Shown: piece by piece, positions 1 to 64,000 of the stretch
How the letters are laid out: each line of letters begins with the position of its first letter
Numbering within the stretch: the stretch's first letter is position 1
Assembly: GCF_001194135.2 (NCBI RefSeq)
Contig: NC_068990.1
Coordinates: 37,177,916 to 37,241,915, forward strand
Direction: 5' to 3'
DNA from: Octopus bimaculoides
Taxonomy: Eukaryota
DNA length: 64,000 nt
Translations under genes and position numbers: made by a program
Notes under the pieces: generated by a model
What the model was told of the DNA's origin: nothing
Databases searched by the model: none
What the model saw: only the letters and a program-made list of their open reading frames with translations

Positions 1-860
1 GATAATGTAGTCTTTCGTCCAATATAAGCAACCTGTGTTTGATTTGTGCCGCTTGCTCCCCTTTAGGACATTTTGGATATATAGCACATGTACTGACATG
101 ATTGTTTTAAGTCTAACATTTTTTTACTAAAATTTCATAACAATTTTTACTTTGAAAATATAGTTTCTCTCTCTTGTTCTCACTTTCTGTCTCTTCCTCT
201 TTTTCTCTTTTTTCTCCTGCTTTCTTTCTCTCCCTCATTCACTCATACTTTTCTCCCTATCAAGATATAGAGTGCAGCTTAAAAACTTTGTTGACTTATT
301 GTTTGAATACTCTAACCTAATTTATAGAGAGCAATTTCCCATTAGTCCTGCTGATAGAATACTACTATGAATACTTGTCCATGATATTCCTAAAAAGAGA
401 CATTTACAGTCATGATGTGTCGACGCCCCCTGATGATGAAGTAGACTAGCCCAATATGTAGATATAGAGGGAGAAGTCTAGATGTCGGGTAGTTGAGTAG
501 AGGTCATCCAAACGTGTGATATAACAGTAGCGACAAGGATTTCGTAGTTCACACAGCCACTGTGTAGTATTGTGAAACAAAAATCATCAAACATAAATAT
601 GTTCAATCAGTGTCAATTGAGATTAAACAGCAACTACAATCAGCCATTCAATTCTGAAGTTCTTAGATCGACAATTGCATGATTCTCAAGTATTTTGTTA
701 CTCCACAAAGGCTTGTTTAGTCTTCCATATATATATTTCTTTGCTCTTTTTCTATCTTGAAGCACAGGACAGTGGCCGTGCTGTAGTACTCCCTTCAAGA
801 GGTGACATTGAGCCTAATATTTATTTCCATCCAATGCTAAATTTTTCAATTTGCTGGACT

Positions 861-1145
861 TTCGAGTGAGATCGTTGCCAGTGCCCCTGGACTGGCTCTT
901 GTGCAGGTGGCACATAAAATACACCATTTTGAGCGTGGCCGTTGCCAGTACTGCCTGACTGGCCTTCGTACCGGTGGCATGTAAAAACACCCACTACACT
1001 CTCGGAGTGGTTGGCATTAGGAAGGGCATCCAGCTGTAGAAACTCTGCCATATCAAAATGGAGCCTGGTGTAGCCATCTGGGTCACCAGTCCTCAGTCAA
1101 ATCGTCCAACCCATGCTAGCATGGAAAGCGGACGTTAAACGATGA
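861..1145 (+). mobile_element. Family A retroposon copy (5'-truncated RTE-type LINE 3' end or RTE-tailed SINE), internal two-unit dimer, GATGA tail
   Basis: Near-identical to 29377-29670 and 20941-21175; ends ...CCAACCCATGCTAGCATGGAAAGCGGACGTTAAACGATGA. RTE assignment is inference from the tail type and related sequence downstream of the RTE ORF remnant at 7133-7252. Confidence 0.85.
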
Positions 1146-1169
1146 ACGATTAGTGAATCCTTAAGTTAC

Positions 1170-1720
1170 AAATTTTGACCTCATGGAACACAGCTTGACA
1201 CTGGTTTGTACTCATATTCAAAAATTGGAACAATTTTATTCCTGAAAACTTCGATCAATTATGAACATCAAAAACCACAAGGTTGTTAACATTATACTCC
1301 TTTTTAAATAAGCCAAAACCAAAGTTTTGATGGTATCATCAGACAACACCTCAGATGGGGAGGTCATATTCATTTCATGAACAGCACCAAACTTCCATGC
1401 CAAATCCTTTTCAGAGAACTCAGAGCCAGCAGAAGTCATACACCTATCCCATGCAATACTACAAAGACCAACTGAGGCAGAGAATGAAGTGCAATAATAT
1501 AGACTATAAATCCTGGAACCAATGCATAGAAGACAGTACAATGTGGTGCTGCATCATCAAGATTGATGTGGAACATTTTGAAGATCACTGAGGAGATGAA
1601 GAAGATAAATGGCTGTGGTAAATTCCAAACAAATATTCTACTGACCATCAAATGTGACATCTGTGGACAATTGTTCCAAATTGACTTTGCCAGCCATCAG
1701 AGGCACTGATATAGATGAGA
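1170..1720 (+). mobile_element. Decayed RTE-clade LINE, 3' part of ORF (post-RT region to C-terminal zinc-finger remnant)
   Basis: Across frameshifts and stops it reads HIQKLEQFYS*KLRSIMNIK, RQHLRWGGHI (1341-1370), YKDQLRQRMKCNNIDYKSWNQCIEDSTMW and KCDICGQ...ASHQRH, matching the typical RTE C-terminal motif order (LRWxGH ... KDQL ... W ... CCHH). Confidence 0.85.
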
Positions 1721-1969
1721 AACTTCAAATGAAAGAAGTACTTGGTAACAAAGAGGAGCCACTGACGCACACACACACACACATACACATATAGTAATAA
1801 GAAAATGGAGGGGAATAGGTGGTATTCATCAACTTGCAGACATTTTATTGTGTCAATTTACATGTTTATTTGTTAACTAAGGACAATAATAACAAGTAAA
1901 AGATAAAGCATAAACTTTTTTTAACACAAAATTTCTGTGCATTTTCTTTTTTTATATATTTTTACTGCA

Positions 1970-2106
1970 ACCTTCACAATTGACCAATGCAATCATGTGT
2001 TCTATGTGAGGATTGACCTCATAAGCCATATTCACCAGCATTAATGGTTCAAATATTCATCCAAGAGGAGAAATTGATCATCAGATATGAGGGACGAGCT
2101 GACAAC
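1970..2106 (+). mobile_element. Short RTE-like LINE 3' terminus (degenerate CCHH zinc finger, stop, short 3' UTR)
   Basis: Translates TFTIDQCNHVFYVRIDLISHIHQH* (1970-2044), resembling the CxxC...RIGLxSH..H end of RTE ORFs; first Cys lost. Confidence 0.55.
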
Positions 2107-3834
2107 GCTATTTATACATATATATCTGACCCCAACCACTACACAGAGAGTACTGGTTGCTTTTTACATGGCACCAGTACTAATGCAGTCACTATATAAC
2201 CCAGAGTATTAAAGGCTCCCCTTGAATGGGGGAAGTATCATACAGAGGAAGGTAGCATTACAATAGATGTTAAAAGGTTAAAGTATGAAAAAAGTGATAG
2301 GGAGAAGTTTTCCACAGCAGAGAAGATACGTATGTGGCTACTTGGCAGTAAATAAAAAGGGTGAAACTCGACTAAGAGATGCAGAAGACAGTGATGAGGT
2401 GTCTGAGTCTCAAAGTGCAAAGGTGAACAGAAGAGAGAATGGGAATAGAATATATACACAAGAGTGTATGTGGAGAGTAACGAAAGGTTAGAGATGGTGT
2501 AAGGAGTTAGGGTGAATTTAGTCAAAGGCGAACAAGAGTAGAGGAGTGACTGATGATAAATAAATCAGAGAAAAGGTAAGGAAGAGATGATAAGTGGTGG
2601 TACAGAAAAGGAACAGCAGAATAATTATTTCCAGAGAGGGAAAGAGAGAAAGGGATATAATAGGAGGGTAGTGGGAGTAGATTACAAAAGTGTGTGGGGA
2701 GAGTGAGAGACATGGTGATAGAGGTGAAGATAGTCAGCATTAAATAGGATGGGTCAAGAGGAAGAACTTAAGAAGAGAGATAACTGGTAGTACAAAAGTG
2801 TGATCAATAGAACATATGAGAGGAGAGTGACAATGTTAAGAATGGAGGTTGGATGTTGAAAGGTAGATGGAGGGATAACTGATAGCACAGAAAATGATGA
2901 TAAAGAATGTAGTCCCACACCCACGTAAATACAGGTGCAGATACTGTAGTAGTGAGGAGAGTGATGGTCGGATTTGAGTTTGGGAGATAAGGGATGTTGG
3001 GGAATGCATAATGGCTACAAATTGGGCAAGTGGTCCAGCTGTGTGTATATAGTGTATATACATTATACATCCAGAACCTCTGTTTCGCCATGATGGGCAG
3101 GTTTTCTCAAGTGCTGCATTGCATATCTTCAATCATCTATATAAATATGCATGCGCACGCACACACACACACGTGTGTTTGTGTGTATATATATGTATGT
3201 ATATATACAAAGAGAGAAAGAGAGAGAGAGAGAGAGAAAGAAAGCAAAATACTCACACACACATATATGCGGACACATAACACACATTCATGCATTGACA
3301 GATATGAACAAGGATTATGTCTAACACAGGGACACAGTTTATTCATACACAAATAGATGTTACATGAAACAACAGACTGTCAGACAGACAGACAGGCAAA
3401 CAGACAACTTGACAGACAAACGAAGAAGCAGATATAACAAATACGATAACCAAATATTACTGCAATGAAGAATAATCTGAAAATCTGAGGAAAAAATTTT
3501 TCCTCTTTTTCTCCTGCTCTAGTTCTTATAATTCCTTTTCTTCTTTCTTCTCTACCATCTTCAGAGTCATCATCTTCTTCTTCTTCGTCTTTTGATTATT
3601 ATTATTATTATTTATTTATTTATTATTATTTTTTTTAAATAAAGCCCCATGTCTTAATAAGCTGTCCACTGAGCTGGAAGTCAGCATCGCAGCTGACAAA
3701 ATTCTCCAGCTTTGATTGGCCGATGGATTCATATTCAACTAATTTGAAGAAATATATCGAAATATTTGTTAGATGAAAGAAATACTATAGAAAAGCTATG
3801 TTAAACAGAGAAACAGAGTTGCACTGAGTGTTTC

Positions 3835-3893
<59 letters not shown>

Positions 3894-4124
3894 NNNNNNN
3901 NNNNNNNNNNNNNNNNNNNNNNNNNNNNNNNNNNNNNNNNNNNNNNNNNNNNNNNNNNNNNNNNNNNNNNNNNNNNNNNNNNNNNNNNNNNNNNNNNNNN
4001 NNNNNNNNNNNNNNNNNNNNNNNNNNNNNNNNNNNNNNNNNNNNNNNNNNNNNNNNNNNNNNNNNNNNNNNNNNNNNNNNNNNNNNNNNNNNNNNNNNNN
4101 NNNNNNNNNNNNNNNNNNNNNNNN

Positions 4125-4191
<67 letters not shown>

Positions 4192-4278
4192 AAGAGGAGA
4201 GAGAGAGAGAGAGAAGAGAGAGAAAGCGAGAGAGAGAGAGATACATATATGTGTATATATATATACACATATAAATAC

Positions 4279-4311
<33 letters not shown>

Positions 4312-5267
4312 TACATAATCAGATTACATGATGGATTCAAATATAAAATATACTTATATGCACATAGAATTATATATATATATACATATATATATACATA
4401 TGAGCACACACATACATGCGCACACACACACACACACACACGCACACACATATAATATATATATATATATATGTATATATATATGCATGCATACATATAT
4501 GTGTATATACATATACATCTATACATATATAGGTATATGTATGTACATATGTGTGCGAATATGTGAATTTGTGTATCTCCACACACATAATTATGCATGC
4601 ATGTGTTCTCTCTAGTTATTCTAGTTCAGCAATATAACAAGATAGAATTGTTCAGCCAATATGCTTGTGATAGGTTTTTTTTCTTTTTTCTTTATTCTTT
4701 TGTGTTTGTAGTTTTGTCTGCAGGACATTCAATATTTTACACATCTGCATATTAAGCACTATCTAGCAGATATGTTGTTTTAACTTTGTACTTGTGGTGA
4801 TGATGATTTTGATGATGATGAGGAGGAGGAGGAGTAAGAGCAGAAGAACACCAACAATGATGATGACTGGATGGTACTGGATTTGGGGATGATTACAGAT
4901 GAATGAATACTTTAAGCAATAAGGATTTATTTATTACGATGAAAATCGTGGTGGTGGTGGTCATGTTGGTGGCGGTTGTAATAGCAATGGCTATAGTGTT
5001 GGCGGTGATGGTGGCAGAGAAGCTGCTGTTGTTGTGGTGAGGGTGGAGGTGGTGGTGTTTGTCATCATCGTCGTTGTCATCATCATGGTGGTAGTGATTG
5101 TGTGCATTCTAATGATGATAGTGGGTTTAGTGATGATGATGATGAGGAGGAGGAGGAGGATTATAATGGCCAGGATGAGGATAACTATAAGATTAATTAT
5201 TTGGGCATAGATAATGATTATAATGATAATGATGATGATGGACTCTTTTAACTGTTTTGAATTTGCT

Positions 5268-5375
<108 letters not shown>

Positions 5376-5780
5376 AATAATGATGATCATCATGATCAGG
5401 CTCATGATAACTCTGATGAGGCTGACAACAGGGGTGCCTGCTGAACAAAGTGTAGTAGCATATTTTGTTAAATTGTTAATTATTGGAATGCATTGCAGCT
5501 ATAACGTTTATCAAGTAAGTAGATGTGAAGCCATTGTTAGTATTTGAACCCAGTGTTACATCACTTGTGATAAAATAAAAGTTAGATATACACAGAGACA
5601 GTGAAACTGAAGCTGTAATTGTTTGACACTAGCTATTTCATGTGCCATTCTGTTGTGAATCTGAAAGCATTAAATAATATAATATGCTCTGTATGTTAAT
5701 GTTTTAGTCCCCATACATTGGTAAATTTGTTGCTTAATTGAATGTGACGGTAAAGTTAATATTCAAGGGAGATAAAAATA

Positions 5781-5966
5781 TGTTTTGCAAACAACTTGCA
5801 CATGCCAGTGCTACCAATCGAGAGCTCTGTATACCAGAAGCCAGTAAGTGTATGGGGTCATCAGGAGAGAATGCGTGCTGTTTTGGGGCCTACCTCTCAA
5901 TGGAACCAATTCACACAGCCTCCCACTCACCAATATGAGGCCCCGCTTGCTAGATCAACTGGTTAT
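5781..5966 (+). repeat. Old dispersed repeat, copy 1 (homologous to 38493-38680 minus)
   Basis: Colinear similarity from TGTTTTGCAAA to a conserved core ATGAGGCCCCGCTTGCTA(G/A)ATCAACTGGTTAT. Confidence 0.7.
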
Positions 5967-6116
5967 CAAATAAAGCTTAATATTCTTCTAGCCATCACTC
6001 ATCATCTCTTTTTTACCAAATTCAGTGGCTTGCATTTTCCACTGTAGTTTAGATATTGGTCACAGTGCTATTTACCTTACGATGAGTTAGGCCTAACAAT
6101 AACAACAGTCATCTCA

Positions 6117-6257
6117 CACTGTCCAACATCCGACTTCGATTGGAAAATGCTCTTCTTTCCAGCCTGCATCTTCACATTCTTTGAAGAGGATTACATAACA
6201 GTCAATCTTTCGAGACCGAGTGGCGTCCATGTTATCTGCATGAGAAACTGTTAACGT
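6117..6257 (-). mobile_element. Fragment of the restriction-like endonuclease (RLE) domain of a HERO-like non-LTR retrotransposon
   Basis: Minus frame reads TLTVSHADNMDATRSRKIDCYVILFKECEDAGWKEEHFPIEVGCWTV*, matching the ELTVPW.(D/E)N...RK...Y..L..EC...GW....P.EVGCRG pattern of HERO-type RLE domains. Confidence 0.7.
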
Positions 6258-6699
6258 GACTGGATTCACAACTTTCTTTCTTTCACATCACATTAAAATG
6301 ATTTTATTTTCTATTCACTTTGAACAGGTATTTTTATTATAAAATGCAATGAAATTATTGCATTAAATTAAGTGATAATGAAACTTTTGGGGCCTATTAT
6401 GCTGTATGCTTAATTCTAAATGTAAAGTTTTGTTCCTCAATTCATCAGCCCCAGCTGAGTTGTTTTGGAGCCTGTTCCTCTGGAAGTGTAATACCAGTGC
6501 AACTAATTGACTGAGTTCACGTTATCATCATCATCACCATCCTCCTCCTCATCATCATCATCATTTGATATATTGTATGTTTCTATTATCAACAGTTAAC
6601 TGGAGATTCCAGCAAATCGTTTTGTGATGCTTCATCTTCTAATAAATATAATTACATATATATTCATACATATATGTGTGAGAATATGTGTGTATGTAA

Positions 6700-6733
<34 letters not shown>

Positions 6734-6750
6734 GCACANNNNNNNNNNNN

Positions 6751-6789
<39 letters not shown>

Positions 6790-6798
6790 TATGTATCA

Positions 6799-6860
6799 TT
6801 GCTATTACGCAAAAGTGTAAGTCCAAAACATTGCTTTTTCAGAAAGCAGAAAGATAATTT
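6799..6860 (+). repeat. Short dispersed repeat (second copy 17470-17532)
   Basis: TTGCTATTA(C/T)GCAAAAGTGT..TAAGTCCAAAA..TTGCTTTT.CAGAAA.CA.AAAGATAATT shared by both sites. Confidence 0.7.
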
Positions 6861-7132
6861 TTACGGAGATGTACTTGCATAGCAAGTGACCTGATCTGAG
6901 ATCGTGTGCTGGAACAAAAACAATTGCAGCGTGGAAAGTGCTTATAGGCCAATTAAGAAACACACAAAAACCATTAGATTCATTCAACATTTAAATTTAA
7001 TTTGCCAAAATATTTTCGTCACTTTGAGACCACGACCTGTTCACTGACAAAATTCCATGATGCAGCACGGAATTTTATGTGGTACTGGCACCTAAAAGGA
7101 CAAGCCTATATGTGTGAAAGACAGGGATTTTG

Positions 7133-7252
7133 CTTATCAAGTATAGCAAATTGCCACATCTCCCTGCTCCCTGTCATTTCCTCAGTGAGGCCCAGCATCT
7201 AAAGATCCTTTCTCACCACTTCACCCGAAGTCTTCTTGGATCTACCCCTTCC
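7133..7252 (-). mobile_element. RTE-clade LINE ORF C-terminal fragment
   Basis: Minus frame GRGRSKKTSGEVVRKDL*MLGLTEEMTGSREMWQFAILDK matches the GRGRP.KTW.EVV..DL..LGL.E.M..DR..W motif at RTE ORF ends. Confidence 0.75.
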
Positions 7253-9336
7253 ATAGATACATATGTATGCATGTACTCAAGGACCAACTCAAAGCAACAC
7301 TAAAAATCGCTGGAACTGAGCCCAAATCATTTGAAACATTGGCTTGAGACCATAACATCATATGCAAATATACGTGTGTATATGTGTACATAAGTACATG
7401 GATACATATAAATATTTACATTCAAAAATGTAATGTGCTCAATAAACACAATAGACACTTGTGTGAAATTTCTTTTGTAATCTTTTGGTAATGGTGCTTA
7501 ATCATTTCCCTAACCCTAAAGTTTTGTGCAAATATTTTAATCACTTCCCTAATTTGTAATTTTAAATAACATCACTGGCTAAGAGGTGTTATGAAGAAGT
7601 AATTCACTTTCCCATTTTATAACTACAAGCTTGTGAGTGTGATCTTTGTATAGTACATAAACTAGAAAGAAATGTTACTAAAGTTTCATGGAAGACATTT
7701 ACATTCTGTATAAAGTGAAAATATCAGTTACCACTATGTCATCAAATATAACAAATATCTTTTTTCAAAGAAGTAATGGTAAATGAGAGAGTTATTCTAT
7801 ACACAGTGCAAATAAATCCTCTCTATGAAACTTAAGTAACACATTTGTTTATCTTATATGCTCTATAAAAGGCATAAAAATCACATCTAGCTCTATTAGG
7901 GGCACTCTAACCCCTTTATATTTTGAATGCTCATTCAGTAATGTGCATACATATGTCTATGCTTATGTATGTGTTTGCTTGTGTTTGTGAATGTGTGGAG
8001 CATGTTTGTGCATATATGTGTATGCATGAGCATATGTGCATGTCAGTGTGAGTTTAAGTTGAGAGTTTGAGATTGCTTCACAATCATAAGGACCTGTTTG
8101 AATCTCACAGTATGTCATCATAGATAACTAATGTTCATCAGATCTTTAGTTCAATGCAAGCAACTTGAGTGAAGCTATATTGATAGAAACTGTGAAAAAG
8201 AGTGTCAAATTCAATGAACTTGTTATTTAAAGGACTGGTCACATCATTAAGTGTAACACTGATTCTTCTTTAGAATTACATTAGTGGTATAACCATCTAC
8301 AAAAAAAGCTTGCCTATTTATATGCTAATACAATATGTAAATAGTATGAGTTTTTGAAAAACCAGAATGGTTGCTTGTTACACAGTGTTTCACAATTGCT
8401 CTTGAAGGGATACGCTCATAAGCTTCTGCATAAGAATATGACTGCTAATATCATCTGAAATATTACAGAGTATATTGACACTCTGAGTAAGAGAGAGTAT
8501 CACTGGCTGTCTTCTAACAAAAACAAACACTACTTCATATATATATATATATATATANNNNNNNNNNNNNNNNNNNNNNNNNNNNNNNNNNNNNNNNNNN
8601 NNNNNNNNNNNNNNNNNNNNNNNNNNNNNNNNNNNNNNNNNNNNNNNNNNNNNNNNNNNNNNNNNNNNNNNNNNNNNNNNNNNNNNNNNNNNNNNNNNNN
8701 NNNNNNNNNNNNNNNNNNNNNNNNNNNNNNNNNNNNNNNNNNNNNNNNNNNNNNNNNNNNNNNNNNNNNNNNNNNNNNNNNNNNNNNNNNNNNNNNNNNN
8801 NNNNNNNNNNNNNNNNNNNNNNNNNNNNNNNNNNNNNNNNNNNNNNNNNNNNNNNNNNNNNNNNNNNNNNNNNNNNNNNNNNNNNNNNNNNNNNNNNNNN
8901 NNNNNNNNNNNNNNNNNNNNNNNNNNNNNNNNNNNNNNNNNNNNNNNNNNNNNNNNNNNNNNNNNNNNNNNNNNNNNNNNNNNNNNNNNNNNNNNNNNNN
9001 NNNNNNNNNNNNNNNNNNNNNNNNNNNNNNNNNNNNNNNNNNNNNNNNNNNNNNNNNNNNNNNNNNNNNNNNNNNNNNNNNNNNNNNNNNNNNNNNNNNN
9101 ATATATATATATATATATATATATAAATGTATATATCACCATAATAAAAATTCATCTCTAGATGTTAAGGGATGGACTTAATAACCTTTTTATAAGTTGC
9201 ATGGGAGTGAATATGTATTATTTAGAATTCCTAGTGTATACTTATGGTGCATATATATATAATGCCATGTATCTGTCCCTCTCACTATATTTATATAAGT
9301 ATATAATTTGTGTTTATATAAGTGTGTATGCATGTA

Positions 9337-9378
<42 letters not shown>

Positions 9379-9396
9379 NNNNNNNNNNTATACATA

Positions 9397-9431
9397 TCAT
9401 CATCATCGTTTAACGTCCGCTTTCCATGCTA
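9397..9431 (-). mobile_element. Extreme 3' stub of family A abutting a (TA)n tract
   Basis: TCATCATCATCGTTTAACGTCCGCTTTCCATGCTA is the exact reverse complement of the family A terminus. Confidence 0.8.
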
Positions 9432-9650
9432 TATATATATATATATTTACACTAATATATATGCACATACAATTTATGTCTATATATAGTTGTTATATTA
9501 GTACATATCTCTATTTTGATGGAAAAACTGCTTTATAATTCTTCGTTCCTATGCATGAAAATGCATACATATTTGCATGAGCATGCATATGCATGTGAAC
9601 ACATACATGCATACATGTTCCAATGAGATTTTATATATATATGCATGTAA

Positions 9651-9687
<37 letters not shown>

Positions 9688-11163
9688 TGTGTGTACGTTA
9701 AATGTTCATGAATGGCATGAATGGATATTGTTTTATGGTTTTTGTATTTAAAAAAATTTTCCTATTATTATTTTAGTTTGTTTTCTTATCTTTATTTTTT
9801 CATAAGCGCCATACGTATCTTAATTTACAAACGTCATAACCAAAACACCATACTAAACATTGAGATCAACAAAGGTTAATTGTTAGTGCACATATTTTTT
9901 TTTAATTATTTTTGTTTCATTTAAATGTATTTATTTATATTATTATCATTTTCATTATTATTATCATTATTTTTATTATTATTATTATTATTACTATTAT
10001 TATCATTATTATTATTATTATTTGTCATATTTGCTTTCAAAATGAGAATTCTAAACAGTCAGATGATTCCATCAATGTTACTTAGAAGAATAAACAACGA
10101 GTAAGTCATATTTTATAAAATACAAGCTACACACTCATGCAGGCATGCATATATAAATATNNNNNNNNNNNNNNNNNNNNNNNNNNNNNNNNNNNNNNNN
10201 NNNNNNNNNNNNNNNNNNNNNNNNNNNNNNNNNNNNNNNNNNNNNNNNNNNNNNNNNNNNNNNNNNNNNNNNNNNNNNNNNNNNNNNNNNNNNNNNATAT
10301 ATATATATATATATACGCAATCAAAATAGAACATTCAGAGAAAAATGAAATATAAATGACAAAAAATGCAAAAAACAAAACAGACTTTTCATAAATTTCA
10401 TGGAAATTGGATGAAATCCATAAGTTTTCCTATCTTTGATTATAGTTTTGTTTTCTGTATCTCTGCTTCTCTCTCTCTCTCTTTCCCTCTCTCTGTCTTT
10501 CCCTCTCTCTCTCTTTCCCTCTCTACCTCTATCTCTTTTGCTCTCACACATGTGCATACTGTTTTTTCTTTCTTCTCACTCTCTCTTTCACCTTCTCTTC
10601 TTCTCTGTCTTGCTTTCTTACTCTATACATTTATGTTTCATTACTGAAAATGCATACATAATCATGCCCACGATACATGCATACATACATACATACATAC
10701 ATCATATACACAAATGATACATACATAAACTGTTGCACATATACATACTACCCAAAAAGATATACATACGAACACACGGGTTTACATTTTCACACAAACA
10801 TACATAGCTATATACATACACACATACAAATAGACAAATAATTCGGTTTTAACTGGAGATAAAGCTACAAGTAATAGCATGAAAAATATTGGGTCAAATC
10901 CTATTGGATACTAAAAGTCAAAGGTTGCCTGTGAGGCTTGGGGCTCCAAAACACATCTTCTGTAAAAGGACAGACATTCTACCAATGGATCAGAACAATC
11001 CTTCAAAACTCTCTGTCCGTTTTAAAAACTTTGTCGTTAGAAACAGGAATTGAAATTTGTTTACAGAGTAAGAATTTAGAAGCTTCAAGAGATGGGATAT
11101 GATACATCTTTAGTTTTGAATCTTGAAGTAAATAGACAACAGACTTAACTATACCTATATGCA

Positions 11164-11206
<43 letters not shown>

Positions 11207-11799
11207 AGAGAGAGAAAACAAGGTTATTTTATTCCACACAGGAAGAAATATAGAAAATAGAAGTTGAAAACACACTAGGATTCAGTGAGATTCTGCAAAA
11301 CAGAATTTCTTTCGAAGTTTAAAATGTACAACTCTCTGACTTCACAAATCTCATTCCTCTTATGGAATCCCATGTTTGCATCAAATAATTCTTGATCATT
11401 ACATTTCAGATATTTTGTTTATCATGTAATGGTTTTACTACACTCTTCATATTCGTTAAATGTTAAAAATACATTTAGTTTTTAGCAGTACTAAAACTAC
11501 ATAAACAATAACTCCTTTCTTGCTTTTTGTTTTTTTACACATAAAATACTGAAAATGTGAAAATATGTTTTTGCGTGAGAATTGACAAAATATATTGCAT
11601 GTTCTGTGTATAATGATTGATTATATGAATGTACAATGCATATTCTTATGTATTCTGATGATTTATTTTCTTTTGGTAATCATTGAAACCTTCATGATTA
11701 TTCTTATTTTGATGACCATATGAATATTTTTGATTATATATTTTCATGCTGCTTGTTATCTTCATTCATTGAAATAATCAGCAACATGAAACTCAAAGT

Positions 11800-12410
11800 A
11801 ATAATTCTAAGAAATTCAAAGGATAGGAAGTATCCAAAAATATGTGCAATACAGGTATGGGCCAACTGAAGACACACCATCTGCAAGTACTCCTGGAAAC
11901 TGATTCTATCTACCTCACATAAACCAGAATGGAGCAGATCCACAATGCTCGGTCAATGGAAATATGAAGAAGTTATTGACCATATTTTCAAGAACTCATG
12001 ATAACAACAAGCATAGCACAGTGGTAGCACACCTGCATTGGAAAATATGCAAGAGTACAAGATCATGACAACCACTAATCAGTGTGAAAGATATTATGGC
12101 CTACCATATTGGTAGCGATATGAAAGCCAACAGACCTGATACTGTTATCAAGGAAAAGAATGATCAGAGGTACATACTGATCAAGATATGAAACCATTCA
12201 AAAGAAACACCACCATGAATGTCACAGAGAAACTGATCAAGTACAAAACCTGGCTATCATAATAAATAAGAAGGCCAAAATGATACCAGTGGTCATTGAA
12301 GCCAAGGAATCCATGACAAACAGAATAGGAGAGCTCACAAAATATAGTTAAGATGGCATCGACATTTATATGATTGAGAAGGTTATGGGGATTATCCAAC
12401 ACACTGTGGA
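11800..12410 (+). mobile_element. Decayed R4-like (RLE-type) non-LTR retrotransposon, C-terminal zinc-knuckle and endonuclease region
   Basis: Motifs in order across frameshifts: CAIQ, EEVIDHI (from 11966), VVAHLHWKICK, KANRPDTVIKEK, EKLIKYK, IPVVI. These correspond to the AIQDQ / ETIDHI / RH..V...HW..C / NRPDIV / EK..KY / PVVIGALG series of R4-type elements. Confidence 0.75.
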
Positions 12411-13295
12411 GATTGTTACCTATTAGCTAACAAGCAGGGCCTTAGTTTGGATCTGGTCCTATAGAATATAACAGAAAAAACTAAAAGGAATAATGATAGA
12501 AATAATTGCTTCAAATTTAGACACAATGCCAGTAACTTTAAAGCAAATAGTTGAGTTGACCTCACCACAGCATTTCGTTGTATTGGTACTTTGTTTTTAT
12601 CAAAACCACTCACTCTTTTCACAAAGGAATGGAAGGCAAAGCTGACCTTAAATATATACATATATATATGTATATATGCATACATACACATGCACACATA
12701 TGCATATATACTAAGATATATATGTGTATGTGTCTGTGTGCATATGTTTGAGAAGGTATGCATATACATTCACAAACATGTTACATGTATACACAGACAC
12801 ACACACATATACATATACACATGCATGTATGTATGTATGTATGTATGTATGTATGTATCTGTATGCATGTAGGTATGTATATATATGTATATATATAAAT
12901 ACATAAAATAGTTGAAAAATCTTCTTGAACTTTGCCTGTGAAATACTCAGCCACTTAACTATAATTCAATGAGTAGGCAGCTCAGTTAATCAAACAGCTG
13001 GAATACTCACTGTGGAAACCAACGGAGAGCCATTTATATTCTATTTTATATATATATATATATATATNNNNNNNNNNNNNNNNNNNNNNNNNNNNNNNNN
13101 NNNNNNNNNNNNNNNNNNNNNNNNNNNNNNNNNNNNNNNNNNNNNNNNNNNNNNNNNNNNNNNNNNNNNNNNNNNNNNNNNNNNNNNNNNNNNNNNNNNN
13201 NNNNNNNNNNNNNNNNNNNNNNNNNNNNNNNNNNNNNNNNNNNNNNNNNNNNNNNNNNNNNNNNNNNNNNNNNNNNNNNNNNNNNNNNNNNNNGA

Positions 13296-13336
<41 letters not shown>

Positions 13337-13546
13337 TACATATACACATACATATATAGGAATATATATTCATTCTGTAGAAATAAAATTTAAAAAAACA
13401 GGAACATCGCAGCTAACGTGGAAAGCATTCATGCAAACATACTCACACATACTCATAAACACACACATATAATAATAATAATAATGATAATAATAATGAC
13501 TGTGTAATGCGTGTATATATATATGTGTGTGTATATATATATATGC

Positions 13547-13642
<96 letters not shown>

Positions 13643-39953: not shown

Positions 39954-41070
39954 TATATGTGTGCATTTCTGTATGTGTGTGCATATGCATGTATAAAATT
40001 ATATATATACATTTTCTTACACTCAGTGAACTCAACGATCCTCACATCTATAATGCAATAAACTATATGGCCAGGATAAGCTGCACACTCCAGACATGAG
40101 ACAGCTTGAAGCTTCACAACCAGAACATGCGCACAATATGCACAGACTGGTACACTGAAATAGTGCAGTTATTTTTTATGAAAATATGTGTGCATGAAAG
40201 GAGTATAATTTCACTATACGACACATGCCATGGTGCAGCTGCTATACAGACCACAGTGCAGCTGCTAAGATACTGCAGTGTTGCAAATAGCTGTAGTGAT
40301 TGCAGTGGTAGCTATAACTGTTGTTTTAGTTCAGTGCTGTTTTTTAGCCCATGTCATCTCCCATCCAGTCACATGGTTTAGTCTGGTCTATCTCCTCCTA
40401 TTTACCTCCTCATTGGACTTTTGCCTTTTTCCAGCAATGAACCATGTTTGAAACATCATTTCCATTCCTATTTTTCTATCTAAAGCTTATAATTACATGA
40501 TAAAGCCTGTGAAACAGCCGTAATCATAAGGAGGACTAGTTTTTAACTAAATATATTCATTTCTCATAACTCCTTACTTTTTATGGTTTATATACTTCGC
40601 ATGAAATAATCTTTGATTGGATCTCCTGGATTCCAGCTGAATAGAACTCTGCATCATACTCTTCGATATTGGATTACTAAGTGGTCTGCTAGCCAAGTCT
40701 GCTAAAAGAGCTTTCTGTGACAGCTACACGGTTCTTTGAATCCACATATCACACTATAAATATTATATACATCCCGAGCGTCATACTAATATATACTTTT
40801 GTTATTTACACCACCTGTCCTCGTCTGTTGTTATTATTTGTATATTCTCCCACATATATATATACATATATATATATATTACACTATTACACTATCACAC
40901 TATAATCCACATAATATACTATAAATATAAATACATACATATATATATGTAAGTTGTCTAAGAATCCATAAATCAGGAACAAAATGCACTTGTATATCTG
41001 TCAATAGAGTGAGTATATCAACTGTAAAAGATGTATAATACTGTACACTTCCGATAATGCGTGTGTGTTC

Positions 41071-41133
<63 letters not shown>

Positions 41134-41404
41134 GGTTATGAACAATAGTGGTATCAATTAGACCCAAAGATTTCAGGTAATGTTAAGTAAGTGCTATGGA
41201 TAGACCACAGTTAAGCTCCAGGTTCAGTGGTTATGCGAATAAGGGGTCCAACGTTGGTCATATATATTTCTGTTCTTGAAATTTTGAGCAATGGCTGGGT
41301 GAGGTATTGAACACCGATCTACATATATACCTAGAAATATACTCAGACAGTGCTGCTTATCACAATGTTAGAGATATATCATTAATAACAGAAATGACCA
41401 GACA

Positions 41405-41792
41405 TGGCTGTATGGGAAAGAAGCTAGCTTCACAACCATGTGGTCTTGGTTTCATTGCCACCATGTGGCATCTTGAGCAACTGTTAAATATTCTTTTCTA
41501 CTCTAGGCACAAGGCCTGACACTTTGGAGAGGGGGCCAGTTGATTAGACTGACCCCGGTACACAACTGGGACTTAATTAATCGACCCCCAAAAGGATGAA
41601 AGGCAAAGTTGACCTCGGCGGAATTTGAATTCAAAATGTAAAGACAGATGAAATACTGCTAAGCATTTTGCCTGACATGCTAATGTTTCTGCCAGCTCAC
41701 TGCCTTAAAAAGTGTTAATCATTATAGCCCTGGGCCTACCAAAGCATTTTTGAGTACATTTGGTAGACAGAAACTAAAAGAAGGCCATGATA

Positions 41793-41825
<33 letters not shown>

Positions 41826-41830
41826 GTCTG
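41405..41830 (+). mobile_element. Family D SINE split by an antisense family B insertion
   Basis: D head at 41405-41488 resumes at ~41710 (TATAGCCCTGGGCC...TTTGGTAGACAGAAACT). Imperfect duplication AA(C/G)TGTTAA on both sides of the insert. Confidence 0.75.
41490..41706 (-). mobile_element. Family B SINE nested in family D
   Basis: GGATGAAAGGCAAAGTTGACCTCGGCGGAATTTGAA and TCTGCCAGCTCACTGCC are reverse complements of family B. Confidence 0.85.
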
Positions 41831-41914
41831 TGTGTAAATGTATATATGTACATAAAAGAATATATTATACACCCAGGACGATTCCTCATTTTTTTTTAGT
41901 TAGGGGTAGCCACA

Positions 41915-42155
41915 GCAGTGGAGGCACGTGTCAGCATCATGATCGTAAGATTGCAGTTTCGATTCCTGGACCGGGCAACACATGTTTCTGAGCAAAGCAC
42001 TTCATTTCACGTTGCTCCAGTCCACTCAGTTGGCAAAAATGACTAACGCTATGATGTACTGGCATCCCATCCAGCTGCGGAACACATACGCCATAGAAAC
42101 TGGCAAACCGGGCCCATGAGCCTGGCTAGGCTTAAAAAGGGCACAAAGAAGAAAA
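41915..42155 (+). mobile_element. Family H-like SINE sharing head and central domain with 37879-38228 but with a different 3' tail
   Basis: GTTTCGATTCCTGGACCGGGC...CTGAGCAAAGCACTTCATTTCACGTTGCTCCAGTCCACTCAG is shared; downstream sequence is unrelated. Confidence 0.75.
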
Positions 42156-42512
42156 AGTTGGCACAGCAAGACACACAGTAGGCATTCCATTCATTTCCCG
42201 GCTCAAAGAATATGAGGGAAATAAAATCGAATTCACAAAATTTTGTTATTCACTACGATTGTTTTGACCCATCATGTGCAGATGAGATGCTGTACAAAGA
42301 GTTGTGGTTCATCGTAGGGGCAGACATGTCTCATCAGATGACTTCTCAAAAGGTTTCTTGTTTCCTAATCTCCCTTTCACTTCTTTCGATTACAATACAG
42401 TGTGACAGTTCTAGTGTGCTATGCGTCTACACAGGTAGCTGAGCACTGTGAATAGGCTTTAAACGGCATACTACAAGATGTATACCTAAATATAATTTTT
42501 TTGCTTATATAT

Positions 42513-42882
42513 AGGTGCAGGGGTGGCTGTGTGGTAAGAATCTTGCTTCCCAACCACATGGTTCCGGGTTCAGTCCCACTGCACGGCACCTTGGGCAAGT
42601 GTTTTCTACCATAACCTCAGGCCCACCAAAGCCTTGTGAGTGGATTTGGTAGACAGAAACTGAAAGAATCCTGTATATGTATGTTTGTGTGTCTGTGGTT
42701 GTCCCCCTATCATTGCTTGACAACAGAAGTTGGTGTGTTTATGTCCCAATAACTTAACGGTTCAGCAAAGGTGACTGATAGAATAATTACTAGGTTTACA
42801 AAGAATAAGTCCTCGGGTCGATTTGTTTGAGTAAAGGCTGTGCCCCAGCATGGCCACGGTTAAGTGACTGAAACAAATAAAT
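42513..42882 (+). mobile_element. Family D tRNA-derived SINE, full length (candidate octopus OR-type CORE-SINE)
   Basis: A-box-like TGGCTGTGTGG, GGGTTCAGTCCC, CORE-like CACCTTGGGCAAGTG, 3' CCCCAGCATGGCCAC...TGACTGAAACAAATAAA. Equating it with OR1/OR2 is inference. Confidence 0.85.
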
Positions 42883-42922
<40 letters not shown>

Positions 42923-42925
<3 letters not shown>

Positions 42926-43196
42926 CAATGTTAATTCTCTAAATGAAGTATTAACAGTAACTGCACGATAAAGTGTAGTATATTGCCACTTAAGTGTGGC
43001 TGACCCCTAGGGGTGGATGTTACTGTTGCTTTTAGCTCCAGGAGGACATCTCCTTCAGCTGGCTTATCGACACACGACTGTGTCCTGTTTGCCAAGGGAG
43101 TTATCCCTCTCACCACGACCAGCAGCACGAACGTATCCGGATTTCAGGGTTATTTCCCTTCGTCGGCGTTCGACAGCTGATGACCTTGGTGAGAGA
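42923..43196 (+). mobile_element. Family E hairpin-rich dispersed element, copy 1 (terminal cassette in flip orientation)
   Basis: Four copies in the window; starts AAGCAATGTTAATTCTC right after (TA)n and ends TGGTGAGAGA before TAT/gap. Class unknown. Confidence 0.85.
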
Positions 43197-43316
43197 TATN
43201 NNNNNNNNNNNNNNNNNNNNNNNNNNNNNNNNNNNNNNNNNNNNNNNNNNNNCCTGGCAAAATCTTATATCTTCTTTTCCAGTGACATTCTTCACTGATA
43301 TTGAAAAGGTGAAAAC

Positions 43317-43589
43317 AAGCAATGTTAATTCTCTAAATGAAGTATTAACAGTAACTGCACGATAAAGTGTAGTATATTGCCACTTAAGTGTGGCTGACCC
43401 CTAGGGGTGGATGTTACTGTTGCTTTTAGCTCCAGGAGGACATCTCCTTCAGCTGGCTTATCGACACACGACTGTGTCCTGTTTGCCAAGGGAGTTATCC
43501 CTCTCACCACGACCAGCAGCACGAACGTATCCGGATTTCAGGGTTATTTCCCTTCGTCGGCGTTCGACAGCTGATGACCTTGGTGAGAG

Positions 43590-43590
<1 letters not shown>
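43317..43590 (+). mobile_element. Family E copy 2 (identical to copy 1 as read, offset 394 bp)
   Basis: Direct comparison; followed by (TA)n; upstream flank differs from copy 1. Confidence 0.85.
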
Positions 43591-43620
<30 letters not shown>

Positions 43621-43826
43621 TATCAGGTCATAGAATCATGAAGGTGCACATGCCATTGGATTTTGAATGTTTTAGAATGTTGTGATTCATGTATTCACAT
43701 GATGAAAACAGTTTTTACTAATGACATAATTAATTAATAAATTAATTATGTCACAATTAATTAATAAAAAAAATTCATTGGAAACAGCTGTAGTGGATTG
43801 ACAAATCATCCATGTTATTATATATA

Positions 43827-43898
<72 letters not shown>

Positions 43899-44694
43899 GT
43901 ATGTGTATGTATGTACATACATAAGTATGTATGTTCAGCTCTCATTGAATAGTTGGTGTGACCAGGATGTTCTAGTGATCTGATGAGCTAGCATTCTTGA
44001 TTTACATTGATTTGGGAATATACAATTGTATGGCGTAATGCATAGCGTGTATATTAATGCAAAAATATGTTAACATGATTTATTCCACACTGAAATTATT
44101 ACTACATGAAGAAGGTTGTGAAACATTTGTAATCCAAAGGATGTCAAGTAGTTAAATATATTCATCTCTTATGCTTCCTCACATTTTATGGTTTATGTGT
44201 GTGTGTGAGTGTGTGTGGATTTGTGTTGGTGTTGGTTTGTCCACATCACTGTAACTTCAGGATTCAGCAAAAGAGACTGAAAAAATAAATACCAGGCTTG
44301 AAAATATTACTACAGTTGGTTGATTTGTTCATCTGAATGAAACCCTTCAAAGCTGTGTCCCAGAATATCCACAGTACAATGACTGTAGTAAGTAAAGGAT
44401 ATAAGACAAAAGATTAAAGGTATATCAATCTATGTATGTATGTATGTATGTATTAATTAATAAATAATTCACTATATATGAAACGCGAGCTGTATAAACA
44501 CTTTCTTTCACTCACAGGGGTTTTGCCTATCAGGAAACAAGCAGGCATGTGTTACAAATTTTACCTTCGTCAGAGGCAATATATACAGAAATGAATTAGA
44601 TCAGGTGATGTAATACTGTGCATTCTTAAGTATATCGAGTCCTGACGACTAGTTATTGGAACTGATATACGTATGTAGGTATGTCTGTATGTAC

Positions 44695-44737
<43 letters not shown>

Positions 44738-44744
44738 GATATAG

Positions 44745-44777
<33 letters not shown>

Positions 44778-44894
44778 CGTACATATATGTAAATATATAT
44801 GTATATATATGTAAGTAGATATATATGAATATATATATTTATATATATTCACATGCACATTACATGTATATGTATATATGTACATATTTATAGC

Positions 44895-44926
<32 letters not shown>

Positions 44927-45455
44927 TATATATGCATATACAAACATATACATATATATATATATATATATATGTATATCTATACACACATATATCTAGA
45001 TATATATAAATATATATATATACACACACATATAAACACACACACATATAAACACACACACACACACATATATATATACACAGAGGGAAAGAGAGAGAAA
45101 GGGAAAGAGGGAGAAAGAGATTATCGGTGAGATAAATAGGTATACAAATTGATTCATGGATAGACAGGAGAATTGGTATATTGAAGCAATATAACTAAAG
45201 GAGACTGAGCACTTGATAACAATAATGGTAGAAAAAAATATTGGACAGTAAGAGATATACAGACTTCAACAGAGAGATAACAATGCATTGCGATGGTGAA
45301 AGAAGGATACAGAGTGACAGAGAGTGAAAAAGGAAATGCATTCCATCCTTCTAAGATTGACTTTAAACATATATATATATATATAAATATGTGTGTGTGT
45401 TTGTGTGTGTGAGTAGACACAGGCACAGACACACATATATGTATACACATATATA

Positions 45456-45504
<49 letters not shown>

Positions 45505-45570
45505 CATTATCATCCTCATTTAATGTCTGTTTTCTATGCTGGCATAATATAAAAATGAATGTATATGTGA

Positions 45571-45680
<110 letters not shown>

Positions 45681-45803
45681 ATGTATGTGTGCATGTATGT
45701 GTGTATATGTATAAATTCATGTATATATCTATAAACACACACACACACATATATAAACATATATACTCATATATATACAAGTGCATACATATACAAGCAT
45801 ATC

Positions 45804-45839
<36 letters not shown>

Positions 45840-46211
45840 TATGTATACATATATATACACACACAGACACACACACACACACANNNNNNNNNNNNNNNNN
45901 NNNNNNNNNNNNNNNNNNNNNNNNNNNNNNNNNNNNNNNNNNNNNNNNNNNNNNNNNNNNNNNNNNNNNNNNNNNNNNNNNNNNNNNNNNNNNNNNNNNN
46001 NNNNNNNNNNNNNNNNNNNNNNNNNNNNNNNNNNNNNNNNNNNNNNNNNNNNNNNNNNNNNNNNNNNNNNNNNNNNNNNNNNNNNNNNNNNNNNNNNNNN
46101 NNNNNNNNNNNNNNNNNNNNNNNNNNNNNNNNNNNNNNNNNNNNNNNNNNNNNNNNNNNNNNNNNNNNNNNNNNNNNNNNNNNNNNNNNNNNNNNNNNNN
46201 NNNNNNNNNNN

Positions 46212-46272
<61 letters not shown>

Positions 46273-46287
46273 TAGAGAGAAAGATAG

Positions 46288-46364
<77 letters not shown>

Positions 46365-46941
46365 GATAGAGAACGACATGGGAAATATAAAAGAGATAGG
46401 GCAATGGTATGCCAGTAGTTGTACAATAAGACATAGCTAAAAGTGATAGGGGGGAAATAGATCTAAAGGGAGCTGCAGGGCCCAATATGTAAATATAAAT
46501 TTATATATATGCAATGTTACTCATTATGCACATACATATAAATGTATATATATTTATATATGTCTATATCTGTATATATATTTACATGTATGTGTGCGTA
46601 TATACATCTGTGTGTGTTTATATATATATATATATATATAGACATACACACACAAACATATATATATATATATATGTTTGTATATATATACACACACGTG
46701 CATGCACACACACACACACACATGGACACTCATATCTGCATATATAATACAGGTCTCAAGGATAACTTCTCAGATACAGTAATTAATGACATGTTGATCA
46801 TTTTGAAAGTTTAGAAATAGTATGAAAACAAAAATTACAAAATAAGCATTCTTTCATGTCTTTATGCACTTTTCCATATATATATATACATATAGGAAAT
46901 AATGATACAGGTATATATGTGTGTGTAAATATACATACATT

Positions 46942-46983
<42 letters not shown>

Positions 46984-46998
46984 NNNNNNNNNNACATT

Positions 46999-47038
<40 letters not shown>

Positions 47039-47219
47039 CATTTATATATGTATATTTATATATATTTATATATATACATACATTTATATATGTATACATA
47101 TATATATATGTATATATATATTTTTATATATATATACATATATTTGTATATGTATACATTTATATATTTATATATATACATTAATATATGTATACATATA
47201 TGTATACATGTATATATGT

Positions 47220-47313
<94 letters not shown>

Positions 47314-47395
47314 GCATGCATTTACATATGTATACATGTATAGCATTTAACTTACTTAAATTTCTAGAACTTAATGTTAAGTCTTATTGTAGGAC

Positions 47396-47607
47396 ACCAA
47401 GCTGCCAGAATTCTTAGCACACCAGGGAAAATTCTTAGTGGCATTTTGGCCATTTGCATTGTGAGTTCAAATTACACTTAAGTAAAATTCGACTTTCATT
47501 ATTTCAGGGTCAATAAAATAGGTATAAGTTAAAGCATTGGGGGCCGTGGTAATTAACTTAACCTCTCCCTAAATTTGCTGGCCTTGTGCCAAAATTTGAA
47601 ATCAATA
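47396..47607 (+). mobile_element. Diverged family B SINE
   Basis: GCTGCCAGAA head, GAGTTCAAATT, GGGTCAATAAAATAGGTA, GGCCTTGTGCCAAAATTTGAAA. Confidence 0.75.
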
Positions 47608-47702
47608 TCCAATTCTATTGTTTTTTTTTTTAAATTGTGGTAACATTTCTAGGTTTTCTATTTTTTTATATAAATAAACATCATTTATATTATTAATTTG
47701 TC

Positions 47703-47943
47703 TGCGGCCATAACTGTGTGGTTAAGAAGATGCTGTTATGTGTTCAGTTCCACTGCATGGTACCTTGGGATGCCTTCTAATGTCTTCTACTTATAGCTCC
47801 AAGCTACCCCTAGCTTTCCCAATAGATTCTGTAGGCAGACACTAAATGAGAAGCCTGTAATACATATGTGTACATGCATACACACGCATCCACATACTTA
47901 TATATTTAAATTTATATAAATATATATGTATGTATATAAATTT

Positions 47944-48032
<89 letters not shown>

Positions 48033-48092
48033 GGGGTGCCCCAGCATGGCCGCAGCCCCAAGCCTGAAAATATAAAAGAATGAAAGAATATA
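47703..48092 (+). mobile_element. Diverged family D SINE whose middle is occupied by a (TA)/(CA) microsatellite
   Basis: Head to GAGAAGCCTG at ~47858, microsatellite, then GGTGCCCCAGCATGGCCGCAG...GAAA.ATAAAAGAAT. Confidence 0.7.
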
Positions 48093-48476
48093 TATATATA
48101 TATACCCACACATATACCAATACACACACACACACACATGAACACACAAAAACACAAATGTGTGTGTGTGTGTATGTGTGTGTGCGTGTGTGTGTGTGTG
48201 TGTTTCTCTGCATATTTGTTCATATTTGCACTTGCTTGTTTTCTAAGTATTGACATCCGTGTAGTTGTTTTTGTAGTCAGTTCTGATGTCAGCATCCTCA
48301 CTTTACACTTTCAAAGTTATGTTGGATAAGAGAACCCTTATATATTATACACATGCATGTTAGCATCAGGAAAGGCATCCATCTGTAAGACCAATTCTTC
48401 AATAGCATATTCATTTAACCCATGCCAGTAAAGCAAAATGGATTTTAGAATGAATGAAGAAATATACATAAGATTA

Positions 48477-48513
<37 letters not shown>

Positions 48514-48632
48514 CAGAAGTTACAGAGTCATCCAAGAGCCAATTATTAATAAAATATATATATATATATACTCATGTTTAGAGCTCTGTTTTCCTGTTTG
48601 CATTAACAAAATTATATATGTATGTATGTATG

Positions 48633-48687
<55 letters not shown>

Positions 48688-48724
48688 TGCAGTCCAGTCT
48701 TCAGGCTAAGGATATATGTGTGTA

Positions 48725-48760
<36 letters not shown>

Positions 48761-48977
48761 GAAAGAAAAAAGATAACTAGAGAGTTAGATGTATATATAT
48801 GCATATGAATATGTATATATAGACTGATAGAAAGATAAGCAGAGGCATTTATATACATATAGCTATACATATACATATATATATATATGAATGTATATAT
48901 ACATATATATATATATGAAGATATATATACATATATATGTATGTATATATATATGTATGTATGTATATATATGTATA

Positions 48978-49014
<37 letters not shown>

Positions 49015-49049
49015 GTATGTATATATAATTATGTATATATATGTATAAA

Positions 49050-49094
<45 letters not shown>

Positions 49095-49308
49095 NNNNNN
49101 NNNNNNNNNNNNNNNNNNNNNNNNNNNNNNNNNNNNNNNNNNNNNNNNNNNNNNNNNNNNNNNNNNNNNNNNNNNNNNNNNNNNNNNNNNNNNNNNNNNN
49201 NNNNNNNNNNNNNNNNNNNNNNNNNNNNNNNNNNNNNNNNNNNNNNNNNNNNNNNNNNNNNNNNNNNNNNNNNNNNNNNNNNNNNNNNNNNNNNNNNNNN
49301 NNNNNNNN

Positions 49309-49358
<50 letters not shown>

Positions 49359-49880
49359 TGTATATATGTGTTTATGGGTGTATGTACATTTGTATGGTCA
49401 GAGAGAGGCTGGCTACTCAGTAAAACACCCCTACTATAGAGAACAGCGATAAAACAGGGAGAGAAGCACAAACAGGAAGGGAAATATTGAGAAACAGAAT
49501 TAAAAAAAAAATATTGTAGGTAGGGAGCAGAATGTAGGGAAATGTGTGCATGTGAGTAAATGTGTGTGTGTGCTTATGTATCGTGTGTGTATGTGCTTGA
49601 CTGCATGCATGTATGTGTATGTTCATATCGGAGGACCACACTGTCCATATGGCTGAAAGTGATAGAACTGATACTGTAGTTAGTGAGGAGTGAGGGATAA
49701 TGTGCTGTAGGGGGTGGTGGAGGAAAGAGATGAGTGTGAGACGAATAGATTGATTGATAAGTAAGATAGAGAGATAGAGATGAGAAGAGGGAAGCTGGAC
49801 AGGGGGAAAGAAACAGTCAAACTGACTGAGATTGATATATGATACATACAGACAGACATACAGACACACACACACACACG

Positions 49881-49954
<74 letters not shown>

Positions 49955-50202
49955 GAGAGGAGGAGAAAGAGAGAGTAAGAGAGGGAGGGAGAGAGAGAAG
50001 GGAGGGAGGGAGAGAGAGAAGGGAGGGAGGGAGAGAGAGAAGGGAGTGAGAAAGAGAAAGAGAAACAAATAGACAGATAGAATATAATGAGAAAGATACA
50101 TGGAAAGATAGAGATGATTTGATACATAGATCTATATATGTACAATGAGAAAGATCAGTGTATATGTGTGTGTATGCATATATATATATATATTTATTTA
50201 TT

Positions 50203-50265
<63 letters not shown>

Positions 50266-50828
50266 NNNNNNNNNNNNNNNNNNNNNNNNNNNNNNNNNNN
50301 NNNNNNNNNNNNNNNNNNNNNNNNNNNNNNNNNNNNNNNNNNNNNNNNNNNNNNNNNNNNNNNNNNNNNNNNNNNNNNNNNNNNNNNNNNNNNNNNNNNN
50401 NNNNNNNNNNNNNNNNNNNNNNNNNNNNNNNNNNNNNNNNNNNNNNNNNNNNNNNNNNNNNNNNNNNNNNNNNNNNNNNNNNNNNNNNNNNNNNNNNNNN
50501 NNNNNNNNNNNNNNNNNNNNNNNNNNNNNNNNNNNNNNNNNNNNNNNNNNNNNNNNNNNNNNNNNNNNNNNNNNNNNNNNNNNNNNNNNNNNNNNNNNNN
50601 NNNNNNNNNNNNNNNNNNNNNNNNNNNNNNNNNNNNNNNNNNNNNNNNNNNNNNNNNNNNNNNNNNNNNNNNNNNNNNNNNNNNNNNNNNNNNNNNNNNN
50701 NNNNNNNNNNNNNNNNNNNNNNNNNNNNNNNNNNNNNNNNNNNNNNNNNNNNNNNNNNNNNNNNNNNNNNNNNNNNNNNNNNNNNNNNNNNNNNNNNNNN
50801 NNNNNNNNNNNNNNNNNNNNNNNNNNNN

Positions 50829-50907
<79 letters not shown>

Positions 50908-52844
50908 TAATTATATTTGTGTGTATACATATATAGAGAGAGAAACAGAGAGAAAGTAAGAGAGAGATAGAGAGATGCAGACTAACTATCAAACAGATAG
51001 ACAGATAGACAGATAGAAGATAGATAGATAGATCAGTAGATTGAGAAATAGATAGAAAGAGATATTTGAGCATTAAGCGCATAAGGCATTCGAGAGCAAG
51101 AAGATGAGTAAATAGAAAGACGGTGTGTTGTAAGGGAGAAGGTAGAAAAGGTAGGTGGTAGTGGCGGTGGCGTTGGCAGTGGCGGCGATAGTGACCGCAA
51201 TGGTAGAGGTGGTAGCGATGGTGGCGGCAGTGCTGGTGATGGCAACTGTGGTGGCAGTGGTGGAGGTGGTGGTATTAGTAGTAATAAGGAGAGGAGGATG
51301 AGTGGATGATGAAGAGGAGGCATGCTTAGAGAGAGTGGGTGGTGGAGAAAGAGGTAAAGGACGAAACAGATGGATGTAAAAAAAGAGAGAGAGAAAGAGT
51401 TAGGAGAGTACAGAGAGGGAGATTGTCAACGCCCCCTCCTCTTACACACTTCTTTCTCTTCTTCTCCCACTACATCTCTCTCTCTGTCTCATTCCCTTTC
51501 TATTTCACTCCCCACTTCCTCACTCTCACACTACATACTTATCTGTCTCTTTTTCTCTTTGACTCCCTCTGTCTCATTCTCTCTCACTCACATATATATA
51601 TATATATANNNNNNNNNNNNNNNNNNNNNNNNNNNNNNNNNNNNNNNNNNNNNNNNNNNNNNNNNNNNNNNNNNNNNNNNNNNNNNNNNNNNNNNNNNNN
51701 NNNNNNNNNNNNNNNNNNNNNNNNNNNNNNNNNNNNNNNNNNNNNNNNNNNNNNNNNNNNNNNNNNNNNNNNNNNNNNNNNNNNNNNNNNNNNNNNNNNN
51801 NNNNNNNNNNNNNNNNNNNNNNNNNNNNNNNNNNNNNNNNNNNNNNNNNNNNNNNNNNNNNNNNNNNNNNNNNNNNNNNNNNNNNNNNNNNNNNNNNNNN
51901 NNNNNNNNNNNNNNNNNNNNNNNNNNNNNNNNNNNNNNNNNNNNNNNNNNNNNNNNNNNNNNNNNNNNNNNNNNNNNNNNNNNNNNNNNNNNNNNNNNNN
52001 NNNNNNNNNNNNNNNNNNNNNNNNNNNNNNNNNNNNNNNNNNNNNNNNNNNNNNNNNNNNNNNNNNNNNNNNNNNNNNNNNNNNNNNNNNNNNNNNNNNN
52101 NNNNNNNNNNNNNNNNNNNNNNNNNNNNNNNNNNNNNNNNNNNNNNNNNNNNNNNNNNNNNNNNNNNNNNNNNNNNNNNNNNNNNNNNNNNNNNNNNNNN
52201 NNNNNNNNNNNNNNNNNNNNNNNNNNNNNNNNNNNNNNNNNNNNNNNNNNNNNNNNNNNNNNNNNNNNNNNNNNNNNNNNNNNNNNNNNNNNNNNNNNNN
52301 NNNNNNNNNNNNNNNNNNNNNNNNNNNNNNNNNNNNNNNNNNNNNNNNNNNNNNNNNNNNNNNNNNNNNNNNNNNNNNNNNNNNNNNNNNNNNNNNNNNN
52401 NNNNNNNNNNNNNNNNNNNNNNNNNNNNNNNNNNNNNNNNNNNNNNNNNNNNNNNNNNNNNNNNNNNNNNNNNNNNNNNNNNNNNNNNNNNNNNNNNNNN
52501 NNTACACATGTGTAGACAGAAATAAAGATAGAGAGAATGAGAGAGAGAGAATGAGAGAGAGGGAGGGAGATAGAAGGGGGGGGGCTTTAAAACACTCTCC
52601 CAGAAATAAGGGGAAGTGAGAATAAAAGGCATATAGGAAAAGATGAAGGTGAGTGGAAATAAGAGAAGAAGGCAAAAAAAGAAAAAGAAAAAAGGGAGAA
52701 CTGAATTTTAGGGAAAGGAAGAGGAGAAGATGAGCAAAAGGATGAGGAGTATCTGGGTGAAAGGAAGAGGATGAACTAACAGTAAGGGGTGGAGATCTCA
52801 AAAAAAAATAATTTAATAAATGTGTGATGGTGTTGATGGAGTTT

Positions 52845-53040
52845 GCATCGTTTAGCCCCAGGTCAACACAGATCCTGCAGAACTTATGATCAAAAGCATT
52901 ATAACCATCAGCATCCTGTCTTTTTTTTTTTTTTTAAGGCTATTTTGGACTATATAATGAAACGTGTCCCCTTTCTAAAGAGACTTAGGGTTTTATTTCA
53001 TGCAGATTTGGCTGTTATATCTGCTGGCTGAGTAACCACA
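52845..53040 (-). mobile_element. Family G repeat (antisense copy; also 59586-59797 +, 59140-59230 +, 28305-28420 -)
   Basis: Shared motifs CAGC.AAAT...TATAGTCC...GACAGGAT...TTTGATCATA.GTTCTGC...GACCTGGGG(C/T)TAAAC. Confidence 0.65.
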
Positions 53041-53110
53041 TAGGAGTTGGTAGTGATGGTAGCAGCAGTGTGGTAATAGTGTGAAGGCAGTGAGGGGTGA
53101 TAACAGCAGT

Positions 53111-53218
53111 AGAGGTGGTAGTGGTAGTAGAGGTGGTAGTGGTGGTAGAGGTGGTAGTGGTGGTAGAGGTGGTAGTGGTGGTAGAGGTGGTAGTGGTGGT
53201 AGAGGTGGTAGTGGTGGT
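53111..53218 (+). repeat. 18-bp minisatellite AGAGGTGGTAGTGGTGGT x6
   Basis: Direct count; first unit has one substitution. Confidence 0.92.
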
Positions 53219-53684
53219 AATGATGATGATGAGAGAAATGATGGTGTTAATGGTGGTTGTGATTGTACTGGTGGTGGTGGTGGTGGTGGTGGTAGTTTTT
53301 TGTCATGGTCAAGGTAATAGTAGTGTGAATTAGTTCTTGTTGAAGTAATGGTAATGATAGTGAGTGTGGTGGTGGTGATGGTGGTGGTTGCATTGTTGAT
53401 TATTGTTGCGGTGGTAGTGATGGTGGTTATAATGGTGATCGAAGAGGATGGGAGGTAGTGGTAGGGATGGTTGTAGTTTTGGTGGTAGCATAGAGTGGTG
53501 ATCCTGTTTGCACTGGTAACAGTGGTAGTGATGCCAATTGTGGCCGTGGTGTCAATTGTGGTGTTGATGTTAGTTTTGGCGGTAGTAGTGGTGGTGATAC
53601 TAGCTGTAGTTGTGGTAATAGTGTGGGATGGTGAGGCCAGTTCTGACTGCAATGGCAGAGGTGGTGGTGGTGTTGTTATTGGTG

Positions 53685-53716
<32 letters not shown>

Positions 53717-53818
53717 GGCAGTATTGGCTGGTTGCAGCAGTGTGCGGTCAAGATTGTTGTGGTTGGGGCAAGAGGAATGATGTTGCTGGACATGATGGTT
53801 GATTGGTGAGAGATGTAT

Positions 53819-53881
<63 letters not shown>

Positions 53882-54379
53882 GCAAGGAAAAACAGAGAAG
53901 AAAGAGGAAGAGAAAAAACGGGAAGAAGAGGAGAAGGAGGAGTGAAAAAGAGAGGAGGAAGAGGAGACAAGAAAGAAGGGGAGGCTGGTATAAATAATAT
54001 AAACAAAACAAAAAAGCACAAAAAAGACAAATAAATGAAGCCAATATAAAAAAAAAAGGCAAGATAAAATGTTTTATTGATTTCTATGTCCAAAGATAAT
54101 GACCAACGTTTTATAGCCACAGAGATGGTAGAGTGCAATAAATCAACCCCAATATATTACTGCTACTTGTATGAAATTGCACAATATGCCCAGAAAGAAT
54201 TTAAGCACAGAATTTATAAGAATGTAACTATAAAACTATATATCATTCCACATGCATACATACATGTGGTGTGATATATAGTTTATAGTTTCATATATAT
54301 ATATATATATATATCATTATCAACAACAGTAGCAGAATCAGCAGTAGCAGCAGCAGTAGTAGTAGCATCTGGAATACAT

Positions 54380-54522
54380 TGGATGGTTTGACAAGACTTG
54401 AATAGCTGAAGGACTACACTGAACTCCAATGTCTATTTTGCCATGGTTTCTATAGCTGGTTGCCCTTCCTAACACCATTCATTTTACATGGTGCTTTTAT
54501 TTGGTACCAACACTAGTGAGGA
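54380..54522 (-). mobile_element. Old family A-related fragment
   Basis: TTGGATGGTTTGAC and GTTTCTATAGCTGGTTGCCCTTCCTAACACCA match the reverse complement of family A. Confidence 0.65.
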
Positions 54523-54707
54523 TGCCATGTAACTCACAGCACTAAAAAAAGCCTCTTTGGCTGTTTTAAAGTATTGTAGAGAGAGAGACATATTGAATGA
54601 TACAGGTTTGTGAAAGTTACTGGAAGGACTTTTGGCTTTCAAGCAATGCTTTGGTAATATATTCTTCTAACCCATGCTGGCATGGAAGACAGGTATAAAA
54701 AGAAAAC

Positions 54708-54761
<54 letters not shown>

Positions 54762-57615
54762 ATGTATGAATGTATTTGCATATATGCACACATGTATATA
54801 CATGTGTGTGTGTGTTCACACTCTGAATGAATATTCACAATGAAACAATTGACGAGCACTGCTCTTCATAAGTATACAGAAAGGATACTGAGCATGAAAG
54901 GACAGCCCTCCAAGGGAATGGAATTTATCATACAACATGTAGTTGCCAGCCAGAGGAGACAGCTGGGAGAGGACATCTACCTCTGGTATTCTGAGTAATT
55001 CTGGATCTGTTGATTCCTTTATTAACTCTAGGAGACTGTCTTTCTATTAGAAAGTCTTGTTTGATTTCCCTTCTACAGTTATTTTGTTATGCCATTACCA
55101 ACCTAAAGACAAGCTCTTTGCAAATGTTATATAATAATGATGGGTAGAGTATACTCTTGACAGTGAGTTTGGTAAAAAAAATCAACTCTGTTTGGGTTAG
55201 ACCAAATTTTCCAGCCATACCATCAAGAAAGAAAAAAGAAGAAAAACCCTGATCTATAAGTGCATAAATAAAGAGAAAATGAGCGCAGGAATGTGGATAA
55301 TCCATGCAAAGGCATATCTAGAGGTATTTGAAAGCTGTTTTGCAGTTTGATATGGCATGTGAAGAAAGCGGGAGTATAGGACAGTGAATGAAACAAAAAC
55401 TAAGCAAACAGCCACAAATATGTGTTCCTTAAACAAATTTATATTAAAATGAACATATCTGAAGAGACATGTAAATAGGGTAACATTCTCAAGCATACCA
55501 TCAGAATTGGATATAAATATTTTACAATAGCATCAGAAGAGTTTGGTGAAATAATCACTTTAAGCGCAAACACCCCACCACATCCATCTATGAAGAACAG
55601 GTTTGTGTTAAAAGCAGAGATGCTGGTGCTACTCACCTCTGAAAGTTTTCAGAGGATCTTTCACCCTTATCTATGTAGACAATGGGGAATCTGTTAGAGT
55701 TATGGCAGAATGCAAGTGAGCTAGCTGCTGCTCATGTAGAAGCACTAACCATCAGAAAGCTTTCTATTCTTGGGTCAAGAAACCAAAAGCTCCTTTGCTG
55801 CTGACACCACAAACACAATAACATTAACTGAAATTACAATGAGAACAACAACAGCAACCACCAGGATTAATTTAGTAGAAGAAACCAATGCCAAGACAGT
55901 TGAAAAATTTACTATCAAAAGGGTCACAAGTGAATTACACTGATCAGTTTTCATAATCTGTAATTTCTTGGCAAGGATGGGGAGCAGAGGAAGCAAACTA
56001 AAGCACAGTAAACTATTATCAATGGGGCCCAAAATAATGAAAAAGAATATAAAAAGGGAGCATGACCCCAACATACACATGTGCATTCACACATTAATAC
56101 ACACACATACACACAAGAAATTATTTGGAATATGAGTGAAAAAACTTACCGATCAGCAAACCCTTGGCATAACCATCAAAATAACATAAAGAAGAACAGA
56201 AAGAATAAAATTCAAAACTACTACAGCAACAGTCAAATTTTTAATCATACCATTATCACCACTAACGGAAAAAGTTGCAAACAGAACAAGGAACAATGTA
56301 AACAAACACTCCACTAAGTTTACCATTGTAAATAAAAATCTCAGTGACTTAATGGAATACATATCAACGTACATAAAAAAATATGAACACAAAGGTGTAG
56401 GGGATTTTCAGGACTTCATTCTCAAAACTCCCAAAGAATAATGACAAATGAAGTCATCATCAGATGTTTGCAGCACTCTTCTTAATAATTTCCCATCAAG
56501 TGTGGGGATAATTTTCAAGAAAATAACTGACAAGAGACTAAGAGGAGCCATTCAAGAAACATCCACCCAAAGAGAGGACTGGATCACTCAGTCTTCTCAG
56601 GAATCAATGTGAGTGACCTTTTTTTTCCACCCTGAATCTGGTAAATATGGCTGTACTTTGGGATTTATCAATGTACATAAGTCAGATCAGCTTAGAAACA
56701 AGATTGTTTGCTTAGTTACCCAGGTAACAATTTAAGCTCCATTAAAGTTTGGCTGATTCAGGTTTTTTTATCAGATGTCCAGAAGCTTTTCTTGGGACAG
56801 CTGCTATTAGTGGAGGTGCTTTTTAGATGCCTTCAGAACTGCATGGGGTTAGAACATATAAGAAGGAGCACAAGAATATTAAAAACCTCTTTAAAATTTT
56901 CAGTTGTCTGATAATTGGATTCCTTGATGTGCCAGTGTTGACATGAAACAGCTACAGTGGATATTTTAGGTCATATCTAGAGCACGTATTAGACAAGCAG
57001 ATAATGGATGGTATGGGATGTCTACAATTTTAACTGGTTATGTACAGAAACCATGAATTTCTGATCTGCTTGGTTGACTAAAATAGGACCCATAGACAGG
57101 GATACAACTACTGGAATTTGCATGTGTCATTATTGATGCATAAAGACTATAGGGACTGGATTAGTGTATTAGTTAAGCAGCAGTTGACAGAGGCAATCAT
57201 TAACGACTGTTGGTAGGGTACCCTGCATAAGGTGATTGAGAATCAATAGCTCTTAGCAAAGAGCTAGTAACAGAGAAAAATAGACTAGATGAGGTGCTAG
57301 TTAGCTATCTAGAAGATCTGATTAATAAGACCATTGCAAAGGATGTGCTAGCAGTAAGACTGACCATGCACAATTTTTTCAACAGGATATATGATGGCTG
57401 CATTCTCAAAGCTAAGATCTTGTGTGGACATGAATAACTGCTGCCTGATGGTTTGAACTGGGAGATGGGAGTGCTGTGTTGGTGTATGTTGGGACAATGT
57501 CACCATCAGGGTGCTGGATGTCATCTACACCTTAACCTTTGTGTAACATTGTTACACAACCACCCCTTAACCCTGTCCACTCACTCTGAAGACAAAGACC
57601 TGTATTTATAATATA

Positions 57616-57827
57616 TACAAGGTGGATGCTGAAAAGTTCCTGGCTTTGAGAAAAGAAAATACAGGAGGATCAGTTAATTACGATTTGTATTCGACATATT
57701 CCATTCTCAGATTCACACACTTATTGCAGTGGTCCTTCAGTTTTATAAGCCCTGTAAAAAGCTTTAGAAGGTTGGGCTTCCAATCAGGCCTTTCGTGATA
57801 CAAGGAACTTTTCAGCATACCCTCATA
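57616..57827. mobile_element. Mariner-type MITE with TIRs and TA target duplication
   Basis: Left TA-CAAGGTGGATGCTGAAAAGTTCCT, right AGGAACTTTTCAGCATACCCTCA-TA (16-bp perfect core ATGCTGAAAAGTTCCT); second copy at 26218-26435. Confidence 0.88.
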
Positions 57828-58117
57828 TGTGTGTGTGTGTGTGTGTGTACATGTATATATAGATACATACATACATATTTATGCATATGCATGTGCACAC
57901 ACACACATATATATATACTACCCATAACTAGATGTAAGGCAAATTCAGGACACTTCATATGATATCGTTGTAAGGATATCTGCTTTCAACACTCGCAAGG
58001 ATACTGGCCCCTATATCATTCTTCAACCAAATTAGCTGCCCCCTACCCCCATAATACACTGTGCTACTGGAAGGGCATGTTGGATAATGTTGAATAACTC
58101 TAGCCTTCCATATCTCT

Positions 58118-58365
58118 CTCTCTTTTTACTCTTTTACTTGTTTCAGTCATTTGACTACGGCCATGCTGAAGCACCGCCTTTAGTTGAGCAAATCGACCCC
58201 AGGACTTTATTCTTTGGAAGCCTAGTACTTATTCTATTGGTCTCTTTTGCTGAACCGCTAAGTTACGGGGATGTAAACACACCAGCATCGGTTGTCAAGC
58301 GATGTTGGGGGGAACAAATACAGGCACACAAACACACACAGACACACATATATATATATATATAC

Positions 58366-58408
<43 letters not shown>

Positions 58409-59125
58409 NNNNNNNNNNNNNNNNNNNNNNNNNNNNNNNNNNNNNNNNNNNNNNNNNNNNNNNNNNNNNNNNNNNNNNNNNNNNNNNNNNNNNNNNNNNN
58501 NNNNNNNNNNNNNNNNNNNNNNNNNNNNNNNNNNNNNNNNNNNNNNNNNNNNNNNNNNNNNNNNNNNNNNNNNNNNNNNNNNNNNNNNNNNNNNNNNNNN
58601 NNNNNNNNNNNNNNNNNNNNNNNNNNNNNNNNNNNNNNNNNNNNNNNNNNNNNNNNNNNNNNNNNNNNNNNNNNNNNNNNNNNNNNNNNNNNNNNNNNNN
58701 NNNNNNNNNNNNNNNNNNNNNNNNNNNNNNNNNNNNNNNNNNNNNNNNNNNNNNNNNNNNNNNNNNNNNNNNNNNNNNNNNNNNNNNNNNNNNNNNNNNN
58801 NNNNNNNNNNNNNNNNNNNNNNNNNNNNNNNNNNNNNNNNNNNNNNNNNNNNNNNNNNNNNNNNNNNNNNNNNNNNNNNNNNNNNNNNNNNNNNNNNNNN
58901 NNNNNNNNNNNNNNNNNNNNNNNNNNNNNNNNNNNNNNNNATATATATATATATATATATACGATGAGCTTCTTTCAGTTTCTGTCTACCATATCCACTC
59001 ACAATGCTTTGGTCAGCCCGAGGCTATAGTAGAAGACACTTGCCCAAGGTGCCACGCAGTGGGGCTGAACCCAGAACCATGTGGTTGGTAAGCAAGCTAC
59101 TTACCACACAGCCACTCCTACGCCT
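58118..59125 (-). mobile_element. Family D SINE with internal microsatellite containing an assembly gap (58409-58940)
   Basis: Both halves are colinear with 42513-42882 in reverse complement. Confidence 0.88.
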
Positions 59126-59585
59126 CTATATATGTGTCTGGATAGAAAAAAAAAATGGGACGGTCATGGATGGACTACTTTTGATCATAATTCTGGTTAC
59201 TTGGGACTGACCTGAGATTAAACAATAACCTCTCAGTTTCCATTTCTTCCTTACACTCATTCTATCATATCACTCAATATTTACGTCACTCTACTCTCTT
59301 GTTCACACACACACACACACATACACAAAAACACATACACAGACATATAACAGATATTCAGATATGTTACTACATATACAAACGCAGATACAAAAGCACA
59401 CACGCACATGTTCTTATAAATACTCATACATACATAGGCACACATACACGGGCATATACATATTTTCCCAACCCCAAAAATGCTTACATTCTTACATACA
59501 CACATGCACACACACATATAAATACAGTTGCACATACACACCAATAAAAGCTCACAAGTAAAAGACAGTGGGGGGGGGGCTTTAT

Positions 59586-59797
59586 GAGGCCACTCAAGCA
59601 ATCTGCTCTTTGTAGCAGCTAAATATCCCTCTTATCTATATTTTTTTAAAAATGGACAGACAAATTGAAAGAATATAGTCCAGGATGCACTCAGAAACAC
59701 ATAAGAAAAATCAGACAGGATAGTCAAGGCTGGAATGTCTTTGATCATAGTTCTGCTCAATCAGTGCATGCAGGACCTGGGGTTAAACAACAACAAC
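59586..59797 (+). mobile_element. Family G repeat ending in (CAA)n
   Basis: Ends GGACCTGGGGTTAAACAACAACAAC; homologous to 52845-53040. Confidence 0.65.
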
Positions 59798-60287
59798 ATA
59801 AAAAGAAATAATATGCCTACAACCACCCCTATCACCACCACCACCACAACAGGAAAAATACATAAAATGATGTAATCATAAGGCATAGGAGGAGGAGTGG
59901 TAGTGACTGGACACTGGAGGAGGAGGAGAAAGAGGACATGGAGGAAGAGAAGGAAGTAGGAATATGTGTGAGGAGCGGGGGGATGGGAATAAAGTGAGAG
60001 GGAAGGTGGGACGAAGAGCTATGGAGGGGGTAGGGGAGAAGTGTGCATAAAAAGCTTCATAAAAAAACAGATAGTAGTAGTAGTAACAGTAGTTGTAGTA
60101 GTGTGAGGATGGTGGGAAGGGAAGGAAGCTGTAGTAAAGGGTGGGAGGAAATGGAAAATAAAAAAAACCCATTTATGAGAAGAGGGGAGGCGGAAGAGGG
60201 TTAAATGGTGGAGGGGGGGACAGATGAGGTTGAGTAAGAGTGAACAGAGAGAAGAAGGAGGCCACTGAAGTGAATGAGAAGGAGTAA

Positions 60288-60408
60288 GAGGAGAGGGAGG
60301 AAAAGGAGAGAGGGAAAGAGGAGAGGGAGGAAGAGGAGAGGGAGGAAGAGGAGAGGGAGGAAGAGGAGAGGGAGGAAGAGGAGAGGGAGGAAGAGGAGAG
60401 GGAGGAGG
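60288..60408 (+). repeat. 15-bp polypurine minisatellite GAGGAGAGGGAGGAA, about 8 units
   Basis: Seen directly; gives the spurious (PPSPL)n ORF. Confidence 0.88.
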
Positions 60409-61613
60409 AGAAACAAAGATCATACAATGAAGTGAACTGCACTGTGGTAGTGGGAGGTAGTTATATTTTTGTGGAGGAGAAGGCAGAGGAGGCAACACAA
60501 TAACAGCAAGGAAGGGGAGAAAAGTGAAGGTGTGAGAGAGCCTGGGATAGTAGTAGGGTAGAAGGAAGAGGAATGGAAGGAAGAGGTGAGAGTGAGAGAT
60601 AAGGATGAGAGAGAGGGAGAGAGAGAGATTATAGAGAGGAGTAGAAAAAAAAAACAAATTAGGAAGAGGAAGTAAGAGAAAGGTGAAATGATGATGATGA
60701 TGATGAGGAGGAGGAGGAGGAGGAAGCGGAGGGGATGGATGTGTGGTGGTCGTTGTTTAGAATGGGGATGATGAGCGGGGAGGTGGGGGGCTGTAAAAGA
60801 TGAAGAGGAATGAGGAACCCCCCCCCCCGGAAGAATTATTACAATGAGTAGCAGTAAGAGGAGGCAATAGAATGGGTGGAGAGGAAAAAAGAATGGAAGG
60901 CGGAGGGGCGGCCAGCAGCAGCAGCAGCTCATCGGCTGCAGCATCCATATTTTTTATATTCCCTTCCTCTCTCTCTCTCTTCCTCTTTAGTCTCTCTCAC
61001 TCCCACTCTCTCTTTCTCTGCCTTTTTCTTTCCCCCTCTGTCACTCCCTCTCGATCTCTTCTCTCCCTCTTTAGTCTCTCACTCACTCTCTTTCTCACTG
61101 CCTTTTCTCACCTCCTCACTATCTTCCTCTCTCTATCTCCCTCCCTCTCTCTATATCTCTCTCCCTCTCTCTATATTTCTCCCCCTCTCTCTTCCTCCCT
61201 CCCTCTCCTCCTCTCTCCCTCTCTCAATCTCTCTTCACTACACTTTCCATTTTTAGCTACTCAGTCAATTTTTTTACCTCACTCCATCACTAATCACTTT
61301 TTCTCTCTCTCTCCTCTCTCTATATTTCTCTTTTTCTCTCATTTTGACCTCACTACTCTTACTCTTCCTCTCTATCTACATTTCTTTAATCACTATCATC
61401 ACCATCCTCATCCTCATCACCACCACCACCACCACCACCATCATTGTCATTGCCTGTTGGCCTTGTCATTTTCATCATTATCATCATCATCATCATCATT
61501 GGTTGCATTATTGTCATCACCATGACAATCATCATCACCAGCATTATCACCATCAGCATAACCTACACCATGACAATATTAGTAATTCTTCTTCTTACTA
61601 TTATTATTATGAA

Positions 61614-61844
61614 TGCAGTGAAATGGCAGAATCATTAGCATGCCGGGTGAAATACTTAGCAGCATTCCATCTGCCGTTACATTCCGATTTCAAATTCCGC
61701 TAGGGTCGACACTGCCTGTTAATCCTTTTGGGATTGATTAAACAAGTACCAGTTATGCACTGGGGTCGATGTAATCGACTTAATCCCTTCCCCTAAATTT
61801 AAGGCCTTGGGCTTCCAGTAGAAAGAACTATCATTATTATTATT
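61614..61844 (+). mobile_element. Family B SINE, full length with (TAT)n tail
   Basis: Colinear with 16385-16604. Confidence 0.85.
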
Positions 61845-61972
61845 ACCAACCACATGGTCCTGGGTTCAGTCCCACTGCATGGCACCTTGGGCAAGTGTCT
61901 TCTACTATAGCCTCGGGCCGACCAAAGCCTTGTGAGTGGATTTGGTAGACGGAAACTGAAAGAAGCCCGTCA
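61845..61972 (+). mobile_element. Family D SINE 5' half running into microsatellite and gap
   Basis: CCAACCACATGGTCCTGGGTTCAGTCCCACTG...GGAAACTGAAAGAAGCCCGTC. Confidence 0.88.
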
Positions 61973-61985
61973 TAGATATAGATAT

Positions 61986-62022
<37 letters not shown>

Positions 62023-62438
62023 NNNNNNNNNNNNNNNNNNNNNNNNNNNNNNNNNNNNNNNNNNNNNNNNNNNNNNNNNNNNNNNNNNNNNNNNNNNNNN
62101 NNNNNNNNNNNNNNNNNNNNNNNNNNNNNNNNNNNNNNNNNNNNNNNNNNNNNNNNNNNNNNNNNNNNNNNNNNNNNNNNNNNNNNNNNNNNNNNNNNNN
62201 NNNNNNNNNNNNNNNNNNNNNNNNNNNNNNNNNNNNNNNNNNNNNNNNNNNNNNNNNNNNNNNNNNNNNNNNNNNNNNNNNNNNNNNNNNNNNNNNNNNN
62301 NNNNNNNNNNNNNNNNNNNNNNNNNNNNNNNNNNNNNNNNNNNNNNNNNNNNNNNNNNNNNNNNNNNNNNNNNNNNNNNNNNNNNNNNNNNNNNNNNNNN
62401 NNNNNNNNNNNNNNNNNNNNNNNNNNNNNNNNNNNNAC

Positions 62439-62709
62439 AAGCAATATTAATTCTCTAAATGAAGTATTAACAGTAACTGCACGATAAAGTGTAGTATATT
62501 GCCACTTAAGTGTGGCTGACCCCTAGGGGTGGATGTTACTGTTGCTTTTAGCCCCAGGAGGACATCTCCTCCAGCTGGCTTATCGACACACGACTGTGTC
62601 CTGTTTGCCAAGGTTTTTCTCTCTCACCAAGGTCATCGGCTGTCGAACGCCGACGAAGGGAAATAACCCTGAAATCCGGATACGTTCGTGCTGCTGGCCG
62701 TGGTGAGAT
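62439..62709 (+). mobile_element. Family E copy 3, terminal 89-bp cassette inverted (flop)
   Basis: 62439-62613 is colinear with 42923-43097; 62621-62709 is the reverse complement of 43107-43195 (86/89). Confidence 0.88.
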
Positions 62710-63018
62710 TCTGAAGAAGAAAAACAAATAGCCAGCCGCACATGTGTGGTTACATATAAAGTCTCTCTCATCTAATCAAGCAGGTGTCAAATGATTATGC
62801 TTCTATGAAGATCTGATGAAGTCCTGTAATGCAGAAACAAGACAGCTAACAAGGATCAGTTTTGTTGAGTAACCTTTTGTAGAGCATATTATCAATCCAT
62901 ATGAGGCACATATAAATCACAAAAAATCTGTTAGAAAAGAAAGACTTTGTATGCTGCAGAAATACAAAGGTACATTATTTACATTTGACGGATATTTGTC
63001 CTCATCTTGTTTGTTGTT

Positions 63019-63064
63019 AACACAACGTTTCGGCTGATATATCCTCCAGCCTTCATCAGGTGTC
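63019..63064 (-). ncRNA. Minimal type I hammerhead ribozyme motif
   Basis: RNA: GACAC-CUGAUGA-A-GGCUG-GAGGAUAUAU-CAGCC-GAAA-CG-UU/GUGUU. Stem I GACAC:GUGUU, stem II GGCUG:CAGCC, loop-less palindromic stem III ACGU, cleavage triplet GUU. Confidence 0.8.
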
Positions 63065-63111
63065 TTGGAGAAATTTCGAACCTGGGTTCTCATTCCTAAG
63101 GTATTTTTCGA

Positions 63112-63153
<42 letters not shown>

Positions 63154-63168
63154 GCAGGTCACTGCCTA

Positions 63169-63222
63169 GAATCGAACTTGGAATCTTGGGGTTAGTAGCC
63201 CGCGCTCTTAACCACTACACCA
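63169..63222 (-). promoter_or_regulatory. Internal RNA polymerase III type-2 promoter (A box 63222-63212, B box 63177-63169)
   Basis: A box TGGTGTAGTGG and B box GTTCGATTC match the consensus with tRNA-like spacing. Confidence 0.75.
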
Positions 63223-63800
63223 TATGCCCATGGGCAAATGTAAATAATGTAAATAATTCATCATCTCTTAAATATAGAACTGGAACATAAAAGTAGTTAA
63301 CTAAAAGTACTGATATGATAGAAATATTTCCAAATGCCTCGAGGTTTCCTTGTATGTAGTGGACAGTTTTAGTTAGCTAAGGGGTCAGATGTAGCAGTGA
63401 TGGTTGGTGCTCTGAATATAGGAGTTAAACACTTCAGAGAGGTGTTGTATCAACTAGGAGGAAAGAAATTTGTCCTGCAAGTGACAGGCAAACTTTATAA
63501 CCCTCGAACACAAAGTGTGATACTGCAAAGAAGCAAAACCTGAACATTAAGTTCTTCGTTACCTTTTATCTATTTAAATACAGTGACATTTTTTTTTTTT
63601 TTTAATGAATTTCGAAATAAAGTAGCAACTTTCTCATTGTTAATCTAATATCTGGAACATATATTAACATGAAATTTTAATGGATGGGTTTCAGATCATC
63701 CTAAAGCAGGAGGTTTACATCACAGAAATGGCTGGTTTCAGATGGGTTACACAGAGGCACGTGGCACATATGTATGTATATATATATATATGTATATATA

Positions 63801-63847
<47 letters not shown>

Positions 63848-63850
<3 letters not shown>

Positions 63851-64000
63851 CAATGTTAATTCTCTAAATGAAGTATTAACAGTAACTGCACGATAAAGTG
63901 TAGTATATTGCCACTTAAGTGTGGCTGACCCCTAGGGGTGGATGTTACTGTTGCTTTTAGCCCCAGGAGGACATCTCCTCCAGCTGGCTTATCGACACAC
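63848..64000 (+). mobile_element. Family E copy 4 (truncated by window end)
   Basis: Starts AAGCAATGTTAATTCTC right after (TA)n; shares variants with copy 3. Confidence 0.88.

What the first reader, a model, noticed from the sequence alone, without database searches (positions are those of the whole stretch)
62621..62709. Flip/flop: the terminal 89-bp domain of family E occurs in both orientations
Seen: copies at 42923 and 43317 carry CTCTCACCA-CGACC...GACCT-TGGTGAGAG (43107-43195, 43501-43589). The copy at 62439 has the same first 175 bp in the same orientation, but this domain is reverse-complemented (86/89 identical). The inversion ends coincide with the domain's own 9-bp inverted repeats (CTCTCACCA/TGGTGAGAG), and only the short linker differs (GAGTTATCC versus TTTTTCT). 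The domain folds as an imperfect rod (further stems CAGCAGC/GCTGATG, CGAACG/CGTTCG, AGGG/CCCT). Established: imperfect terminal hairpins in two complementary orientations are the signature of rolling-hairpin replication (parvoviral flip/flop ends). Inference: either this element replicates through a hairpin-primed ssDNA step or has an invertible switch, or this is a one-off template-switch inversion. There is only one flop copy here.
Basis: partly seen in the sequence, partly recalled or inferred. Interest (0 to 1): 0.8.

Follow-up and report, generated by a model that had tools for sequence, protein, structure and literature searches.

The report
One inverted hairpin in an octopus repeat
One copy of a short, hairpin-rich repeat in an octopus genome carries its 89-base end module backwards; the sequence is as described, but the evidence points to a single local DNA rearrangement and not to a hairpin-replicating or switchable element.

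Summary
The 89-bp module at 62621-62709 is the reverse complement (86/89) of the module at 43107-43195 and 43501-43589. It sits behind the same 175-bp left arm (172/175) in the same orientation. The window is a gap-ridden, microsatellite-rich draft scaffold, most likely from Octopus bimaculoides. Family E is a young, non-coding, 273-bp interspersed repeat that sits next to (AT)n tracts.

I could recover only two more copies, both embedded in O. bimaculoides protein models. Both are flip and both carry the flip linker. The tally is 3-4 independent flips and 1 flop.

The junction inboard of the module is not conserved in the flop. The 9-nt linker is replaced by 7 unrelated bases. Together with the preceding G, those bases are the reverse complement of an 8-mer in the right flank, so the hairpin stem is extended. 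No Rep/HUH, recombinase or RT gene lies in the window, and the left end has no matching terminal hairpin.

Best reading (about 50%): a one-off inversion at a quasi-palindrome, by replication template switching or break repair. Rolling-hairpin replication and an invertible switch are not supported. No octopus DNA collection was available, so a genome-wide census and read support remain untested.

The parts
42923..43097 (+). Family E copy 1, left arm (175 bp)
   Evidence: 100% identical to 43317-43491. Preceded by the (AT)n that follows a tRNA-derived SINE at 42511-42906.
43098..43106 (+). Flip linker GAGTTATCC, copy 1
43107..43195 (+). 89-bp hairpin domain, flip orientation, copy 1; followed by ATAT and then a 53-N gap
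43317..43491 (+). Family E copy 2, left arm
   Evidence: the left flank is unique sequence
43492..43500 (+). Flip linker GAGTTATCC, copy 2
43501..43589 (+). 89-bp hairpin domain, flip orientation, copy 2; followed by (AT)n
   Evidence: rod-like fold, z=-4.3
62439..62613 (+). Family E copy 3, left arm (172/175 to copies 1 and 2); begins 2 bases after the 414-N gap
   Evidence: differences at positions 8, 115, 133
62614..62620 (+). Flop linker TTTTTCT, not homologous to the flip linker. With G62613 it reads GTTTTTCT, the reverse complement of 62718-62725.
62621..62709 (-). 89-bp hairpin domain in flop orientation (reverse complement of the flip domain, 86/89)
   Evidence: differences at flip positions 1, 12, 72
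62718..62725 (+). Flank 8-mer AGAAAAAC, complementary to the flop linker. It extends the hairpin to 62613-62725.
   Evidence: An 8-mer match of this kind occurs in 0.1% of 40-nt windows of this sequence.
63848..64000 (+). Family E copy 4, left arm positions 1-153, cut by the window end; domain orientation unknown. Preceded by (AT)n.
   Evidence: 152/153 identical to copy 3
22665..22759 (-). Old, diverged relative of the left arm (positions 60-176). Runs into the gap 22466-22660 right after a flip-like linker start. Preceded by (AT)n.
   Evidence: nhmmer E=1.7e-4

Best explanation
Family E is a young, non-coding, hairpin-rich short interspersed repeat of an octopus genome. It is SINE-like, and its class is not established. 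Its normal form is left arm, then a 9-nt linker, then an 89-bp quasi-palindromic rod in the flip orientation.

The copy at 62439-62709 suffered a single, locus-specific DNA rearrangement. The rod, perhaps with a few flank bases, was re-synthesised or re-joined in the opposite orientation. The 9-nt linker was lost and 7 new bases complementary to the right flank were gained.

The most likely route is template switching of a DNA polymerase at the quasi-palindrome. This is the Ripley-type inverted-repeat spacer inversion or stem extension, here with switch points lying outside the 9-bp arms. The alternative route is breakage at an extruded hairpin followed by end joining.

Shown: the inversion, the changed linker and the complementary 8-mer. 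Inferred: the mechanism, the direction of change (flip to flop) and that it happened after insertion.
For: - Flip is the common and older state. The window pair and two further copies embedded in O. bimaculoides proteins, P0001 and P0002, read through the junction in flip orientation with the same linker plus or minus 1 nt. An old diverged relative at 22665-22759 also starts a flip-like linker.
- P0002 carries the same two left-arm variants as the flop copy but is flip. Flop is therefore not a trait of that subfamily.
- The flop domain is no more diverged than its left arm (3/89 against 3/175). Both parts are therefore of similar age.
- The flop linker plus the preceding G is the exact reverse complement of AGAAAAAC, which begins 9 nt beyond the domain. 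This lengthens the hairpin. By chance this occurs in about 0.1% of 40-nt windows for the 8-mer and 1.3% for the 7-mer. New complementarity next to an existing stem is a described footprint of template-switch mutation (PMC8794818, PMC5453318).
- Spacer inversion between inverted-repeat arms of 9 bp or more by intermolecular switching is documented (PMC8604942).
- No solo domain occurs in the window.
Against: - Only about five copies could be examined. No octopus DNA collection was reachable.
- Documented spacer inversions are 2-8 nt. Here 71 nt lie between the arms.
- A clean arm-mediated inversion would leave the linker intact, so an asymmetric switch or a second event is required.
- The 9 nt between the domain and AGAAAAAC (62709-62717) are not explained by a single two-jump switch.
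- The 8-mer match was noticed post hoc in a purine-rich flank.
- The ancestral state of this locus is unknown, and the left flank lies in a gap.
Confidence: 0.5

Rival explanations
1. Inversion at the moment of insertion. E is a LINE-mobilised retroposon and the copy was made with one part inverted, by twin priming or by a template jump of the reverse transcriptase. For twin priming the domain must be the 5' end, so E would be read from the window's minus strand.
For: - The structure is an inverted terminal block plus a direct remainder, with a small loss (9 nt) and different bases at the junction. That is the layout of 5'-inverted retrocopies (PMC2912911, PMC12016303).
- The minus strand of E has no TTTT run, while the plus strand has one.
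- Octopus genomes carry many active LINEs and unclassified SINEs (PMC13282606).
Against: - The sense strand is not established.
- The old relative at 22665-22759 lacks the left about 55 nt. That is a 5' truncation only if the plus strand is the sense strand, which would put the domain at the 3' end, where twin priming does not invert.
- No A/B box, tRNA or other Pol III head was detected.
- Target-site duplications cannot be checked because the left flank is a gap.
- Seven filler bases that are complementary to the flank are not a usual twin-priming junction.
Confidence: 0.12
2. The 89-bp unit is itself a tiny foldback or MITE-like mobile unit with 9-bp terminal inverted repeats. It entered this locus independently, in the other orientation, next to a left arm that lacked it.
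For: - A 4-nt direct repeat TTCT flanks the flop domain (62617-62620 and 62709-62712).
- Taking the domain and one TTCT out in thought leaves GTTTTTCT-GAAGA-AGAAAAAC, a ready-made small hairpin.
- The unit has terminal inverted repeats.
Against: - In all five observations the domain is attached to the left arm, and no solo domain or solo left arm was seen.
- Two independent insertions within 2 nt of the same point behind the left arm would need extreme target specificity.
- The flip copies show no duplication around the domain.
- The domain and the arm are equally diverged.
Confidence: 0.08
3. Assembly artefact. The flop arrangement was created by chimeric reads or by gap closing in a short-read draft assembly and does not exist in the animal.
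For: - The scaffold has 17 N gaps in 64 kb.
- The flop contig starts 2 bases after a gap.
- The neighbouring flip pair is 100% identical across a gap, which hints at assembly redundancy.
- Hairpin-forming DNA is prone to fold-back chimeras in library preparation (general knowledge).
Against: - Two novel junctions (left arm to TTTTTCT to domain; domain to unique flank) agree with each other and lie inside one contig that continues into 1.1 kb of unique sequence.
- 9-bp repeats are far shorter than assembly k-mers.
- The flop domain has private substitutions.
Confidence: 0.1
4. Family-level flip/flop. The hairpin is turned over regularly, either by hairpin-primed (rolling-hairpin-like) copying of a single-stranded DNA intermediate or by a site-specific invertase acting on the 9-bp repeats.
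For: - An imperfect terminal rod with 9-bp inverted ends occurs in both orientations behind the same arm.
- The whole element is unusually structured on both strands (z=-4.7 and -5.0).
- E copies abut (AT)n far more often than chance: 4 of 6 visible ends, where (AT)n covers 5% of the sequence. The integration chemistry is therefore unknown.
Against: - The tally is 1 flop to 3-4 flips.
- The inboard junction is not conserved, which neither hairpin transfer nor an invertase predicts.
- The other end has no terminal hairpin.
- No Rep/HUH, helicase, recombinase or RT was found in any ORF of the window.
- No match was found in viral contig collections.
Confidence: 0.06

Closest known systems
Inverted-repeat spacer inversion and stem extension by replication template switching (Ripley model; short template-switch mutations: PMC5453318, PMC8794818, PMC8604942)
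   Same: - A segment bounded by short inverted repeats (9 bp) is replaced by its reverse complement.
- New bases next to the stem are complementary to sequence on the other side, which lengthens the hairpin.
- It is a single-locus event.
   Different: - The inverted segment is 71-89 nt, against 2-8 nt in the documented loop and spacer inversions.
- The switch points must lie outside the arms.
- 9 nt of the flank are not explained by one two-jump event.
- The ancestral allele is not available.
Twin-priming 5' inversions of LINE-mobilised retrocopies (Ostertag and Kazazian 2001, from general knowledge; PMC2912911)
   Same: A terminal block is inverted and the rest is direct, with a small loss at the internal junction. 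The host genome is rich in LINEs and SINEs.
   Different: It requires the domain to be the 5' end of the transcript, which is not shown and is weakly contradicted. Target-site duplications are not checkable. The filler is complementary to the flank.
Parvoviral flip/flop termini made by hairpin transfer in rolling-hairpin replication (general knowledge)
   Same: An imperfect palindrome at the end of a unit exists in two orientations that are reverse complements of each other.
   Different: - Only one end is a hairpin.
- The two forms are not present in comparable numbers.
- The sequence just inboard of the hairpin changes.
- There is no Rep/NS1 gene.
- The unit is a 273-bp chromosomal repeat, not a linear replicon.
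SINEs whose 3' end is a stem-loop followed by a short tandem repeat, recognised by a stringent partner LINE (the L2/CR1 type, e.g. the eel UnaSINE1/UnaL2 pair; general knowledge)
   Same: It is short, non-coding and dispersed. If the plus strand is the sense strand, the element ends in a hairpin followed by (AT)n.
   Different: No Pol III head was detected, no partner LINE is known, and no target duplications were seen. (AT)n occurs at both ends, which suggests a microsatellite target rather than a tail.

Membership tests
Rolling-hairpin (parvovirus-like) replicon | Palindromic hairpins at both termini of the unit | tested here: not met
   Only the right end is an 89-nt rod. The left terminus holds only small internal stems.
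Rolling-hairpin (parvovirus-like) replicon | Flip and flop present in comparable numbers | tested here: inconclusive
   1 flop against 3-4 flips, but only about five copies were reachable.
Rolling-hairpin (parvovirus-like) replicon | Sequence inboard of the hairpin identical in flip and flop | tested here: not met
   GAGTTATCC against TTTTTCT.
Rolling-hairpin (parvovirus-like) replicon | HUH/SF3 replication initiator gene in the element or nearby | tested here: not met
   The window has no ORF of normal composition longer than 118 aa. The 10 I picked among the longer ones give no Pfam hit above cut-off. There is no ORF next to the flop. Elsewhere in the genome is not testable.
Site-specific invertible DNA switch | Inverted repeats bounding the invertible segment | tested here: met
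   CTCTCACCA/TGGTGAGAG, 9 bp (8/9 in the flop).
Site-specific invertible DNA switch | Both orientations at one and the same locus | not testable with these tools
   This needs reads or other individuals. Here flip and flop are at different loci.
Site-specific invertible DNA switch | Recombinase gene in the neighbourhood and unchanged flanks | tested here: not met
   No recombinase-like ORF. The linker differs.
Template-switch inverted-repeat spacer inversion | Inverted-repeat arms of about 9 bp or more, with the spacer replaced by its exact reverse complement | tested here: met
   9-bp arms. The 71-nt spacer is 69/71 as reverse complement. Arm length criterion from PMC8604942.
Template-switch inverted-repeat spacer inversion | Sequence outside the arms unchanged, or changed only into the complement of nearby sequence | tested here: inconclusive
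   The linker is replaced, and its replacement is the complement of the flank 8-mer at 62718-62725. The 9 nt in between are unexplained.
Template-switch inverted-repeat spacer inversion | Ancestral (uninverted) state at the same locus | not testable with these tools
   No orthologous or allelic sequence is available.
Twin-primed retrocopy | The inverted block is the 5' part of the transcript | tested here: inconclusive
   The sense strand is unknown. The TTTT distribution favours the minus strand, and the truncated relative at 22665-22759 favours the plus strand.
Twin-primed retrocopy | Target-site duplication around the whole insertion | not testable with these tools
   The left flank lies in the gap 62023-62436.
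SINE | Internal Pol III promoter head (tRNA, 5S or 7SL-derived) | tested here: not met
   ARAGORN finds none and Rfam finds none, even at E up to 10. These tools also miss the obvious tRNA-like head of the neighbouring SINE, so the test is weak.
SINE | Short, non-coding, dispersed, with many near-identical copies | tested here: met
   273 bp, 4 copies at 98-100% identity in the window, plus 2 elsewhere in O. bimaculoides.
Canonical Helitron (non-autonomous) | 5' TC and 3' CTRR ends, insertion between A and T, and a hairpin 10-12 nt before the 3' end | tested here: not met
   On the minus strand a TC start after A is possible. However, the other end reads ...CATTGCTT followed by A or G, not CTRR followed by T.

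The most novel reading that the evidence does not exclude
Family E could be a mobile element whose terminal hairpin is turned over repeatedly. Flop copies would then be a regular minority across the octopus genome. That would point to a hairpin-primed, single-stranded DNA step in the life of a chromosomal animal repeat, or to recurrent, structure-driven inversion acting as a mutational hotspot in every copy.
Probability: 0.07. Interest if true: 0.75.

Novelty: new member of a known kind. Interest (0 to 1): 0.25.

Why it matters
If it is a one-off, this is a clean and unusually long (about 90 nt) natural example of hairpin inversion with stem extension inside a repeat. That is useful as a case for template-switch mutation models, but it is not a new kind of biology. 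It would matter more if a census showed recurrent flipping. That would reveal either a structure-driven mutational hotspot repeated across a repeat family, or an unrecognised DNA-hairpin step in the spread of an animal repeat. The family itself is worth a note for octopus repeat annotation, where most SINEs are still unclassified (PMC13282606). It is young and hairpin-rich, it is associated with (AT)n, and it has ready-made splice sites that have been exonised in a gene model.

Tried and rejected
- Rfam (gathering thresholds on the whole window, permissive on 42700-43800) and ARAGORN gave no hammerhead, tRNA, snRNA or other family. Only chance microsatellite matches to miRNA models appeared.
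- Collecting more copies by DNA failed.
  - The one metagenome scan with a 20-mer of the domain gave 5 chance hits with no further similarity.
  - Scans of prokaryotic genomes and viral contigs gave nothing.
- Collecting more copies through proteins gave little.
  - An ORF across the flip junction found P0001.
  - A flop-reading ORF found nothing. The word index also missed P0002 there, so that negative is weak.
  - The exhaustive representative search with the flop minus-strand ORF gave only P0003, a repetitive protein whose contig L006 has no DNA similarity to E. I treated it as a chance hit.
- Exact look-ups of P0001, P0002 and three E ORFs in the contig index were not on record.
- I rejected a tail-to-tail pair of E copies with a deletion, because nothing downstream of the flop domain matches the reverse complement of the linker or arm.
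- I rejected a segmental duplication of the SINE plus E. The upstream SINEs are 90.6% identical while the E arms are 98.3% identical.
- I rejected the idea that the right flank is the 3' end of a LINE, because 62700-63850 has no open frame.
- Canonical Helitron ends do not fit.
- A paper search for E sequence strings found nothing.

Full report
**What the window is.** The 64-kb window has 17 runs of N and 34.7% G+C, and it is crowded with (AT)n, (AC)n and (AG)n tracts. It has no Rfam family at gathering score and no tRNA gene. It has no ORF of normal composition longer than 118 aa, and the 10 I picked among the longer ones give no Pfam hit above cut-off. An ORF read across family E finds a single protein among 5.8 billion, an uncharacterised 54-aa protein of Octopus bimaculoides (P0001). 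A second search finds the N-terminus of an O. bimaculoides anion-exchanger model (P0002). The window also holds several copies of a tRNA-derived SINE with an internal microsatellite. I conclude that this is a draft short-read scaffold of an octopus, most likely O. bimaculoides.

**The observation.** It is correct.
- Copies at 42923-43195 and 43317-43589 are 273 bp long and 100% identical.
- The copy at 62439 shares the 175-bp left arm in the same orientation (172/175).
- Its 89-bp end (62621-62709) matches only as the reverse complement, 86/89.
- The domain is not similar to its own reverse complement (35/89; nhmmer E=3.9), so the orientation call is secure.
- The domain ends in 9-bp inverted repeats and folds as an imperfect rod (-19.2 kcal/mol as DNA, z=-4.3).
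- The linker is GAGTTATCC in the flips and TTTTTCT in the flop.
- A fourth copy (63848-64000) is cut by the window end at position 153.
- An old diverged relative of the arm lies at 22665-22759 on the minus strand and runs into a gap.

**What family E is.**
- It is short and non-coding, and both strands are strongly structured (z=-4.7 and -5.0).
- It has no terminal inverted repeats and no visible target duplication.
- Four of its six visible ends abut (AT)n, although such runs cover only 5.2% of the resolved sequence.
- I found no Pol III head. That test is weak, because the same tools also miss the obvious tRNA-like head of a neighbouring SINE.
- Canonical Helitron ends do not fit.
- I call it a SINE-like, unclassified interspersed repeat. 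Octopus genomes are reported to hold about 12% SINEs, mostly unclassified, and active microsatellite-associated Dong-R4 LINEs (PMC13282606).
- The sense strand is not settled. The minus strand lacks TTTT. Against that, the truncated relative looks 5'-truncated only if the plus strand is the sense strand.

**How many flips and flops.** No eukaryotic DNA collection was reachable. The metagenome scan gave only chance 20-mer hits. Scans of prokaryotic genomes and viral contigs gave nothing. Exact look-ups of E-derived proteins were not on record. Two further copies came from proteins.
- P0001 reads left arm, then the flip linker with one extra base, then the flip domain.
- P0002 residues 24-74 read left arm, then the same linker with a 1-nt indel, then the flip domain.
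- P0002 carries the same two left-arm variants (positions 115 and 133) as the flop copy and copy 4, yet it is flip.
- A flop-reading query found nothing. The exhaustive search gave only a chance hit.
- The tally is 3-4 independent flips and 1 flop. This sample is small and biased by ORF structure.

**The junctions.** A hairpin-transfer flip/flop or a site-specific inversion would leave the sequence just inboard of the hairpin unchanged. Here the conserved 9-nt linker is gone. The 7 bases in its place, together with the preceding G (GTTTTTCT, 62613-62620), are the exact reverse complement of AGAAAAAC at 62718-62725 in the right flank. The flop locus therefore folds into a longer hairpin than any flip copy. 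Such an 8-mer match occurs in about 0.1% of 40-nt windows of this sequence (1.3% for the 7-mer), but I noticed it post hoc. A 4-nt direct repeat TTCT also flanks the flop domain. The domain and the arm of the flop copy are equally close to the flip copies (3/89 and 3/175), so they appear to be of similar age.

**Explanation.** I favour a single, locus-specific rearrangement of one copy, at about 0.5. The rod was copied or rejoined in the opposite sense, with loss of the linker and gain of bases complementary to the flank.
- Template switching at inverted repeats is known to invert spacers when the arms reach about 9-10 bp (PMC8604942).
- It is also known to invert loops and extend stems (PMC8794818, PMC5453318).
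- The known cases are much shorter.
- One two-jump event does not account for the 9 nt between the domain and AGAAAAAC.
- Break repair at an extruded hairpin is an equally local alternative.

**Rivals.**
- An insertion-time inversion such as twin priming (0.12). This needs the domain at the 5' end, which is not shown.
- An independently mobile 89-bp foldback unit (0.08). The domain has never been seen without the arm.
- An assembly artefact (0.10). Two mutually consistent novel junctions inside one contig argue against it, but reads are needed.
- A true family-level flip/flop by hairpin-primed replication or an invertase (0.06). It is contradicted by the changed inboard junction, the single hairpin end, the 1:3-4 ratio and the absence of any replication or recombination gene here.

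**Comparison and verdict.** In mechanism the finding is closest to inverted-repeat spacer inversion and stem extension by template switching. It is not a member of the rolling-hairpin or invertible-switch systems on the features I could test. It is a real sequence feature and a new example of a known kind of mutation in a poorly described octopus repeat. Interest is modest (0.25). It would rise sharply only if a genome-wide census showed recurrent flops.

Noticed in passing
42923-43199 and 43317-43593: Two family E copies are 100% identical over 277 bp. They lie 394 bp apart across a 53-N gap but have different left flanks ((AT)n against unique sequence). This could be assembly redundancy, a very recent local duplication or gene conversion.
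   Followed up: partly
window 43429-43581 (E positions about 113-265); protein P0002 residues 24-74: The flip form of E carries a ready-made acceptor (TTGCTTTTAG|) and a donor at the domain end (CTTG|GTGAGAG). The O. bimaculoides anion-exchanger model A0A0L8G4E9 appears to have exonised exactly this stretch of another E copy, preceded by an exon from a tRNA-head SINE.
   Followed up: partly
42511-42906 (+), 38680-39084 (-), 58127-59132 (-, with gap), 61843-62022 (+, runs into gap): These are copies of a tRNA-derived SINE with clear A- and B-box-like motifs, an internal GT/AT microsatellite and an A-rich or AT-rich tail. Two E copies (42923 and 62439) lie directly downstream of such a SINE in the same orientation. 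The SINEs are only 90.6% identical while the E arms are 98.3% identical, so this is not a joint duplication.
   Followed up: partly
18024-18385 (+) and 30863-31228 (-): A second SINE family has a tRNA-like head (TGGCCCAGTGG ... GGTTTTGATTCCCAGACC). Its head translates to the same peptide as the first 22 residues of P0002. Neither ARAGORN nor Rfam reports it.
   Followed up: partly
22665-22790 (-): The old relative of the E left arm keeps the small hairpins in shortened form, for example GACA-TAG-TGTC in place of GACACA-CGAC-TGTGTC. It is also preceded by (AT)n. Its continuation, where a domain would lie, is lost in the gap 22466-22660.
   Followed up: partly
E ends at 42922/42923, 43195/43196, 43589/43590, 63847/63848: Four of six visible E ends abut (AT)n, although (AT)n runs make up 5.2% of the resolved sequence. 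The family either targets AT microsatellites or seeds them.
   Followed up: partly
62617-62620 and 62709-62712: A 4-nt direct repeat TTCT lies on both sides of the flop domain. It could be chance in a T/C-rich context, microhomology or a target duplication.
   Followed up: partly
43326-43334 with 43490-43498 (predicted pairing): In the plus-strand fold the flip linker region (GGGAGUUAU) pairs with UAAUUCUCU near the 5' end and closes the left arm into one domain. The flop linker cannot form this helix. This is a prediction only.
   Followed up: no
14273-14579, 21663-21810, 51189-51288, 53083-53300: There are long imperfect GGT/GTG-rich minisatellite arrays that read as low-complexity ORFs. They are not related to family E.
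   Followed up: no

What the first reader, a model, noticed from the sequence alone, without database searches (positions are those of the whole stretch)
63019..63064. Complete minimal hammerhead ribozyme fold inside a repeat
Seen: the minus strand reads 5'-GACAC CUGAUGA A GGCUG GAGGAUAUAU CAGCC GAAA CG UU^GUGUU-3'. Both core strings are intact, stem I has 5 bp (one G-U), stem II has 5 Watson-Crick bp, and stem III is the loop-less palindrome ACGU. Predicted cleavage is after GUU, between 63024 and 63023. Established: type I hammerheads with a loop-less palindromic stem III are the minimal form found in Penelope-like elements and metazoan retrozymes and cleave mainly as dimers; an extra A between A9 and G10.1 is a tolerated variant known from a viroid hammerhead. 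Inference: this is a functional or recently functional self-cleaving RNA. A single monomer with a GUU triplet may cleave weakly.
Basis: partly seen in the sequence, partly recalled or inferred. Interest (0 to 1): 0.9.

Follow-up and report, generated by a model that had tools for sequence, protein, structure and literature searches.

The report
Solo Penelope-type minimal hammerhead in octopus DNA
The window, from an octopus-like genome, holds one intact copy of the minimal hammerhead ribozyme motif that Penelope-like retrotransposons scatter through animal genomes; it is a real but ordinary member of a known class and probably cannot cut RNA by itself.

Summary
It is unlikely to be chance at window scale. 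Simulated sequence gave 0 hits of this quality in 96 Mb. A covariance model built only from unrelated Penelope-like-element (PLE) hammerheads picks it as the single clear hit (25 bits, E~2.5e-5).

It carries every single-sequence hallmark of the published PLE "min-HHR": an extra nucleotide after A9, G10.1-C11.1, palindromic 15.2-16.2 and no loop 3. In other organisms the same core and stem II lie 100-260 nt downstream of RT/GIY-YIG ORFs.

The source is an octopod, not a crustacean as I first guessed. "Inside a repeat" is not confirmed. I found no sister copy, PLE ORF or partner hammerhead in the window, in 122 kb of Octopus vulgaris, or in the public scans.

The best reading is a solo relic of a 5'-truncated PLE insertion beside a microsatellite, inactive as a monomer. 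It is a new member of a known kind, and of low to moderate interest.

The parts
63019..63064 (-). Complete minimal type I hammerhead motif (min-HHR)
   Evidence: Read directly. Only descriptor hit in the window. Independent covariance model R1 gives 25.0 bits, E~2.5e-5, full length.
63060..63064 (-). Helix I, 5' strand GACAC (positions 2.5-2.1)
   Evidence: Pairs with GUGUU at 63023-63019. The closing C2.1-G1.1 pair matches the class consensus (about 50 of 60).
63053..63059 (-). Core box CUGAUGA (C3-A9)
   Evidence: These positions are invariant in 59-60 of 60 reference motifs.
63052..63052 (-). Extra unpaired A between A9 and G10.1
   Evidence: An extra nucleotide (T or A) is present in 60 of 60 reference min-HHRs. 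It is listed as a class hallmark in PMC4209133.
63032..63051 (-). Helix II (GGCUG / CAGCC, with G10.1-C11.1) and its 10-nt loop GAGGAUAUAU
   Evidence: The helix can extend by one G-U pair, leaving an 8-nt loop.
63025..63031 (-). G12 A13 A14 followed by the loop-less palindrome A15.1 C15.2 G16.2 U16.1
   Evidence: The palindromic 15.2-16.2 is a class hallmark. The ACGU form occurs in 7 of 60 reference motifs and ACAUGU in 53 of 60.
63024..63024 (-). U17; predicted cleavage 3' of this base (between 63024 and 63023)
   Evidence: Position follows from the numbering. H17 in the reference set is A 29, U 20, C 8, G 3.
63019..63023 (-). Helix I, 3' strand GUGUU (positions 1.1-1.5)
63065..63113 (-). 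49-nt spacer between the microsatellite and the motif; putative 5' edge of a truncated insertion
   Evidence: A 20-nt resemblance to the end of an abundant octopus SINE is only borderline (10 of 300 shuffles).
63114..63153 (.). (ATA)13 / (TTA)13 microsatellite directly upstream of the motif-bearing segment
   Evidence: PLEs show an insertion bias for microsatellites (PMC8557442).
63154..63229 (-). Degenerate tRNA-derived head: A box TGGTGTAGTGG (63222-63212) and B box AGTTCGATTCT (63178-63168), 44 nt start to start; the acceptor stem is not preserved
   Evidence: Read. Not called by ARAGORN or by the Rfam tRNA model. No copy elsewhere.
63235..63251 (.). Left arm of the perfect 17-nt inverted repeat TACATTATTTACATTTG
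   Evidence: E~0.007 against the window. It brackets a 281-bp unit.
62971..62987 (.). Right arm of the 17-nt inverted repeat, 31 nt past the motif
   Evidence: It lies within a ~40-nt piece (62963-63000) also present in O. vulgaris at L058 13092-13131.
62921..62938 (-). First T4 and T6 runs downstream of the tRNA-like head; possible Pol III terminators
   Evidence: There is no T>=4 run between 63229 and the motif.

Best explanation
This is a solo copy of the minimal hammerhead (min-HHR) that canonical Penelope-like retrotransposons carry near their 3' ends, in their pseudo-LTRs.

It most likely arrived with a heavily 5'-truncated PLE insertion next to, or into, the (ATA)n tract of an octopod genome. 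The 17-nt inverted repeat around the unit is probably the trace of the short inverted partner copy that such insertions often make.

In an intact tandem or paired PLE, two such motifs pair through their ACGU palindromes and their helix I strands. This forms a double hammerhead that cuts the element's transcript after U17. Here there is only one copy, with no loop-closed helix III and no partner, so any RNA from this locus is expected not to self-cleave.

Shown: the motif, its fit to the class, the PLE association of that class, the octopod source, and the absence of a partner or ORF. Inferred: descent from a PLE insertion, the meaning of the inverted repeat, and inactivity.
For: (1) All single-sequence hallmarks listed for PLE min-HHRs in PMC4209133 are present. 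[quoted passage not shown]

(2) The pattern CTGATGAAGGCTG..CAGCCGAAAC occurs in 52 metagenome contigs. My rough estimate of the chance expectation is about 0.1-0.2. Helix I differs in sequence between these contigs but still pairs, and helix III is ACGU or ACAUGU.

(3) In L009, L017, L032, L016 and L015/L041, a same-strand ORF ends 100-260 nt upstream of the motif. L006 has RVT_1 (7e-10) plus GIY-YIG (3.5e-6), and L032 shows an ORF-HHR-ORF tandem.

(4) Model R1 was built from 9 min-HHRs that my pattern did not select and that have unrelated stems. It scores the window motif at 25.0 bits, E~2.5e-5, with the next hit at E 0.35. Copies verified next to PLE ORFs score 20-32 bits.

(5) Class covariation is strong: 9 of 10 pairs show double changes, and the covariation score is 0.60 against 0.18 for shuffles and 0.05-0.12 for slid controls.

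(6) Octopus genomes carry the class. L058 4664-4596 is a min-HHR with the extra A, GGC/GCC and a 10-nt palindromic helix III. It sits in a 283-bp unit with 39-nt inverted termini inside (TA)n.

(7) 13 of 50 reference min-HHRs are bracketed by a perfect inverted repeat of >=17 nt, against 1.4% of random positions. This matches the inverted truncated copies, microsatellite targeting and 5' truncation described in PMC8557442.

(8) Chance rates are low.
Against: There is no PLE coding remnant anywhere in the window (tblastn, all E>0.1).

No Rfam hammerhead model matches.

The inverted-repeat arm is part of a ~40-nt piece that occurs in O. vulgaris without a hammerhead next to it, so it may have nothing to do with the insertion.

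A tRNA-like head and a microsatellite lie between the left arm and the motif, which a simple PLE insertion does not explain.

A fully intact core in a supposed relic is expected only through ascertainment, because only intact copies get flagged.
Confidence: 0.72

Rival explanations
1. Chance look-alike: an AT-rich 2-3 Gb genome throws up a few sequences that satisfy the minimal descriptor, and this is one of them.
For: The descriptor is small, with 11 fixed core bases and two short helices. Simulation gives 0.06/Mb at stems >=4 bp. The >=5 bp rate is bounded only at about <0.03/Mb, so tens of hits per genome are possible. No sister copy or PLE ORF was found. There is no Rfam match.
Against: There were 0 hits of this quality in 96 Mb of simulation and 0 in 400 window shuffles. 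The motif also carries features the descriptor does not demand together: the extra nucleotide, G10.1-C11.1, the C2.1-G1.1 closing pair and U7, all at the class consensus. The independent model gives E~2.5e-5. Real min-HHRs appear in only 122 kb of octopus DNA, so genuine copies should far outnumber chance ones.
Confidence: 0.08
2. A SINE-like unit in which the tRNA-derived Pol III head drives transcription through the microsatellite and the hammerhead, as in the schistosome Sm-alpha / Sj-alpha elements. The hammerhead would process the transcript, in trans or as dimers between transcripts.
For: The A and B boxes lie on the same strand as the motif with canonical 44-nt spacing. There is no T>=4 run between the head and the motif, and T4 and T6 runs follow 80-100 nt after it. 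Promoter-plus-hammerhead SINE-like elements are an established type (PMC6765202). tRNA-derived SINEs are long known in octopus (Ohshima & Okada 1994, cited in PMC10886601).
Against: Neither the head nor the head-plus-motif unit has any other copy in the window or in 122 kb of octopus DNA that is otherwise dense in shared SINE-type repeats. A 39-nt microsatellite in the middle looks like the tail of one element followed by a second element. The schistosome hammerheads are canonical and active as monomers or dimers with a real helix III, unlike this one.
Confidence: 0.08
3. A small DNA-transposon-like (MITE or foldback) element, bounded by terminal inverted repeats, that happens to carry a hammerhead captured from a PLE.
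For: There are two independent octopod units of nearly equal size, 281 bp in the window and 283 bp in L058. Each has perfect inverted termini (17 and 39 nt) and a min-HHR inside. The window's arms could be read as TA-flanked.
Against: The two units share nothing but the hammerhead core and the first bases of stem II. Neither has another copy in the sample. Inverted brackets are equally typical of PLE insertions in the reference contigs (PMC8557442). The window's arm continues into a shared ~40-nt piece that crosses the supposed terminus.
Confidence: 0.07
4. A monomer of a metazoan non-LTR retrozyme that yields circular RNA.
For: The unit length of about 280 nt is in the retrozyme range. Retrozyme-like repeats are reported in molluscs and other invertebrates (PMC7229834). 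Retrozymes are argued to derive from PLE pLTRs (bioRxiv 10.64898/2026.07.22.740005).
Against: There is no tandem array and no second hammerhead in 64 kb. Retrozyme hammerheads are canonical type I motifs with loop-loop contacts and a capped helix III, which this one lacks.
Confidence: 0.03

Closest known systems
Minimal hammerheads (min-HHR) of Penelope-like elements (Cervera & de la Pena 2014, PMC4209133; dimer cleavage reported by Lunse, Weinberg & Breaker 2017, not held here)
   Same: The core is intact. Helix I is 5 bp and open. There is an unpaired nucleotide after A9, a G10.1-C11.1 pair and a loop-less palindromic helix III. The copy is dispersed and single, sits beside a microsatellite and is bracketed by an inverted repeat. 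It scores within the range of PLE-adjacent copies under an independent model.
   Different: There is no RT/GIY-YIG ORF or second pLTR in the window. Helix II is at the short end of the range (5-6 bp against the 7-8 bp described for the schistosome families). The host is a cephalopod, for which I found no specific report in the held library. Family membership within its own genome was not shown.
Octopus vulgaris min-HHR unit found here (L058 4449-4731)
   Same: It has the same core, the same extra A and the same GGCU start of stem II. The unit is about 280 bp with perfect inverted termini, and microsatellite is adjacent.
   Different: Helix II is long and interrupted. Helix III is a 10-nt palindrome. 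The termini are 39 nt long. There is no tRNA-like head and no flank similarity.
Schistosome Sm-alpha / Sj-alpha SINE-like elements (Ferbeyre et al. 1998; Laha et al. 2000; summarised in PMC6765202)
   Same: A Pol III-type promoter lies upstream of a type I hammerhead on the same strand within about 300 nt.
   Different: Those are high-copy families with canonical, catalytically proficient hammerheads. Here the copy is single, the form is minimal, and a microsatellite separates the head from the motif.
Metazoan non-LTR retrozymes (PMC7229834)
   Same: They carry a type I hammerhead in a short non-coding unit and probably derive from PLEs.
   Different: Retrozymes are tandem arrays with canonical hammerheads that give circRNAs. 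Here there is no array.
Rfam Hammerhead_1 (RF00163) and related models
   Same: The catalytic core is shared.
   Different: There is no match even at E<=10. The extra nucleotide and the missing helix III hairpin fall outside those models.

Membership tests
Hammerhead ribozyme, type I | Conserved core C3 U4 G5 A6 N7 G8 A9 / G12 A13 A14 / A15.1-U16.1 / H17 not G | tested here: met
   All positions are present on the minus strand 63059..63024.
Hammerhead ribozyme, type I | Helices I and II flank the core, with the open end at helix I | tested here: met
   Helix I is 5 bp and helix II 5-6 bp.
Hammerhead ribozyme, type I | Intramolecular helix III hairpin | tested here: not met
   ACGU has no loop and can pair only between two molecules.
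Hammerhead ribozyme, type I | Match to curated Rfam hammerhead models | tested here: not met
   There is no hit at gathering score or at E<=10, even on an 86-nt slice.
Hammerhead ribozyme, type I | Site-specific self-cleavage | not testable with these tools
   This needs in vitro transcription of monomer and dimer constructs.
PLE minimal hammerhead (min-HHR) | Unpaired nucleotide between A9 and G10.1 | tested here: met
   A at 63052. An extra nucleotide is present in 60 of 60 reference motifs. It is a hallmark in PMC4209133.
PLE minimal hammerhead (min-HHR) | G10.1-C11.1 pair | tested here: met
   G at 63051 pairs with C at 63032. In the reference set these are 58/60 and 56/60.
PLE minimal hammerhead (min-HHR) | Palindromic 15.2-16.2 with no or only a palindromic loop 3 | tested here: met
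   ACGU at 63028-63025.
PLE minimal hammerhead (min-HHR) | Short helix I (4-5 bp) and a longer than usual helix II | tested here: met
   Helix I is 5 bp. Helix II is 5 Watson-Crick pairs plus 1 G-U, at the low end of the range.
PLE minimal hammerhead (min-HHR) | Recognised by a structure and sequence model built from other PLE-associated motifs | tested here: met
   R1 gives 25.0 bits, E~2.5e-5, full length, and it is the only significant hit in the window. The E-value is rough because calibration was shortened.
PLE minimal hammerhead (min-HHR) | Location in the pseudo-LTR of an element encoding RT plus GIY-YIG | tested here: not met
   There are no PLE coding remnants in the window. The literature says most copies are solo, so this lowers the claim but does not exclude descent from a PLE.
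PLE minimal hammerhead (min-HHR) | Member of a consensus family with compensatory changes in its own genome | tested here: inconclusive
   No sister copy was found in the window or in 122 kb of O. vulgaris. The source genome could not be scanned.
Metazoan non-LTR retrozyme | Tandem repeats of about 170-400 bp, each with a hammerhead | tested here: not met
   There is a single motif and no tandem copy.
Sm-alpha-like SINE with hammerhead | Pol III A and B boxes upstream on the same strand, with no terminator before the motif | tested here: met
   The A box is at 63222-63212 and the B box at 63178-63168. The first T4 run is at 62938.
Sm-alpha-like SINE with hammerhead | Dispersed multi-copy family that keeps the head and hammerhead together | tested here: inconclusive
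   No other copy of either part was found in the DNA available.

The most novel reading that the evidence does not exclude
Octopods may harbour a distinct kind of small (~280 bp) non-autonomous hammerhead-bearing unit, bounded by inverted repeats and lodged in microsatellites. In the window's case the unit is coupled to a tRNA-derived Pol III head, so the minimal hammerhead would be transcribed on its own, as in the schistosome Sm-alpha elements, and act in trans or as intermolecular dimers. That would be a cephalopod counterpart of ribozyme-bearing SINEs, or a new PLE-derived mini-element class.
Probability: 0.1. Interest if true: 0.55.

Novelty: new member of a known kind. Interest (0 to 1): 0.25.

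Why it matters
As it stands, the finding matters little. Penelope-type minimal hammerheads are reported in hundreds to thousands of copies per genome across animals, and a solo copy is what 5'-truncated insertions are expected to leave behind.

It is useful as a marker of past PLE activity in an octopod genome. It also shows that curated Rfam models miss this class entirely, so annotation pipelines will not label such copies.

If the tRNA-like head and the motif proved to be one transcribed unit with sister copies, it would extend ribozyme-bearing SINE-like elements from flatworms to cephalopods. It would also give a tractable case for asking whether minimal hammerheads act in trans.

Tried and rejected
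- Rfam at the gathering threshold and at E<=10 on 1.1 kb and on 86 nt found no hammerhead family.
- ARAGORN called no tRNA for the upstream head.
- I first guessed a decapod crustacean from the microsatellite load. That was wrong: the window's abundant repeat ORF matches only Octopus vulgaris proteins.
- Two protein searches using accidental ORFs across the motif and across the tRNA-like head as handles found nothing.
- Alignment A1 was discarded because I had padded some sequence ends by hand. A2 was rebuilt from exact coordinates.
- The 153-nt direct repeat 1409 bp apart belongs to a different four-copy family. It has no hammerhead core, and its 15-nt resemblance to the motif is at chance level (58 of 300 shuffles).
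- The resemblance of the motif's 5' flank to the end of an abundant octopus SINE is borderline only (10 of 300 shuffles).
- The R1 runner-up at 26901-26947 has no core and is noise.
- RNAcofold of two monomers was uninformative. The designed double-hammerhead pairing is feasible at -20.7 kcal/mol, but the dimer MFE is -30.6 and the energy model ignores the core.
- The fetched hammerhead contigs share nothing with the window beyond the motif.
- Lunse et al. 2017 (PMC5785218) and the supplements of PMC4209133 are not held.

Full report
**Observation.**
- In hammerhead numbering, the CUGAUGA box is 63059-63053 and the extra A is 63052.
- Helix II is 63051-63047 paired with 63036-63032, and G12-A14 is 63031-63029.
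- The palindrome A15.1-C15.2-G16.2-U16.1 is 63028-63025 and U17 is 63024.
- The 3' strand of helix I is 63023-63019, so the predicted cleavage site between 63024 and 63023 is correctly placed.
- A type I descriptor of my own finds this one hit and nothing else on either strand of the window. It also shows that helix II can extend by a sixth G-U pair.

**Chance.**
- 400 dinucleotide-preserving shuffles of the window gave 0.02 hits per window with both stems >=4 bp and none with both >=5 bp.
- 96 Mb of first-order Markov sequence trained on the window, scanned on both strands for the palindromic-helix-III form, gave 23 hits at stems >=3 bp, 6 at >=4 bp and 0 at >=5 bp.
- At the observed quality the expectation per window is therefore below about 0.002. 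For a 2-3 Gb genome, a few dozen accidental hits cannot be excluded. A single copy is thus strong evidence at window scale but not proof at genome scale.
- No Rfam hammerhead family matches, either at gathering score or at E<=10 on 1.1 kb or on an 86-nt slice. The curated models require a helix III hairpin and have no place for the extra nucleotide.

**What class it belongs to.** Cervera and de la Pena (PMC4209133) defined a minimal hammerhead, the min-HHR, in the pseudo-LTRs of Penelope-like elements (PLEs).
- They report hundreds to thousands of copies per animal genome. Most are single and are interpreted as truncated PLEs.
- Single motifs showed no detectable cleavage, and dimers only weak cleavage.
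- The window's motif has every feature that can be judged from one sequence.

**Direct test of that class.**
- A scan of the metagenome collection for CTGATGAAGGCTG N5-15 CAGCCGAAAC returned 52 contigs, and the prokaryotic genome collection returned 2. My rough estimate of the chance expectation is 0.1-0.2: there are 23 specified bases, and the metagenome collection size is my assumption.
- In most of the contigs the rest of the architecture is present although it was not part of the pattern. Helix III is ACGU or ACAUGU. Helix I differs in sequence but still pairs, for example TTCAA/TTGAA, TCCC/GGGA and GCCG/CGGC.
- In L009, L017, L032, L016 and L015/L041, an ORF on the same strand ends 100-260 nt upstream of the motif. 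L006 carries RVT_1 (7.4e-10) and GIY-YIG (3.5e-6), both above the Pfam cut-offs, and the others have near-threshold GIY-YIG matches. L032 shows ORF, hammerhead, then the next ORF, which is the tandem PLE layout.
- The same contigs contain further min-HHRs that my pattern did not select.
- From nine of these, taken at exact coordinates, I built alignment A2 and covariance model R1 with helices I and II only. An earlier alignment with hand-padded ends was discarded.
- R1 has never seen the window's motif or its stem II. Run with filters off, it scores 63065..63018 at 25.0 bits, E about 2.5e-5, over its full length. The next hits have E>=0.35, and the best of them has no core. E-values from the shortened calibration are rough.
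- In the reference contigs R1 finds 80 motifs. The copies verified next to PLE ORFs score 20-32 bits.
- Over the 60 distinct motifs, the extra nucleotide is present in all 60 (T 32, A 28). G10.1 is 58/60 and C11.1 is 56/60. C15.2 is 59/60 and G16.2 is 58/60. H17 is A 29, U 20, C 8, G 3. The GUU site is therefore normal for the class.
- Covariation across the class is strong. 9 of 10 pairs show changes on both sides, and the covariation score is 0.60 against 0.18 for shuffles and 0.05-0.12 for slid partners. The alignment was fitted to the model, which favours the structure somewhat.

**Source organism and search for sister copies.**
- The window is a gapped draft with 4865 N, 35% G+C and a very heavy microsatellite load. 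I guessed a decapod crustacean, and that was wrong.
- The window's most abundant repeat ORF (824-1096, with copies at 20787-21107 and 29357-29602) matches only hypothetical proteins of Octopus vulgaris plus one unnamed metagenome ORF.
- 122 kb of O. vulgaris chromosome sequence fetched around those genes shares hundreds of repeat matches with the window. In the first 61 kb fetched there were 357 HSPs with a median identity of 82%. Across the full 122 kb these matches cover 9870 nt of the window. The source is therefore an octopod.
- None of those matches fall in 62760-63800.
- The motif block and the tRNA-like head have no second copy in the window. Two protein-space handles across them found nothing. 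The fetched hammerhead contigs resemble the window only within the motif.
- The window has no PLE coding remnant and no second hammerhead on either strand.
- "Inside a repeat" is therefore not shown. The decisive test of core conservation and stem covariation among genomic copies could not be run.

**Octopus does carry the class.**
- In the O. vulgaris sample, R1 finds a decayed motif at L056 6490-6532 (20.6 bits).
- The descriptor finds a good one at L058 4664-4596, minus strand: CCAUG CUGAUGA A GGC...GCC GAAA CUGAUCAG U A CAUGG. It has a 10-nt palindromic helix III.
- That motif sits in a 283-bp unit (4449-4731) with perfect 39-nt inverted termini and (TA)n on both sides. It has no other copy in the sample.

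**Surroundings in the window.** Read on the minus strand, the order is:
- the left arm of a perfect 17-nt inverted repeat (63251-63235);
- a degenerate tRNA-derived head (63229-63154), with A and B boxes at the canonical 44-nt spacing but no acceptor stem;
- (ATA)13 (63153-63114);
- a 49-nt spacer;
- the motif;
- 31 nt of further sequence;
- the right arm of the inverted repeat (62987-62971).

The unit is 281 bp. The inverted repeat is unlikely to be chance at window scale (E about 0.007).

In the reference contigs, 13 of 50 min-HHRs are bracketed by a perfect inverted repeat of at least 17 nt, against 1.4% of 2000 random positions. This agrees with the inverted truncated partner copies, the strong 5' truncation and the microsatellite targeting described for PLEs (PMC8557442). 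This is why I read the segment after the microsatellite as a 5'-truncated PLE 3' end.

There are two caveats. The right arm is part of a ~40-nt piece that also occurs in O. vulgaris (L058 13131-13092) with no hammerhead beside it, and that piece crosses the edge of the arm. The two octopod units share only the core and the first bases of stem II.

**Mechanism.** In a tandem or paired PLE transcript, two min-HHRs can pair through their ACGU palindromes. Each 5' helix I strand pairs with the other copy's 3' strand. This gives a double hammerhead with two active sites, as proposed by Forster et al. 1988 and applied to PLEs in PMC4209133 and PMC6765202. Cleavage would follow U17.

The window holds one copy only, so self-cleavage of a transcript from this locus is not expected. 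Thermodynamic cofolding neither supports nor excludes intermolecular dimers. The inference that the copy is inactive rests on the literature and on the absence of a partner, not on an assay.

**Rivals.**
- Chance remains possible at genome scale, but the class-specific details and the independent model argue against it.
- A Pol III-driven, Sm-alpha-like unit fits the promoter boxes and the absence of a T4 run before the motif (the first are at 62938 and 62926). It lacks any evidence of a family.
- A MITE-like carrier fits the two inverted-repeat units, but it is not distinguishable from the PLE inverted-copy signature with the data at hand.
- A retrozyme is contradicted by the lack of an array.
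- The idea that the motif is a diverged piece of the neighbouring four-copy repeat is rejected.

**Verdict.** The thing itself is a solo, probably inert member of a known and very widespread class. It is new only in being an octopod example, and it is missed by curated RNA models.

Noticed in passing
window 62437-62629 and 63848-64000; also 42923-43115 and 43315-43509, with an inverted piece at 62620-62708 matching 43108-43196 and 43502-43590: A ~190-nt repeat family has four copies at 96-99% identity. Each abuts an (AT)n tract or an assembly gap. A partly inverted companion segment forms a ~392-bp tandem at 42.9-43.6 kb. Part of it also matches the O. vulgaris sample.
   Followed up: partly
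window 824-1096, 20787-21107, 29357-29602 (minus strand): An abundant interspersed repeat has an open frame (…DG.TRL..D.AEFLQLDALPN.NHS.S.VG…). Its only relatives are 'hypothetical predicted proteins' annotated in Octopus vulgaris, so those gene models are probably repeat-derived ORFs.
   Followed up: partly
window 63154-63229 (minus strand): This is a tRNA-derived sequence with near-consensus A and B boxes at canonical spacing and an anticodon-loop-like CUACUAA, but no acceptor stem. It is followed directly by (ATA)13. ARAGORN and Rfam do not call it, and it has no other copy in the DNA available.
   Followed up: partly
window 62963-63000 and L058 13092-13131: A ~40-nt piece is shared between the window and O. 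vulgaris (about 92% identity). In L058 it lies inside a small element bounded by AACCCTTTCGTTAC / GTAACGAAAGGGTT inverted repeats. Its nature is unknown.
   Followed up: partly
L058 4449-4731 (Octopus vulgaris OX597840.1): A 283-bp unit with perfect 39-nt inverted termini sits inside (TA)n. It carries a min-HHR with a 10-nt palindromic helix III and a long interrupted helix II.
   Followed up: partly
L019 1058-1102(-)/1253-1297(+); L027 14075-14120(-)/14256-14301(+); L020 2711-2754(-)/2885-2928(+); L049 2694-2738(-)/2832-2876(+): In the metagenome contigs, min-HHRs often occur as close head-to-head pairs on opposite strands within longer inverted repeats. This is the arrangement described for PLE insertions.
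   Followed up: partly
L011 and L035 (metagenome contigs); L046 and L053 (the latter a Planctomycetaceae MAG); L054 (Ramlibacter MAG): The same core and stem II string occurs in prokaryote-like contigs. L011/L035 look like a canonical hammerhead with a real helix III (C-CGAAAG-G, then UC) and a 5-bp helix I. The others show no convincing helix I or III and may be chance.
   Followed up: no
window, throughout (for example 3843-4550, 36215-36493, 44739-47310, 48613-49367): The load of (AT)n, (GA)n and (GT)n tracts is very high, and assembly gaps sit inside them. Long ORF lists for this window are dominated by translated microsatellites and runs of N.
   Followed up: no
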